This document shows positions 1 through 64,000 of a stretch of 64,000 nt of DNA, one piece after another (position 1 is the stretch's first letter; each line of letters begins with the position of its first letter). The stretch lies in assembly GCA_963666275.2 (NCBI GenBank), contig CAXXOA010000001.1:768001-832000 (forward strand). The letters are read 5' to 3'. The DNA is from Oceanispirochaeta sp. (GTDB lineage Bacteria > Spirochaetota > Spirochaetia > DSM-2461). The notes under the pieces were generated by a model, which was not told the DNA's origin, did no database searches, and was given only the letters and a program-made list of their open reading frames with translations. The position numbers and the translations under genes were made by a program.

Positions 1-780
1 AGAACCATTGAATATTTCCATATATACCGCATAGGGGAGGTTGTAGGAACGCGTTCCCGGACCACCGGCTGTTGTCACCAGGATCAAACCGATCTCTTTG
101 ACGATAAAAATGAGACCCAGCATAATCGCAACCATCATATGCTGGGAAATCATAGGGAGCTTGATTTCAAATGTCGCTCTGAACCAGTTTGCCCCGTCCA
201 CTTTCATACTGTCTTCCACATCCTGGGGAATGCCCTGGAGGCCTGCCAGGATGATCAGGACGAAAAACGGGATCCACTGCCAGGAAAAGAGGAATATTAT
301 GACCGACAGGGGCCTATAGCTGAGCAGGTCTATCGGATTGAGTCCGAGATTTTTGAATATCACCCCATACCACCCGAAGGAGGTATTCAGAATGGTTGTT
401 TTCCAGATAACACCGCTGGCTGTGGACATAACAAAAAAAGGCCCCATTATAAGGGTCCTGGCGATGTTTATACCCGGAACAGAATGATCCAGCAGAATAG
501 AAAAGAGGAATCCCATCACGGAACATATGAGAAGAGTTGCAAGAGTCAATACTATTGTCTGTCCTAGAATCGTATAGAATTCGGGGAGGCTTGAGAAATC
601 GTCTATTTTCAGGAAATAGGTGTAGTTTTTCAGGCCGTTGAATGTAATACCAAGGTCGGGCCTGGTCAGGTTCCATTTCAGCGTTGAATAAATCAGGGTC
701 AGAAGAAACGGAATCTGTGTCATGACAGCCACAACAATTACAGCAGGTAAGAGAAATAGCCAGTCTTTTTCCTTTTTCAT
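1..780 (-). CDS. Carbohydrate ABC transporter permease (CUT1), runs off left edge
   Basis: Manual translation from ATG 780: MKKEKDWLFLLPAVIVVAVMTQIPF...WQWIPFFVLIILAGLQGIPQDVEDSMKVDGA (EAA-like loop)...VTTAGGPG; lies downstream of the SBP gene. Confidence 0.9.
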   Translation of the reverse strand, partial: MKKEKDWLFLLPAVIVVAVMTQIPFLLTLIYSTLKWNLTRPDLGITFNGLKNYTYFLKIDDFSSLPEFYTILGQTIVLTLATLLICSVMGFLFSILLDHSVPGINIARTLIMGPFFVMSTASGVIWKTTILNTSFGWYGVIFKNLGLNPIDLLSYRPLSVIIFLFSWQWIPFFVLIILAGLQGIPQDVEDSMKVDGANWFRATFEIKLPMISQHMMVAIMLGLIFIVKEIGLILVTTAGGPGTRSYNLPYAVYMEIFNGS

Positions 781-868
781 TGGGAATTCCTTAAATAACT
801 GTGGTTCTTTTAATAATTATAATGCCATATGGGATAGTGTCAAAACAAAAAATAATTACTGATTTTTT

Positions 869-898
869 AAAAACCCGAACCGCCGCAGCGGTCCGGGT
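869..898 (-). terminator. Intercistronic stem-loop after SBP gene
   Basis: Minus strand acccggaccgc-tgcg-gcggttcgggt followed by tttt. Confidence 0.6.
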
Positions 899-930
899 CA
901 ATTTATTGTCTGTTGAATAAGATGCGGTTA

Positions 931-2313
931 TTACCTGTAACCACCGTCAATTGCTACCTGGTTGAAGACATCCTGAGTTTTCTTGATGGCTTCATCAAGA
1001 GAGATCTTGTCTACCACATAGTCAGCCAGATACTGGGTCATCTTTGTTCCCGCATCGGCAAACTCGGGTATGGCAATATACTGAAGTCCTACATAGGGAA
1101 CAGGATCCATAGTGGGTTTGGTGAAATCGGTAGATTCCAGAGTTTTCAGGGTCATTTCTGCATAGGGAGCAGATTTGTACGCTGCCAGTTCATAGGTTGA
1201 TGAGCGGGAAGCCGGAGGTGTCAGAGCACCGGAGGGATCCAGTTCAGTTGTCATTTTGATGTAATCCTTGCTGGTCGCCCAGAGCATGAAATCAAATGCA
1301 GCCTGTTTTTTCGCATCAGTTGTATTGGGGTTGATACCCATGGCCCAGTTCCACAGCCATGCTGTATTGGTTTTCATCTTCTGATGAGGAGGCATGACAT
1401 ATCCCATCTTTCCCTGTACAGCGGAGCCGTCAGATTCAAGAGGAGGTGCAATGGAGGTTGCATCATAGTAGATTCCGCATTTTCCGGACTGCATCAGAGC
1501 TATACATTCATTGTATGTATAGGAAAGGATGTCTTCCTGTCCGGCTTCTTTCAGGATCTTTTTATACATCTGCCAGGCCGCTCTCTGTTCGGGAGTATCG
1601 ATTGTGGCATTCCAATTCATATCGTAGAATCTTCCGCCGAAGGCATTTACGATCGTTACAAAGGGAGCACCGCTCATACCCCAGCCGGGAGCACCGCGCA
1701 TAGTCATACCGACGATTCCGTTTGCCGGATCATGGATGGCTTTTGCCAGTTCGTAGATCTCGTCCCAGGTGGGTTCGTCGGGCATTGTCAGGCCTTTCTG
1801 TTCAAAGAGCTCTTTGTTGTACATGATAAAGGAACTTTCACCGTAGAAGGGAAGAGCATAGGAATCACCATTAAGGGAGAGGGATCCGACCATACCCTGA
1901 ATAAGATCGTCTCTGTCATACCAGGATGCCTGGGAGGAGCTCATCTTATCAAAATAGGGTTCCAGATTTTCCAGCCAGCCGAATTTGGCCCAGTTGGTTG
2001 CCTCATAAGGTCCTATAACAAAGATATCATAGGTATCACCACCGGTTGATGCTTCAGTGGTCAGTTTCTGTCTCAGGTCGTTTTCGGGAAGTACAGCAAT
2101 CTGTACCTGAACGCCTTCAGCAGAGTAGTTGTCTCTTGCAATTCTTTCAAGAGCCTGATTGATCGGGTTGTTGGGAAGAGCTATATTGACTATAGTCGTA
2201 CCGCTTCCACCGCCTGACGGTGCAGCTTCCTCCTGCTGACCGCCCGCAAACGCCATTGATCCTGCCATGAACAGACATAACAGAACAGCCACTGCCTTAC
2301 GATTCTTTTTCAT
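931..2313 (-). CDS. Sugar/polyol ABC substrate-binding protein (SmoE/MtlE-like)
   Basis: Signal peptide; LPENDLRQKLTTEASTGG, IGPYEA, ALPFYGESSF, PVPYVGLQY resemble sorbitol/mannitol SBPs; SD aggagga. Confidence 0.85.
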   Translation of the reverse strand: MKKNRKAVAVLLCLFMAGSMAFAGGQQEEAAPSGGGSGTTIVNIALPNNPINQALERIARDNYSAEGVQVQIAVLPENDLRQKLTTEASTGGDTYDIFVIGPYEATNWAKFGWLENLEPYFDKMSSSQASWYDRDDLIQGMVGSLSLNGDSYALPFYGESSFIMYNKELFEQKGLTMPDEPTWDEIYELAKAIHDPANGIVGMTMRGAPGWGMSGAPFVTIVNAFGGRFYDMNWNATIDTPEQRAAWQMYKKILKEAGQEDILSYTYNECIALMQSGKCGIYYDATSIAPPLESDGSAVQGKMGYVMPPHQKMKTNTAWLWNWAMGINPNTTDAKKQAAFDFMLWATSKDYIKMTTELDPSGALTPPASRSSTYELAAYKSAPYAEMTLKTLESTDFTKPTMDPVPYVGLQYIAIPEFADAGTKMTQYLADYVVDKISLDEAIKKTQDVFNQVAIDGGYR

Positions 2314-2407
2314 TAGAATCCTCCTTTTTGGATATACAAAATATTTGGTTTCCCAAAATATTCAGACAAGTTCACCAATCGGGGGTGATTAGTCCCCTTT
2401 AAAACAG

Positions 2408-2433
2408 GTTAATCCATTACGTAAACGATTAAC
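2408..2433. promoter_or_regulatory. Putative double LacI-type operator
   Basis: gttaatccattac-gtaaacgattaac, 26-bp imperfect palindrome just downstream of the minus-strand promoter. Confidence 0.7.
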
Positions 2434-2446
2434 ATTAGTTGGAAGA

Positions 2447-2475
2447 ATGGTAACATGGAAAAAAACAGCCGTCAA
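2447..2475 (-). promoter_or_regulatory. Sigma70-type promoter of SBP operon
   Basis: ttgacg-17-taccat on minus strand. Confidence 0.6.
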
Positions 2476-2535
2476 TGAATAATAATCTATCGATATTTTA
2501 TTAGCTACTAACGTTTTAACGGCCATATTCATCCT

Positions 2536-3570
2536 CTATTTCAGCTCTATCTGGACCTTTACCGCATTAGATCGGGGATCGGAAGCATATTCATAGGCGG
2601 CAATGCTTTCATCAAAGGGGTAAATCCTGCTGATCAGGGGGGGTACATTAATATCCCCCGAGGCAATCAGCCTGATGGCCCTGTCGTATTTATGGGCATA
2701 CCGGAAAACAGACTGAGTGCTCAATTCCTTTGCCTGCAGTCCTGTTATGCTTAACTGTCCCATTCCGTCCGCGGGAATACCAACAAGTATAATGCATCCT
2801 CCCGGAGAAGCAAATTCATGTATGTTTCTGAAAACGGCACCGCTTCCTGTGGCTTCGAATACCCTTTCAACTCCCCATCCGTCTGTTTCTTTCATAATCC
2901 GTTCCACAGGATCTTCTTTTGTGGAATCTATAGGAATAATGTTGGGAAAATGCTCCGTGATCGCCAGCTTCTCCGAATTGATATCGCTTATAAATACGCG
3001 GCTGCAGCCTCCGGCCAGAGCGGAGAGGGCTGTGAGTATGCCGATGGTTCCGCACCCGGTCACCAGGGCTGTATCTCCCGGGGATATGCCGGCTTTGTCT
3101 GCCGCCTGCAGTCCTATGGCCAGGGGTTCAACCATGGCTCCTTCTGCATAACTGACATTTTCGGGAAGTTTAAACGTATAGGCTTCCGGATGGACAACAG
3201 ATTCGCAGAGGCATCCGTGAATAGGAGGGGTCGCCCAGAATCTCACATCCGGATCCAGATTGTACATCCCCATCCTCGTCACTTTGCTGTTACCGGGAAT
3301 CCCCGGTTCCATACAGACCCGGTCTCCTTTTTTCAGATTCTTCACATTTTTACCGGTTTCTATGACTTCTCCCGAAGCTTCATGCCCCAGAACCATGGGG
3401 TCTCTGACAATATAGGGGCCGATACCACCATGCTGATAGTAGTGGACATCGCTGCCGCAAATTCCCACATTCCTGATGGCGATTCTCACGTCATCGTCTC
3501 CGCAGACACCGTAGATATCCATATCTCGGATCTGAAGTTTTTTTTGGCTTTCCAGCACCAGGGCTTTCAT
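2536..3570 (-). CDS. Zn-dependent polyol dehydrogenase (xylitol/sorbitol dehydrogenase-like, MDR)
   Basis: [45 protein letters not shown]. Confidence 0.85.
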
Positions 3571-3641
3571 ATTTCCTCCAGAGGAATAGTTTGTATAAAT
3601 TTTGATAATAATAGTATCAGACAGGTTATTGAAAGGAAAAC

Positions 3642-3667
3642 TTTAATCGATTGCGTAAACGATTAAA
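3642..3667. promoter_or_regulatory. Putative double LacI-type operator
   Basis: tttaatcgattgc-gtaaacgattaaa directly after minus-strand promoter ttgaca-17-taagat (3670-3698). Confidence 0.7.
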
Positions 3668-3782
3668 TTATCTTAAAGGTTCAGGACCGTTCTGTCAAAT
3701 AAAAAAGCAGAAAAAAGTGTTTTTTACGGATTTTCATATATTTTCTTGACGGCTCCGGTGACAGGGGTGTATTCTGTCTTCT

Positions 3783-3795
3783 GTTAATCGATTAC
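3783..3795. promoter_or_regulatory. Single operator copy (autoregulation of LacI gene)
   Basis: gttaatcgattac after ttgacg-18-tattct (3746-3775). Confidence 0.6.
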
Positions 3796-3816
3796 GTGTC
3801 CCCTGAGGAGTGTACA

Positions 3817-4842
3817 ATGGGCGCCTCAATGAAGGATGTCGCACGTCTTGCCGATGTTTCCACCGCTACCGTTTCGCATGTTATAAACAATACAAGAAAT
3901 GTGAACCCCGAAACCAGGCGGAAAGTTTTAAAAGCAATTGATGACCTGCGGTACAATGTGAATCCTGTTGCCAGAAATCTGAGAAGCGGCAGTTCCGGAA
4001 TGATCGGCTATGTGGTTTCCAATCTGGCAAACTATTTTTTTATGGATATTGCTCTGGTCATTGATGAAATACTCAGCAGTCATGGCTATCACCTTATCTA
4101 TATCAATTCCAGAGAGAGCTCTGAAAAAGAGCGGGACAACATTGAAAGTCTGATTATGCAGAATGTAGACGGTCTGATTATCGCTCCCGTCGGGGATGAC
4201 TGCGCCTATATGAACAGCATCATAGGGAATAAATGCCCCAGTGTCCTCTTTGACCGTCAGCCCCGGGGTTTTGAGAGAGATGTTGTGATGTCTTCCAATG
4301 CGGAGGGAAGCTATACAGGGACCAGCTGTCTGATCAGGAGCGGATACAGGAAAATCGGTTTTGTGGGTTCCCGGTTTGATACCACTATGCAGGAAAGGAT
4401 GGAAGGGTATCGTAAAGCTCTGCTGGAAAACAATCTGATCGCCAGTGATGAGCTTGTGAGATGGGGGGAGGGGATACCCCATTCCATGAATGAACAGAGG
4501 TACGGGGACTCCTATGAAAATGCAGAATTTCTTGTGGAAAAGTGCGGTGTTGATGCCATATTTGCCGGGAATGCCCTGGCCATGGTGGGAGTCTTCAGTT
4601 ATCTCCACGAAAAGGGATGCCGTATTCCCCGGGACTACGGGCTTGTCTCTTTCGATGATACCTTCTGGCTTACCATGTCAAATCCGGGCATTACGGCGGT
4701 GAATCAGGACAAAATACGGATAGGGCGGGAAGTGTCGGAAATCCTTCTCCGCAGAATAGAGGGGGACCGGAGGGAGTATCAGACTCTCCGGATCCCCACG
4801 AACCTTATTGAAAGGTATTCAACAAAATGCGGAAGTTCTTGA
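3817..4842 (+). CDS. LacI-family transcriptional regulator
   Basis: HTH MKDVARLADVSTATVSHVIN; start placed at ATG 3817 after SD gaggag. Confidence 0.95.
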   Translation: MGASMKDVARLADVSTATVSHVINNTRNVNPETRRKVLKAIDDLRYNVNPVARNLRSGSSGMIGYVVSNLANYFFMDIALVIDEILSSHGYHLIYINSRESSEKERDNIESLIMQNVDGLIIAPVGDDCAYMNSIIGNKCPSVLFDRQPRGFERDVVMSSNAEGSYTGTSCLIRSGYRKIGFVGSRFDTTMQERMEGYRKALLENNLIASDELVRWGEGIPHSMNEQRYGDSYENAEFLVEKCGVDAIFAGNALAMVGVFSYLHEKGCRIPRDYGLVSFDDTFWLTMSNPGITAVNQDKIRIGREVSEILLRRIEGDRREYQTLRIPTNLIERYSTKCGSS

Positions 4843-4896
4843 TAAATACCGATTTTTCAGCCTATTATGAAACTAGGTTGTCAATCCGGAAAATTC

Positions 4897-4922
4897 AGGG
4901 ATCTATTGCGTAAACGAAATCT
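4897..4922. promoter_or_regulatory. Degenerate double operator upstream of SDR operon
   Basis: agggatctattgc-gtaaacgaaatct shares core attgcgtaaacga with the 3642 site. Confidence 0.5.
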
Positions 4923-4942
4923 GAAATTGCAAAGGATTGTAT

Positions 4943-5701
4943 ATGGGAACCTTAAGATTAGAAAAGAAAACCGCTTACGTGACAGGCGGAGCCAGAGGAA
5001 TCGGTAAAGCTGTCGCGCTGGGTCTGGCCGAAAACGGGGCAGATGTGGCTATTGTCGATATCGACATGGAAGCAGCCGCCTCCGTTGTCAGTGAAATAGA
5101 AAGCATGGGAAGACGTTCCATGGCTGTTTCCTGCGATGTTACCGATCCTGCCGATGTGGCTGCCATGGTAGATAAAATCGTATCTGCCTGGGGCAGACTG
5201 GATATCGCCTTCAACAATGCGGGTATCTGTATCAATATTGATGCTCAGGAGATGACTTTTGAACAGTGGAAAAAAGTCATTGATATCAATCTGACAGGAG
5301 TCTTCCTCACTTCCCAGGCTGCGGGAAAGGTCATGATAAAACAGAAAGGCGGTGTGATTATCAATACCGCTTCCATGTCGGGCCATATTGTAAATGTTCC
5401 CCAGCCCCAGTGTGCCTATAATGCCTCGAAAGCCGGGGTAATCCAGTTAACAAAATCACTCGCCGTGGAATGGGCTCCCTACAATGTGAGAGTCAACAGC
5501 CTCAGTCCCGGCTATATCGCCACAGAGATGACCCTGAAAGCTCCTGAAGAGTGGAAAAACCGCTGGGTAGATCTGACTCCCGCAGGCAGGATGGGCAATC
5601 CAGAAGAGCTTGTCAGTGCTATCCTCTATATGGCCGATGATTCCTCCTCCTATACAACAGGAATGGATCTGGTTGTCGACGGCGCCTTTACCTGCATGTA
5701 G
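4943..5701 (+). CDS. SDR oxidoreductase (polyol dehydrogenase/ketose reductase-like)
   Basis: TGGARGIG, NNAG, IVNVPQPQCAYNASK (YxxxK). Confidence 0.85.
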   Translation: MGTLRLEKKTAYVTGGARGIGKAVALGLAENGADVAIVDIDMEAAASVVSEIESMGRRSMAVSCDVTDPADVAAMVDKIVSAWGRLDIAFNNAGICINIDAQEMTFEQWKKVIDINLTGVFLTSQAAGKVMIKQKGGVIINTASMSGHIVNVPQPQCAYNASKAGVIQLTKSLAVEWAPYNVRVNSLSPGYIATEMTLKAPEEWKNRWVDLTPAGRMGNPEELVSAILYMADDSSSYTTGMDLVVDGAFTCM

Positions 5702-5714
5702 GAACTGAGACCTT

Positions 5715-7247
5715 ATGCCCGATTATATTCTAACCTACGACATAGGTACGACCGGAAACAAGTGTACTGTTTTCAGCACTGACGGCAGAACTCTTGCTTC
5801 CGTCACCATTCCATACGAAACGGATTATCCCAAACCGGGATGGTCCCAGCAGAACCCTGAACAGTACTGGAAAAGTGTTGTTCAGGGGACCAGGGAGCTG
5901 GTGGATTCCGTACCGGAGCTGACCGGAAATATAAGCTGTATAGGATTGAGCGGGCATATGAACGGTATGCTTCCTGTCGATCCGGAAGGAAATCCCGTTT
6001 TTCCCGAGATTATCCATTCGGATAACAGAAGCGCCTCGTTCTGTCCGCTCATTCAGGAAAGGATCGATGACTGGTCATTTTATGAAATCACAGGGAACAG
6101 GATTGATTCCCATCTTTCCCTTCCCAAGATTCTCTGGTTCAGGGATAACTGCCCGGATGAGTACAGGCGGACAAAGTGGATCCTTCAGAGTAAGGACTAT
6201 GTTGCGGGAAAGCTGACAGGGAACTGGGGCACCACCGATTATTCGGATGCCTCTCTGACCTGTGTTCTGGATCTGAAAAAAAAGGAGTGGTCTCCCCGAA
6301 TTCTGGAGGAGATGGGGCTGGAGGGGAGTAAATTCCCCCGGCCTGTCCACTCTCATGACAGGGTGGGAACTCTCCATGCTTCCGCAGCAGAGCTGCTGGG
6401 CATTGCAGGCGGAATTCCTGTCTTCGCCGGGGCCGGGGATGCCGCCTGTTCCGCAAGAGGCGCGGGAATTGCCGATTACTCTACAGCCCAGAACTATATA
6501 GGAAGCAGTTCCTGGATTTCAGTACTGGCTCCGGAGCCTCTGGCGGACAAAGGCAGGAGGATCCAGAACTTTTATGACCTTGACGGAGAGAGCATCAATG
6601 TCTGCGGTACTGTTCAGTGTGCCGGGATAGCCATAGACTGGATGATGAAGGAGCTGGCCGGTTATGAGGACGGCTCTTTTGACTACAGGAAAGTGGAAGA
6701 ACTGGCGGCTCTCTCTCCTCCCGGAGCCTCGGGAATCTTCTTTCTGCCCTATCTTATGGGCGAAAGGACTCCCCACTGGAGCTCTGACCTGAAAGGGAGT
6801 TTTCTGGGATTGACTCTCAGTCACAATAGAAATGATCTGTACAGGGCTGTCCTTGAAGGGGTGGCACTGGCTCTGAAAGATGTGATTCAGGTTTTCCATG
6901 AAAACGGTATTGTTCTGAAAGACCTTTCACTCACAGGAGGAGGGGCTCTTTCTCCCTTCTGGAACAGCATGATGAGCAGCATCTACGGATATCCCGTCAA
7001 AATCCCTGATTCGCCCAAACAGGCCACCAGCCTGGGAGCGGCCATTGCGGCAGGTGTGGGAGCAGGACTGTTTGACTCCTATGAATCGGCCGCTCAGATG
7101 GTGAGTTTCAGCAGGACAATTCAGAGTGACCCTGCTGAGAGGCGTATCTATGAACGGGTTCATCAGGTTTTTCACGGAATCTATGAGAATTATGAACCCC
7201 TTTCGTCCCGCCTCGCTTCCTATCAGAAGGAAGTGTTCGGTGAATGA
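5715..7247 (+). CDS. FGGY carbohydrate kinase (xylulokinase-like)
   Basis: DIGTTGNK, TDYSDAS, GAGD, PYLMGERTP, TGGGA. Confidence 0.9.
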   Translation: MPDYILTYDIGTTGNKCTVFSTDGRTLASVTIPYETDYPKPGWSQQNPEQYWKSVVQGTRELVDSVPELTGNISCIGLSGHMNGMLPVDPEGNPVFPEIIHSDNRSASFCPLIQERIDDWSFYEITGNRIDSHLSLPKILWFRDNCPDEYRRTKWILQSKDYVAGKLTGNWGTTDYSDASLTCVLDLKKKEWSPRILEEMGLEGSKFPRPVHSHDRVGTLHASAAELLGIAGGIPVFAGAGDAACSARGAGIADYSTAQNYIGSSSWISVLAPEPLADKGRRIQNFYDLDGESINVCGTVQCAGIAIDWMMKELAGYEDGSFDYRKVEELAALSPPGASGIFFLPYLMGERTPHWSSDLKGSFLGLTLSHNRNDLYRAVLEGVALALKDVIQVFHENGIVLKDLSLTGGGALSPFWNSMMSSIYGYPVKIPDSPKQATSLGAAIAAGVGAGLFDSYESAAQMVSFSRTIQSDPAERRIYERVHQVFHGIYENYEPLSSRLASYQKEVFGE

Positions 7248-7309
7248 TTGAGAAGGGACAATTTTTAAAAAAAATCAGTATTTAGTATTTAATATAAGGA
7301 GATTGTAAA

Positions 7310-8314
7310 ATGAAAATGAAAGCAGCTGTGATCGAGCAGAAAAATATATTGAAGACCCTGGAGGTGGATGTTCCCGAGCCCCTGGAGAATGAGGTTCTGA
7401 TCGAAGTGTATGCCAGCGGTATATGCGGTACGGACCTTCATATCTATCAGGGGGATTACAAGGGAACTTATCCCATCATTCCGGGGCATGAGTTTTCCGG
7501 TGTTGTCCGGAAGGCCGGTAGCAAAGTCCGGAATTTCAAAGAGGGAGACCGGGTCGCTGTGGAGCCCAACCTCTCCTGCGGGGTCTGTTACGACTGCCTC
7601 AATAACCGTCAGCATTTCTGTGAAAATGTTCAGGCCGTCGGGGTTACCCGTCAGGGCGGATTCGCCCAGTTTGTCTGTGCCCCGGAAGGAGCAGTATTTC
7701 CCATAGGAGATCTCAGTTTTGAAGAGGCCGCCTTTATGGAGCCACTTTCCTGTGTTCTTCACGGGGTAGAAGAGGTACAGCCCGATCTGGCGGACAAAGT
7801 CCTTCTGATTGGAGCCGGGCCCATAGGACTGCTTCTGCTGCAGAGTTTTCTTGTCAAAGGCTGTTCGGAAATTACAGTGGTGGACCGTGACAGCTCCCGT
7901 CTGGATCTGGCCAGGGAGCTGGGTGCAGCGATTGTGACCACGGATCTGCAGTCTCTGGAGAAAGAAGCCTATCATATTGTCTGCGATGCCACGGGAGTAA
8001 CCGCTGTGATAGAGCTGACGCTGGATTATGTACGACCTTCGGGAAAAATCCTCTGGTTTGCAGTTCCCCATAAAGATGCGGTGGCGCAGGTTCCTCTTTT
8101 CAGAATGTTTGAGAAGGAAATCTCTATCTATTCTTCCTATACCTCTCTGCGGAACTCCTGGCAGGCTATACACCTCCTTCAGAACAGGAGAATCCGGGTG
8201 GATAAACTGATCTCTCATAAACTGCCCCTGGAGGAGTTTGAAAAGGGACTGAAGATCATTGAAACCCATAGCGAACCGGCCATGAAGATCCTGTGCATCC
8301 CCCGGGAGTCCTGA
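7310..8314 (+). CDS. Zn-dependent dehydrogenase (MDR, sugar-alcohol type)
   Basis: GICGTDLH, GHE, CGVCYDC..C structural Zn site, GAGPIG. Confidence 0.85.
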   Translation: MKMKAAVIEQKNILKTLEVDVPEPLENEVLIEVYASGICGTDLHIYQGDYKGTYPIIPGHEFSGVVRKAGSKVRNFKEGDRVAVEPNLSCGVCYDCLNNRQHFCENVQAVGVTRQGGFAQFVCAPEGAVFPIGDLSFEEAAFMEPLSCVLHGVEEVQPDLADKVLLIGAGPIGLLLLQSFLVKGCSEITVVDRDSSRLDLARELGAAIVTTDLQSLEKEAYHIVCDATGVTAVIELTLDYVRPSGKILWFAVPHKDAVAQVPLFRMFEKEISIYSSYTSLRNSWQAIHLLQNRRIRVDKLISHKLPLEEFEKGLKIIETHSEPAMKILCIPRES

Positions 8315-8361
8315 AGGGGAATGGGATAGTTTTTTTTGTATTTGAATAGAGGAGGAATGAT

Positions 8362-9234
8362 ATGCGGCCTGTAGGAATTTATTATGCTTACTGGACTCAA
8401 CAGTGGGATGCGGATTTTTTTCCCTTTGTGAAAAAAGTGAAAGCCCTGGGGTTTGATCAGCTGGAAATCAACGGCGGCGCCCTGGTGCTTATGGCGGATG
8501 ATAAAAAGCTTGCTTTAAAAGAAGAAGCGGAAAAAGAGGGCATCCGTCTGAGCTACGGGATCGGCCTTACCCCGGATCATGATGTTTCCTCTCTGGATGA
8601 AAATATCCGGAAGAGCGGACTGGCCTTTATGAAAGACATGATCCAATCCGTGGCCTTTATGGGGGGCGGTATGATCGGCGGAACCGTACACAGCTACTGG
8701 CCCGCTGTCTCTCCTCAGGATATGGATGAGAAAAAACGGATTCTAGAGCAGAGTCTGAAAAGCATGAGGGAGCTTGTGAAACCGGCGGAGGATTCTGCTG
8801 TGGTCCTGAATGTGGAAGTGATCAACCGGTTTGAACAGTTCCTTCTCAATACCTGTGCGGAAGCCGTTGAGTATGTGAAAGAGATCGACAGCCCCTCCTG
8901 CCGGATCCTTCTGGATACTTTTCATATGAACATAGAGGAAGATTCCTTCGGCAATGCCATCAGACAGGCCGGCTCCTACCTTTCAGCCCTCCATCTGGGG
9001 GAAACCAACAGGAAACCTCCGGGAATGGGGCGAATGCCCTGGCTGGAAATCCGGAAAGCCCTGGATGACATCGAGTTTGAAGGGCCTCTTGTGATGGAGC
9101 CCTTTGTCAGGACCGGAGGCCAGGTCGGACGGGACATCGGTGTCTGGAGAGAGCTGCTGAAGGCGGATGAGCTGGATCAGGAAGCTGCCAATGCGGCCGC
9201 TTTTGTGAAGAAAACTCTGGCAGGCGTGGACTGA
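8362..9234 (+). CDS. D-psicose/D-tagatose 3-epimerase family ketose 3-epimerase
   Basis: GIYYAYW, EVINRFE, DTFHMNIEE, HLGETNR, MEPF, IGVWR: full Glu/Asp/His/Glu metal site. Confidence 0.85.
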   Translation: MRPVGIYYAYWTQQWDADFFPFVKKVKALGFDQLEINGGALVLMADDKKLALKEEAEKEGIRLSYGIGLTPDHDVSSLDENIRKSGLAFMKDMIQSVAFMGGGMIGGTVHSYWPAVSPQDMDEKKRILEQSLKSMRELVKPAEDSAVVLNVEVINRFEQFLLNTCAEAVEYVKEIDSPSCRILLDTFHMNIEEDSFGNAIRQAGSYLSALHLGETNRKPPGMGRMPWLEIRKALDDIEFEGPLVMEPFVRTGGQVGRDIGVWRELLKADELDQEAANAAAFVKKTLAGVD

Positions 9235-9237
9235 GAG

Positions 9238-9280
9238 AAATCCGGAGCTCTCTCTGTGGAGGGAAATCCGGATTTCCTTT
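9238..9280 (+). terminator. Possible terminator hairpin
   Basis: aaatccgga...tccggattt followed by cctttt. Confidence 0.4.
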
Positions 9281-9308
9281 TGAAGAAAATACGTGTACAA
9301 TCCCCATT

Positions 9309-10493
9309 ATGTCCCATGGTCCTTCTGAACCCAGCAAAAAGAAACATGCCCTAATGAAAGATTTTCATTCCGCCCTGGAAGAGTGTCTGATGGAAGGCCT
9401 TTCTTTCAGGCAGGGACTGAACCTTTTTATACCTCTCCTGTGTCATTTTCTGGGGACGGGATGTGCCCTTATCCGGTTCACTGATGAAAAGGGTAAACAG
9501 GTCTCCCTCAAAACCAGTGATTTCAGACCTGAGTGGTCGCAGCATATTCCCGGGAATTTTCCAGAGGGCGAAGAAGCGGCTCAGATCCTTGAAATCGATC
9601 AGTCTCTCCTTATTGCTGTTTCCCTGAAAGATTCGGAGAGTTATTTCGGTCTGTGTTGTTTTGTCTTCACCCCCGGGGAGGGGAAAGGAGGAGAAAAGAC
9701 TCTGATCGCTCTTGCCGAGTATGCTTCCTCCCTGATCGGAACCGGGGCAATGATCCTGAGCCCGGAGATCCTGGAGAAAAACCGGCTGAGAAAAGCTTTA
9801 TCCCGGCAGTTCAGTCGGGGGCATATTGAAAAACTGCTTTCTGAAAAAGAACCTTTCCTGCCAGTCCGGAAAGAGGAGGCGGTGATTCTCCGCTGCGAAC
9901 TGACTTCTTTCATTCCCCTCTGTGAGCAAATCCTGAGAACTCCCCGGCGGGTTGATAAGTTTCTCACCCTCTGGACGGAGGCTCTCAGAAAAACAGTCTA
10001 CCACTACGGAGGAGTCTTTCTTCAGAGAACCGGTCCCTCTGTTCAATGCCTGTTCGGTCCCCCTTTTTTTGAATCCACCCCGGAAGATCTGGTGAACAGA
10101 GCCATTCTGGCCTCCAGGGATATCCTGGAAAGAATCCGCCTTCTGGGGGAGCAGCCTGGAATTCAGGAGAATCTTCCTCTTACGGACGCGGGGGAGGGGG
10201 TAAAGGGGGCATGTGTCATTCACTGCGGCCCAGCTGTTCTCGGATTTTTCGGTCCCTTTCATGAGTATTCCGGAGAAGGCCGTGCCATGATTCAGGCCGA
10301 AAGGCTTAAGTCCCATGCCGCCGGAGGGAGTGTTCTTATCACAGAGGCCGCTCTGTCCCATGTTCCCGGCGGTCCTCTGGGTATACAGATCTCTCCATCG
10401 GAATCTGTAGACTTCGAAGGCCCCCGGATGATCGTCACAGATGATGTGACGGAACCTATGGATTATTACCGCTGTGTTTTCAGCAGCGTGTAG
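9309..10493 (+). CDS. Degenerate class III adenylate/guanylate cyclase-domain protein
   Basis: Cyclase pattern (YGG, LFG, IHCGP, AERL, GSVLITE) with catalytic residues substituted. Confidence 0.65.
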   Translation: MSHGPSEPSKKKHALMKDFHSALEECLMEGLSFRQGLNLFIPLLCHFLGTGCALIRFTDEKGKQVSLKTSDFRPEWSQHIPGNFPEGEEAAQILEIDQSLLIAVSLKDSESYFGLCCFVFTPGEGKGGEKTLIALAEYASSLIGTGAMILSPEILEKNRLRKALSRQFSRGHIEKLLSEKEPFLPVRKEEAVILRCELTSFIPLCEQILRTPRRVDKFLTLWTEALRKTVYHYGGVFLQRTGPSVQCLFGPPFFESTPEDLVNRAILASRDILERIRLLGEQPGIQENLPLTDAGEGVKGACVIHCGPAVLGFFGPFHEYSGEGRAMIQAERLKSHAAGGSVLITEAALSHVPGGPLGIQISPSESVDFEGPRMIVTDDVTEPMDYYRCVFSSV

Positions 10494-11565
10494 ATTCTCT
10501 TTCTATAAGCTGACCATCCAGTAGAAGTTTTTTCGGAGCAGATGAGGGAGTCGCCAGGCGCATCTTCATAAGTTCCACAGCCATATGCCCGATTTCCTCC
10601 CAGTCTATACTGACAGAAGAGAGAGAAACTTTCAGATGCCTGGCGTAACGGGTATTTCCGAAACCACCGATCTGAATGTCTTCGGGAATCCTCACATCCC
10701 GGTCGAGAAATTCGGTCATGAGATCGGCTGCCAGAGAATCGGAAGTACAGAACAGGGCATCAATATTCCGGGACAGGAATAAATCAATTTCTTCCCGGTA
10801 GTTGCGTTTCTCCCTTTCCAGAACGAAACTGTCGCAGGCAAAGCCTTTCTCCTGTGCCGCATCCATAAAACCTTTGATCATCAGCGTATTCAGAACGGGA
10901 CTTTCCCTATCCCAGCAGATGGCTGGATGAGTTGCCCCGTTCTGCAGGAGAGTCCGTCCGATTCTGTATCCGATGGTAAAGCTGTCAATTCCCACAAAAT
11001 CGTGATCAGACTCATGGGGAAAAGCTGACAAATATTGATAAAGTATCTGGACAGGTATGCCTGCCTCCTGAAACAGACGGATCATCTCAAGGTACTTCTC
11101 TACGGGGATGTCAGAAGCGGGATAAAGGAAAATCCCCGCCACTTTTTGACGAATATATTTCCTGCAGAAATCGAAAGACTGCTGGATCCTTTCTTCTACA
11201 GAACCAATCAGAGCGCCAGACCATATCAGGGTATAATCCATAGATTCGCAGGATCGAGCTATCTGGGAATAGAGAGGTTCAAGCATCTCATTACGCCCGA
11301 TATCCGGGACAAGAAGGGCCATAAAGCGTTCCTGTTGTTCCTGTGGTACTTTTTTGACAAAGGTCCCCACTCCCACTTTCCGTTCTATAAGCCCCTCTTC
11401 CTGCAGGTCATTCAGAGCTTTTGCCACTGTCGGACGGGATATCCCGTACTCTTCCACAAGCATGAATTCCGTAGGGAGTTTTTCTCCCTTTCTGTACTGC
11501 CCTGTCTGGATTTTTTTTAAGAGGTCATTGTATATTATTCTGTTTTTAGACTCTTTGCTGCTCAT
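10480..11565 (-). CDS. GntR-HTH + LacI-type effector domain regulator (AraR-like)
   Basis: KLPTEFMLVEEYGISRPTV...GVGTFV; C-terminal IPEDIQIGGF. Confidence 0.9.
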   Translation of the reverse strand: MSSKESKNRIIYNDLLKKIQTGQYRKGEKLPTEFMLVEEYGISRPTVAKALNDLQEEGLIERKVGVGTFVKKVPQEQQERFMALLVPDIGRNEMLEPLYSQIARSCESMDYTLIWSGALIGSVEERIQQSFDFCRKYIRQKVAGIFLYPASDIPVEKYLEMIRLFQEAGIPVQILYQYLSAFPHESDHDFVGIDSFTIGYRIGRTLLQNGATHPAICWDRESPVLNTLMIKGFMDAAQEKGFACDSFVLEREKRNYREEIDLFLSRNIDALFCTSDSLAADLMTEFLDRDVRIPEDIQIGGFGNTRYARHLKVSLSSVSIDWEEIGHMAVELMKMRLATPSSAPKKLLLDGQLIERESTRC

Positions 11566-11639
11566 TAGCTAATATGCCTTTCTAAGTTATCAATTAATTT
11601 GACAAATGAATAGGGTCCATTTAATATTGTCACCAGCTT

Positions 11640-13160
11640 ATGGAACCTGTCCTGTCCATTTCACATATCTCCAAATCCTACGGTACTGTTAAGGTACTGG
11701 ATAACCTCTCTCTTGATTTTAGTTTAGGAGAAATCCACTCCATTGTAGGAGAAAACGGAGCAGGAAAAACCACTCTGGTCCACATTATAAGCGGTCTTGT
11801 AAAACCTGACAATGGAGAAATCCGGGTATCCGGAAGGAACTGGTCTTCCCTCTCCTATCAGACAGCTCTGAAAATGGGGATACTTATTGTCAGACAGGAT
11901 CTGGTCATGCCCGAAAGATCCTCCCTGGCGGAGTACATTTTCCTCGGCAGAGAGCCTGGGCCTCCGGGGCTGGTGGACTACAGGGAGATGGAAGCGCAGA
12001 CCAGGAATATTCTGGAAAGACTGGAACTTGATCTCTCGCCCTCTACTATCGTGGGAAAGCTGAATCTTGCTGAAAAACGGATGATAGCTATAGCCAGGGC
12101 TGTTTCCCTTTCTCCGGAAGTATTAATTCTGGATGAAGCGACCAATTTTTTTTCATCCGCAGAAGAAGACAGATTCCTACGACTGATTAAAATACTCAGA
12201 GATGAGGGAATGTGCATCATTCACATCAGTCATAAACTGGATGAGGTTCTGAAAATCTCGGACAGGATCACGATTCTGAGAGAGGGAAGGCATATCCTTT
12301 CGAGTCCTTCCCACCTTCTCAGCCGGGATGACATCATTACCAGGATGGTTGGACGGGATCATACCCATGTATATTACTGGATTCCCCACTATCCTTCGGG
12401 AGATACACTCCTGGAGGTGAACTCACTGAATCTGGGGAAGAGACTCCGGGATATCAGTTTTTCCCTGAAAGAGGGGGAGGTGCTGGGACTGGCCGGCCTG
12501 GTTGGCTCTGGAAGAACGACTCTGGGAAAGATTCTATTCGGATTAGAGAAGTCTGAGAGCGGCACTATCAGGATGAAAGGGGAAGATCTGAAGATTAACC
12601 GTCCTTATGATGCTCTGAAGGCAGGCATCGCCTATATTTCCGATGACCGCCATAAATACGGAATCCTGGAGAAACAGTCCCTCGGGTTCAACTTGACTAT
12701 AAATATCCTCAATAATATAAGCCGGTATTTCCGGGTGGTCAAAAAAAAGGAACGGTCGGCCATCTCTGATGCGATGGAAAAATTTGTCCTCAGAAAATAT
12801 AGACCCGAGCAGTTAGTGGAGACTTTAAGCGGTGGTACTCAGCAGAAGGTGGCATTTGCAAGAAGTACCGGGGAGATGCCTTCTCTTCTGATCGTGGATG
12901 AACCGACCCGGGAGATCGATATAGAAGGGCAGAAAGAGCTTTATGCAATTATAAATAATCTGGCAGCGGAAAAGGTGGGGGTTATATTGATTTCTTCCAT
13001 TCTGGGGGATCTTATTAATAACTGCGACCGTATACTGGTTCTCAAAGAGGGACGAATTGTCAGGGAATTGAGAAAAACAGAATTCAATGAAGAGATGATA
13101 ATGCATTATGCTATTGATTCCCGTCCTCAAGAGGCGGCTGGAAGGGGTTTGACTCCATGA
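11640..13160 (+). CDS. Sugar ABC ATP-binding protein (RbsA-like, two NBDs)
   Basis: GENGAGKT, LSGGTQQK, DEPT. Confidence 0.9.
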   Translation: MEPVLSISHISKSYGTVKVLDNLSLDFSLGEIHSIVGENGAGKTTLVHIISGLVKPDNGEIRVSGRNWSSLSYQTALKMGILIVRQDLVMPERSSLAEYIFLGREPGPPGLVDYREMEAQTRNILERLELDLSPSTIVGKLNLAEKRMIAIARAVSLSPEVLILDEATNFFSSAEEDRFLRLIKILRDEGMCIIHISHKLDEVLKISDRITILREGRHILSSPSHLLSRDDIITRMVGRDHTHVYYWIPHYPSGDTLLEVNSLNLGKRLRDISFSLKEGEVLGLAGLVGSGRTTLGKILFGLEKSESGTIRMKGEDLKINRPYDALKAGIAYISDDRHKYGILEKQSLGFNLTINILNNISRYFRVVKKKERSAISDAMEKFVLRKYRPEQLVETLSGGTQQKVAFARSTGEMPSLLIVDEPTREIDIEGQKELYAIINNLAAEKVGVILISSILGDLINNCDRILVLKEGRIVRELRKTEFNEEMIMHYAIDSRPQEAAGRGLTP

Positions 13161-14083
13161 GAAAAATTTTAATTTTTCAGTTCCTGTTTTTATCTGCCTG
13201 TCTCTACTGTTCCGGAGACAGTGAGTTCCGGGGAAGGACATTTGCTTCAACCTATATGACCTTGAACAATTCTTTTTTTGTGGCCCTGGACAACAGCATC
13301 AGGAACTCCTGTGAAGCAAGAGGAGACCGGCTCATATCCTATAATCCTGATTTTGACCAGGTCCGTCAGAACAATCAGATTCAGGATATGATTTCCCAGG
13401 GGGTAGACGGTATTTTTCTTAATCCTGTGGACTGGAAAGGCGTCCGACCTGCACTTGAAGAGGCGGGAAGGGCAGGAATTCCTGTATTTGTTGTGGATGC
13501 TCCTGTTTTCGATAGTGACCTTGTGGTTTCCACGATTGCCTCTGACAACTGGAAGGCCGGCCAGCTGATTGCCCTGGATCTGCTGGCCAGAAGAGACCGG
13601 GCCAGAATTGTTGTTTTGGATCATCCGACGAATAAACCCTCCATAGACCGTCTGGCAGGAATCATGGATACCCTGAAGGGGCATGAAGGGATGGAGGTCG
13701 TAGCCACATACGGAGCATTCGGAACCCTGGAGGGAGCTTATCCTCTGATGGAAAATATACTTCAGTCACGGAGCGACATTACCGTGGTTATGGGGACCAA
13801 TGATCCTACTTCGATAGGGGCTATCGGTGCAATTGAAGCGGCAAAAAAGCTGGATTCCATTCTGGTTTACAGCATTGACGGATCTCCGGAAGGGCAGGCT
13901 ATGGTCAGGCAGGAGAAGATGATGGCGACGGCTGCCCAGTCTCCCGGCAGGATTGGCTCTACTGCCGTGGATATCGCCTATAAATATCTTCAGGGAGAAG
14001 AAGTTCCGGAAGAAATCCTGATCCCGGTAACTCTTATCAATAGGGGCAATGTCCATAAGAATCCGGACAATCTCTGGCAGTAA
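13157..14083 (+). CDS. Monosaccharide ABC substrate-binding protein (RbsB-like)
   Basis: NNSFF, SDNWKAG, NDPTSIGA, SIDGS. Confidence 0.85.
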   Translation: MRKILIFQFLFLSACLYCSGDSEFRGRTFASTYMTLNNSFFVALDNSIRNSCEARGDRLISYNPDFDQVRQNNQIQDMISQGVDGIFLNPVDWKGVRPALEEAGRAGIPVFVVDAPVFDSDLVVSTIASDNWKAGQLIALDLLARRDRARIVVLDHPTNKPSIDRLAGIMDTLKGHEGMEVVATYGAFGTLEGAYPLMENILQSRSDITVVMGTNDPTSIGAIGAIEAAKKLDSILVYSIDGSPEGQAMVRQEKMMATAAQSPGRIGSTAVDIAYKYLQGEEVPEEILIPVTLINRGNVHKNPDNLWQ

Positions 14084-15098
14084 AGAATCGGGAGGTTCTG
14101 ATTTGAAAATTCTATGGCAGAATATGGCGGGAGATCCTTTTTCTCTGAGGAGTTTCAGCCGGGATATTTCTGAAACATTCCGTCGATACACCGGCCCCCT
14201 TGCCGGTCTTTTTGCGATCAGTCTGGTTATGACATTTCTGAGTCCGGCGTTTATGACAACCGGGAATATCATGAATATTCTGAGACAGGTTTCCACGAAC
14301 GGTCTTCTGGCCATGGCGATGACTTTTGTCATGATTACCGGAGGAATTGATCTTTCCGTGGGATCGGTTATGGCTGTTTCGGGAACTATTGCCGCAGGGA
14401 TGATCTCCCAGTCGGGGCTTCCGGTTCCTCTTGCGGTCATACTGGCTCTTCTGGCCGGCGGGTTTTTCGGAGCATTCAACGGAAGTATAGTGGCAGTGAC
14501 CAGTATCGCCCCTTTTATTGTTACCCTTGCAACAATGAATATCGCCCGGGGCATTGGTTATATCTATACGGGCGGTCTTCCCGTCGGTGCTGTCTCGAAG
14601 GGGTATAACTGGATAGGTCTGGGGTATCTGGGACCTGTGCCGAACCCTGTTCTCTATTTGATTTTTTTCTATTTTCTGCTGAATTTTCTTCTGAGAAGAA
14701 CGACCTTCGGCCGTCATGTCTATGCTGTAGGAGACAGTACGGATGCCGCTTTTTTTGCAGGTATCAAAGTCAACCGTGTCCGGTTCCTGGTCTATACTCT
14801 TTCCGGATTTATAACGGCTTTTGCAGGAATTGTCCTGTCATCAAGAATGTATTCGGGGCAGCCGACAGCCGGACAGGGTTTTGAACTGGATGCTGTGGCT
14901 GCCTGTGTTCTGGGGGGAGTCAGTATGTCCGGCGGATCCGGACGTCTGGCGGGAACTCTTCTGGGAGCTATGATTATAGGTGTTTTGAATAACGGGCTGA
15001 ATCTTCTGCATATCAATTCATTCTGGCAGCTTGTGGTGAAGGGCATTGTTATCCTGGTGGCTGTCTATCTGGATGATCTAAAAAAAAATAAAGCGTGA
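14049..15098 (+). CDS. Monosaccharide ABC permease (RbsC-like); true start may be ~14103-14124
   Basis: TGGIDLSVG, GRHVYAVG, ELDAVAACVLGG. Confidence 0.9.
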   Translation: MSIRIRTISGSKESGGSDLKILWQNMAGDPFSLRSFSRDISETFRRYTGPLAGLFAISLVMTFLSPAFMTTGNIMNILRQVSTNGLLAMAMTFVMITGGIDLSVGSVMAVSGTIAAGMISQSGLPVPLAVILALLAGGFFGAFNGSIVAVTSIAPFIVTLATMNIARGIGYIYTGGLPVGAVSKGYNWIGLGYLGPVPNPVLYLIFFYFLLNFLLRRTTFGRHVYAVGDSTDAAFFAGIKVNRVRFLVYTLSGFITAFAGIVLSSRMYSGQPTAGQGFELDAVAACVLGGVSMSGGSGRLAGTLLGAMIIGVLNNGLNLLHINSFWQLVVKGIVILVAVYLDDLKKNKA

Positions 15099-15125
15099 CT
15101 GGAAGGGGTTTTCGGGCCCTTCCAG
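15099..15125. terminator. Hairpin between convergent ABC operons
   Basis: ctggaaggg...cccttccag. Confidence 0.6.
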
Positions 15126-15142
15126 AATAAGATCTTATCAGA

Positions 15143-16099
15143 TCAGTGCCGCATTTTGGCTGTTCGGAACTTATCAATTATGACTGCAATTATTATAACG
15201 ATTCCACGGATAACCAGCTGCCAGAAGTAGGATATATTCATAATGGTCAATCCATTATTCAGGAAAGCGATAATAAGGGCTCCCACAAGGGTTCCGAAGA
15301 TACCGCCCAGACCACCTGTCATACTGGTACCTCCCAGAATAACTGCTGCAATGGCATCCAGTTCATAGGTTTGACCCAGGAGGCCGTTGGCACTGTATAG
15401 GCGGCTGGAAAGCATTACCCCTGCCAGTCCCGAAAGGAGACCGCTCAATCCATAGACAATCAGCATGATCTGCCAGGTTTTGATTCCGGTAAGTTTGGCG
15501 GCTTCTTCGTTTCCCCCAACCGCATAGATCCTGACTCCCGTCACAGTGCGGCGGAGAAGGTACCAGACTGCCAGTATCACCATAAGAGCAATAAGGGTCA
15601 GCCAGGGAACCGGACCGAGGTAATCATTTCCAACCCAGGCATAATTCAGATCATTATTTATGACTGTCGTTCCATTTGCCAGGAGATAGGCAGCCCCCCT
15701 GAAAGCGGTCATGCTTCCCAGGGTAACTATAAAAGGCGGGAGGCCCACAAATGAAATGAGAGCTCCATTGACAATTCCGATAACCAGTCCGAAAAGCAGA
15801 CCCATGGGGATGGCAATCGGAGCAAGTACAGGGTGCAGTGAGACCGAAATGGCAATGACAGACGATGTAGCCAGGATGGATCCTACCGAAAGATCGATTC
15901 CGCCAGTCAGAATAACTAGTGTCATTCCCGAAGCCAGTACTATGTTGATAGATGCCTGACGGAGTACATTGGTCATATTATGAGAGGAAAGAAAGTTTTC
16001 ATTCAGGAATGAGAACAAAAGAATAATAAGTATCAGAATGGGGAAAATCCCTAAATTTTTCATAGCTTTGCTGTTGTTCAGCTTATTGATAAGAGTCAT
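15143..16099 (-). CDS. Monosaccharide/polyol ABC permease (RbsC-like)
   Basis: TGGIDLSVG, YAVGGNEEAA, YELDAIAAVILGG. Confidence 0.92.
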   Translation of the reverse strand: MTLINKLNNSKAMKNLGIFPILILIILLFSFLNENFLSSHNMTNVLRQASINIVLASGMTLVILTGGIDLSVGSILATSSVIAISVSLHPVLAPIAIPMGLLFGLVIGIVNGALISFVGLPPFIVTLGSMTAFRGAAYLLANGTTVINNDLNYAWVGNDYLGPVPWLTLIALMVILAVWYLLRRTVTGVRIYAVGGNEEAAKLTGIKTWQIMLIVYGLSGLLSGLAGVMLSSRLYSANGLLGQTYELDAIAAVILGGTSMTGGLGGIFGTLVGALIIAFLNNGLTIMNISYFWQLVIRGIVIIIAVIIDKFRTAKMRH

Positions 16100-17637
16100 A
16101 CGCTCTGTCCTCCTTTGGCAAAATGGTAATCCGGCTCTTTTACTCCGGTGGCATAGGATATGATGTTTTCCTGGGTAATCTCCTTTTTGTCCGGAATTTC
16201 CCCGACTATCACCCCTTCCCGCATAATCAGAACTCTCTGGGCTATTCCCACAACCTCCGGAAGTTCACTGGAAATGAATATTACTGCCACACCCCGGGAT
16301 GCCAGTTCTCCAATGATCCTGTAAATTTCACTTTTCGCTCCCACGTCCACTCCTCTGGTGGGTTCATCTAGAATAAGAACCCGGGGATTGATAGCCAGCC
16401 ACCTGGCCAGAAGAACTTTCTGCTGGTTTCCTCCTGAAAGGGAGAGGACTTTTGTTCCGGGAGATGCGGTTTTTATATTCAGTTTGCCGATGGGATCTTT
16501 AGAGAATCTGTCATTGGCTCCTCTGGGGAGAAATCCACCTTTCCGTGATATACGGCTGAGTACATTCATGCTGATATTGTCGCTGACGCTCATATCCAGA
16601 AAGAGTCCCTGAGACTTTCTGTCTTCCGGAACATAGCCGATATTGTGATGGATTGCATCCGTGGGATTGTTTACCCTGATTTCTTCCCCGTCCAGATACA
16701 AGCTTCCCGAGACAGGTCTGTCAATTCCGAATATCATCCGTGCCAGTTCTGTTCTTCCTGCTCCCACAAGTCCGGCAATTCCCAGGATTTCTCCGGCTCC
16801 GACTTCAAAAGATATATTTTTTACCATATCGTCATCAGAAAAATCCTCAACTATGAATGTCCCTTTTCTGACATTGGTATTTACTTCGTGTTTATAAAAA
16901 TCCTCCAGAGAACGCCCGACCATCATTGATACAATTCGCGAAGGGTCTATTTCATCCTTTTCCAGGGTACCAATATACTGTCCGTCACGTAGCACACTGA
17001 CCCGGTCGGCAATACGGGCCACCTCATTCATTCTGTGGCTGATATAGATCACGGAAATCCCCTGTTTTTTCAGAGAAAGGACGACTTCGAAAAGTTTGTC
17101 GGTCTCTCTGTCGCTCAATGCAGCTGTAGGTTCATCCATTATCAGAACTTTGCTCTCATGATTCAGAGCCCGGGCGATTTCTATCTGCTGCTGTTCTGCA
17201 ATACTCAATGCTCCTGCAGAAGTGTCGGGAGAAAAAACGGCTCCGAGGGTTTTCAATATTTCAGTTGAACGTTTTTCCTGGGCTTTTCTATCTACCCGGC
17301 CTCTCCGGGACAGTTCACTTCCCATGAAAATGTTTTCTGCCACTGTCAGATTGGGGGCTATACTCAATTCCTGATATATTAGGTTGACTCCCTGGTGAAT
17401 GGCATCTAGAGGGCTGATTATGACCGCTTCTTTTCCCGAAAGCAGTATCCGGCCTTCGTCTGCTGTATAAACCCCCGCAAGAATTTTCATCAGAGTACTC
17501 TTGCCGGCTCCGTTTTCTCCCATCAGGACATGGACTTCACCTTTAAGAACTTCCAGATCTACTTTATCCAGAGCTTTTACCCCGGGAAACTCTTTGCTGA
17601 GCCCTATCATCTGCAGGGCTGTTTCGCTGTTGTTCAT
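16096..17637 (-). CDS. Sugar ABC ATP-binding protein (RbsA-like)
   Basis: GENGAGKST, LSGGNQQK, DEPTRGVDVGAK. Confidence 0.95.
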   Translation of the reverse strand: MNNSETALQMIGLSKEFPGVKALDKVDLEVLKGEVHVLMGENGAGKSTLMKILAGVYTADEGRILLSGKEAVIISPLDAIHQGVNLIYQELSIAPNLTVAENIFMGSELSRRGRVDRKAQEKRSTEILKTLGAVFSPDTSAGALSIAEQQQIEIARALNHESKVLIMDEPTAALSDRETDKLFEVVLSLKKQGISVIYISHRMNEVARIADRVSVLRDGQYIGTLEKDEIDPSRIVSMMVGRSLEDFYKHEVNTNVRKGTFIVEDFSDDDMVKNISFEVGAGEILGIAGLVGAGRTELARMIFGIDRPVSGSLYLDGEEIRVNNPTDAIHHNIGYVPEDRKSQGLFLDMSVSDNISMNVLSRISRKGGFLPRGANDRFSKDPIGKLNIKTASPGTKVLSLSGGNQQKVLLARWLAINPRVLILDEPTRGVDVGAKSEIYRIIGELASRGVAVIFISSELPEVVGIAQRVLIMREGVIVGEIPDKKEITQENIISYATGVKEPDYHFAKGGQSV

Positions 17638-17651
17638 TGTTATTACCTCAT

Positions 17652-17690
17652 AAAAAGGGCTGCCTCTTCCTCAGGAAAGAAGACAGCCCT
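17652..17690 (-). terminator. Intercistronic stem-loop after SBP gene
   Basis: Minus strand agggctgtcttc...gaggcagccctttt. Confidence 0.6.
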
Positions 17691-17705
17691 GATCGGCTGA
17701 AGGGA

Positions 17706-18674
17706 TTATTTACTTGTCCATCCCTGATAGCTGTTCACATTCTCTTTGGTAATCAGTTCCACCGGAATAAGAATCAGGTCCTCCGCAGGTTTATTTCCAC
17801 GGATTATATCCCATCCGATCTCAACAGCAGTCTGAGCCATTGTATAAGGATCCTGTGCGGGAGTCGCTTCAAAAATACTGGCACTGTCCTGAAGGACTAC
17901 CTCTGCATCAGGAGAGCCGTCAACCCCAACAATAAACATTTCATTCTGTCTTTTTGCCTGTTTAATTGCCAGTTCACATCCGATACCCGTGGGATCATTG
18001 ATGGCGAAAACGGCATCTACTTCATCAAATGCAGTCAACAGGTCAGTCATAACCCTCAAACCGCCGTCACGGCTTCCGCCGGCATTCTGATTTTCCGAAA
18101 GAATATTGATTCCCGGATTTTTGGCAAAAACCTCTTTGGCCCCGTTGACTCTGTCAAAGACCGCAGTTACGGGAGGTCCGTTTACAATGATGACATTTCC
18201 TTCTCCGCCGAGTTTGCTGACAATATACTCACCGGCCTGAACTCCCGCCTGATAGTTATTGGATGTTACTGTTGCATCAACACCACCTTCTGCTCCTACA
18301 TCTGCAGCGACCACAATAACACCGGCCTGTTTGGCCCGTCGGACTGCTGGTGCAATACCGGCGAAATCTACAGCATTAAGAACAATAATCTGAACACCGT
18401 TGGCTATGAAGTTATCAATCTGATTGACCTGTTTATTTAAATCATACTGGGCGGATTCAATATAAACTTTTACTTTTTCTCCTCCAATGGACATAGCCGC
18501 TGCCTTTGCGCCTTCTCCCATTTGATAGAAAAAGGGATTTCCGATATCACCCAGGGTTACACCAACCGCCTTAAGTTCTGCCGGTCCGTCCGCTACCGCC
18601 GCGTCTTGCTTTCCATTTGCAAATACGCTGAAAGTCATTGTTGCAATCAGGAGAATTGTTAATAATTTCTTCAC
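17706..18674 (-). CDS. ABC substrate-binding protein, resembling the ThpA/XypA (threitol/xylitol-binding) subfamily
   Basis: VGVTLGDIGNPFF, YDLNKQVNQIDNFIA, NQNAGGSRDGG, FAINDPTGIG; GTG start after SD aggagg. Confidence 0.8.
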   Translation of the reverse strand: MKKLLTILLIATMTFSVFANGKQDAAVADGPAELKAVGVTLGDIGNPFFYQMGEGAKAAAMSIGGEKVKVYIESAQYDLNKQVNQIDNFIANGVQIIVLNAVDFAGIAPAVRRAKQAGVIVVAADVGAEGGVDATVTSNNYQAGVQAGEYIVSKLGGEGNVIIVNGPPVTAVFDRVNGAKEVFAKNPGINILSENQNAGGSRDGGLRVMTDLLTAFDEVDAVFAINDPTGIGCELAIKQAKRQNEMFIVGVDGSPDAEVVLQDSASIFEATPAQDPYTMAQTAVEIGWDIIRGNKPAEDLILIPVELITKENVNSYQGWTSK

Positions 18675-18710
18675 CTGTGCCTCCTTTATATGTGATTGAT
18701 TTGTAATTTA

Positions 18711-18738
18711 ATTGTAAAATAGAATTTGCATATGTCAA
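18711..18738 (-). promoter_or_regulatory. Sigma70-type promoter
   Basis: ttgaca-16-tacaat on minus strand. Confidence 0.55.
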
Positions 18739-18913
18739 CTTATAAATTTACAAATAAGCCGGTAAATGACAAATAATCTGGAGTAAATGTAAAGTTATTG
18801 GAGCGTAACTGTCGCTGAGGAAGGAATTTGGCTATGGTCGCTCGTAAGATTCTTTTTTATGAGAAAGTAATTCTTATGATTTGTAAAATAATTGTAAAAA
18901 TTAAGGAAGGACG

Positions 18914-18947
18914 ACTTTCCGGAAACCCGAAGAGTTTCCGGAAAAGT
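18914..18947 (-). terminator. Hairpin after MATE gene
   Basis: actttccggaaac...gtttccggaaaagt. Confidence 0.55.
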
Positions 18948-18953
18948 GCCGGA

Positions 18954-20303
18954 TCAGGCAGAAGCGGTCAGTTTCCGGATATAGTAGTGATTCAGAATAT
19001 TGCATACCGGTCCCATCACTGCATAGGAAATGGGAAGAGCCAGGAATATTCCTGTGATTCCCCAGAACCGGGAGCCCAGGAGTGCCAGGGGGATATAGAT
19101 CCCGAACATCTGAAGCAGATTCAGAAGAGCCGACTCCAGGGGTTTTTTCAGCACATTCATGGTCGTCACAGCTATGAGCATCATTCCCTGAAGACCATAG
19201 GCCAGAGGTACCAGACGGATATAGAGAAGAGCCGTTTCCAGTACCATAGGATCGCTGTTGAAGAGCCTTATCACAGGTTTGCCCAGCGCCAGAAGGAGAA
19301 GATACATTCCCGCTCCGTAAAGGAGGGAAAACCGGTTGGCCCTGTTGAGCCCTCTGTTGACCCTGCCAGTCTGACCGGCCCCCCAGTTCTGTCCGACAAA
19401 GATAGGAAGCACCGTAACCATAGCCTGAATCAGTACCAGAGCAAACATCTCAATCCGGGATGCCACACCGAATCCCGCCACGGCTTCCCGTCCGAACGAG
19501 GCGATCAGGCTTGTTATGATTCCCGCCCCCAGGGGGATTATCAGTTTTGAGAGGATATTGGGGAGTCCCACATAGAGGATCTCATGCCAGGCGGAAAATA
19601 TTTTAGACAGGCTTGCGTTTCTGAAGGATATAACCTTTTCCCTGTGGATAAGGATAAAAAGGGTTACGACTAGTGTCACAATCCTGGACAGAACCGTGGA
19701 AAGAGCCGCCCCGGCTACCCCCATGGCGGGGAAAGGACCCAGGCCGAATATAAGAACCGGATCCATGATGGCATTGATAATGGCGGCTATAATCATCACT
19801 CTGGCAGGAGTTTTCGTATCTCCCAGGCCGCGGATGGCAGAATTTCCCGTCATGGGGATAATAACTGTCATGACAGCCCAGTACCAGATTTCCATATACT
19901 CTCTTATGGGCACCAGAGTGGCACTGTCCGCTCCCAGCATGGTAAAGACAGCGCCAATGGTAAGCTGTCCTGTGAGGGACACAATGGCCGCAATCCCTAT
20001 GGCCAGAAGAAGCCCCCAGGTGATAAGGTTGGTCAATGCTTCTTTATCCTGCCGACCGGCAGCTTTGGAGACTGCCGCGGTTAAACCGACTCCCAGTCCC
20101 AGGGCTATGCTGGAAACGGTCATAACCACAGGAAAAGTGAAGGACAGAGCCGCCAGTTCCTTTGTTCCCAGACGGCCGACAAAATAGGTATCTACAAGGT
20201 TGAATATGATCATTCCCAGGATACCCAGAACCATGGGGCCCGTGAGCCTTGCCAGGACAAGGCTTTCTCTATCCTTTGTGATCATTTCCCTGTTTTTATT
20301 CAT
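18954..20303 (-). CDS. MATE family efflux transporter
   Basis: NLVDTYFVGRLG, RGLGDTKTP, MGVAGAALST, GQNWGAG. Confidence 0.93.
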   Translation of the reverse strand: MNKNREMITKDRESLVLARLTGPMVLGILGMIIFNLVDTYFVGRLGTKELAALSFTFPVVMTVSSIALGLGVGLTAAVSKAAGRQDKEALTNLITWGLLLAIGIAAIVSLTGQLTIGAVFTMLGADSATLVPIREYMEIWYWAVMTVIIPMTGNSAIRGLGDTKTPARVMIIAAIINAIMDPVLIFGLGPFPAMGVAGAALSTVLSRIVTLVVTLFILIHREKVISFRNASLSKIFSAWHEILYVGLPNILSKLIIPLGAGIITSLIASFGREAVAGFGVASRIEMFALVLIQAMVTVLPIFVGQNWGAGQTGRVNRGLNRANRFSLLYGAGMYLLLLALGKPVIRLFNSDPMVLETALLYIRLVPLAYGLQGMMLIAVTTMNVLKKPLESALLNLLQMFGIYIPLALLGSRFWGITGIFLALPISYAVMGPVCNILNHYYIRKLTASA

Positions 20304-20746
20304 ATATTTCTCCTGTTATGCTCAATATGATCGGTTAAGTTGAGAAACATCTTTTCCAGAGACTGAAAGGTCCTTTCGACTTCTTCTCTGTCCATTCCCT
20401 TTCCCAGAATTTCCGTAATTCCCTTCATTATGGCATTGGTCCGCGGGAGAATCTCCTCTCCCTTTTCTGTAAGGTACAGCCGGTGACACCTTTTGTCATT
20501 CCGGTCCAGTTCCATCCGTATATATCCCAGATCCAGCAGCTTCTTGACAGCTTTGGCCGTGGTGGCTTTATCAATCAGAAGTTTGTTGCTTAATTCTTTT
20601 TGTGTTAATCCCTTATTTTTAGAGATGTGATGAAAGAACAGGCATTGGCCGCTGCCGAATCCCAGGGAAGAAAACTCCTGGTTCATATGTATCTGGAGAT
20701 GCCTGTAAATGATGGATACCGCATGACCCAGTGACTTGTTTTTCAT
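20300..20746 (-). CDS. MarR family regulator
   Basis: TQKELS..IDKATTAKAVKKL, DKR..LYLTEKG. Confidence 0.93.
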   Translation of the reverse strand: MKNKSLGHAVSIIYRHLQIHMNQEFSSLGFGSGQCLFFHHISKNKGLTQKELSNKLLIDKATTAKAVKKLLDLGYIRMELDRNDKRCHRLYLTEKGEEILPRTNAIMKGITEILGKGMDREEVERTFQSLEKMFLNLTDHIEHNRRNI

Positions 20747-20811
20747 TCCTGTTCTTCTCCTTATCCCTCAATATTTCCCCTGCCGGGAGAGGCTGCATTC
20801 AAATCTGGTAA

Positions 20812-20866
20812 ATAGATGGTCATCGCAACTGATTTTTTATCAAAATAGTAGGTTATGGCAACTAAT
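20812..20866. promoter_or_regulatory. Two imperfect TAGTTG..CAACTA-like boxes (putative MarR operators)
   Basis: atagatggtcatcgcaactgat (20812-20833) and atagtaggttatggcaactaat (20845-20866). Confidence 0.45.
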
Positions 20867-20904
20867 TCAAGAAGGGAGAGGAAAAAAATCCCCCAGAATC
20901 TGTA

Positions 20905-20933
20905 TTGACAAAAAAAATCTTCCCCGCTAATGT
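20905..20933 (+). promoter_or_regulatory. Promoter of rib operon
   Basis: ttgaca-17-taatgt. Confidence 0.6.
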
Positions 20934-20948
20934 TTCTTCAAAACATGA

Positions 20949-21074
20949 ATCTTCGGGGCAGGGTGAGTCTTTTAAAGGCAATTCCCTACCGGCGGTGAAA
21001 GCCCGCGAGTCAGCGCAAGCTGATTGAACTGGTGTAATTCCAGTGCCGACGGTATAGTCCGGACGAGAGAAGAT
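20949..21074 (+). ncRNA. FMN riboswitch (RFN element)
   Basis: atcttcggggcagggtga..attccctaccggcggt..agcccgcga..gccgacggtatagtccggacgagagaagat, upstream of ribD. Confidence 0.95.
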
Positions 21075-21095
21075 AAACGTAAAGTGGATAACCAT

Positions 21096-21131
21096 GCCCC
21101 GGACAGGTCCAATCTGTTCGGGGTTTTTTTT
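21096..21131 (+). terminator. Riboswitch expression-platform terminator
   Basis: gccccggacag..ctgttcggggt followed by a T run. Confidence 0.8.
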
Positions 21132-21219
21132 ATCTGTTCCGGTATTGCCGGATTTGGATAAAATCCTCATTTGCTTTTCTTTTTTTGCGTCACAGCCCCG
21201 TTTCCGGGGAGGAATTTTG

Positions 21220-22332
21220 ATGCATTCATCAGATGAACACTATATGCACAGAGCTCTGAATCTTGCCGCGAAAGGGGAGGGTCGGGTACTTCCGAATCCC
21301 ATGGTAGGGGCCGTTATTGTCCGGGATGGAAAAATCCTGGGAGAAGGATATCACGCCCGGTACGGGGGCATTCATGCGGAGGTGGCGGCTCTCCGGGACT
21401 GCGGGGAAAAGCCCTCGGGAGCAACTCTGTTTGTGACCCTGGAGCCCTGCTGCCACAGGGGGGCGGGGAAGCACAATCCTCCCTGTACGGAGGCCATACT
21501 CGGTTCGGGAATCCGCCGGGTAGTGATTGCCCGTCCTGATCCGAACCGTAAGGTTTCCGGCAGGGGAATCAGAGTTCTCAGAGATCACGGCATTGAGGTG
21601 AACACAGGGGTTCTGGAAAAAGAAGCTGCCGGTCTTAACAGGGTCTACGAAGTGATGATCCGGGAAGAGAGGCCCTATGTGCATCTGAAGGCTGCTGTTT
21701 CTCTGGACGGGTTTCTGGCGGCGGCAGACGGCACATCCAGATGGATCAGCGGCAGTGAATCCCGGGAGAAGGTTATGCAGTTCCGCCGGCATTCCGACGG
21801 TATCCTGACAGGAAGGGGGACTCTCTATGCAGATCTTCCCTCCCTGACCGTCCGGGAGGGGAATGAAGATATTCCCGGGGAGTTCCAGCCGGCTCGAATC
21901 TTTCTGAGTTCCCGGGGAACTTTACCCGGAAACTGGCGGAAAAAGGGCGGACCCGTATTCCTGTACCACAGTCAGAACCACAGTTCAGTTGGTTCTGTAG
22001 ATCCTCAGGTGCATTTTAAACCTGTACCGGAGGATTCCGAAGGCCTGTCGGTTTCTCATATTCTCAAGGATCTTCACAGTCAGAAAATCTACAGACTTCT
22101 TGTGGAAGGAGGTTCCCGGGTGTATGGCTCTTTCCTGCGCAGAGGACTCTGGGACAGACTGACCCTTTTTGTCGCTCCTGTGCTGCTGGGCAGGGGGGTC
22201 CCCTTTTCCGACGGCCTGGAGATCCCGTCCATTGCCTCTAAGCTGCATCTGCAGGATGTATCCTCCTCTGTGAGCGGCAAGGACCTTATGGTGGATGGTT
22301 ACAGGGAGGAGATCAGATGTTTACCGGCCTGA
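21220..22332 (+). CDS. ribD: Riboflavin deaminase/reductase
   Basis: PNPMVGA, HAE, TLEPC..PPC, VEGG; start at ATG 21220 after ggagg. Confidence 0.95.
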   Translation: MHSSDEHYMHRALNLAAKGEGRVLPNPMVGAVIVRDGKILGEGYHARYGGIHAEVAALRDCGEKPSGATLFVTLEPCCHRGAGKHNPPCTEAILGSGIRRVVIARPDPNRKVSGRGIRVLRDHGIEVNTGVLEKEAAGLNRVYEVMIREERPYVHLKAAVSLDGFLAAADGTSRWISGSESREKVMQFRRHSDGILTGRGTLYADLPSLTVREGNEDIPGEFQPARIFLSSRGTLPGNWRKKGGPVFLYHSQNHSSVGSVDPQVHFKPVPEDSEGLSVSHILKDLHSQKIYRLLVEGGSRVYGSFLRRGLWDRLTLFVAPVLLGRGVPFSDGLEIPSIASKLHLQDVSSSVSGKDLMVDGYREEIRCLPA

Positions 22333-22946
22333 TTCAGAATCTGGGACGTCTGGAGGGACGGAGGTCCATACCAGGCGGGGAACTCCTGAGAATCCGTCAC
22401 GGCTTTAAAGAGCCCCTGGCTGAAGGAGCTTCGGTGGCAGTGAACGGGGTATGCCTGACTGTCACGGAAGACAGAAACGCTGTGTTCTCCGCCGAGTGCT
22501 ATTACGAAACAATCCGGAAGACGGCACTTCCTTTCCTGAAAACGGGAGATCCCATCAATCTGGAGCCGGCTCTGGCTGTGAACGGGATACTGGAAGGACA
22601 TCTGGTACAGGGGCATGTCTCCGCGGTGGTCCGGGTGGTGCAGGCTGTCAAAAAGGGCCGGGGACTGAAACTGACGGTTTCACTGCCGGAGAACCGTAAG
22701 GGTCTTATACAGGAAGGATCTGTGGCTCTGGACGGAGTGAGTCTAACCATCGCCTCTCTCGGTGCTGACCGCCTGTCGGTACAGCTCATCGGAGAGACTC
22801 TGGAAAGGACAACACTGCAGTTCCGCAAGCCCGGTGATCCTGTGAATCTTGAAAGCGATCTTCTCCTGCGGGGACAGCAGGAACAGATAGAACAGAAAAA
22901 AGAAACATTGACAATGGGCCGTCTGGCTCAATGGGGGTATGTATGA
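22317..22946 (+). CDS. ribE: Riboflavin synthase
   Basis: MFTGL, SVAVNGVCLT, GHLVQGHV, GSVALDGVSLT. Confidence 0.95.
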   Translation: MFTGLIQNLGRLEGRRSIPGGELLRIRHGFKEPLAEGASVAVNGVCLTVTEDRNAVFSAECYYETIRKTALPFLKTGDPINLEPALAVNGILEGHLVQGHVSAVVRVVQAVKKGRGLKLTVSLPENRKGLIQEGSVALDGVSLTIASLGADRLSVQLIGETLERTTLQFRKPGDPVNLESDLLLRGQQEQIEQKKETLTMGRLAQWGYV

Positions 22947-24169
22947 AATCCGTGAAATTAACAGTGGAAGAAGCGATCCGGATCATTGCCGACGGGGGAA
23001 TGATCATTATGACCGATGATGAAAACAGGGAGAACGAGGGGGATCTGGTGGGTGCGCTCCGTTATGCGGAACCTGATATGGTGAACTTTATGGCTTCCCG
23101 GGCTAAGGGGCTCATCTGCTGCGCCCTGGAGGAGAGTCTCTGCCGGAGAGCCGGTCTGGCTCCTCTTGATACCAATGCGGGGCCCGATGCAATTCACGGG
23201 ACGAAGTTCTGTACTCCCATAGATGCCATTGAAGGGTGCAGTACCGGAATCAGTGCCCATGACCGGTCGGTGACCCTGAAAAGGCTTGTGTCTGATAACT
23301 GCCAACCGGAAGATTTCGCCCGTCCGGGGCATATGTTTCCCTGTATGGAAGCCCAGGGGGGGCTGAAAGCCCGGCAGGGGCATACGGAAGCCACTGTGGA
23401 ACTCTGCCGTCAGGCCGGCCTGGAGGGGGCCGCTGCCATCTGCGAGATCATGGATGATGACGGCACAATGGCCCGGTGGGACCGTCTGAATGAAATGGCC
23501 CGGGAATGGGGTCTTGGGATTCTGACGATTGCGGATCTGATGGCCTGGCTGGAAAAAAAAGAAGAGGCCCAGGCGGCGCCTGTACGGCTTCCCACAGAAG
23601 ATGGACTTTTCCGGATGGACTTTCCCCAACCGGCGGAAGAAGACTCCAGTACCGGAGGGGATCATGTCTGTCTGATCAGAAAGAGCGATGATGCCGATTC
23701 CAAACCCCATCCGGAGGGCCCTCTGGTAAGGATCCACTCGGAATGCCTGACAGGGGATCTTTTCGGTTCACTGCGATGCGACTGCGGTCGCCAGCTGGAA
23801 GAGTCCAGGAATCTGATCGCCCGTGAGGATGAGGGGTATCTGATATACCTTCGTCAGGAAGGACGGGGCATCGGGTTGAAAGCGAAAGCCGCCGCCTATC
23901 ATCTCCAGGATCAGGGACTGGATACACTGGAAGCCAATCTCCGTCTGGGGTACGAAGAGGACCTGAGAAGCTATAAAACAGCAGCCCGGTATCTGAAAAA
24001 GAAGGGAATAGACAGGATCCGTCTGCTCACTAACAATCCCGATAAAATTGAACAGATGGAAAAAGAGGGGTTCTGTGTGACCCGGGTGCCTCTGATTATT
24101 GAATCCCACAGAGAAAATGAATTCTATATGAAAACCAAACAGGAAAAAATGGGCCATCTGTCGGCCTGA
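22943..24169 (+). CDS. ribBA: DHBP synthase / GTP cyclohydrolase II
   Basis: DDENRENEGD, GHTE, RIHSECLTGD..RCDCG, QEGRGIG, LTNNP. Confidence 0.95.
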   Translation: MKSVKLTVEEAIRIIADGGMIIMTDDENRENEGDLVGALRYAEPDMVNFMASRAKGLICCALEESLCRRAGLAPLDTNAGPDAIHGTKFCTPIDAIEGCSTGISAHDRSVTLKRLVSDNCQPEDFARPGHMFPCMEAQGGLKARQGHTEATVELCRQAGLEGAAAICEIMDDDGTMARWDRLNEMAREWGLGILTIADLMAWLEKKEEAQAAPVRLPTEDGLFRMDFPQPAEEDSSTGGDHVCLIRKSDDADSKPHPEGPLVRIHSECLTGDLFGSLRCDCGRQLEESRNLIAREDEGYLIYLRQEGRGIGLKAKAAAYHLQDQGLDTLEANLRLGYEEDLRSYKTAARYLKKKGIDRIRLLTNNPDKIEQMEKEGFCVTRVPLIIESHRENEFYMKTKQEKMGHLSA

Positions 24170-24199
24170 ACGATATACTGACAAGGAGATTATAAGAGT

Positions 24200-24682
24200 A
24201 TGAGTGAAATGGAAAGAGTTATAGAAGGGCAGTTAAATGGAGAAGGTCTGAAATTCACCCTTGTGGTGAGCCGTTTCAATGATCTGATTACCTCCCGTCT
24301 GGAAGGGGGAGCTCTTGACTGTCTGGTCCGTCACGGGGTCAAACGGAAGGATCTTAAGATATTGCGGGTTCCGGGAGCTTTTGAGGTTCCTCTGGCTGCA
24401 GGATGGGCGGCGGAAGAAAAACCCGACGGGGTGATCTGTCTGGGGGCGGTTATCCGGGGAGGGACTCCTCACTTTGATTATGTCTGCGCAGAAGTCTCCA
24501 AAGGTATCGCGGCAGTGACAATGGAGAAAAAACTCCCTGTGGGGTTCGGTATCCTTACCTGTGATACCCTGGAGCAGGCTCTGGAAAGGGCCGGCAGCAA
24601 AGGGGGAAACAAAGGATGGGAAGCCGCCGTTTCCACCCTGGAAATGGCTGTTCTGAAGAAAAATCTTACACAGGAAGTCTAA
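24200..24682 (+). CDS. ribH: Lumazine synthase
   Basis: [28 protein letters not shown]. Confidence 0.97.
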
Positions 24683-24700
24683 GGTTTTCACAATGCCTTA

Positions 24701-24732
24701 TGAGGCCCTGAATCCGATGGTTCGGGGTTTCA
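24701..24732. terminator. Hairpin between convergent genes
   Basis: tgaggccctgaatc-cgat-ggttcggggtttca. Confidence 0.5.
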
Positions 24733-24744
24733 GAGGGGTTCCTT

Positions 24745-25455
24745 TCAATAGAATGTGATTGTATGGGTTGTGGGAATACTGTTTGCCACCGCAACATCCG
24801 TAACATTCGCCACAGCTGTACTGGAAGCTGTGGCTCCCACATTATTCAGAGTGCCTGTGGTTGTTCCGATGGAAGTCATTCCGGCGTCCAGGACGTCAAA
24901 AGAGACAGTCACCTGGTCAATGGCTACAGCAGCCGTACTGGTAACATGGTAGCTGATTTCGAGCAGGGTGGAGCTTGTTCCCAGAGCCGCCCAGGAGTCC
25001 ACTGTCACAGTAATATCCCCTGCGGTCACGCTGCCTTTGGGGTTAGTGACGATAGAGAAGGCGGCGTTGATCAGGTTGCTCTCATTCCCTTCCGTATCCA
25101 CCGCCTGCAGTTCCAGTGTATAACTGCCCGCGGCAAGGGCTGCCCCGTCTATGACAAATTCCCATGCGGTCCCTTCGTGAATGAAAGTGGATTCGATGGT
25201 ATCGCTGTAGGCTGTATTGCCTGCAGCATCGTAAACCGTCACATCCAGGGATTCCGGATCATCATCCGGATCATCCACAGTCACGGAAATATAAATATCA
25301 TCTCCCAGGTAGACCGTTTCCGAATAGCTTCGAAAGGAGTAACTGGTTATGGAAAAGCCCGATAGTGCAGGATCCTTTCCTGCGGTGCTGTCGCTGATCT
25401 CACAGGACAGAAAAAGAGCGGGCAATAGAAATAGAATCCAGATACACCTGTTCAT
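24745..25455 (-). CDS. Lipoprotein with Ig-like beta-sandwich domains
   Basis: Lipobox-like LFLSC; GSYTLELQAVDTEGNES; Thr/Val-rich. Confidence 0.65.
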   Translation of the reverse strand: MNRCIWILFLLPALFLSCEISDSTAGKDPALSGFSITSYSFRSYSETVYLGDDIYISVTVDDPDDDPESLDVTVYDAAGNTAYSDTIESTFIHEGTAWEFVIDGAALAAGSYTLELQAVDTEGNESNLINAAFSIVTNPKGSVTAGDITVTVDSWAALGTSSTLLEISYHVTSTAAVAIDQVTVSFDVLDAGMTSIGTTTGTLNNVGATASSTAVANVTDVAVANSIPTTHTITFY

Positions 25456-25512
25456 ACATATAATTATACATCCAGTCGAATAATATGCCGGTTTTTTTTA
25501 AAAAAATATGAG

Positions 25513-25730
25513 TTCCCATCGTTTCAGCTCTATTGGGATATGATTTATTTGAGCGCCCGATGGGAAACCTCTCATGTCGCAGCCATCCTGTCTGCTTCCT
25601 GCGAGCCGCCTCCAGGACTATTCCGGCGTCCCTGCCGGAATACGCTCCATGTATTCGCGTCGTCCTTCCGGTTCGATTCCCATCGTTTCAGCTCTATTGG
25701 GATATGATTTATTTGAGCGCCCGATGGGAA
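25513..25730. repeat. Perfect 54-bp direct repeat (25513-25566 and 25677-25730) including the tRNA-Gly 3' end
   Basis: ttcccatcgtttcagctctattgggatatgatttatttgagcgcccgatgggaa occurs twice, period 164 bp. Confidence 0.95.
25567..25676 (-). ncRNA. Candidate GGA-hairpin RNA (CsrB/RsmY-like) in tRNA trailer
   Basis: 8 GGA in about 85 nt, several in loops: gaatac-AUGGAGC-gtattc, tattccggc-AGGGAC-gccggaata, gc-AGGAA-gc, gcagac-AGGAU-ggctgc. Confidence 0.4.
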
Positions 25731-25787
25731 TCGAACCCACGTCTCCAGCTTGGGAAGCTGGGGTAATAGCCATTATACGACGGGCGC
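25716..25787 (-). tRNA. tRNA-Gly(CCC), CCA not encoded
   Basis: Acceptor gcgcccg/cgggcgc, anticodon arm ccagc-ttCCCaa-gctgg, T arm gtggg-ttcgatt-cccat, U discriminator. Confidence 0.95.
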
Positions 25788-25800
25788 TGGTTCAGTATTC

Positions 25801-25829
25801 AGAATAGCCCCTATAATGGAGCAGGTCAA
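25801..25829 (-). promoter_or_regulatory. tRNA promoter
   Basis: ttgacc-17-tattct on minus strand. Confidence 0.65.
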
Positions 25830-25987
25830 ATAATTTTCTTTTTCAGAATGGGTTTTGTAACAGGGAAATCCCGGGATGGTTTTAACTGTAAGTCTGGAAA
25901 TTGCAAAGATTTTCGCATAAATTTCTGTTTTCCATTGTATGCTAATGTTAACGGCGGTCATTTTTTACAGTTTTAAGGTGGATCAGT

Positions 25988-27778
25988 TTGAAGGCATTTA
26001 ATAATGAAATATATCATCACGCCATTATGAATCTTAATCCTGACGGATTTTTTATAATCTCCACAAAAGGGGAAATCCTGGAGGTGAACAATACCTACTG
26101 CCTTATGTCCGGATACTCCCGGGAGGAACTGATCGGTCAGAAGCTTCAAATCCTGGATGATTTCAATATGAAAGACCTGTTAAGCAAATCCCGGAAAGAG
26201 GCGCTCTACAGGGGAGATGCCGTGCGTTTCAACCGTACCCATACAAAGAAGGACGGCTCGGATCTTCCTGTGGAAATCTCCGCCAGATTTGTAGACCCTA
26301 ATGACAGAGAATACCTGGCGGCTTTCTGCAGGGATCTGACTGAAGTCACGCTCTGCCGGGAGAGAATTCAAAAGCAGGATCAGATCATGAACAATCTGTT
26401 TGATCAGATTCCTGCGGCGGCCTATGAGATCCTTTCCTGCCCTGACGGATCCATCAGGATGCCCTTTGCTTCAAAAAACTTCCGGGATCTCTACGGTCTG
26501 AAAAGCGATGTGAATATCACGGAGGATGCCACCATTGCCTTTCAGACTATTCACCCTGAGGATCTGGACCGGGTTATGGCATCCATGAACCAGGCTATCG
26601 AGGATTACAGCTTCTGGAAATGCGACTTCAGAATCTGCCCTCCGGGGAATGATCTCCGCTGGATACGGGGGCAGGCCACACCGCAGAGGCAGAGCGACGG
26701 CTGCATCCTCTGGAGCGGATTTATGATGGATGTGACGGATCTGAAAGAGACCCACCGGAAGCTTGAAGAACTTTCTGCCCGGCAGAACAGCATTATAGAG
26801 GGGACAGGTGCGGGAACCTGGGAGTGGAATGTTCAGACCGGCGAAGTGATCATCAATCCCCGGGGGGCTGAAATCCTGGGGTATTCTCTCAGTGAAATCG
26901 GCAGGGTAGCGTATAAAACTAATATCTGGACTGATATGGCTTATCTGGAGGATCAGGACAAAGTCGTAACGGTCCTGAATGAACATCTGGAGGCAAAGTC
27001 GGATTTTCTGGACCTGGACTGCCGTATGAGGCATAGAAACGGAACTCCCGTCTGGGTGAACATCAGAGGCAAGGTTATCTCCCGGACAGTGGACGGGGAG
27101 CCTCTGTGGATGTATGGAACAACAGCAGACATCAGCAGAAGAAAAAGTCTGGAGCTTGCCATTCAACAGGGGCTGGAAGAGAAACAGATCCTCCTGAAAG
27201 AGCTCAAGCACAGGGTTGTGAACTCCTTTACTGTGATTCACAGTATGATTTCTATTCTTAAATATTCGGAGAATTCGGGCAGGGAAATGTCAGGCCTTGA
27301 AAAGATTGAGAATAAAATATCCTCTATAGCTCTGATGTACGATCTTCTTTATGCAACGGGCAGTGTGAATTCTGTTTCCCTCGATGAGTATCTGCAGAGA
27401 GTTCTGGATACTTTTCCGGAAGACTTCGGAAGGATCACACTGCTTTCCCGGCTGGATCCCCTGGAGATCGGGGTCGATCAGGCCGTGGCTGTGGGTATCA
27501 TTGTGAATGAACTGCTTACCAACTCCTATAAATACGCTTTTCCGGAAAAAGCACAGGGAATGATTCAGGTCACCATGAAAAAAACAGGAGATTCAGTGGA
27601 GGTTTCTGTTTCTGATGACGGGATCGGTTTTGATCTGAAGCAGGTGCAGAATGAAGGTTCCTTCGGTCAGACTATGATTATGGCTCTTTTAAAACAGCTG
27701 AATGCGGAACTGGAAGTTCAGTACAGCAGGGGAACTTTTGTGAAGTTTGAATTTCCTCTGGAGAAAATAGACAGGTAG
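25988..27778 (+). CDS. Cytoplasmic multi-PAS sensor histidine kinase (HisKA_2/HWE-like)
   Basis: Three PAS/PAC domains, ELKHRVVN, NELLTNSYKYAF, DDGIG. Confidence 0.88.
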   Translation: MKAFNNEIYHHAIMNLNPDGFFIISTKGEILEVNNTYCLMSGYSREELIGQKLQILDDFNMKDLLSKSRKEALYRGDAVRFNRTHTKKDGSDLPVEISARFVDPNDREYLAAFCRDLTEVTLCRERIQKQDQIMNNLFDQIPAAAYEILSCPDGSIRMPFASKNFRDLYGLKSDVNITEDATIAFQTIHPEDLDRVMASMNQAIEDYSFWKCDFRICPPGNDLRWIRGQATPQRQSDGCILWSGFMMDVTDLKETHRKLEELSARQNSIIEGTGAGTWEWNVQTGEVIINPRGAEILGYSLSEIGRVAYKTNIWTDMAYLEDQDKVVTVLNEHLEAKSDFLDLDCRMRHRNGTPVWVNIRGKVISRTVDGEPLWMYGTTADISRRKSLELAIQQGLEEKQILLKELKHRVVNSFTVIHSMISILKYSENSGREMSGLEKIENKISSIALMYDLLYATGSVNSVSLDEYLQRVLDTFPEDFGRITLLSRLDPLEIGVDQAVAVGIIVNELLTNSYKYAFPEKAQGMIQVTMKKTGDSVEVSVSDDGIGFDLKQVQNEGSFGQTMIMALLKQLNAELEVQYSRGTFVKFEFPLEKIDR

Positions 27779-27780
27779 AG

Positions 27781-29913
27781 ATGATGGAACAGAAAACAAT
27801 CCTGCTGGTGGAAGATGACAATCTGATAGCTCTGAGAGAACAAAGGGTTCTGGAACAGAACGGATATCGGGTTATCCATGTCCCGGATGGGGATACCGCC
27901 GTAAAGGAGGGAGCAGGTAATGTTTCTGTAGACCTTATTCTTATGGATATCAATCTCGGAACAGGAAAGATGGATGGAACCGAAGCGGCACAGATGATCC
28001 TGGCTTCCCGGGAAATCCCCATCCTGTTCCTTTCGTCCCATTCAGAAAAAGAGGTCGTTGAAAAAACCCAGGAGATCTCCTCGTATGGTTATATCACTAA
28101 AAACTCTGGAAACACTGTTCTTCTGGCATCCATACAGATGGCCTTCCGCCTCTTTCAGGCCCATCAGGATCTGAAGAGGAACAATACGTTTATACAGTCC
28201 CTGCTTGAAACATCTCCCGACGGTGTCTGGATTGTTTCGGAGGATGGATTGATTATCGACACAAATGAGACCTACTGCAGGATGTCGGGATACACCAGAG
28301 ATGAGCTTATGGGTAAAGATATTTCCGAACTGGATCTGCAGGATTCCTCCTCTGATGTCAGAAACAGGATTCAGGACATAAAGAAAAGAGAACTGGAAAG
28401 GTTTAAATCTCTCCATCTTCGAAAAGACGGCTCCATTCTCCCTGTGGACGTCTCCAGCCAGTTCATTACAAATAATGATGAGAGTTCCTGCATTGTATTC
28501 TGCCGGGATCTCTCCCTGCAGGAGGATCTTACAAGGCGGCTGCAGCAGAGCCGGGACCGGTTTGAACTGGTTCTGAAATCCATTCAGGATACGGTATTCT
28601 CTCTGGACAGGGAAAGGCGGTTTACAGAACTGTACAGTCCCTTCAGCAGAGAGCTGGGCCTGGATGAGCAGGATGTGATTGGAAAGACCTTTGAGGAAGT
28701 GAGCGCTGATCAGCATCTGGCTCAGATCCATAAAAGGCAGTTTGAAAAGGTGATGCAGGGAGATCCCTGTCTCTATCACTGGCAGTTCGGATTCAGGGGC
28801 AGAAAATTCTACAGACAGACCTCTCTGTCTCCCATAAAAGATGAGGTCGGCAACATTATCGGAGCCGCCGGAGTTGATCGGGATCTGACAGACCTCATTG
28901 TGGCCGAGAAAGAGCTGAAAAATCAGAAAGAGCTTCAGAGAACCCTTTTTCAGGAAGTTCCCGGAGCGATCTATCAGTATCAGTTGTTTCCCGACGGGAG
29001 ATCCTGCTTTCCTTTTGCTTCGGAAAATATTGAGAATGTGTATGAGGTGGTCCCCGAGCAGGTCAGAAAAGATGCTTCCCCGGTTTTCAGCCGGATCCAC
29101 CCGGACGATCTGGACCGGGTCAACGCCTCCATAGAAGAGTCACGGAGTAAACTGACAATCTGGACCAGCGACTACAGAGTCAACCTTCCCCTGAGGGGAC
29201 TCCGTTGGGTCAGAGGACGGGCCACTCCTCAGAGGCTGCCCGACCAGAGCACTCTCTGGCATGGCTACATCATGGATATTACAGATCTGAAAGAGGTGGA
29301 AAGGACTATTCAGAGAGGCCTGGAAGAGAAGAAAACGCTTCTCAAAGAGATGCAGCACCGGGTTATGAATACATTCACAATCATCAACAGTATGATTTCC
29401 CTTCTGATGAGCACCGAATCCTCCGCTGATGCGGTTAATGCACTGGGCAGAATTGAAGAGAAAATCCGGTCCATTGCGGCTATTTATGATCTCCTTTATG
29501 ACAGCGGCAATGTGCAGACCCTGTTTCTGGACGAATACCTTCTGGATGTGGCCCGGATGTACCATACCGATTTCGGTAACATCCAGCTGATTCCGACTCT
29601 GGACAGGATTGAAGTCAGTGTCAAACTGGCGATCCCTGTGGGGATTATTGTCAATGAGATCCTCACCAACGCCTATAAATATGCCTTTCCTGATTCCAGG
29701 GCGGGGGTCATCAGGATCAGCATGAAACAGAGCAAGGATTCCGCTCTGATCTGTATTGAAGATAACGGTGTGGGGGTCCGGAATCCTGATCATCCCGGGG
29801 AGTCATCTTTCGGTCATATCATGATGAAAGCCATGCTGGAACAGATCTCCGGTGATATGTCGATTGAAAACAGAGACGGCACTGCCGTAGAGATCCGTTT
29901 TCCCCTCTTTTGA
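27781..29913 (+). CDS. Hybrid REC-PAS-PAS-PAS histidine kinase (HisKA_2-like)
   Basis: LLVEDD, ILMDI, EMQHRVMN, NEILTNAYKYAF, DNGVG. Confidence 0.9.
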   Translation: MMEQKTILLVEDDNLIALREQRVLEQNGYRVIHVPDGDTAVKEGAGNVSVDLILMDINLGTGKMDGTEAAQMILASREIPILFLSSHSEKEVVEKTQEISSYGYITKNSGNTVLLASIQMAFRLFQAHQDLKRNNTFIQSLLETSPDGVWIVSEDGLIIDTNETYCRMSGYTRDELMGKDISELDLQDSSSDVRNRIQDIKKRELERFKSLHLRKDGSILPVDVSSQFITNNDESSCIVFCRDLSLQEDLTRRLQQSRDRFELVLKSIQDTVFSLDRERRFTELYSPFSRELGLDEQDVIGKTFEEVSADQHLAQIHKRQFEKVMQGDPCLYHWQFGFRGRKFYRQTSLSPIKDEVGNIIGAAGVDRDLTDLIVAEKELKNQKELQRTLFQEVPGAIYQYQLFPDGRSCFPFASENIENVYEVVPEQVRKDASPVFSRIHPDDLDRVNASIEESRSKLTIWTSDYRVNLPLRGLRWVRGRATPQRLPDQSTLWHGYIMDITDLKEVERTIQRGLEEKKTLLKEMQHRVMNTFTIINSMISLLMSTESSADAVNALGRIEEKIRSIAAIYDLLYDSGNVQTLFLDEYLLDVARMYHTDFGNIQLIPTLDRIEVSVKLAIPVGIIVNEILTNAYKYAFPDSRAGVIRISMKQSKDSALICIEDNGVGVRNPDHPGESSFGHIMMKAMLEQISGDMSIENRDGTAVEIRFPLF

Positions 29914-30153
29914 AACGGATCCTGTATTCTTTTATCGATCCGATCATATCCGGGTGTTTTTATTTGCATTTGAATGAAATATCCCTGAGAATTTCAGTCA
30001 GGAACCGATGGTCAGCAGAGGCAGTCGGGGTTTTTACTCCTTTTAACCGGTATAACGGCTGCCTCTTTATTCCGGTGCGTTCTACCGGGGAGTTTAAGAG
30101 ACTTTCCGTCAGGTATGACATAGCGGGGTGCTTCTTCTTTCAGAGGAGATTTT

Positions 30154-30221
30154 TGTAGGACTGATCCTACAGAAAATGACGTTATGATCCTACTTACAGC
30201 TCCTATAGGCCGGGTGACAAT
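30154..30221 (+). promoter_or_regulatory. Activator box and promoter of cit operon
   Basis: TGTAGGA-ctga-TCCTACA (30154-30171), extra TCCTAC at 30188, -10 gacaat at 30216. Confidence 0.7.
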
Positions 30222-30227
30222 GCCCCT

Positions 30228-31268
30228 ATGTCTGCAGAATTATATGAAGTAAGAACATTGAATCTGGATCGTTCTTCTGATCTGGAAAAACTGGAGGCCT
30301 TTCTGAACCGGGAGGGTCTGTCTCTGGAATCCGATCTGGATTATGCCCTCTGTCTCATGGATGGAGAAACGATCGTGGCTTCCGGCTGTGCCTCGGGGAA
30401 TGTCCTGAAGTGCATTGCCGTAGACGGGAGTTATCAGGGCCAGTCTCTGACAAACAAGGTTATCACCTATCTTCGTCTCAGAGCCTATCATAAGGGATTT
30501 TCCTCGCTTTTTCTGTTTACCAAGCCGGGAAATACAGGGATCTTCGAGGATCTTGGATTTTTCTCTGTGGCCGAATCTCCCGATGCGGTCCTTATGGAAA
30601 ACAGACCGGACGGAGTTGAACATTATATATCCTCTCTGGAAAAACCGGAGGATAATGCGCCCTCAGCGGCCCTGGTGATGAACTGTAATCCCTTTACCCT
30701 GGGCCACAGGTATCTTATTGAAAAGGCCTGCCGGGAAAATGCGGTGGTCCACCTGTTTGCAGTGAGCGAAGATCTTTCCGTTTTTCCCTTCGAAGACAGA
30801 ATCCGGATGATCCGGCAGGGGACGGAGGATCTTAAAAATCTCTACATACATGAAGGCCGGGAATATATCATTTCCCGCGCCACCTTTCCCACCTATTTTA
30901 TCAAAGAGAAGAAAATCCTTGATGAATCCCATGCCCGGCTGGATCTGGACCTGTTCGGAAAGAAAATCGGTCCGGCATTGAACATCCGTAAACGCTATGT
31001 GGGAGAAGAACCTTTCTGTCCGGTCACATCCCTTTACAACTCGCTGATGCAGGAAATTCTTCCTCCTCTGGGGATGGAGGTGGAAGTCATTCCCCGTATG
31101 ACGGGAAAGGGCGGAGCGGTCAGTGCAACTAAAGTGCGGAAAGCCATGGCGGATGGAGCTCTGGAGGACCTGAAAGAGTGGGTTCCTCCTTCAACATATG
31201 ACTTCCTTGTCTCAGAGGAAGGGCGGAACATTGCAGAAAAAATCAGGCAGTATGCAGATGCATCGTAG
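30228..31268 (+). CDS. citC: [Citrate (pro-3S)-lyase] ligase
   Basis: LKCIAV, LFTKP, VMNCNPFTLGH, ISRATFPTYF, RYVGEEP. Confidence 0.95.
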   Translation: MSAELYEVRTLNLDRSSDLEKLEAFLNREGLSLESDLDYALCLMDGETIVASGCASGNVLKCIAVDGSYQGQSLTNKVITYLRLRAYHKGFSSLFLFTKPGNTGIFEDLGFFSVAESPDAVLMENRPDGVEHYISSLEKPEDNAPSAALVMNCNPFTLGHRYLIEKACRENAVVHLFAVSEDLSVFPFEDRIRMIRQGTEDLKNLYIHEGREYIISRATFPTYFIKEKKILDESHARLDLDLFGKKIGPALNIRKRYVGEEPFCPVTSLYNSLMQEILPPLGMEVEVIPRMTGKGGAVSATKVRKAMADGALEDLKEWVPPSTYDFLVSEEGRNIAEKIRQYADAS

Positions 31269-31291
31269 TGTATCAAGGAGTTGAAAGAAAC

Positions 31292-31588
31292 ATGAAGATT
31301 GTAAAGACAGGATTAGCGGGTTCTCTGGAATCCAGTGATGTTCTGATTACCGTAGACAGCAACCATGGAAAGGGTCGGGAAATCAGTCTGACCAGTATTG
31401 TAAAACGCCAGTATGGAAAGCAGATCCAGAAGGTGGTGGAAGATACTCTGGATAAACTGGACGTGGGTGATGTGAAAGTCCGTCTTGAAGATAAAGGGGC
31501 CCTGGACTGTACCATAAGAGCCCGTCTGGAAGCGGCTGTCTACAGGGCTTCCGGAAGCAACACCTACCCCTGGGAGAAGCTTGTATGA
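31292..31588 (+). CDS. citD: Citrate lyase acyl carrier protein (gamma)
   Basis: AGSLESSD, DKGALDCTIRAR. Confidence 0.95.
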   Translation: MKIVKTGLAGSLESSDVLITVDSNHGKGREISLTSIVKRQYGKQIQKVVEDTLDKLDVGDVKVRLEDKGALDCTIRARLEAAVYRASGSNTYPWEKLV

Positions 31589-32487
31589 AACTGAGAAGAA
31601 CCATGCTCTATGTTCCAGGCAACAATGCGGGAATGATGAAAGATGCCCATATCTACCGTTCCGATTCGGTTATGTTTGATCTGGAAGATTCTGTTTCGCT
31701 CAATGAGAAAGATACAGCCCGATTTCTTGTATTCAATGCCCTGAGCACTCTGAATTACGAAGGGATCGAAACTGTCGTCAGAATCAACGGCCTTGAGACT
31801 CCCTACGGAGAAGAAGATATTAAAGCCATGGTCAGAGCCCGTCCGGATGTGATCCGGCTACCCAAGACCGAAACCGCTCAGGATGTTCTGGATGTGGAAG
31901 CCCTGATCGCAAGAGAGGAGGAAGCTTCGGGACTGGAAGTGGGAACCATCAGAATGATGGCCGCCATCGAAGGGCCCCTGGGAGTTCTCAATGCCTACGA
32001 GATTGCCACCTCTTCTCCCCGCCTGATCGGGATCGCCCTGGGGGCGGAGGATTTTGTCACAAGCATGAAAACGAACCGGTCCCCCGGAGGAGTTGAGCTT
32101 CTTTTTGCCAGATCCCAGATACTCACGGCAGCCAGAGCCGCAGGGATCTATGCTCTGGATACTGTCTATTCGGACGTCAATAACGAAGAGGGATTCCTTG
32201 AGGAAGTTAAACTGATCAAACAGCTGGGATTTGACGGCAAATCTGTTATTTCTCCCCGGCAGATCCAGCCTCTTCACAATGTTTTCTGTCCTTCCGACAA
32301 GGAAATCGATCACGCCATCCGGGTCATTCAGGCCATCAAGGAAGCGGAAAAAAAGAATTCCGGAGTTATCTCCCTGAACGGAAAAATGGTGGATAAACCG
32401 ATTGTAGACAGGGCCAGAAGGGTTCTGGAAATGGCGAAGGCCACAGGTATCCGCATAAACGAACTGGAGGAGTACTGCAATGAGTAA
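31585..32487 (+). CDS. citE: Citrate lyase beta subunit
   Basis: RRTMLYVPG, FDLEDSV, LGAEDF, GFDGKS. Confidence 0.95.
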   Translation: MKLRRTMLYVPGNNAGMMKDAHIYRSDSVMFDLEDSVSLNEKDTARFLVFNALSTLNYEGIETVVRINGLETPYGEEDIKAMVRARPDVIRLPKTETAQDVLDVEALIAREEEASGLEVGTIRMMAAIEGPLGVLNAYEIATSSPRLIGIALGAEDFVTSMKTNRSPGGVELLFARSQILTAARAAGIYALDTVYSDVNNEEGFLEEVKLIKQLGFDGKSVISPRQIQPLHNVFCPSDKEIDHAIRVIQAIKEAEKKNSGVISLNGKMVDKPIVDRARRVLEMAKATGIRINELEEYCNE

Positions 32488-34030
32488 GTTCATTACAAAT
32501 GCGATTGGAAGAGAAGTCCCTTCCAAACTGAATGATAGAGAGCTCAGTCCTTTTGAAGGGGCTGTAAAACGGACCCCCCTTGTCCGTCAGGATAAGGGAA
32601 ACAGAAATCTGCCCCGTCTGAACAAACTGGTGGATACCATTGAGCAGGCTGTATTGAAGACAGAGCTCAGGGACGGGATGACCATCTCTTTCCACCATCA
32701 TTTCCGGGGGGGGGATTTTATCATCAATATGGTCATGGATGTGATCTCCAATCTGGGAATCAAAAATCTGACTATAGCCTCCAGCTCTCTGACCACGGTT
32801 CATGACGAGCTGATCAGGCATATTGAAAAGGGAACTGTTTCCCAGCTCATTACCAGCGGACTGCGGGGAAAGCTGGCCGAGTTCATCTCGGCGGGAAATA
32901 TGAAGAATCCCGTCCTCTTTCACAGCCATGGAGGCCGGGCCCGGGCAATCGAAATCGGTGAAATCAAGATCGATGTGGCCTTTTTAGGGGTCCCCTCCTG
33001 CGATGTCTACGGAAATGCCAACGGATACTCCGGGCCCTCGGCCTGCGGTTCCCTGGGATACGCCATGGTGGATGCCAAACATGCCAGAAAGGTTGTGCTC
33101 ATAACCGATTACCTGACCGAATATCCCAACACTCCCTTCAGTATCGACCAGGACCTTGTGGATTATATTGTCAAAGTGGATGCTGTGGGTGATCCCAATA
33201 AGATCAGTACAGGTGCCACCAGAATTACAAAGGATCCCCGGGATCTTCTGATCGCCCAGAATGCGGCGGATTTCATTGCGGCCAGTCCCTATTTTGAAGA
33301 CGGTTTCTCTCTTCAGACAGGATCGGGGGGCGCCTCTCTGGCGACAACCCGTTTTCTGACGGAATACATGGAGAAGAGAGGTATCACGAGCAGCTGGGCT
33401 CTAGGCGGAATTACAAGTCAGATGGTGAAGATGCACGAAGCGGGGCTCATCAAAAAACTTCTGGATGTCCAGAGTTTTGATCAGGATGCCATCCGTTCTA
33501 TCGGTGAAAATCGTCTCCATACTGAAATTGATGCGTCCTACTATGCCAACCCCCTGAACAAGGGCTGTGCTGTCAATAAACTGAATGTGGTTATCCTCAG
33601 CGCCCTGGAAATCGATCTGGATTTCAATGTAAATGTTCTCACCGGTTCGGACGGAGTCATCATGGGGGCTTCGGGAGGCCATTCGGATACCGCCGTCGGG
33701 TCGGGTCTGTCCGTTGTGGTGGCTCCCCTTATCCGGGGAAGGACTTCCACGGTGACCGATAAGGTCCTGACGGTGGTGACTCCCGGGGAGAGCGTGGATG
33801 TTTTCGTTTCTGACCGGGGAATCGCCATCAACCCCCGCCGAAAGGATCTTATGGACTACTTCAGTTCCGTAAGGCTGCCTTTCTACACCATGCAGGATCT
33901 TCTGAACAAGGCGGAACGCCTGGTCGGCCATCCTGATCCCATCGAGTTTACAGACAGGATCGTCGGGCTTGTGGAGTACCGGGACGGAACCATTATCGAT
34001 GCGGTCCGCCAGGTGAAGGCTCTGGACTGA
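32480..34030 (+). CDS. citF: Citrate lyase alpha subunit
   Basis: TISFHHHFRGGD, HSHGGR, QTGSGG, GASGGHSDT. Confidence 0.96.
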   Translation: MSKFITNAIGREVPSKLNDRELSPFEGAVKRTPLVRQDKGNRNLPRLNKLVDTIEQAVLKTELRDGMTISFHHHFRGGDFIINMVMDVISNLGIKNLTIASSSLTTVHDELIRHIEKGTVSQLITSGLRGKLAEFISAGNMKNPVLFHSHGGRARAIEIGEIKIDVAFLGVPSCDVYGNANGYSGPSACGSLGYAMVDAKHARKVVLITDYLTEYPNTPFSIDQDLVDYIVKVDAVGDPNKISTGATRITKDPRDLLIAQNAADFIAASPYFEDGFSLQTGSGGASLATTRFLTEYMEKRGITSSWALGGITSQMVKMHEAGLIKKLLDVQSFDQDAIRSIGENRLHTEIDASYYANPLNKGCAVNKLNVVILSALEIDLDFNVNVLTGSDGVIMGASGGHSDTAVGSGLSVVVAPLIRGRTSTVTDKVLTVVTPGESVDVFVSDRGIAINPRRKDLMDYFSSVRLPFYTMQDLLNKAERLVGHPDPIEFTDRIVGLVEYRDGTIIDAVRQVKALD

Positions 34031-34887
34031 TGACTGTCCTCCAGACCGGTAGGTCCCTCTCTCTTCTCATATCTCTTGCCGCGGCAGGAGCTATGAAGGA
34101 GGAGGTTCTTCTCAGCCCCAAACCGGGGCTTGTAGACAGATTTGACAACGGCCCCCACCGGGATATGGATCTGGCCCTGTTTCTGCGCAGCGCCGAGGCA
34201 GTGGCTCCCTTTCTGGCGGAAATCTCTTTTGCGACTCCTTTAGAGGAGGCCTCTCAGGTTCTTCCTCTTATCCGGCCTGTGGGGAGGAAAGCGGAAGAGG
34301 CCATGCTGGGAGCTACCGGGGGAGTGAATACCCATAAAGGTCAGATTTTCAGCCTGGGAGTCTGTACGGCTGCGGCAGTGAGAACCGGGGTATCTCCTTT
34401 TGATGCTTATGCCATTCTGGAGGAAGCGGGGGATATCTGCCAGGGATTGAGCCGGGAGCTGGAAGGTTCGGGCAGTCCGTCGAGCAACGGGGAGGGGGTT
34501 TACCGCTCCACCGGGAGCAAAGGCGCCAGGGGAGAGGCCGAAGCGGGATTCCCCTCTGTCCGGAACTGCTCCTATCCGGCCTACAGACAGGCCAGGCAGA
34601 AAGGACTGGGCCATGAGGAAGCCGCTCTGCAGGCTCTTATGCATCTGATGCTCCGGGTAGAGGACAGCAATGTCCTTCACCGGCGGGGGCTGGAAGGTCT
34701 GGGGATTTTAAGGCGGGAAGCGGCCGTTTTTCTGAACAGCGGAGGGATGTTCCATCCTGAGGCCTTTGAACTTCTGGATCGGATGAACCGCCTTTTTATC
34801 CGGGAAAATATCTCACCCGGGGGCTGTGCGGATCTGCTGGCTCTGACTCTTTTCCTAATCAAACTGGAGGATCAGCGGGATGGATAG
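34030..34887 (+). CDS. citG: Triphosphoribosyl-dephospho-CoA synthase
   Basis: PKPGLVD, GVNTHKG, GARGEA, SPGGCADLL. Confidence 0.93.
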   Translation: MTVLQTGRSLSLLISLAAAGAMKEEVLLSPKPGLVDRFDNGPHRDMDLALFLRSAEAVAPFLAEISFATPLEEASQVLPLIRPVGRKAEEAMLGATGGVNTHKGQIFSLGVCTAAAVRTGVSPFDAYAILEEAGDICQGLSRELEGSGSPSSNGEGVYRSTGSKGARGEAEAGFPSVRNCSYPAYRQARQKGLGHEEAALQALMHLMLRVEDSNVLHRRGLEGLGILRREAAVFLNSGGMFHPEAFELLDRMNRLFIRENISPGGCADLLALTLFLIKLEDQRDG

Positions 34888-35413
34888 GGCAGTGACCCTC
34901 CAGCAGATGCTGGACACCAGAGAAAAACGTTCCTTTCTCAGACGCAGATATTTTAACTCCGATCGGGAGGGCCTTTTTCTGCAGTTTACCCTGAATATCC
35001 CGGGAGAGCGTAAAAACAGCGATCTGATCAGACGGGTTTTCCGTGAGGGGCTGAAGGAACTGGAATCCCGGTTCCCCACCATCAGGTTTCTGAAGGAAAG
35101 CGATGAGGATAAAAATACGGGGCCCGAAGGTTTCGCTATCCTGAGGGGGAGGCCTCTGGAAATTAAAAAGATCCTCTGCGAGTCCGAAGAAAACCATCCC
35201 CTGGGGCGTTTATGGGACTTCGACCTCTTTGTCTCTCCCGACAGATCTGTCAGCCGGGAGGAAACAGGCTTTGAGGGACGTCTCTGCCTGATCTGCGATC
35301 ATCCGGCTCATCAGTGTTCCCGGTCCCGTTCCCACAGTGTGGAGGATATTCACAGGAAAATTCAGGAAATGTGCCGGAAACATTTTGCCCAAACCTCATC
35401 TCATACGGTATGA
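34880..35413 (+). CDS. citX: Apo-citrate lyase phosphoribosyl-dephospho-CoA transferase
   Basis: MLDTREKR, NIPG, HPLGRLWDFD, CLICDHPAHQCSRSRSH. Confidence 0.9.
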   Translation: MDRAVTLQQMLDTREKRSFLRRRYFNSDREGLFLQFTLNIPGERKNSDLIRRVFREGLKELESRFPTIRFLKESDEDKNTGPEGFAILRGRPLEIKKILCESEENHPLGRLWDFDLFVSPDRSVSREETGFEGRLCLICDHPAHQCSRSRSHSVEDIHRKIQEMCRKHFAQTSSHTV

Positions 35414-35422
35414 TTCAGCAGC

Positions 35423-38400
35423 ATGAGGCATCCCTTTTTCCTATCTTTTATACTCCTCTTTCTGCAGATTTCCCTTTTTGCTGAAGATTTTCTATTTTCT
35501 CCTCTGACAATCGAGGACGGTTTGTCCAACAATTCTGTCTATTGTGTTCTTCAGGATTCTCAGGGATACATGTGGTTCGGTACTTTCAGCGGCCTGAACA
35601 GGTACGACGGGAGGACCTCCACCACTTTCCGCCCCCAGATCGGGGATCCCGACAGCATCAGCGGATCTGTTATCTTCTCCCTGCTGGAGGATTCCCGTGA
35701 GAATCTCTGGGTGGGAACCGACGGGGGAGGGCTGAACCTTTTCAACAGGGAAACCCTGAGCTTCATCCATTTCCGGAATGATCCGGAAGATCCTGTGAGT
35801 CTGTCGAGCAATCAGGTATTCGCTCTGGCGGAAGATAACCAGGGGAAGCTCTGGATCGGAACCGCCGGGGGAGGACTCTGCCTCTACAGGGGGAACGGAC
35901 GGTTTTTTATCCTGAAAGAGGATAATTCGGCTCTGGTCCATAACAGAATCCGGACCCTCTACTGTGACAGCCGGGGCATCCTCTGGATCGGGACGGAAAA
36001 GGGACTTTCCCTGTATGACACAGGTTCGGGGCATTTCCTGGAAAGCACGGACAACCCCTCTCTGGATAAACTGAAGGGGCTTTTCATCAGGAGCATTGTA
36101 GAAGGACCGGAGGGGCATATCTGGATCGGTACAGAACAGGGACTTTTCCGGTATAATCCCGATGGCGGGAATATCAATCCCTTTTATCTTCCCGAAGAAG
36201 CCTCTGTCAGGTCCGTGGGCTTTGACCGCAGCAGACTCTGGGTGGGAACGGAGCGGTCGGGTATTTTTGTCTATGACCTGATCCGGGAACACTGGACCCT
36301 TATCCGGGCGGGCAGGGACGAAGGAAACCTTTCCTACGGAAAAATCCGCAGCATATACAGAGATCACCAGGGGCTCCTGTGGGTAGGGACAAGAGGGGGC
36401 GGTGTGAATCTGTACAACCCCGATACCTCCCTGATCAGGACCTATGGGGAAGTTCCCGACAGCCGGCAGATGATTGAGCGAAGTGACGGTTCCATCTTGA
36501 TCGCCACAGACGGATACGGCCTCAGGATCCTGAACAGAAAAACCGGTGAAATCCGCCATGTGGATGTGGATCCCCTGGATCCCAAAGCCGATGATGATCA
36601 GGTGTATGCCCTGATGGAAGACCACGAACAGAACCTCTGGATAGGGACTGACGGCAGCGGTCTTTATTTTCTGGCCGCCGGGGATTCTCCCGACAGGATC
36701 AGGGAGTTTCCCCTGCAGGCTCATGAGGATGATCCCTCTTTCAAAGGGACGGTCTGGGCAATTCTGGAGGATTCGGATCAGACTGTCTGGGTCGGAACCG
36801 AGGGCGACGGACTCTATGCTCTGAAAGAGGGGGCTGTTTTCCGGTATACCCACGAGCCGGATGATCCCTCCAGCCTGAACGGGAATGCAGTGCGCTCTCT
36901 GCTTGAGGACTCTCATGGACAGCTCTGGATCGGTACCTGGGACGGGGGACTCAACCGTTTTGTAGAGGAGGATCAAACCTTTATCCGCTATGTCCGCTCC
37001 GCAAGCAGGCCGGGGAGTCTCAGCGACAACAGCGTCAATGTCATATTCGAAGACTCCTATAACAGGCTCTGGGTCGGCACTGCCGGGGGAGGAGTCAATG
37101 TCTTCCAGCCCCGGGAAAAGCGTTTCAGAAATATCTCCACAAGAGACGGGCTGTCGGGGGATAATATTTACGGCATCCTGGAAGATCAGGAAAGGAATCT
37201 CTGGTTGTCTTCAGACAAGGGGCTTTCCATGGTCACTCCCATAGTGGAGGATATTCTGAATTTCAGCAAAGCCGACGGTCTGAAGGGGAATGAGTTCTCC
37301 CAGAATGCCTATCTGGAAACACAGGACGGGGCTTTCTTTTTCGGCGGCCCCAGAGGAATAAGTTCCTTTCAGCCCTTTGACCTTCTGCACAGTCACCGCT
37401 CTGAAACGTATCAGCCCCGGGTGGTCATCACAGGCCTGAGTGTGCATAACATACCCGTGGCCATTGGACAGAGTCTGGGTGGACGGGTTATTCTGGACAA
37501 AGATATCTCCCTTAAAACAGCTATAGAGCTCCCTCATACCGCCAACAACATCAGTTTTCAGTTTGCCATCCTGTCCTATATCGATCCCTCGAAGCACCAC
37601 TATTCGGTGCAGCTGGAGGGACTGGAGCAGCAGCCCCGGTTTCTGGGGAATCACAACGAAGTCAGCTATACGGCAATCCCTCCGGGTGAGTACTCCCTGC
37701 GGGTTTTCGGAACGGATCATAACGGGCTGAATATCAGCCGGATGGAACCCCTCACTGTTCATGTGCTGGCTCCGTTCTGGATGAATCTCTGGTTTTATCT
37801 GCTGGCCCTCTCACTTCTGGTGGGGCTTGTGAGCTGGGGAATCTGGCTGCGTGTCCGTCTGCTAGAAAAGAATAACCAGCAGCTCAGAAGTTTCACCATG
37901 CACATGGAGAAGGCCCGGGAAGAGGAGAGGCGTTCTGCCGCCAGGGAATATCATGATGAACTGGGCCAGCAGCTCACGGCCATGAAATTTGATCTCTACT
38001 GGCTCAACAGCCATCCTGATTCAGAGGATTCTGTGAGAAAAGACAAAATTTCGTCCCTTCTGGAGTTGGTCAACGATTCCATTGAGTCCGTACGGAGTCT
38101 CTCAACCAATCTCAGGCCCAAAGCTCTGGACAACCTGTCTCTGCAGGAAGCCCTGGAATGGCAGAGCCGCCGGTTCAATAAAAGAACCGGAATTCCTCTC
38201 AAACTGGATATTCAGCTGGATAACTTCCGGCTCCATGATCCGGAGGGGGAGGTGAAGACGGCAGTATTCCGGATCTATCAGGAGATCCTGACCAATATCA
38301 TCCGCCATTCCGGAGCGGACCGGGTTCAGGTTCTGATCAAACAGGACCGGGAGGATTTCCGTCTGATTGTCAGAGACAACGGCTGCGGGATTGATAAAAC

Positions 38401-38542
38401 CCGGGCAAAAAAGGATAATTCCTTCGGACTTATAGGGATGAGGGAACGCTGTCTGCATCTGAACGGCAAATTCTTTATTGATAATCATCCCGAAGGCGGA
38501 ACTGTTGTCAGGATCATTCTGCCTCTGAAGGAATCAAAATGA
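35423..38542 (+). CDS. Membrane sensor kinase: about 14 beta-propeller (Reg_prop) repeats, Y_Y_Y domain, TM, HisKA_3, HATPase
   Basis: Signal peptide; repeated D-x-x-G-x-LWIGT; YTAIPPGEY; AREYHDELGQ, QEILTN..RHS, DNGCG, GLIGMRER. Confidence 0.9.
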   Translation: MRHPFFLSFILLFLQISLFAEDFLFSPLTIEDGLSNNSVYCVLQDSQGYMWFGTFSGLNRYDGRTSTTFRPQIGDPDSISGSVIFSLLEDSRENLWVGTDGGGLNLFNRETLSFIHFRNDPEDPVSLSSNQVFALAEDNQGKLWIGTAGGGLCLYRGNGRFFILKEDNSALVHNRIRTLYCDSRGILWIGTEKGLSLYDTGSGHFLESTDNPSLDKLKGLFIRSIVEGPEGHIWIGTEQGLFRYNPDGGNINPFYLPEEASVRSVGFDRSRLWVGTERSGIFVYDLIREHWTLIRAGRDEGNLSYGKIRSIYRDHQGLLWVGTRGGGVNLYNPDTSLIRTYGEVPDSRQMIERSDGSILIATDGYGLRILNRKTGEIRHVDVDPLDPKADDDQVYALMEDHEQNLWIGTDGSGLYFLAAGDSPDRIREFPLQAHEDDPSFKGTVWAILEDSDQTVWVGTEGDGLYALKEGAVFRYTHEPDDPSSLNGNAVRSLLEDSHGQLWIGTWDGGLNRFVEEDQTFIRYVRSASRPGSLSDNSVNVIFEDSYNRLWVGTAGGGVNVFQPREKRFRNISTRDGLSGDNIYGILEDQERNLWLSSDKGLSMVTPIVEDILNFSKADGLKGNEFSQNAYLETQDGAFFFGGPRGISSFQPFDLLHSHRSETYQPRVVITGLSVHNIPVAIGQSLGGRVILDKDISLKTAIELPHTANNISFQFAILSYIDPSKHHYSVQLEGLEQQPRFLGNHNEVSYTAIPPGEYSLRVFGTDHNGLNISRMEPLTVHVLAPFWMNLWFYLLALSLLVGLVSWGIWLRVRLLEKNNQQLRSFTMHMEKAREEERRSAAREYHDELGQQLTAMKFDLYWLNSHPDSEDSVRKDKISSLLELVNDSIESVRSLSTNLRPKALDNLSLQEALEWQSRRFNKRTGIPLKLDIQLDNFRLHDPEGEVKTAVFRIYQEILTNIIRHSGADRVQVLIKQDREDFRLIVRDNGCGIDKTRAKKDNSFGLIGMRERCLHLNGKFFIDNHPEGGTVVRIILPLKESK

Positions 38543-38620
38543 GAGAGGATACTCTCCTGATCATGCCGAATGGTATTATCAGTGTACGTAATGGAAACGA
38601 ACCGGAGCGGGAGGCCTGTA

Positions 38621-39259
38621 ATGCATAAAATACTGATTGTTGACGATCACCCTCTGGTCAGACGGGGGCTCTGCCAGATCCTTCAGGATGCCATCAGTTT
38701 GAGTCGCCTGGATGAGCTTTCCAACGGAAATGACGTCCTGGAGCAGGTGGCCAGGAGAAGCTATGACATGGTGATTCTGGATATATCCCTTCCCGGAAGA
38801 GACGGGCTTGAAGTTCTCAAGGACCTTCATTACTACCATCCCGAACTTCCTGTTCTGATCCTGAGTATCCAGTCCGAGAGCCAGTATGCTCTGAGAGCCC
38901 TGAAACTGGGGGCGTCCGGATGCCTCAACAAAGCCTCTGCCCCGGAAGAGCTGGTGGATGCAGCCAAACAGGTTCTGAAAGGGAGCCGGTATATCTCTCC
39001 CAAGGTCAGCCAGCTCCTGCTGGAGGACTATCAGAATCTTCATTCCGATGAACCCCATAAGCACCTGTCAGAACGGGAATATCAGGTCATGATGATGCTT
39101 GCATCGGGTCTGACCTCCGGAGAAATTTCGGAACAGCTGGGTTTGAGTATAAAAACTGTAAGCACCTATAGAACCCGGCTCCTTCAGAAAATGAGCTTAA
39201 AAAATAATGCCCAGATAACTTATTACGCAGTAAAACATAATCTCATCTCCGGTACATAA
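38621..39259 (+). CDS. NarL/UvrY-type response regulator (REC + LuxR HTH)
   Basis: IVDDHPLVR, LDISLP, LSEREYQV, SIKTVSTYR; start after gggagg. Confidence 0.93.
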   Translation: MHKILIVDDHPLVRRGLCQILQDAISLSRLDELSNGNDVLEQVARRSYDMVILDISLPGRDGLEVLKDLHYYHPELPVLILSIQSESQYALRALKLGASGCLNKASAPEELVDAAKQVLKGSRYISPKVSQLLLEDYQNLHSDEPHKHLSEREYQVMMMLASGLTSGEISEQLGLSIKTVSTYRTRLLQKMSLKNNAQITYYAVKHNLISGT

Positions 39260-39277
39260 ACCCTTCCTGTAAAACCC

Positions 39278-39346
39278 TGTAGGAGGATTCCTACAGGAAG
39301 ATCCACTCCTCTCCTACATCCTGATTTCAGAATCCCCTTTTACAAT
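39278..39346 (+). promoter_or_regulatory. Activator box and promoter of tct operon
   Basis: TGTAGGA-ggat-TCCTACA (39278-39295), extra TCCTAC at 39312, -10 tacaat at 39341. Confidence 0.7.
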
Positions 39347-39400
39347 AGGGCAAGTTTGAACCGGAAACCGGTTTATATAAAAAAATCAAAGGAGATTTTA

Positions 39401-40408
39401 ATGAAAACCAGAAAAATCTTTTCTCTTGTTTTAACTCTTCTCTTTGTCCTTTCAGCAGGCCTGATGGCTGAAGGTCAGAGTGATTCTGCCGGAGGAAATC
39501 CTCCCTATCCCAAAGGCGTTCTTGACTTTGTTGCACCCGGCGGTGCCGGTGGCGGATGGGATCTGACCATCAGAACCACAGCAAAAGTACTGAAAGATTC
39601 GGGACTTGTAAAAGTTCCCATGCCCGTCAGAAACAACCCCGGTGCCGGCGGTTCTGTTCATCTGGCAAGCCTGCAGGAAAAGAAAGGCAGCGACAAGATT
39701 ATAACTGTCTATTCTCCTCCTCTTATCCTTACCAATCTGGCCGGAACAACTGACCTGGGATACAAGGATGTTACACCCCTTGCCCGTCTGATCGCAGACT
39801 ATGCTGTATTTGTTGTCCGTGCGGACTCTCCCTATCAGAGCATGGCGGATCTGATGGACGCCCTTAAATCGGATATAAAGAGTGTCAAAATCGGCGGTAT
39901 CTCTTCAGCCGGTTCCATGGACCACATCCAGTTCCTTATGATGGCAAAAGCCGCGGGTGTTAAAAACCTGAAAGACATCGACTATGTGAGCTTTGATGAT
40001 TCCGGTGCCGCTCAGGTTCTGGGAGGTCATATCGATCTTTTCTCTACAGGACTTTCCGAAGTACAGGCTCTTATCGAGAGCGGTGACCTGAGAGCCCTCG
40101 GTCAGACTGCTGACCACCGTGTAGGCCAGGGCATTGTTGCAGAAATCCCCACCTGTGTTGAACAGGGTATTGATGCCACATTTGTTAACTGGAGAGGACT
40201 CTTCGGGCCTCCCGAAATGCCTGAATATGCTGTTGAATACTGGAGAAATACTCTGGCTGAAATGGTAAAGACTCCCGAATGGGATCAGGCCAAAACAACC
40301 AATGGCTGGGATGATGCCTATATGGATGCCCCCGACTTTGAAACATTCCTGGGACAGGCCAATGAAGACCTGAAAGGGATTCTGACTGAAATCGGAATGT
40401 ACAAATAA
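39401..40408 (+). CDS. tctC: Tripartite tricarboxylate transporter substrate-binding protein
   Basis: APGGAGGGWD, NNPGAGG, GSMDH, NWRG; SD aaggag. Confidence 0.92.
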   Translation: MKTRKIFSLVLTLLFVLSAGLMAEGQSDSAGGNPPYPKGVLDFVAPGGAGGGWDLTIRTTAKVLKDSGLVKVPMPVRNNPGAGGSVHLASLQEKKGSDKIITVYSPPLILTNLAGTTDLGYKDVTPLARLIADYAVFVVRADSPYQSMADLMDALKSDIKSVKIGGISSAGSMDHIQFLMMAKAAGVKNLKDIDYVSFDDSGAAQVLGGHIDLFSTGLSEVQALIESGDLRALGQTADHRVGQGIVAEIPTCVEQGIDATFVNWRGLFGPPEMPEYAVEYWRNTLAEMVKTPEWDQAKTTNGWDDAYMDAPDFETFLGQANEDLKGILTEIGMYK

Positions 40409-40416
40409 TATGTCCT

Positions 40417-40455
40417 GAACTGCCCGTTGATGGGACTCCGGTCCCCGGGCAGTTC
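40417..40455 (+). other. Intercistronic hairpin after tctC
   Basis: gaactgcccg...cgggcagttc. Confidence 0.55.
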
Positions 40456-40475
40456 TTAAGAATATGGAGGAACCT

Positions 40476-40949
40476 GTGAGTTTATCTATCCTTCCTTCCC
40501 TTTTGTTTTTTGCACTGGGAATTATTTACACCACGGCCACGGTCATGCTGCCTGATGCATCTGTGGGACGTCCTTTTGAACCTAAGATCTTTCCCCTTAT
40601 GCTGGGGATCCTTTTGATCATTCTCTCTCTGTCTCTGATGATTAAAGAGATGGCGGCCCTGAAAAACAGGAAAGAAACCAGCCATAAGGAGCCGTTTTAC
40701 AAGGAAGTGGGATTCAGAAATATCCTTTTGACCTGCGGTGTATCCGTACTCTATGCACTTCTTTTTGACAAGCTGGGGTATTTTCTGAGCACAGTCCTGT
40801 TTCTGGAGCTGGAGCTTATACTGTTCAACAGTTTGAAAAACTGGAAAATTAACACGATTGTTTCTGTTGTATTCAGTCTGTTTATCTATATCGTCTTTTC
40901 AAAAGTCCTGGGTGTGTATTTACCAATGACCCCGGGTATCTGGATTTGA
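40476..40949 (+). CDS. tctB: TTT small membrane subunit (GTG 40476 after ggagg; alternative ATG 40464)
   Basis: About 4 TMs, PKIFP, LGY, LGVYLP; lies between tctC and tctA. Confidence 0.85.
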   Translation: MSLSILPSLLFFALGIIYTTATVMLPDASVGRPFEPKIFPLMLGILLIILSLSLMIKEMAALKNRKETSHKEPFYKEVGFRNILLTCGVSVLYALLFDKLGYFLSTVLFLELELILFNSLKNWKINTIVSVVFSLFIYIVFSKVLGVYLPMTPGIWI

Positions 40950-40959
40950 GGTTCTAATT

Positions 40960-42462
40960 ATGGAAACATTATCATTTCTGGCCCAGGGCTTCGGCGTAGC
41001 TCTGGCACCTATAAATATCCTCTGGGTAACCATCGGCGGATTTCTGGGAACCATTATCGGAATGCTCCCCGGTCTGGGACCGGCTACCGGTGTGGCGGTT
41101 CTGCTTCCTCTGACATTTACCATGGGGCCCACAGCGGCTCTGATTACCATGGGCGGCGTCTATTACGGTGCCATGTTCGGCGGTTCCAGAGCCTCGATTC
41201 TTCTGAATACTCCCGGTGACGGTGCGGCGGTGGCGGCGACATTTGACGGCTATCCCATGACTCAGTCCGGGCGGGCCGAATCAGCCCTGGCTATCTCGGC
41301 GATTGCCTCATTCATCGGCGGTATATTTGCCACCATATGTATGGTTGCCGTGGCTGTTCCTGTGGCCCGGTTTGCTCTGAAGTTCGGACCGGCCGAATAC
41401 TTCATGCTCTTTCTGTTCGCTCTTTCCGCCACAGCCTCCATGACTGAGGGTAACAGGCTCAGAGGATTTATCGCCACCATCATAGGACTGATGATCGCCA
41501 CCATCGGTATCGATGGTCAGTCGGGGGTTATCCGCTTTACCATGGGGATCCTGGAACTTCAGAGCGGCATCGATTTTCTGATCGTGATCATTGCTGTTTT
41601 CGCTCTGGGAGAAGTTTTTAAAAGTTTTAAAAACATCCATACGGGAAAAGTCAAAGTCCAGGGTAAATTCGGTAAAATCTGGATTTCCCGGCAGGAGTGG
41701 AAACGCTCCGTATGGCCTATCCTGCGCAGTGCTCCCCTGGGATTTTTTGTAGGAGCTCTGCCCGGTGCGGGCGGTACCATGGCTTCTCTGATGTCCTACA
41801 ACAACGAAAAACAGCTTTCCAAACACCCTGAAGAGTTCGGGGAAGGGGCTATCGAAGGACTGGCCGCACCGGAATCTGCCAATAATGCGGCATCTGTCGG
41901 AGCCATGATTCCCATGCTGACCCTGGGAATTCCCGGATCCGGTACTACGGCGGTTATGATGGGAGCTCTTCTCCTTCTGGGACTGCAGCCTGGCCCCATG
42001 CTTTTTCAGCAGCAGCCTCTCATAGTGTGGGGACTCATTGCCAGTATGTTTGTGGGCAACATCATTCTGGCGGTTATGAATATCCCTCTGGCGGGGCTTC
42101 TTGTCAGGATCCTGTCAGTCCCCCCTAAAATCCTGTATCCGATTATTCTGGGTCTCTCTTTTGTGGGTGCCTATGCCATCAGCTACAGTGTTATGGATTT
42201 CTATATTCTGATTATCTTCGGACTGATGGGGTATTTCTTTAACAAGGTGAATATCCCCACGTCGCCGTTGATCCTGGCTGTTATCGTGGGTAATAACATG
42301 GAGCAGTCTTTCCGCCGGGCCTATAAGATTTCCGATGGAGATCTGGGAATATTCCTGGGTTCTCCCATAAGCATCATCCTGTTTATCCTGACGATTGTTT
42401 CGATTGTCTATCCTCTGGTCAGAGGTTGGCTCAAACGATCCAAAGCCGCTGCCCGGGCATAA
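40960..42462 (+). CDS. tctA: TTT large membrane subunit
   Basis: GMLPGLG, YYGAMFGG, NTPG, APESANNA, LGIPG. Confidence 0.95.
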   Translation: METLSFLAQGFGVALAPINILWVTIGGFLGTIIGMLPGLGPATGVAVLLPLTFTMGPTAALITMGGVYYGAMFGGSRASILLNTPGDGAAVAATFDGYPMTQSGRAESALAISAIASFIGGIFATICMVAVAVPVARFALKFGPAEYFMLFLFALSATASMTEGNRLRGFIATIIGLMIATIGIDGQSGVIRFTMGILELQSGIDFLIVIIAVFALGEVFKSFKNIHTGKVKVQGKFGKIWISRQEWKRSVWPILRSAPLGFFVGALPGAGGTMASLMSYNNEKQLSKHPEEFGEGAIEGLAAPESANNAASVGAMIPMLTLGIPGSGTTAVMMGALLLLGLQPGPMLFQQQPLIVWGLIASMFVGNIILAVMNIPLAGLLVRILSVPPKILYPIILGLSFVGAYAISYSVMDFYILIIFGLMGYFFNKVNIPTSPLILAVIVGNNMEQSFRRAYKISDGDLGIFLGSPISIILFILTIVSIVYPLVRGWLKRSKAAARA

Positions 42463-42478
42463 TCTGAGGCTTACCGAT

Positions 42479-42511
42479 GCCGGTTCCCATAGGGGGAACC
42501 GGCTTTTTTTT
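42479..42511 (+). terminator. Intrinsic terminator
   Basis: gccggttccc..gggaaccggc followed by T8. Confidence 0.9.
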
Positions 42512-42577
42512 CACAAAAAAATCATGGAATCAGAAAAATAACTTGCCGGGTCAAGTATATTTCCATAATATGGAACA

Positions 42578-44185
42578 ATGACAAAATTAACTATGGATAA
42601 AAACTCCAGTATCCAGCTGGAAATCGAGATAAAAACACCTATTCTGCTTCTGGTCCTGAAAGTCATTTTCGGACTAAGTATCCTTATCATGATACAGGAT
42701 TTAATTGCCGGATCCGGGGTGAACACACTCCTTATACATCTTGTATTTCCTCTTATCTGTATCGTCTCTCTTATCTTTCTCAAAAAAGGGTATTATACCC
42801 GGGTCAGTAATGTGTTTTTCTTCATATCCGTTATATCCCTGATGCTACTGCGCTACCGCACGGGGTACGAAGGGCCTCAGACCATACCGCTTTATGCCGT
42901 GATTATAGGGTCCTTTACTGTCTTTTCCGCTGTTTTCGTCACCCCTCTGATGGTACGGATTCTACTGGGCCTGTACGGGCTTTCCTATGCGGGAATCATT
43001 GTTATAGCCATACTGACAGTCAGAAGGGCGGGGCTCGACGAAAATGTTCTGCTTCAGATTATGTATCCCACCATTGCGGTTCTGGCCATTGCTTTCGGTC
43101 TTATCTTTATCAGGCAGGTTTTTGACAGAATTCTGGATCAGGTGAGAGCCTCCCTGGAAGAGGTCAGAAAGGCAGGAGATAAGAACAGGAATCTCATGCT
43201 CGAATCGGCAGCCCAGCTGAATAAAGCGGATGACCTCCTTCAGAACTCTCAGGAAACCGCTTCCGCGGGAACCCAGATAGATAAAAATCTGCATCAGATC
43301 TCTGAAAGCCTTTCCGGTCAGAATCAGAGATTTGCCCATGCGGGAGAACAGCTGGAAAAGGTTCATCAGGGAATTAATCGATTGACCGAACTGTCCAGAA
43401 ATCAGGCCTCCCATATAGAGGAGTCCGGATCTGCCATAGAAGAGATGACCGCATCCATTACAAACATGACCGGTATCATACGGGATAAAATGGTGACTAT
43501 CTCTAATCTGATTGAGAAATCCCGGGAAGGGGATCTGGTGGTCAACAGAGCCAGTGAGGCCTTCGGAAAAGTCAGCGTCAGCCTGGGAACTATCACAGAT
43601 ATGACCTCCATGATCTCCAAGATAGCCGCTCAGACAAATCTGCTGGCCATGAATGCCGCTATAGAAGCGGCTCATGCGGGAGATGCGGGTCGGGGATTTT
43701 CCGTGGTCGCCTCTGAAATCAGAACATTGGCGGAATCCAGTTCCACCAGTGCCAAGGAAATCGGCAATACCACCAAGGACCTTGTTGAATCCATACACGG
43801 CGCGGAAAAGGAGATAGAATCCACCCGCCACTCCTTTCATGATATTCACAGGGAAATTGAGGGGCTCAGCAATGCCATTTCCGAAATCGAGCAGAGTGCC
43901 GTGGAACTCAGCAGCGGCAGTGCGGATATTCTGAATATGACAAGCCAGCTCACAGGCATTACGTCGGATATGAACAGTCATCTGGACGGAGTCCTTTCAA
44001 ATCACAGAACGATAGTCAATGATATGGGCGAAGTTATGGGCCTTTCTGATGAACTGAACCAGGGTATGACCGAGGTGGCTTCGGGCATGACCATGGTGAG
44101 AGATGCCATCCTGAAAATCCATGCCCTTTCCAGTGAATTAAAAGAGCAGGGAAAGGTCATTAAAAAAGCCTTTCAGGATGAATAA
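42578..44185 (+). CDS. Methyl-accepting chemotaxis protein with multi-TM N-terminus
   Basis: [30 protein letters not shown]. Confidence 0.92.
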
Positions 44186-44670
44186 TGGCTGAACAGTGCT
44201 TTCACCACAGCTTGGAATCTCCCATAGGAGAACTTATTCTCTGTCAGGAAGAGGGGTTCATCACAAGGCTGATCCTTCCGGGGGAGGATTTCGTACACGG
44301 GGGGACGGAATCATCCACTGGGCTCCTTGAGAACGCGGCCTGTCAGATCCGGGAGTATTTCAGAGGAGAGCGGAAAGAGTTCGATCTACCCCTGAAGCCC
44401 GAAGGTACAGACTTTATGAAGCAGGTCTGGGCGCAGCTTCTTCTTATACCCTATGGAAAGACCGCCTCTTATGGTTCTGTGGCTGCCTCTCTGGGCAGGC
44501 CCGGAGCCTCAAGGGCTGTGGGAATGGCCAATAACCGTAATCCTCTTCCTGTTCTCATTCCCTGTCACAGGGTTATCAGCTCCCGGGGAACTCTTACCGG
44601 CTATAGAGGCGGGCTGAAAATGAAAGAGTTTCTCCTGAATCTGGAAAAGAGTCAAACCGGATCCTGTTAA
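44185..44670 (+). CDS. ogt: Methylated-DNA-protein-cysteine methyltransferase
   Basis: IPYG, RAVG, IPCHRV. Confidence 0.93.
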   Translation: MAEQCFHHSLESPIGELILCQEEGFITRLILPGEDFVHGGTESSTGLLENAACQIREYFRGERKEFDLPLKPEGTDFMKQVWAQLLLIPYGKTASYGSVAASLGRPGASRAVGMANNRNPLPVLIPCHRVISSRGTLTGYRGGLKMKEFLLNLEKSQTGSC

Positions 44671-44734
44671 TTCATATTATTGTTGTTACAGCTATCCTTT
44701 ATCCTTATATTAAATAGTATTAAGGAGTACTTTC

Positions 44735-45544
44735 ATGGATACCAGTTCTATTCTTTTTGCCCTGGGGCTGACTGTTTTCGCCGGACTCTCTACTGGAATC
44801 GGAAGCATCATGTCTTTCTTTTCAAAAGAATTCAATCCGAAATTTCTGGCAGGAACCCTGGGTTTCTCTGCGGGTGTTATGATTTATGTCTCGTTTGTGG
44901 AAATCTTCCTTAAAGCCCGTGATGCACTGGACAGCTTCTACGGTCCCAAACAGGGATATATTGTGACAACCCTGGCCTTTTTCGCTGGGATAGCTCTCAT
45001 AGCCATTATAGATAAGCTCATTCCCAATTATGAGAATCCCCATGAAATCGGAAACATTACATCAGAACAGCCCGGGGAAAAAGATGTGGATCCCCGGCTG
45101 ATGAGGATGGGGGTTTTTTCGGCCCTGGCAATTGGAATCCATAACTTCCCCGAAGGGCTTGCCACTTTTATGGGCGCTCTGACAGATCCCACTCTGGGTG
45201 TCAGCATTGCTGTAGCCATAGCCATTCATAATATACCTGAGGGTATTGCAGTTTCCGCTCCTATTTTCTATGCCACCAAAAGTAAGAAAAAAGCCTTCTG
45301 GCTCTCTTTTCTATCCGGATTATCAGAACCTGTAGGAGCCCTTATCGGATTTTTTATCTTCCGGGCTGTGTTCAATGATGCCACTTTCGGCCTTATTTTT
45401 GCCGCAGTCGCAGGAATTATGGTCTATATCTCTCTGGATGAACTGCTGCCCACAGCGGAAGAGTATGGGGAGCACCATATTGCCATCAGCGGGCTGATCG
45501 CGGGTATGGCTGTCATGGCATTGAGTCTTCTGCTGTTTGCCTGA
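44735..45544 (+). CDS. zupT: ZIP family zinc transporter
   Basis: [20 protein letters not shown]. Confidence 0.93.
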
Positions 45545-45550
45545 TTCTTC

Positions 45551-46408
45551 CTATTCTTGCCGTAATCTGGATGCGAGAATAATCTGCTGCCACTCCTGCT
45601 GATTCTCCGGGGTAAACTTCAGGAGAAACCCGCCCTGGTGACAGAATCTGGTCTCTTTCGGAGCTGACAGGGTGAAATCCAGAAGATCATGTCCCCTGTT
45701 TGTTCTGAAGAGAACCCGGTTTTCCTCGCTTTCATCATCAAAGGAAAGGATCGCATGAATCTCATTCTCATCGACGATTTTCCCGTCAACAGCTCTTATC
45801 GGAGAAGCCAGTTCCCGGGGGGGACGGGTGTGGTAAACCAGAACGTTGATCCCCTGGAGCTGGAAAATTTCCGTGTGATGTTCAGTCTGAAGCCAGAGTT
45901 CCGCTTCTTTTTTAGCCCTTTCGAAGCGGATTCTGTCTTCCAGACCCGCCCGGAAAAGTTCAAGAATTTTCAGAGGTTCCGATTCAAAACTTTTCAGTAG
46001 AAGTTTCTGGCTGAAGGACCAGTAGGACTGGGATTCTCCCACTACGTCATAATCGTCCAGAACGCGGATTCCTCCGGTGTCCACCCGGGAAATCAAGCGG
46101 ATATACTCTGCCAGTTCGCTCTCCTGAAGGTGGGGGAAGAAGGCTTCGAATACAAGAAGGGCGGCAGATCCCAGATCCCTGTCCTGATGGTGATCAAAGA
46201 GCCTCTGATCCGGTGAATACTTCATACCGCAGTCCAGAAACCAGTCAGTATCGGAATACTCTCCCTTTTCGACCATCACGGCTGCATCCCTGGAGGGGAT
46301 CCTTGCAATTTCGATCGGATTCTCATTCAGATGGATAGACAGCAGCGCTGAAGCGAGAAGCTCATCCATATGCGCTTTTCTGTCATGTGTTATTATTCTA
46401 AATCCCAT
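45551..46408 (-). CDS. MYG1-like DHH-superfamily hydrolase/exonuclease
   Basis: THDRKAHMDE, DCG..Y....FDHHQ, VDTG, FCHQGGF. Confidence 0.7.
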   Translation of the reverse strand: MGFRIITHDRKAHMDELLASALLSIHLNENPIEIARIPSRDAAVMVEKGEYSDTDWFLDCGMKYSPDQRLFDHHQDRDLGSAALLVFEAFFPHLQESELAEYIRLISRVDTGGIRVLDDYDVVGESQSYWSFSQKLLLKSFESEPLKILELFRAGLEDRIRFERAKKEAELWLQTEHHTEIFQLQGINVLVYHTRPPRELASPIRAVDGKIVDENEIHAILSFDDESEENRVLFRTNRGHDLLDFTLSAPKETRFCHQGGFLLKFTPENQQEWQQIILASRLRQE

Positions 46409-47859
46409 GATTTCCCCTTTTCTAATTCCTGAAGCAGTGCTTCATGGAGCCTGACCATCCCAAGGGTATCCTGTTTACAGTAATTTAGTAAATCCTCCCT
46501 CAGCCGGGGGAACTTCTCCCGGGGGATCATACCTCTGGCCATTTCGGCAAAAACAGTGAGAGCCGCCGAACCGTTCTGAATCGAAAGATTTTCATAGCTC
46601 ATATGAGGGACAAGGGACGGAAGTGTCTTTTTGATGGAACTTCTCCCTTTAAACCCGGGATGATAGATACCGTGTTTTATAATTTTTTCAAGATCCACCA
46701 GACGGGGAAGGAGCTTCTGGAGCTCCTCCGTTAAATCCGGATAGAGGCCCATCAGATTTTTTATCATGCGCATTTCGAATCCTGAATAAACCAGTATGCT
46801 TCCGTCTCCTTCCAGGTCCTTAATCAGGTTTTCGGCCAGTTCCCTCCGGCAGTCTCTTTCGGGGGCCGCCAGATACTCTTTATGACTGATGATGCAGCCC
46901 GGAGCCGGGCAGATATGTATAGAGTATTGTGTCAGGATCTGCTCATAGGGGCCGGTCCCGGGATAGAGGGGCAGGGCGCTCATGGTTGTTTCAAAGTCCA
47001 GGTAGAAACCCGGCCAGATAATCTTTTCCAGTTCTCTTTTCAGAGTTGAGGAGATTGTTGTTTCCCCTGTTTCCAGACTTATTTTCATAAGGCTCTGCTG
47101 GGCATTCAGCTTCACTGTTGAAGGAATCAGGGTTATCCTGTCTATCCCTTTTGCAAGCAGGGCTTCATAGACCTTTCGCGGCAGAAAAGGAAGGCTGATC
47201 AGATGGGCACTCAGGTCAAAATCAAAACAGTTTTTAAAACCGGGACAGTTCTTGCAATTCCGGGAAAAAGGAATCCGGGGTTTTTCCGGCTGCTCCATAT
47301 CTGAAATCAGGCTCTCCCGGAGCCCTGTAAAACCGGTTGTCAGATCTCTGACGTCTCCTGTAAGATCTTCCTTCATAAACAGTTCTCCAGCTTCCCCTCC
47401 ATAGGAAAAGTCTCTGTTCAGATAGAGAAGTTCCATTTTTGACAAGGGAAGGCCTGAAGATTCTATAACCATGGAAGTATAGGCTGTATCCAGTTTGAAG
47501 CGCGCTTTGATTCTGACCGCCGCTTTCACTTCGATCAGTTCCCAGGTCGTGCCGTTTTTTATGAGAATATCCGCTCTGGTAGAAAAGGGCCCCCACTGGA
47601 AAGCCGGTTCAAAAAGGACTGTCCCGTCAGGGCTGTTCAGAAGCTCGGATGTTTCTTTCAGAGCTTCCTTCATACTCTTCTGAGAAACCAGAATCCCCTG
47701 TGGATAGCATGCTCTGGCAAGAGCTCCGATCTCCTCTCCCTGATGCCGTTTGAATTGATCCGAGGAATCGGATGGTGCAGGGAGTAAGCCTCTGGAATCC
47801 TGCCAGGCAAAAGCCCGGCAGAACAGGGCATCCAGAAAAAGCTGCTTGGTTATATTCAT
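46393..47859 (-). CDS. DUF2779-type protein: Cas4-like PD-(D/E)XK domain plus DEDD/RNase H-like domain
   Basis: FE..RADIL..IEVK, N-terminal Cys plus CKNCPGFKNC; LDFET, VDL, SIKK, YCKQDT. Confidence 0.75.
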   Translation of the reverse strand: MNITKQLFLDALFCRAFAWQDSRGLLPAPSDSSDQFKRHQGEEIGALARACYPQGILVSQKSMKEALKETSELLNSPDGTVLFEPAFQWGPFSTRADILIKNGTTWELIEVKAAVRIKARFKLDTAYTSMVIESSGLPLSKMELLYLNRDFSYGGEAGELFMKEDLTGDVRDLTTGFTGLRESLISDMEQPEKPRIPFSRNCKNCPGFKNCFDFDLSAHLISLPFLPRKVYEALLAKGIDRITLIPSTVKLNAQQSLMKISLETGETTISSTLKRELEKIIWPGFYLDFETTMSALPLYPGTGPYEQILTQYSIHICPAPGCIISHKEYLAAPERDCRRELAENLIKDLEGDGSILVYSGFEMRMIKNLMGLYPDLTEELQKLLPRLVDLEKIIKHGIYHPGFKGRSSIKKTLPSLVPHMSYENLSIQNGSAALTVFAEMARGMIPREKFPRLREDLLNYCKQDTLGMVRLHEALLQELEKGKSWDLE

Positions 47860-47914
47860 AGTTAAGCAGTTTATCAGTTCCCTGAAGTTCGATCACCCCG
47901 GAAAAGCCTATTCT

Positions 47915-49912
47915 TTAATAGCTTTCAAAATTCTCCTCATATCCGATAGCAGAGGGGGCCGGAGAGGCTGCCGCAATTTTAGGGGCTGATATTTTCAGCT
48001 CTTTAGCGGGAGTCTCGGGCTTATAGGAAATTTCGTTAATTTTGAAGAAGGATATCTGCTGTTTCAGATTTTCCGCCTGTGAAGAGAGCTCTTCCGCCAT
48101 GGATGCGGCTTCTTCCGAAGAAGAGGCATTCTGCTGAATCACTGTATCAAGCTGCGTAATAGCCTGGGTTATCTGAGCCGCACCTGACTTCTGTTCCCTG
48201 CTGGCCGCACTGATTTCCTGAACCAGATCGGCGGTTTTGCGGATTTTGGGAACAATTTCCATCATCATATTACCCGCTTCCACAGCCTGCCTCACGCTCC
48301 GCTCAGCCAGTTCGGAAATTTCTCCTGCCGCAAGATTGCTGCTTGAGGCCAGTTTTCCCACTTCAGCTGCCACTACAGCAAAGCCTTTTCCATGCTCACC
48401 GGCCCTGGCCGCTTCAATGGCTGCGTTGAGGCTGAGCATGTTGGTTGAACGGGCTATCTCTTCAATAATACTGATTTTTTCAGAAATAGCTTTCATGGCT
48501 TCCACTGTCTCCATAACAGACTGTCCTCCTTTTTCAACAGCCTGGGAGGCTTCTCTGGCAATTGCTTCGGTCGCAGTGGAGTTGTCAGCATTCTGCTCTA
48601 TATTGGCGGACATCTGTTCCATGGACGAAGAAATCTCTTCGGCTGAAGAAGCCTGTTCCGCCGCCCCCTGGGAGAGTATCTGGGAGGTTTCACTTAACTG
48701 ATAACTCCCGTCTGTCACATAGTTTGAACCGTTTTTCACCTGAATGACAACTTCAGTCAGGCTTTCTCTCATATTATTCAGAGACTGAGCCAGTTTCCCT
48801 ATCTCATCTTTCTGGTCAATATCGATGGATGCTGTCAGATCACCCTTAGAGAGGGATTCTGCAAAAACCACTCCTTTCAGAAGGGGGCCTGTGATTCCTC
48901 TGGCAATCCCGAAAGCGATGAGTATGCCCAGGGCAAAGGCTATGATACTTGTGATAATCACACCTTCTCTTGTTTTTATGGCGGCATGGATCATCTGTTG
49001 ATCGGTCATCAGATTGCTTCGGACTTCGCTCCGTATGCTGTTCAGAAGGTCCTGAACCTCAACCAGAGCCGGTTGGGTCTGGGTACTGTATATGGCCGAA
49101 GCCCTGTTCATCCTGGACAGTTCCTCTTCCGCAATGGATTTCATCTCTCTCAGATAGGAAATGGTCTGCTCGAGAATCGGCAGTGTCTGATTGGAAAAGT
49201 AGGTTAATCCGCTCGCCCTGTTCTGACGAAGCCGGTTCTGCAGCTCAATAGCAGAGGCATGAAGGCTCTCATGAACCCCCAGCATCTCATCCCACTCTTT
49301 CCGGAATTCGGGACTGCCGTTTTCATAGACCTTTTTTCCTTCCGGGGAGTTCAGCCACTTTCCCAGGTTGCAGAGCCGGGGATCTGTCTGCACTGTCAGA
49401 CGGCTCTCTCCTCTGAGGAGAGAATCTCTGATTTCAGAAGCCCAGTTCAGGTGTTCTATCTCTCTCATGGCCAGCACCGCCGGGAGTGTGGCGTCGGCCT
49501 GGCGGAATACGTCCTTAATCTCTGCGGCTGAGTTATGAAGTTCCCTGTGGGGTTCCTCTATGGATGTGAGAAGCGGGCCCAGAGAGGGGATGAGCGCAAC
49601 GGCTTCCTCTCTTTCTGTTCCGAAGAGCCAGTGGCCGAAGGCACAGTTATGGTCATCCAGTTCCACATCCAGTACTGTGATATTCTCATCGGTAAGGAGG
49701 GCATTGACCTTTCCCGCCCAGTTCAGATGATCGACCTCCTTCTGGGCCAGAGAACCGTCCAGCTTGTTGCCGTCGATTACCTCTGAAGCATCCGTCACTA
49801 TCTGGGAGATTCCCAGGATGGACCAAAGGGCGATTCCGATCAGCAGCAGTGTTACCAGACCGAAACCGAAAAACAGTTTTAGATTGATACCCAGATTTTT
49901 CCATTTGACCAT
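47915..49912 (-). CDS. MCP with two CZB domains, HAMP and signalling domain
   Basis: [18 protein letters not shown] and [33 protein letters not shown]. Confidence 0.9.
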
Positions 49913-50053
49913 GACATTTTCCTCATTGATTCACTTTTTTATTTATTGAACAGGCAAGATTCTATAAATTTAGAACTAAAAGAGGAGATTTGCAAACAGG
50001 ATGTTACTGTTACATTTTTTATTTTGAAGTCATTGAAAAAAATGAGGATAAAA

Positions 50054-51400
50054 TTATGGATAGACTATGGCTGAAAATGAAGTGTACTGGGCAAAATAGA
50101 AATTATTCATAATCTGCAGGTTGCTCAGGTTGACGGCTCCAGCAGTATTTGTCTGTCTGGATTCAAAATGCAGATGCAGGTCATCAGGTATGGCAGGATC
50201 CAAAGCCACTGATACGTCCGGTATATTTGAACTATTCTGATAAATGCCCAGTTTGTCATCTCTTATAAGGATAGAAATCTGATCTCCCACTGTAAGAAGC
50301 AGAGCCGGGTCAGAAACGTATGTTGTATTCACACCGTTGATATAAGAAGCTATCTCAACATGATCCGCCCATAAATGGACTTCCACCCGGGTTTCAGGTT
50401 TTTCCGCAGATTCCTTAAAATAGAGGCTCAGTAGGGGAACTGAAAGATCCCGATTGGCATAATCGAAGTTAAGATAGAAGTCCACCATTCTGTTCTGCCC
50501 CATAGGATATCGTTCCAGAGATAGGGACGCCGGTGTATTTGAATCCAGAGCATCCAAATATACTATAGGATCACTCAGGTATGTAGTTGAGCCGTTTTGA
50601 TTATGGGGGAAAAAAAGATCGTAAGAGTAAAGATTTGTTACATCGCTGTCAGGATAATTAGTATTAATGCAATAATTGTCGTAATAGAGATATGTTCTTC
50701 CGGATAAACTGATATTCGGTAAATTCGTAGTATTGGGAATATTTATATCCAGATAGGGTGACAGAACTGTTCTACTCAGATCCCAGTCTGTCCATCCGGG
50801 ATACGTGGCATTCCGGGCGGCCAGAAAGACTGTATAATCGCCATTTCTGACAAAATCCAATTGTCCATCAAAAAAATCTGTTGAATAATTGTTCCTGAGC
50901 TCAAAAAAGTAGTTGCTTTTACCGTCTTTGCCTATTAACCAGACCCCGGCTTTATCCACAGTGTAATATTGGGACAATTCATAAGTATAGACATCGGCAT
51001 AGAAAGTGTTTGTATTTCCCGAGAAAGGATCTTCAAACCAGATTTCATCCGTATTTTTTGAAATGAACCTGGTAATAGTCTCTGTGGAATGATTAAAGGC
51101 TATCCCGGTAGTGGCGTCATACTCTTTTTCCAGGGTTATATAACCTTTCCAGTAACCCTCTTCCAGATCCACATCACCAAAGACAGAGGCCGTATCGTTA
51201 TTGAAGTCCAGTGAACCTGTTTCCTCATCTCCCGATTCCAGATTGATAAAAGTGTAGGAGGCGTCGCTCAGGACAAATCCTCCGGAATAGTTCATTATCA
51301 GTCTGACATTGAATTCATCATCTTTATCATTATCATTAAAAGACAGACTGCACGAGAAAAAGGGGAATAGAAGTAATAACAGGTACCATCGGATTTTCAT
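50054..51400 (-). CDS. Hypothetical lipoprotein, beta-rich (Asn/Tyr/Thr-rich)
   Basis: FFSC lipobox-like; 448 aa ORF in an AT-richer stretch. Confidence 0.65.
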   Translation of the reverse strand: MKIRWYLLLLLFPFFSCSLSFNDNDKDDEFNVRLIMNYSGGFVLSDASYTFINLESGDEETGSLDFNNDTASVFGDVDLEEGYWKGYITLEKEYDATTGIAFNHSTETITRFISKNTDEIWFEDPFSGNTNTFYADVYTYELSQYYTVDKAGVWLIGKDGKSNYFFELRNNYSTDFFDGQLDFVRNGDYTVFLAARNATYPGWTDWDLSRTVLSPYLDINIPNTTNLPNISLSGRTYLYYDNYCINTNYPDSDVTNLYSYDLFFPHNQNGSTTYLSDPIVYLDALDSNTPASLSLERYPMGQNRMVDFYLNFDYANRDLSVPLLSLYFKESAEKPETRVEVHLWADHVEIASYINGVNTTYVSDPALLLTVGDQISILIRDDKLGIYQNSSNIPDVSVALDPAIPDDLHLHFESRQTNTAGAVNLSNLQIMNNFYFAQYTSFSAIVYP

Positions 51401-51496
51401 ATTTATATCTCTATTTAATTATATACAATTATAATCCCATGTTATCCAGAAAAGGAGAAGGAAATTCGCCAATCCTTAAAAAAAGAGCGGGAAAAT

Positions 51497-51537
51497 AAAA
51501 AAAAGCACAACAGACCAGATTCGGCTGCTGTGCTTTT
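51497..51537 (-). terminator. Intrinsic terminator (possibly bidirectional)
   Basis: Minus strand aaaagcacagcag..ctgttgtgc followed by T8. Confidence 0.75.
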
Positions 51538-51794
51538 CCTGATGTGAGATTCTCTCTCACTACCGTCCCTAAAGAGACGGCTTTCTATTCAAAAATACAA
51601 TTACAATAATCTGTAGGGCGGTTCATTTTCCTTATTCATAATATCTTTCAAAACTCCTTGGTAAATAAGAATTTTGTTCTTTATGAACATGTTTTTAATA
51701 TAATCCCCGGAGCCCCGGATTTCCAGTAAAATTTGAAAAAAATATTAATTATTTTGTCAGGAATTTTTTAACTTATTCCGGGGGTGATATTTAT

Positions 51795-52577
51795 CTAAAG
51801 AATAAAACCGAAAAAATTTCTTATACAGATAAGGATTATGACTGCCATGACCACAATGAAGAGTTTATCAACTCCCCGGTTGCTCATTCTGACCGACAGA
51901 TGGGATCCCAGCAGGCCTCCTCCGATCCCTCCGGCTATCATAAGAGTCAGTATCAGCGGGTCAAAATCAGGCAGATTTCCCGAGAGGAGGGTAAAAACAA
52001 GATTGGTTATCTGGGAAAAGAAAATGATGTAGATGGAACTTAACGCCGCTGTTTTGGAATCCATGGCAAAAAAGAAGTAGAGAACCGCCAGATTTATCGG
52101 TCCTCCGCCTATTCCCAGAAAGGAGGCCATTCCTCCCAGCAGGATTCCTGTGAACAGACTGAAGGTATTGCCATTAAAGTGATGGGGTCTGATTTTCTCC
52201 TTGTAGATGGTGAACAGAAGCACCCCCAGAGTAATGACTCCCAGAATAAGAGCCTGAAGGGAACCTATTACCCTGTCGTTGCCGTAGGATATCTTGATTA
52301 CATCGAAAAGGACTTTCCCCAGCAGGCCTCCCGCCACACCGCCCGCAGCCATGAAGGAGGCGATCCTTCTGTTCAGTGTGACTGGAGAGTTCCTGTTTTT
52401 CAGGAGGGTAACGGTTGTCATGGACAGGACTGTTGTTCCCGAAAGGAAACTGATGACGCTGACACTGAAAGGGCTGATGCTGTCAAGAACAGGTTTGATT
52501 ATAACACCGCCGCCGATTCCGCTGATAGCTCCCACTATGGAAGCGCCGAAGCTTATTATTAAATAGATTATGCTCAT
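51795..52577 (-). CDS. TauE/SafE (TSUP) family membrane protein
   Basis: GAISGIGGGVIIKP, SFLGIGGGP; start at ATG 52577 after caggag. Confidence 0.88.
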   Translation of the reverse strand: MSIIYLIISFGASIVGAISGIGGGVIIKPVLDSISPFSVSVISFLSGTTVLSMTTVTLLKNRNSPVTLNRRIASFMAAGGVAGGLLGKVLFDVIKISYGNDRVIGSLQALILGVITLGVLLFTIYKEKIRPHHFNGNTFSLFTGILLGGMASFLGIGGGPINLAVLYFFFAMDSKTAALSSIYIIFFSQITNLVFTLLSGNLPDFDPLILTLMIAGGIGGGLLGSHLSVRMSNRGVDKLFIVVMAVIILICIRNFFGFIL

Positions 52578-52701
52578 GGGGTGTCTCTCCTGAAAGGGTT
52601 TGCCCCAGTATTGTACAGAATCCCCTGGGAATAATCCAGCAATGAGGAATTCCTTGCTTAATTGACTATCCCTGTTATAATTGACAAACCGGCAGGAAGG
52701 A

Positions 52702-53856
52702 ATGATAGAGCCCAAACAGATTGACATAGTTATAGTAGATGACTCGGAAGACCTTCAGAGGGTTTTGAAGATGATCCTGAACAGCAACGGATATAAAATC
52801 CGGTCCTATACAGATGCGGAAGAGGTCCTCCGGGATGTTCCGGGGCTCTTTATACCTGATCTTTTCCTTCTGGATGTCAATCTTCCCGGAATGGATGGCT
52901 TTCAGCTCTGCCGGAAACTGAAGGACTTTCCTCTTCTGGTTCAGGTACCTGTTATATTCATCAGCGGATTGATGGATGATATGGACAAACTGGAGGGCTT
53001 CAAGGCCGGAGGCGAGGACTATATTACCAAACCTTTCTCCCAGTCGGATCTGCTGGCCCGGGTCAAAACCCATATCAAACTCAGGAAATCCCTTCTTCAG
53101 CTGACTCAGTTTAATCAGGTGCTCGAAAGCAGAATTGCAGAGAGGACAAGGGAACTGCAGAAAGCCAAGGAAGAAGCGGAAGAGGCAAACAGGGCTAAAA
53201 CAAATTTTCTGTCCAATATCAATCATGAAATGCGTACCCCCCTCAATGGGGTTCTGGGTATGCTGAATCTAATGAAGGGAACCCGCCTGGATGCGGAAGG
53301 AGAGCTTTATCTCTCTCTGGCGGAATATTCAGTGAACAATCTCTCGGTAATCATCCGGGATATTCTGGATTTCTCCCAGCTTGAAACCCGGACTATCTCT
53401 CTGGATTACAGGGATTTTGACGTGTCCTCGATGATTCAGAAGCTCATTCTCATACAGGCGGCAAAAGCCGAAGAGAAGGGGCTGCTTCTGAAACTGAAAC
53501 ACTCGTCTGAAAAAAAGCATTTTATAGGAGATGAAATCCGCTTGTTTCAGATCCTTACCAATCTGGTGTCCAATGCCATCAAGTTTTCCCATAAAGGGAC
53601 CATCACTGTGAGCTATACTATCGATGATACCCTGATGCTGGAGGTCTGTGATCAGGGAATAGGAATTCCCCCTGACAGAACCGAGGACATCTTCCTTCCA
53701 TTTCTCCAGATAGATACAGGGTTAACCAAGGAAAACAGAGGCGTCGGTCTGGGACTCTCAATTGTCAAACAGCTTGTTTCTGTTATGGGGGGGCATATTG
53801 AACTCTACTCCAACAGGGAGGGGACCTGTTTCAAAATCTTCATTCCCGCTCCCTGA
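52702..53856 (+). CDS. Hybrid REC-HisKA-HATPase kinase
   Basis: IVDD, LLDV, DYITKP, NHEMRTPLN, NAIKF, GVGLGL. Confidence 0.92.
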   Translation: MIEPKQIDIVIVDDSEDLQRVLKMILNSNGYKIRSYTDAEEVLRDVPGLFIPDLFLLDVNLPGMDGFQLCRKLKDFPLLVQVPVIFISGLMDDMDKLEGFKAGGEDYITKPFSQSDLLARVKTHIKLRKSLLQLTQFNQVLESRIAERTRELQKAKEEAEEANRAKTNFLSNINHEMRTPLNGVLGMLNLMKGTRLDAEGELYLSLAEYSVNNLSVIIRDILDFSQLETRTISLDYRDFDVSSMIQKLILIQAAKAEEKGLLLKLKHSSEKKHFIGDEIRLFQILTNLVSNAIKFSHKGTITVSYTIDDTLMLEVCDQGIGIPPDRTEDIFLPFLQIDTGLTKENRGVGLGLSIVKQLVSVMGGHIELYSNREGTCFKIFIPAP

Positions 53857-53862
53857 ATCTCA

Positions 53863-54891
53863 TCAGTCCCAGTTGAAGCTGACCGCCGCCACTGCAAGGA
53901 AGACCACTGTCATTCCTAACAGAACAAGAAGGTTCGGAAGGATCTCCCAGAGTCCCGCACCTTCCAGCATTACAGCCCTGGCTCCTTCAATAAAATGTGT
54001 CAGCGGCAGAATCCGGGACAGTTTCTGAAGGATTTCGGGAGTTCCCTCCAGAGAAAAGAAAACTCCTGAAAAAATCATCATGGGAAAGGTCACAATGTTG
54101 ATCAGTCCTCCCGCCAGCTCTTCGCTTTTGATCCTTGCGGCAAATATAAGCCCCAGAGCCAGCATACAGAGTATCCCCAGCATGGTGATGAGAAGGAGGT
54201 TCCAGTAGGATCCCAGCATCAGAAAATGGAAGAAAAAATGGGTTCCTGTGAACACAAATACGGATGTGAGGGTCACAATCAGGAACCGGGAGGCCATCTG
54301 TGCGGAAATAAAGGTGAATGATGATACCGGAGTGGCTTTCATCCGTTTCAGGACACCATTCTTTCTGTATCTGACAATAACGAAGCCCACACCGAAGAGA
54401 CAGCTGAAGAGCATATTCATCCCGATAACACCGGGCACAAGCCAGTCAACATAGCGTATTGCCCGTCCCTCCACCTGTTTTTCCACAAGATTCAGAGTAG
54501 AGTTTTCCCGGGTATCCATAATCAGAAGGTATTTCAGAAGGTCCGCATTGGAGGATTCGGGATTGATATAGTATTCATTCTGTTCCAGATCCATCAGCAT
54601 ATCGAGCTGGTGAAGTCTGACTTTCTGCAGGATCCTCTCCTTGCTGTTTTCAGGATCCTCCCCGGAATAGGCAATGAAATCCACCTGTTCCAGCTGGAAA
54701 AAATTTTCCTGTCTGTTTTCTGCCTCTCCCCCCAGAAGACCGACTTTAAAAAGCGACTCATCCCGGTCGGAAAAAGCATAACTGAATCCCACAACCAGAA
54801 GAACCGGAAAGATAAGATTCCAGAAAAAAGTGCCCCTGTCCCGGATGAATTCCATGGTCCGGGCTTTTACTATGGCATTGAATTGTTTCAT
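53863..54891 (-). CDS. ABC-2 exporter permease
   Basis: YVDWLVPG, GVLKRMKATP, SGVFF, LPLTH. Confidence 0.9.
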   Translation of the reverse strand: MKQFNAIVKARTMEFIRDRGTFFWNLIFPVLLVVGFSYAFSDRDESLFKVGLLGGEAENRQENFFQLEQVDFIAYSGEDPENSKERILQKVRLHQLDMLMDLEQNEYYINPESSNADLLKYLLIMDTRENSTLNLVEKQVEGRAIRYVDWLVPGVIGMNMLFSCLFGVGFVIVRYRKNGVLKRMKATPVSSFTFISAQMASRFLIVTLTSVFVFTGTHFFFHFLMLGSYWNLLLITMLGILCMLALGLIFAARIKSEELAGGLINIVTFPMMIFSGVFFSLEGTPEILQKLSRILPLTHFIEGARAVMLEGAGLWEILPNLLVLLGMTVVFLAVAAVSFNWD

Positions 54892-54905
54892 ATAGTCAGT
54901 AACTC

Positions 54906-55781
54906 CTAGGACCGGAGGGAAGAACCGGTCAATTTCAAAAACAGATCCTCCAGGTTGGGTTCATGTATAGACATCCCTGTCAGGTTGTACCGGCACTTCA
55001 GGAGGTCTTCCATGGTTTCATGAAGATTGCTTGTCTGAATTTCAAGATGGTTGTTCCGTTCCACCGCATTATCCAGGCAGATCCCTGTGTTGTTTTCCCT
55101 GGGAACCCTTACAAGGACCCCCTCAAAATGTTTTTTAATCAGCGAATCGGGGGTATCCCATTCTATGATCTTTCCATGATCCATGATGGCGATCTGATCA
55201 CAGAGGATTTTCGCTTCATCCATATAGTGGGTGGTCAGAACAATCGTTGTATTTTCCCCTTTGATTTTATCTATGAGATTCCAGAAATTCCTTCTGGCCT
55301 GGGGATCCAGCCCTGTGGTAGGTTCATCCAGAAAAATTATTTCCGGCCGGGGAATGATGGCCAGTCCCAGGAGCATCCTCTGCCTCTGTCCCCCCGAAAG
55401 CTTTCTGTTGTCCCGTTCCAGGATGTCCTGGAGTGCACAGATTTCAATGAGTTCATCCATACTCCGGGGGTGTGGATAGAAGGCCTGGAACATTTCCAGA
55501 GTCTCTTTGACTGTGATAAACTCCGGTAGTGCCGTATTCTGGAATTGAATACCCACCTTCTCACGAAAATGACGGTTGATGGGATTTCCCCTGAAAAGGA
55601 TCTCTCCCTCTGTGGGAGCCAGTATCCCCTCCATCATTTCGATGGTGGTCGTCTTGCCGGCGCCGTTGGGCCCGAGCAGTCCGAAACAGATCCCTTCGGG
55701 AATCTCCATATCCACATGATCCACCGCTGTGAGGGATCCGTACTGTTTGGTCAGGTTTTTTACCTGCATTATCGATTTCAT
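54906..55781 (-). CDS. ABC-2 exporter ATP-binding protein
   Basis: GPNGAGKT, LSGGQRQR, DEPTTGLDP, TTHYM; start at ATG 55781. Confidence 0.93.
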   Translation of the reverse strand: MKSIMQVKNLTKQYGSLTAVDHVDMEIPEGICFGLLGPNGAGKTTTIEMMEGILAPTEGEILFRGNPINRHFREKVGIQFQNTALPEFITVKETLEMFQAFYPHPRSMDELIEICALQDILERDNRKLSGGQRQRMLLGLAIIPRPEIIFLDEPTTGLDPQARRNFWNLIDKIKGENTTIVLTTHYMDEAKILCDQIAIMDHGKIIEWDTPDSLIKKHFEGVLVRVPRENNTGICLDNAVERNNHLEIQTSNLHETMEDLLKCRYNLTGMSIHEPNLEDLFLKLTGSSLRS

Positions 55782-56043
55782 ATAGTGTAAAAAATACTGC
55801 ACAAACCGGGCACATACAAGACTTTTACAGTCAGGATTGCTGAATTCAGGCCTTTCCGTAAAAGAATGCGGTTTTTCAGATTTTATCCGGAGGATAAAAC
55901 AAGAAAGAGTGCCCGAATTAAGGCTTTTAATCGGCTTTTTTCCTCTTTCATTTTCTGCAGATTCCCCGGCTTTCCCTTTCCCTGACAATATGGCATAATT
56001 GCCGAATATTTATTACAAATTCCAAGCAAATAAAGGATCAGAG

Positions 56044-58266
56044 ATGAAACCGACTATTATTTATACAAAAACTGATGAAGCACCCGCCCTGGCCACTGCT
56101 TCACTGCTGCCCATTGTCGAGAGTTATACCAGGGCTGCCGGTCTTGATGTCGAAACCAGGGATATATCTCTGGCCGGAAGGATCCTGGCAGTTTTTCCGG
56201 ACTGTCTGGAAGAGCCTCAGAGAGTCCCCGATGCCCTGGCGGAACTGGGTGAGCTTGTAACGAAGCCCGAAGCGAATATTATCAAACTTCCCAATATCAG
56301 CGCGTCTATTCCTCAGCTGAAAGGCGCTATCAGCGAGCTTCAGTCCAAAGGGTATGCCCTGCCGGATTATCCCGAAGATCCTTCAACACCGGAAGAAAAG
56401 GATATAAAAGCCCGGTATGACAAGGTAAAGGGGAGTGCGGTCAACCCTGTTCTCAGGGAAGGCAACTCCGACAGAAGGGCTCCTGCTTCGGTAAAAAATT
56501 ATGCTATGAAACACCCCCATTCCATGGGTGAGTGGTCAAAGGATTCCAAGTCCCATGTGGCCAGTATGTCCGAGGGAGATTTCTACGGCAGTGAAAAGTC
56601 CATGGAAGTGGACTCGGACTGCGATGTCAGGATCGAGCTTGTGGAATCAGGCGGAAATACCCGTGTTTTAAAAGAAAAAACCTCTCTTTTGAAAGGAGAG
56701 ATCATCGATGCTTCCGTAATGAGTCAGAAATCTCTCAGGGCATTTCTGGAGTCTCAGATCAAAGACGCCCGTCAGAAGGATGTGCTTTTTTCGATTCATC
56801 TGAAGGCAACCATGATGAAAGTTTCCGACCCCATCATTTTCGGCCATGCGGTCTCTGTTTTTTTCAAAGATGTCTTCCAGGAATACGGCGATCTTTTTTC
56901 AGAACTGGGTGTGGATCCCAACAACGGAATGGGAGATCTGCTGAACAAACTTCAGACCCTGCCGGATGACCGCAGAAGCGAAGTGATGGGAGCCATACAG
57001 GCCACCTACGAGGAAGGACCCGAACTGGCCATGGTCAATTCGGATCTGGGAATCACAAACCTGCATGTTCCCAGTGATGTGATCGTCGATGCCTCCATGC
57101 CGGCGGCGATCCGCTCGTCCGGCAAAATGTGGGGCCCCGACGGGAAGCTGAAAGATATGAAAGCTGTGATTCCCGACAGGTCCTATGCCGGGGTCTACCA
57201 GGCCGCCATAGAATACTGCAGGGAAAACGGTGCCTTTGATCCTGCTAAAATGGGCAGTGTTTCCAATGTGGGACTGATGGCCCAGAAGGCCGAAGAGTAC
57301 GGGTCTCATGATAAAACATTTCAGATCCCCGCATTCGGAACAGTCCGGGTGGTCACTACCGGAGGAGACGTCCTGCTGGAACAGCCTGTGGAAGAGGGAG
57401 ATATCTTCCGTATGTGCCAGGCCAAGGATGCTCCTGTTCAGGACTGGATCAAACTGGCAGTCAACCGGGCCAGAGCAACTGGTTCTCCCGCTGTATTCTG
57501 GCTGGATGAAAACCGGGCTCATGATGTCAGTCTTATGAAAAAAGTGGAAAAATATCTGCCCGGTCATGATACGGAAGGCCTGGAAATTCTTGTGATGGAT
57601 CCTGTGGAGGCCACCCGCTACTCTCTGGAGAGAATCAGCAAGGGGCTGGATACCATATCTGTGACAGGAAATGTCCTCAGGGACTATCTGACCGATCTAT
57701 TCCCCATTCTGGAAGTGGGTACCAGCGCCAAAATGCTCTCCATTGTTCCCCTTATGAACGGCGGAGGACTCTTTGAAACAGGCGCAGGCGGTTCGGCTCC
57801 CAAGCATGTGCAGCAGTTTGTCAAAGAGAATCATTTGAGATGGGACTCGCTGGGAGAATTCCTGGCTCTGGCGGTTTCTTTGGAGCACCTTTCTATTGTT
57901 TTTAATAACCCCAAAGCTAAGGTCCTGTCTGAAACTCTGGACAAGGCAACCGGTATGGTTCTTGAAAACAACAAAGCTCCCTCCAGAAAATCCGGAGAGA
58001 TCGATAACCGGGGCAGCCATTTCTACCTGGCTCTCTACTGGGCACAGGCTCTGGCGGAACAGAGTGATGATCAGGAGCTGAAAAACCGGTTTGCACCTGT
58101 AGCCAAAGCACTCTCTGAAGGGGAAGAGGAGATTATAAAGACTCTCATAGCTGTTCAGGGTAAACCTGTGGATATGGGGGGATACTACTGGGCGGATGAA
58201 GAGAAACTTTCTGCCGCCATGCGTCCTTCCGATATTTTCAATAGCTCTCTGGAACTGCTGAAATAA
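56044..58266 (+). CDS. icd: Monomeric NADP-dependent isocitrate dehydrogenase
   Basis: [45 protein letters not shown]. Confidence 0.97.
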
Positions 58267-58365
58267 AGATTCTTTCCCTTTCCCAAGGCCTTTGTCATCG
58301 GTTTCTCCGGATTCGTTCTGAAGCAGCCCTTTCAAGGGCCGGGGAGAGAAACTTTCAATAATGAG

Positions 58366-58692
58366 TTAGAGCAGATTCAAAGCACTGATCAGTCCTGCTA
58401 GAAGAGTAAAGCCTATTCCCATAGCCCATTGCTGGTGAGAAAAGCGTTTATCCATATATTGCTGCAAATCTATAAATCTTTTATCCATGGATTCAAATCC
58501 CTGTCGGGTTAATTCCATCTGATTTTTTAATCCCTCTTCCACACGAACCATCCTCTCAAGTAGCTCTATTTCCCTGGATTGTTGTTGAGGAAAAGGATAA
58601 ATATTCTGTTCCCGGATCCATTGGCCAATATGAATCTTTACATAATTGCCAATTTGTTCCAGCTGATTCTGATCCACCTTAGGTTCTCCCAT
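58366..58692 (-). CDS. Small coiled-coil protein with C-terminal TM (DUF1640/Bdr-like)
   Basis: MDKRF twice, then hydrophobic tail; SD aggag. Confidence 0.65.
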   Translation of the reverse strand: MGEPKVDQNQLEQIGNYVKIHIGQWIREQNIYPFPQQQSREIELLERMVRVEEGLKNQMELTRQGFESMDKRFIDLQQYMDKRFSHQQWAMGIGFTLLAGLISALNLL

Positions 58693-58841
58693 TTTACTTT
58701 ACTCCTATTATAGCCTTTTTATTACTCAATAACAGGCAGATATGAGCTGCTGCTTCAAAATCAGCAGTAATTGCTTCTTATATTTTTAATAAGATGTTCT
58801 AAAGAAACTAGTTGCTTATACAAAATACGGAGTTGTAAACA

Positions 58842-59462
58842 TTATGGGTTATGTACAAAATCGGCGCTGTTTCCCAGCATTATCGACTCTATTTTATAGG
58901 CTTTTCCCAATCCGTTAAAATCCACTTTCCAGATTTCTCCGTTATTGGGGAATTTCGAAGGGTATTCGGGCAGGGTATTTTCCAGAAGTCCTCTGATAAG
59001 GCGGAAAGTCACCGCATGAGTGACGATAAGCAGGTTCTCATCCCGGCTGTCTTTTTCCAGGTCCGAGAAAAAGCTTCTGACCCTGTCGGCTATCATGGCA
59101 TAGGATTCTCCTCCCCGGGGAACCCAGCTCCAGCGTTTTTTTGTGGCTGTCTCATAGTCATCGTGTTCTTTCACTTCGTCATAGGTCATACCGGAAAATT
59201 TTCCCAGTTCCTGCTCAGATATCCGCTCATCCTCTTCCAGAGGAAGATCATAGATACCGGCAAAGGATTCGGCGGTCTGCCTGGCTCTGATCAGCGGGGA
59301 CGTAATAATCCTGTCTATCCGGATTCTCTCTTTCAGTTCCGACGCAATCAGATCGGCATCGGCTTTTCCTTCTGCTGTTAAAGGAAAAGCCCGGCGGCTG
59401 GCCATAATACGGCTCTTATTGGCTTTGCTCTCGGCATGTCTTATCATATAGAGGGTTTTCAT
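58842..59462 (-). CDS. Histidine phosphatase family protein
   Basis: RHAES, TSPLIRARQTA, GES, VTH. Confidence 0.88.
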   Translation of the reverse strand: MKTLYMIRHAESKANKSRIMASRRAFPLTAEGKADADLIASELKERIRIDRIITSPLIRARQTAESFAGIYDLPLEEDERISEQELGKFSGMTYDEVKEHDDYETATKKRWSWVPRGGESYAMIADRVRSFFSDLEKDSRDENLLIVTHAVTFRLIRGLLENTLPEYPSKFPNNGEIWKVDFNGLGKAYKIESIMLGNSADFVHNP

Positions 59463-59563
59463 ATTCTGATTATAAAAAATAAATCCATTTTTGTGGAGCC
59501 TGTATTTTCTGAAAAGTGATGAGATTATAATCTTGACTATTTTAGAAAGGTTTTGTATGTTTT

Positions 59564-59583
59564 TAGGGTAGGGGGGTATCCTA
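59564..59583. promoter_or_regulatory. CsoR-type operator
   Basis: tagggta-gggggg-tatccta, a G-tract inverted repeat between promoter ttgact-17-tatgtt and the csoR start. Confidence 0.7.
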
Positions 59584-59584
59584 T

Positions 59585-59875
59585 ATGGTAAAAGAACAGA
59601 GAAAAGCACACCATCCGTATCAGACCAAAGCGAATATGGTTTCCCGGTTGAACAGGATAGAGGGGCAGATCAGGGGAATTTCAAAGATGATAGAGGAAGA
59701 TGTGTACTGTGATGATATCCTCAATCAGTTTAAAAGTGTGGAATCAGCCATCAACGGGGTTAGAAAAACCCTCCTGGAGGCACATATGAAAGGCTGTGTG
59801 ATTCATCAGATCCAATCCGGCAGGCTGGAAGTGGTGGATGAACTCCTTCAGATTATCGGGAAAATGACAAAATAG
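59585..59875 (+). CDS. csoR: Copper-sensing repressor
   Basis: RLNRIEGQIRGI, YCDD, HMKGC; upstream of copA. Confidence 0.92.
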   Translation: MVKEQRKAHHPYQTKANMVSRLNRIEGQIRGISKMIEEDVYCDDILNQFKSVESAINGVRKTLLEAHMKGCVIHQIQSGRLEVVDELLQIIGKMTK

Positions 59876-59890
59876 AGTACAGGAGTTATT

Positions 59891-62368
59891 ATGGAAATTA
59901 TCCAGTTGGACATAAAAGGCATGACATGCGCTTCCTGCGTAGCCCATGTGGAAAAAGGAATTCAGAAACTGGATGGAATTGATCTGGCTTCGGTGAATCT
60001 GGCAACTGAAAAAGCCACTGTCAGTTTTGATCCGGAAAGTGTAGATGCCGATGCCATTATTCAGGCCGTGATTGCGTCAGGGTATGGTGCGGGGCTTGTT
60101 ACCGAGGAAACCGCATCTGAAGCAGAAAAAGCAAAGAGGAAAGAGGAGAAAATTCTCCGGAATAAAATCATCCTTTCCTCTTTTTTGAGTGCTCCTCTTC
60201 TGATGGCCATGTTTGCGGGTATTTTTCAAATCAGTCCTCTTATGTTTCTTCATAATCCCTGGCTGCAGCTCGTCCTGGCAACTCCGGTCCAGTTTTACGT
60301 GGGGAGGCACTTTTACAAAACCGCCTGGAAAACCCTTTTGGCCGGGAGCCCGGGAATGGATGTCCTGGTGGTCTTAGGTACTTCCTCTGCCTACTTTTTC
60401 AGTATTTTTAACGGCTTTTTTGCATTCAGGACAGGAGTTGACAGTACTGGACTCTACTTCGAAGCATCAGCCATTATTATTACTCTGGTTCTACTGGGAA
60501 AATATATGGAAGCCCGTGCCAAGGGTAAAACCTCTGAAGCCATACGCAAGCTTATGGATCTGCAGCCAAAAAATGCCCGGGTGGAAAGGAATGGCGAGAT
60601 CCTGACTCTGCCGGTCAGCGATGTGGTTCCGGGAGATATACTTCAAATCAGGCCGGGAGACAGAATCCCTGTAGACGGGGAAATCCTCAGTGGGACGACT
60701 GCTGTGGATGAGAGCATGATTACCGGTGAAAGCCTGCCGGTCGAAAAAAAAGCCGGTGATTCCGTTGTCAGCGGTACTGTCAATTCCTATGGTTCCATCA
60801 GGTACAAAGCTGTACACACCGGGAAAGATTCCTTTCTGGCGAGGATCATCTCTGTGGTGGAGGAAGCTCAGGGATCCAAAGCCCCCATACAGAAGCTGGC
60901 CGACCGGGTTGCGGCTGTTTTTGTTCCGACGGTCCTTCTGATAGCAGTCGTTACCTTCCTGGTATGGTGGCTGATGGCCGGCTCCATCTCTTCAGCAGTC
61001 GTTGCTTCGGTTGCTGTCCTGGTGATTGCCTGCCCCTGTGCATTGGGACTGGCAACTCCCACAGCCATTATGGTGGGAACCGGAAAAGGGGCGGAGCGGG
61101 GAATCCTTATAAAAAACGGTGAAGTGCTGCAGCTGGCGGGAAAATTGAATGCGGTTGTTCTTGATAAAACAGGAACACTTACCCTTGGACGCCCGGAAGT
61201 TCAGGGGGTTTATCCTCTGAACGGAATGTCGGAAGATGACATACTGGAACTGGCTGCCACTCTGGAACAGCATTCAGAACACCCACTGGCCCGTGCTGTA
61301 ACGGATTATGCGGAAGATAGGAATATCAAACTTTCCCATTCCGATTCTTTTACCGCTGTACCCGGAAAAGGTATAAGAGGCACAATCGACGGAGAGGAAT
61401 ACCTGATTGGTACTGTATCTTTTCTGGAGGAAAACAGGGTGGATTCTGGGTCTGCAGAGGTTCTGAAAGTATCTCTGGAAGAAAAAGGCCATACCGTTGT
61501 CCTTCTGGCGGAGCTGAAAGGATCCAAGCGGATTCTGGGGATGATTTCTATAGCGGATACCCTGAAAGAGACTTCCCCTGCGGGTGTGGCAGCCTTGAAG
61601 AATATGGGACTGGAAGTCTTTATGATCACCGGGGATAATGAAAGGACAGCAAGAGCTATCGCCGAACAGGCGGGTATTGAAAATGTTCTGGCAGAAGTCT
61701 TACCTGAAAGGAAAGCTGAGGAGGTCAGAAAACTTCAGGAAAAAGGATATACAGTCGCTATGGCGGGTGACGGGATAAATGACGCCCCTGCCCTGGCTAT
61801 GGCGGATGTGGGTATTGCCATGGGACAGGGAACAGATATTGCCATGGAATCAGCCGATATCACCCTGATGAGAGGGGATCTACAGGATATCCCCGGGGCT
61901 ATCCTGCTCTCCAGAAAGACAATGGCTAAAATAAAACAGAATCTTTTCTGGGCCTTTTTCTACAACAGCATAGGCATTCCCTTTGCTGCCATGGGATTTC
62001 TCAATCCTATCATAGCTGGGGCTGCCATGGCTTTCAGCTCTGTTTCGGTTGTTACAAATTCTCTCAGTCTCAAGAGGGTCAAAATACAGCTTCAAAAAGT
62101 GGAAAACATGAAAATACAGGAAATCACCGTTTCTGAAGAAGCGGAAATTAACCGGGAGGTTTATATGGAAAAAATCATTACTGTGGAAGGCATGAGCTGT
62201 AACCACTGTAAAATGGCTGTTGAAAAAGCTGCTACTGCAGTTGAAGGGGTAGACAGCGCTCAGGTCAATCTGGATCAGAAATCACTGACCATCCTGATGG
62301 CTGATGGTTCGGATGTATCGGATGCGGTTGTTAAAGCTGTAAAAGATGCCGGATACGACCCTGTGTAA
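59891..62368 (+). CDS. copA: Cu(I) P1B-ATPase with N- and C-terminal HMA domains
   Basis: GMTCASC, TGES, CPC, DKTGT, HP, GDGIND, YN, MAFSS, GMSCNHC. Confidence 0.96.
62165..62368 (+). CDS. Possible nested in-frame CopZ-like chaperone (67 aa)
   Basis: gggaggt SD at 62154-62160 directly before ATG of [15 protein letters not shown]. Confidence 0.5.
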
Positions 62369-62378
62369 ATAATTTCAG

Positions 62379-62400
62379 GAGGGAGCTATATAGCTCCCTC
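62379..62400. terminator. Hairpin between convergent genes
   Basis: gagggagcta-ta-tagctccctc. Confidence 0.7.
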
Positions 62401-63808
62401 AACCGGGAATGGGTATATAGATAAAAAAACTGTAACTGTCATCTATCTCCTGTTCGAAGGATATCTCCCAGTCATGTTTTAAAAAAATGGAACGGCTGAT
62501 GGAGAGGTACATATCGGTTATCTCCCGGTTCAGATCACTGAAGGGAGAGAAAAAGTCAAAGCATTTCATGTCTTCCGGGACGGCGGGGAAAAAAGTAATT
62601 ACCAGTAATCCGGTTTCACTGTCCCTGTCTTCCAGCCTGATCCTGATCAGGGATTCGATCTGTATCCTTGCCCTGACAAAATCCAGAATGTATTTCAGAG
62701 CTTTGGCAATTTGCAGCTGATCGAATTCCAGCTCCACATCTGCCATCATAGGGGTAATCTCGGTATCATATTCGCTGTCTCTGCAGTTTTTTGCCAGAAT
62801 TTCACTGAGGAATAGTGCCAGGGAAGCCCTGGATTTTACGGGAAATCCTCCGGGAGAAAAAGTCAGGAACTGATTTGATGTTTCCAGTGTCATATCCAGT
62901 GCTTCAATGGTTTTATCCAGGAATGCATCCACTTTTTCATTTCCTCTGTTCTGGGACTGTGCCAGCTGGATATAGCCGTATACGGATGTCAGCTGATTAT
63001 TGAATTTATGAGCAATCAGACCTGCCAGACGGCCCACCTCTTCCAGGCGTTCCTTCTCTTCTTCCAGTTTCATGACTTCCCGGTTTTTTTCCCATATACC
63101 CAGAAACAGATGATGAATGTAGGATATCTCATTCATTTTATGCCAGTCGGGAATTTCGATGGGAAAATCCGAATCCCTCTGTATTTGTATAAGCTGCCTT
63201 TTCAGTTTTTTCAGCGGTTTATCCACAGTCATGGAATAGGAGAAATAGAGACCTGTTCCAAAGCTGATAAATACAAGAATCAGAAGAGTCAGGAAGTTCC
63301 GTATCTCTTTTTGAATCCTGGACAGTGTATTCTGGTCAGAGAGGATGAGGGAGATGGTTCCTATATAGATTCTGTCACTGTCAGGGTTGAAATATACAGT
63401 TTCATATCCGGAGAAATTCTTTTTTCCCCGGATTCTGTCCTTCATCAGATTTATGGGAAAGCCGAATTCCTTTTCCAGACCGGTATTCGCATAGGCATTT
63501 GGATCGCCGGCACTGACAAATTTTTCTCCGAATTCATCATGAACCTCCAGAAAAACAATGTCGGGATCTTCAAGGGCAAAAAGGAGGATTGCTTCGGTCT
63601 GGTTCCTGTTTACGTTCCAGAGTGGATAACTGATAATCCTGCTGAAAACTGAGAGATTCAGTTCCAGTTTCTTTTTCAGATTACTGTAAGCTGATTCGAC
63701 TCGTCCATACTGATCAAGGAAAAATATGACCAGGGAAATGGAGATTATGAGAGGGAAAATAATAAGGAAAAAACTCCTTTTCAGACTCCGGAAGTGGGGA
63801 AGTGCCAT
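62399..63808 (-). CDS. Membrane sensor with H-box but degenerate HATPase (pseudo-kinase)
   Basis: Two TMs; GRLAGLIAHKFNNQL; N/G1/G2 boxes missing. Confidence 0.7.
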   Translation of the reverse strand: MALPHFRSLKRSFFLIIFPLIISISLVIFFLDQYGRVESAYSNLKKKLELNLSVFSRIISYPLWNVNRNQTEAILLFALEDPDIVFLEVHDEFGEKFVSAGDPNAYANTGLEKEFGFPINLMKDRIRGKKNFSGYETVYFNPDSDRIYIGTISLILSDQNTLSRIQKEIRNFLTLLILVFISFGTGLYFSYSMTVDKPLKKLKRQLIQIQRDSDFPIEIPDWHKMNEISYIHHLFLGIWEKNREVMKLEEEKERLEEVGRLAGLIAHKFNNQLTSVYGYIQLAQSQNRGNEKVDAFLDKTIEALDMTLETSNQFLTFSPGGFPVKSRASLALFLSEILAKNCRDSEYDTEITPMMADVELEFDQLQIAKALKYILDFVRARIQIESLIRIRLEDRDSETGLLVITFFPAVPEDMKCFDFFSPFSDLNREITDMYLSISRSIFLKHDWEISFEQEIDDSYSFFIYIPIPG

Positions 63809-63819
63809 CAGTGGTATCC

Positions 63820-63999
63820 TTAATGTTCTCCGGAGATATTATAATTCTCCAGTATCTTCAGCCATGCGGGATCTTTCTTCATCTCAGAAACCGTTGTCTC
63901 CATAAAGGCCTCCAGATCAGGGTTCCCGCCTGAAACAATACATCGCCTGGTATAGGTACTATGGGGAAAGCGGGATATGTAAAGGGCATCCTGCAGCTG
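63820..63999 (-). CDS. C-terminus of probable family-3 substrate-binding protein (partial)
   Basis: Manual translation ...NPDLEAFMETTVSEMKKDPAWLKILENYNISGEH*. Confidence 0.45.
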   Translation of the reverse strand, partial: QLQDALYISRFPHSTYTRRCIVSGGNPDLEAFMETTVSEMKKDPAWLKILENYNISGEH

Positions 64000-64000
64000 A

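Follow-up and report, generated by a model that had tools for sequence, protein, structure and literature searches.

A tRNA-Linked Repeat Family of Spirochaetes with a Predicted Low-Capacity CsrA-Binding Trailer RNA

Introduction

The tRNA-linked repeats (TLRs) of Escherichia coli have been known since 1978 and are described as having no known function (PMC8144298). Ten loci carry a total of 22 copies (Egan and Landy, 1978; Rudd, 1999; as cited in PMC8144298). A TLR lies in a tRNA or rRNA operon right downstream of a gene, and its 3′ end is a copy of the last 18–19 bp of that gene (PMC8144298). RrA, RrB, and RrF, of rrnA, rrnB, and rrnD, are RNAs of 115–173 nt that arise by terminator read-through and bind CsrA. 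RrB binds it in vitro at about 100 nM, and the effects of RrB in E. coli cells are modest and not clean in direction (PMC8144298). The 19 tRNA TLRs of E. coli are predicted in the same source not to bind CsrA.

CsrB and CsrC carry 13–22 GGA triplets (PMC6546359). In structures of RsmE, affinity is high for the hexaloop and 10- to 1000-fold lower for pentaloops, and the core bases are irreplaceable (PMC4005645). Some CsrA proteins tolerate a change of GGA to GAA (PMC13443453). Among spirochaetes, the CsrA of Leptospira binds in a GGA-dependent manner, FliW is named as its likely antagonist, and one CsrA-related noncoding RNA is cited (PMC8668096).

The locus described here is in a window of 64,000 nucleotides, the whole stretch of DNA that was analyzed, from Oceanispirochaeta sp. 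(assembly GCA_963666275.2, contig CAXXOA010000001.1, positions 768,001–832,000). A sequence-only reading of this window had proposed that the RNA trailing a tRNA-Gly is a candidate sponge for CsrA.

The tRNA-Gly(CCC) Locus

The 110-nt core sits exactly between two identical 54-nt direct repeats, of which the tRNA portion is 16 nt, and it starts inside an anti-T arm (Table 1). The anti-T arm is the reverse complement of 25722–25737, which is the T arm of the host together with the start of the 3′ strand of its acceptor. The sequence-only reading had overlooked both the direct repeats and the 16-nt inverted copy of the T arm. The repeat begins 29 nt behind the tRNA, and the locus consists of one full unit and one truncated unit. 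The consensus scan of 25400–26000 found no terminator, which agrees with the earlier claim that none separates the repeat from tRNA-Gly. The promoter scan found no match between tRNA-Gly(CCC) and the core. Two sigma-70-like sites were present in 600 nt with 1.4 expected, so the promoter match of the tRNA is weak when taken alone.

Table 1. Features of the tRNA-Gly(CCC) locus, in positions of the window
Feature	Position	Strand	Remark
tRNA-Gly(CCC), host gene	25715..25787	-	tRNA called
Sigma-70-like promoter match for the tRNA (TTGACC, 17 nt, TATTCT; 9/12)	25801..25829	-	
Direct repeat copy 1, 54 nt	25677..25730	-	tRNA 3′ end beginning in the T loop, terminator-free 29-nt trailer, and first 9 nt of the anti-T arm
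Anti-T arm, 16 nt, 5′ strand of closing helix P1	25670..25685	-	Host-matched across copies
Structured core of the tRNA-linked repeat, 110 nt	25567..25676	-	
Helix P2 (25662-25666 with 25614-25618), encloses P3 and P4, purine-rich GGA/GGA internal loop at flank	25614..25666	-	
Hairpin P3, 4 bp, 11-nt loop with GA at start and GGA at end	25642..25660	-	
Hairpin P4, 9 bp, hexaloop AGGGAC (25628-25633), predicted best CsrA-type site	25619..25642	-	
Apical hairpin of arm P5, pentaloop AGGAU (25585-25589), imperfect stem, predicted weaker CsrA-type site	25579..25595	-	
Direct repeat copy 2, 54 nt, identical to copy 1	25513..25566	-	Second tRNA 3′ end (first 9 nt close P1), trailer, and truncated anti-T arm
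Seven consecutive U behind a stem with a long loop, possible non-canonical transcript end	25500..25506	-	Not called by the terminator scan

The same DNA is contained in sequencing run X23 with 0 differences over 25537–25706. Identical DNA in other runs indicates that the locus is not an assembly artefact, with the caveat that X23 may be the source sample. Three RNA runs have reads over the tRNA only; these runs are not tied to Oceanispirochaeta sp. and are uninformative on the core. In 22 RNA-type runs, only a small fraction of the sequence words was present. As a single anecdote, positions 25508–25512, after the truncated second anti-T arm, form the complement of the core's end and look like a fold-back copy from the new context; such a complement is absent at the Met3 locus.

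Downstream of the repeat is a minus-strand ORF for a 236-aa lipoprotein-like protein with no Pfam match (24745–25455). Upstream and on the other strand (25988–29913, plus) are a PAS/HisKA_2 kinase and a similar hybrid kinase. At the gathering score, Rfam identified only the tRNA and, elsewhere in the window, an FMN riboswitch (20945–21078). The riboswitch lies ahead of ORFs (21094–24682) that appear from their translations to be a riboflavin operon, ribD, ribE, ribBA, and ribH. A candidate citrate lyase cluster, citC, citD, citE, and citF, was named in the same way (30228–34030).

GGA Triplets

The sequence-only reading had counted eight GGA triplets on the tRNA strand, and this count was confirmed, with the first G on the minus strand at 25669, 25665, 25648, 25631, 25624, 25613, 25599, and 25588. 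Genome windows have a mean of 2.8 GGA and about 0.8% of them have at least eight. Dinucleotide shuffles of the stretch itself have a mean of 5.1, with a borderline P of 0.056 for eight or more. The stretch is purine-rich, so that eight GGA are rare for the genome and borderline for its own composition. Its fold z-score is -2.07.

Five GGA hairpins had been proposed as well. Two were found in the predicted fold, AGGGAC (pair probability 0.998) and AGGAU (0.55–0.90), and the other three each had a pair probability of 0.0. One of these, gaauac-AUGGAGC-guauuc, shares bases with the AGGGAC hairpin, and the other two, cc-UGGA-gg and gc-AGGAA-gc, were rejected in the ensemble of the released element. 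According to the comparative structure, the GGA at 25665 and 25624 are in helices (three in helices, if the GGA of P1 at 25680 is counted), those at 25669, 25613, and 25599 are in purine-rich internal loops, and that at 25648 is on the 3′ side of the P3 loop. The apical hairpin loops hold 25631 and 25588. The P3 loop ends in GCA or another sequence instead of GGA in about one-third of the copies.

A Repeat Family behind tRNA and tmRNA Genes

The genome was searched with a profile built from eight cores and with a covariance model, R1, built from ten. A total of 12 copies were identified, each immediately downstream of a tRNA or tmRNA gene and on its strand. They lie at two adjacent Met loci, at a third Met locus, and at the loci of Asp, Gly(GCC), Leu(CAG), tmRNA, a Cys remnant, and Gly(CCC). 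Neither search found a strong copy away from tRNA and tmRNA genes in this genome. The other tRNA trailers, in which it had been suggested that homologues be sought, do contain copies with covarying stems and conserved loops. What had been taken for a single small RNA gene is a repeat family instead, which persists and spreads without CsrA. By a heuristic of a hairpin followed by a U run, 72 of 93 first units, which are those within 130 nt of a tRNA, are behind a terminator.

R1 gave 251 matches in 40 of 61 related genomes. The 166 nonduplicate copies analyzed were mostly the stronger ones among the matches listed (150 of the 251). In a draw of 151 genomes from the phylum, nine had matches. Occupancy is patchy, with 1–25 copies per genome within the genus and the element at only three of 16 other tRNA-Gly(CCC) loci (none of three in the genus). 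The hosts comprise at least 20 anticodon types plus tmRNA.

Both ends of the unit match its own host. In the 93 first units, the anti-T arm matches its host over a mean of 11.5 nt, compared with 5.9 nt for hosts of another amino acid, and the direct repeat matches over a mean of 15.2 nt, compared with 5.2 nt for other hosts. The direct repeat has a median of 18 nt (at least 15 nt in 63 of 93), and its start is position 56 or 57 of the T loop in 52 of the 58 repeats that were scored. Units can be in tandem: two at the Met and Asp loci, six in L006, and 11 in genome G020. The last of these is an array behind tRNA-Met with units of about 180 nt each (L151, G020:C1:565326-567067).

Copies without a called tRNA are mostly behind tmRNA (five of 20 loci scanned), tRNA fragments, or contig ends, and a few are without host sequence. 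At L079, L105, L111, L125, L134, and L142, repeats are found behind partial tRNA or tmRNA 3′ fragments that resemble displaced island ends, which suggests that some units were in place before an island integrated and are now cut off from their promoter. Two loci of genome G028, L054 and L136, have repeats with tRNA-type ends right after a DDE transposase element and appear to be split from arrays. Three tRNA-Gly repeats have the same layout with other cores and are not matched by R1 or by the second model, R2 (L040, G000:C2:974700-975150; L024:1452-1600; L027). Short, core-less anti-T sequences behind a terminator, at tRNA-Arg(TCT) and tRNA-Arg(CCG) of G000 (C2:1445580 and C1:2236573) and in L038:400-440, are apparent remnants or truncated units. 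A second small motif, which starts with CCCTTCGG or CCCTTAGG, was seen in or beside repeats (L105, L110, L099, L100, L080, and L033:725-760) and was twice inserted in the P4 loop.

Strong matches in named records were all from spirochaetes, including Oceanispirochaeta, Alkalispirochaeta, Salinispira, and Spirochaeta. A pattern scan gave at least 33 bits in 38 of 39 spirochaete-titled loci; none of 41 other loci and none of four viral loci exceeded 25.3 bits. The pattern is specific to one subtype, so the scan does not bound the family. Cores behind different tRNAs are up to 89% identical. Among 108 units, 36 have their nearest neighbor at the same host of another genome and 61 have it at a different host. 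These counts are compatible with inheritance in place as well as with movement from locus to locus.

A Conserved Fold

The core has a conserved fold of four covarying helices. In 95 copies outside the training set, aligned by fitting to R1, 85.7% of cells are paired and double changes occur in all 35 pairs. A structure-blind alignment of 173 copies recovered P1, P2, P4, and the P5 arm by mutual information. The outer P5 helix of R1, which is only 60% paired, was replaced by the helices from this alignment. The structure built into R2 is out of register in P3 (24% paired) and in part of P5, which leaves R2 weaker than planned.

When copies that share a tRNA type as host are compared between species, there are 201 double changes and 101 broken pairs, and 6% change at 13 invariant positions, both counted over 33 non-independent pairs. 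The loop letters C, A, G, and A are 92–99% conserved and most stem columns are variable. The arms are broken by purine-rich loops, GNA opposite GNA and GA opposite GA, which we take to be sheared G-A pairs and which here hold three of the eight GGA. Beside the loops, G-U exceeds A-C by 26 to 10 on the tRNA strand (P = 0.011). This excess indicates that the tRNA strand is the folded one, and it fits RNA and single-stranded DNA equally. In L125:292-416, the stem arms of P4 are intact and the loop between them is reverse-complemented, as would be expected after a template-switch inversion.

Apical Loops and CsrA

In 173 copies there are 299 apical loops: 52 ANGGAN hexaloops, 170 AGGAN pentaloops, 70 ACGAN pentaloops, and seven others. 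Two apical loops are present in 120 of the 173 copies and one in 47. At least one CA(N)GGANG is present in 157. Only the 52 hexaloops are of the high-affinity class, and the tRNA-Gly(CCC) copy has one hexaloop and one GGA pentaloop. The bar on core-base swaps in the RsmE structures (PMC4005645) would mean that the ACGAN loops do not bind; the tolerance of GGA-to-GAA in some CsrA proteins (PMC13443453) would make their binding possible. The toggle position of the P5 loop, which is the first G of its GGA, is G in 84 cases and C in 58 and never A or U (142 cases). No covarying or pseudoknot partner of this position was found, the best corrected mutual information being 0.15, with its own closing pair.

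The presence of csrA in the genome, which had been named as a first check, was confirmed. There is a single csrA, in a row flgL-fliW-csrA, and the nearest solved structures to its product are CsrA homologs of the longer type. The protein has R44 and N55. Of 520 stem-mounted CA(N)GGANG hairpins in this genome, 15 fall in the 2,435 bases of TLR loci, and three of five two-hairpin clusters are TLRs, including the tRNA-Gly(CCC) copy.

The gene csrA is present in 51 of the 61 relatives and in 148 of the 151 phylum genomes, and in these samples its co-occurrence with the element is uninformative. Genomes G001, G012, and G032 have the element without csrA. They also lack fliW and keep flagellin, which makes an assembly gap likely, and they were not counted as losses.

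Loop Loss in a Family without csrA

In family f13 of the same class, csrA was found in none of 81 genomes, each at least 90% complete, and among five tested, none had fliW or flagellin. R1 finds the element in eight of the 81 genomes, and all eight loci are behind tRNA or tmRNA with both ends host-matched. In L270 and L272, of one genus, the P4 and P5 stems are whole and the loops are AGUAG and UAAC. L273 likewise has a whole P4 stem, with a loop, AUGGCG, that is altered at the GGA. Four copies have no P4 and a tetraloop on P5, and they keep the P3 loop, the junction, and the GGA/GGA internal loop. Only L271 (G249:C3:1224399-1224529) keeps both loops. This sole fully looped copy resembles those of csrA-bearing genomes and may have arrived recently.

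A model of the P4-less form, R3, gave 54 matches in 10 of the 81 genomes. Of the 35 examined (33 distinct), 29 are behind a same-strand tRNA or tmRNA of 14 types, and their stems covary. With R1 and R3 together, the element is in 13 of 81 genomes and in six of 26 genera. A stem-mounted A(N)GGAN loop was found in two of 37 f13 copies examined and in 174 of 197 copies elsewhere, which include all distant classes sampled. The 197 comparison copies contain those of three incomplete genomes without a csrA match and named records of untyped csrA status, and the looped copies were detected with models that contain the loops. As a control, R3 was run on the 61 relatives and gave one match there, a normal looped copy. 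In other csrA-less genomes the element was not found: f7 (csrA in none of six) had no match with R2 (none of six) or R3 (none of five), and five further genomes had none with R2.

The loop loss is suggestive only, since f13 is one host lineage with about three independent changes. Flagella were also lost in f13, so any co-lost factor, or drift, could explain it. With these limits, the loss of the loops in a csrA-less family would favor CsrA binding elsewhere and is suggestive of it. The loop-less form is found over 14 host types, which indicates that the loops are not needed for spread.

Formation of the Units and Folding of the Precursor

No recombinase, transposase, or reverse transcriptase was found as a regular neighbor among 58 ORFs (the longest on each side of the larger loci); there were single IS66, DDE, and group II intron matches. 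The genome has seven Y1 transposase matches, none at a repeat locus. Between anti-T arms and hosts there are 16 G-U and 16 A-C, that is, no wobble bias, and in L028 both ends keep a T stem that is older than that of the present host. From these two observations, the ends look as if they were copied once from DNA. Template switching alone can produce compensatory stems (PMC8794818). The near-universal T-loop letters at both junctions could be the handle for template switching or for T-loop recombination.

In equilibrium folding of the uncut precursor, a 16-bp helix of the anti-T arm and its host displaces the cloverleaf in every fold that includes the anti-T arm, with a probability of about 1 at this locus; the same invasion of the host T arm is predicted for 80 of 93 copies. 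It should thus capture the host T arm in the uncut precursor, and either fast processing would be required or read-through transcripts would be lost.

Interpretation

The explanation favored here has a reasonable probability: the locus is a TLR of a spirochaete family, a gene-less unit of about 165 nt that follows the steps below and yields a low-capacity CsrA-binding trailer RNA. The unit settles at the T loop of tRNA and tmRNA genes, duplicates the 3′ end of the host, and carries an anti-T copy. Its ends would be copied from host DNA when the unit is formed, by T-loop-anchored recombination or template switching and with no enzyme of its own. Transcription would start at the tRNA promoter and reach the unit directly at tRNA-Gly(CCC) and, in most copies, by reading through a terminator. 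Processing at both tRNA 3′ ends, the true one and the duplicate, would release an RNA of about 165 nt, as for RrB of E. coli. The anti-T arm would pair with the duplicate 3′ end, close the fold, and display the two apical loops. A single CsrA dimer could hold both loops, one on each of its two RNA-binding faces, and selection would keep the loops where CsrA exists. The outcome would be a low-capacity CsrA-binding trailer RNA tied to tRNA synthesis and not a CsrB-like sponge.

CsrA binding is plausible because csrA is present, the stems covary, the loops are conserved, and the loops are mostly lost without csrA. RrB is a precedent for such binding. This much of the earlier claim can be kept, with two likely sites and not eight. 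The two apical loops are likely to bind CsrA in vitro; a measurable titration of CsrA in the cell is doubtful. The tRNA-trailer RNA probably binds one CsrA dimer, on an element that is able to live without CsrA. A wider reading has a low probability. The tRNA-homing RNA elements may be kept as growth-coupled docks for one CsrA dimer each, and the FliW-type Csr system would then have RNA antagonists across many tRNA operons. ACGAN would count as another CsrA-type site, so far unrecognised, and in hosts that lose CsrA the element would shed its loops and continue to spread.

It is unlikely that the repeat is only a selfish, non-autonomous element whose resemblance to CsrA targets is incidental. 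In that case its fold and loops, as RNA or as single-stranded DNA, would be recognised by a mobilising enzyme or by some host factor that is not CsrA. The variable copy number and occupancy, the close identity of cores behind different tRNAs, the decayed copies and those left behind tRNA fragments, and the strict G/C toggle without a covarying partner would all suit such an element. So would the anti-T arms without G-U bias, the older T stem of L028, and a related core in a dispersed element of G024 with terminal inverted repeats. Against it, the form that spreads in f13 is the loop-less one and loop loss coincides with csrA loss, and copies behind the same tRNA type have twice as many double changes as broken pairs.

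The strong form of the sequence-only reading, a true CsrB- or RsmZ-like sponge that titrates CsrA in step with stable-RNA synthesis, is quite improbable. The CsrA with R44 and N55, the CA(N)GGANG of most copies, the loss of loops without csrA, and the two GGA loops at tRNA-Gly(CCC) with no terminator before them are in its favor. There are, however, only two sites per RNA, the Rfam scores for RsmY are far below cut-off, and most first units are behind a terminator. The element is also in few of the phylum genomes while csrA is in nearly all, FliW is encoded beside csrA, and even RrB has modest effects of unclear direction in E. coli (PMC8144298). A tRNA-precursor switch is very improbable. In this reading, read-through transcripts would be routed to decay once the anti-T arm had taken over the host T arm, except where fast processing, the duplicated 3′ end, or bound CsrA diverts it. 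The displaced cloverleaf in the folded precursors and the terminator that would shield the tRNA in most copies agree with it, but equilibrium folding ignores co-transcriptional order, tertiary structure, and processing, the anti-T/host pairs have no wobble bias, and the host of L028 has drifted away.

The family offers hundreds of natural variants on a firm fold, and f13, as a natural experiment, allows two jobs of the element to be told apart. Its scaffold and host-copied ends are enough for spread, and the apical loops follow the presence of csrA. It is now directly testable whether lineages with FliW also bind CsrA with RNA and how a gene-less unit rewrites its ends for each new tRNA.

Comparison with Known Systems

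The stems closed by C-G with A(N)GGAN loops are shared with CsrB/CsrC and RsmX/Y/Z. These are stand-alone genes with many sites, whereas the spirochaete repeat has two sites and tRNA-derived ends and belongs to a repeat family. The CsrB, RsmY, and RsmZ sponges have their own promoter and terminator and are under two-component control. A cmscan search of Rfam, which had been proposed as a check, was run; no family matched the repeat at the gathering score, and there were sub-threshold matches only. Within clan CL00106, RsmY scored 9.8 bits against a cut-off of 57 at the tRNA-Gly(CCC) copy, and at 14 other loci the best scores were 22.3 of 57 bits for RsmY and 16.6 of 44 bits for PrrB_RsmZ.

MITEs such as ERIC and integrative elements that target tRNA genes are gene-less, patchy, and structured, with a junction in the T loop. 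The spirochaete repeat is like them in these respects. It differs from a MITE in that its inverted ends are specific to the host and not to the family, and in that no strong copy was found away from tRNA and tmRNA genes in its own genome. Family-specific terminal inverted repeats and dispersal were found only in the core-sharing element of genome G024. This element (for example, L170:1351-1680) is about 290 nt long, has terminal inverted repeats, and has 74 matches in G024, with short forms in G011, G016, and G020. Its core, with ACGGAU and AGGAG loops, is related to that of the spirochaete repeat, and there are shorter versions without the core.

RrB is a TLR behind a terminator with GGA hairpins, including an AGGAC loop, and the spirochaete repeat shares the TLR design and the GGA hairpins. 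RrA, RrB, and RrF lie behind 5S rRNA at a conserved locus, whereas the spirochaete repeats are behind tRNA and tmRNA; for the former, expression and CsrA binding have been shown, and the latter is known here from sequence. R1 scores 12.5 bits on rrB (E 0.007 on 4.3 kb), the best among three E. coli loci, and R2 has no match on rrB at E ≤ 0.01. With only 12.5 bits, homology of rrB to the spirochaete core is not established.

Rfam RtT (RF00391) had no match in the window stretch at E ≤ 10 or in 14 loci at E ≤ 5. Neither the spirochaete repeat family nor the loss of loops without csrA was described in the literature searched, which was mostly open-access. The repeats appear to be a TLR variant without an earlier description in Rfam or in the literature searched. 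The core differs from that of the E. coli repeats, with R1 scores no higher than 5.6 bits at tyrT, and the wide range of hosts is a further difference. The lysT-lysQ and tyrT/rttR TLRs of E. coli, like the spirochaete repeat, have an inverted T-arm copy and a direct repeat from the T loop. Both are found directly behind a tRNA, in tandem units, and sometimes behind a terminator, and the spirochaete repeats are almost certainly TLRs.
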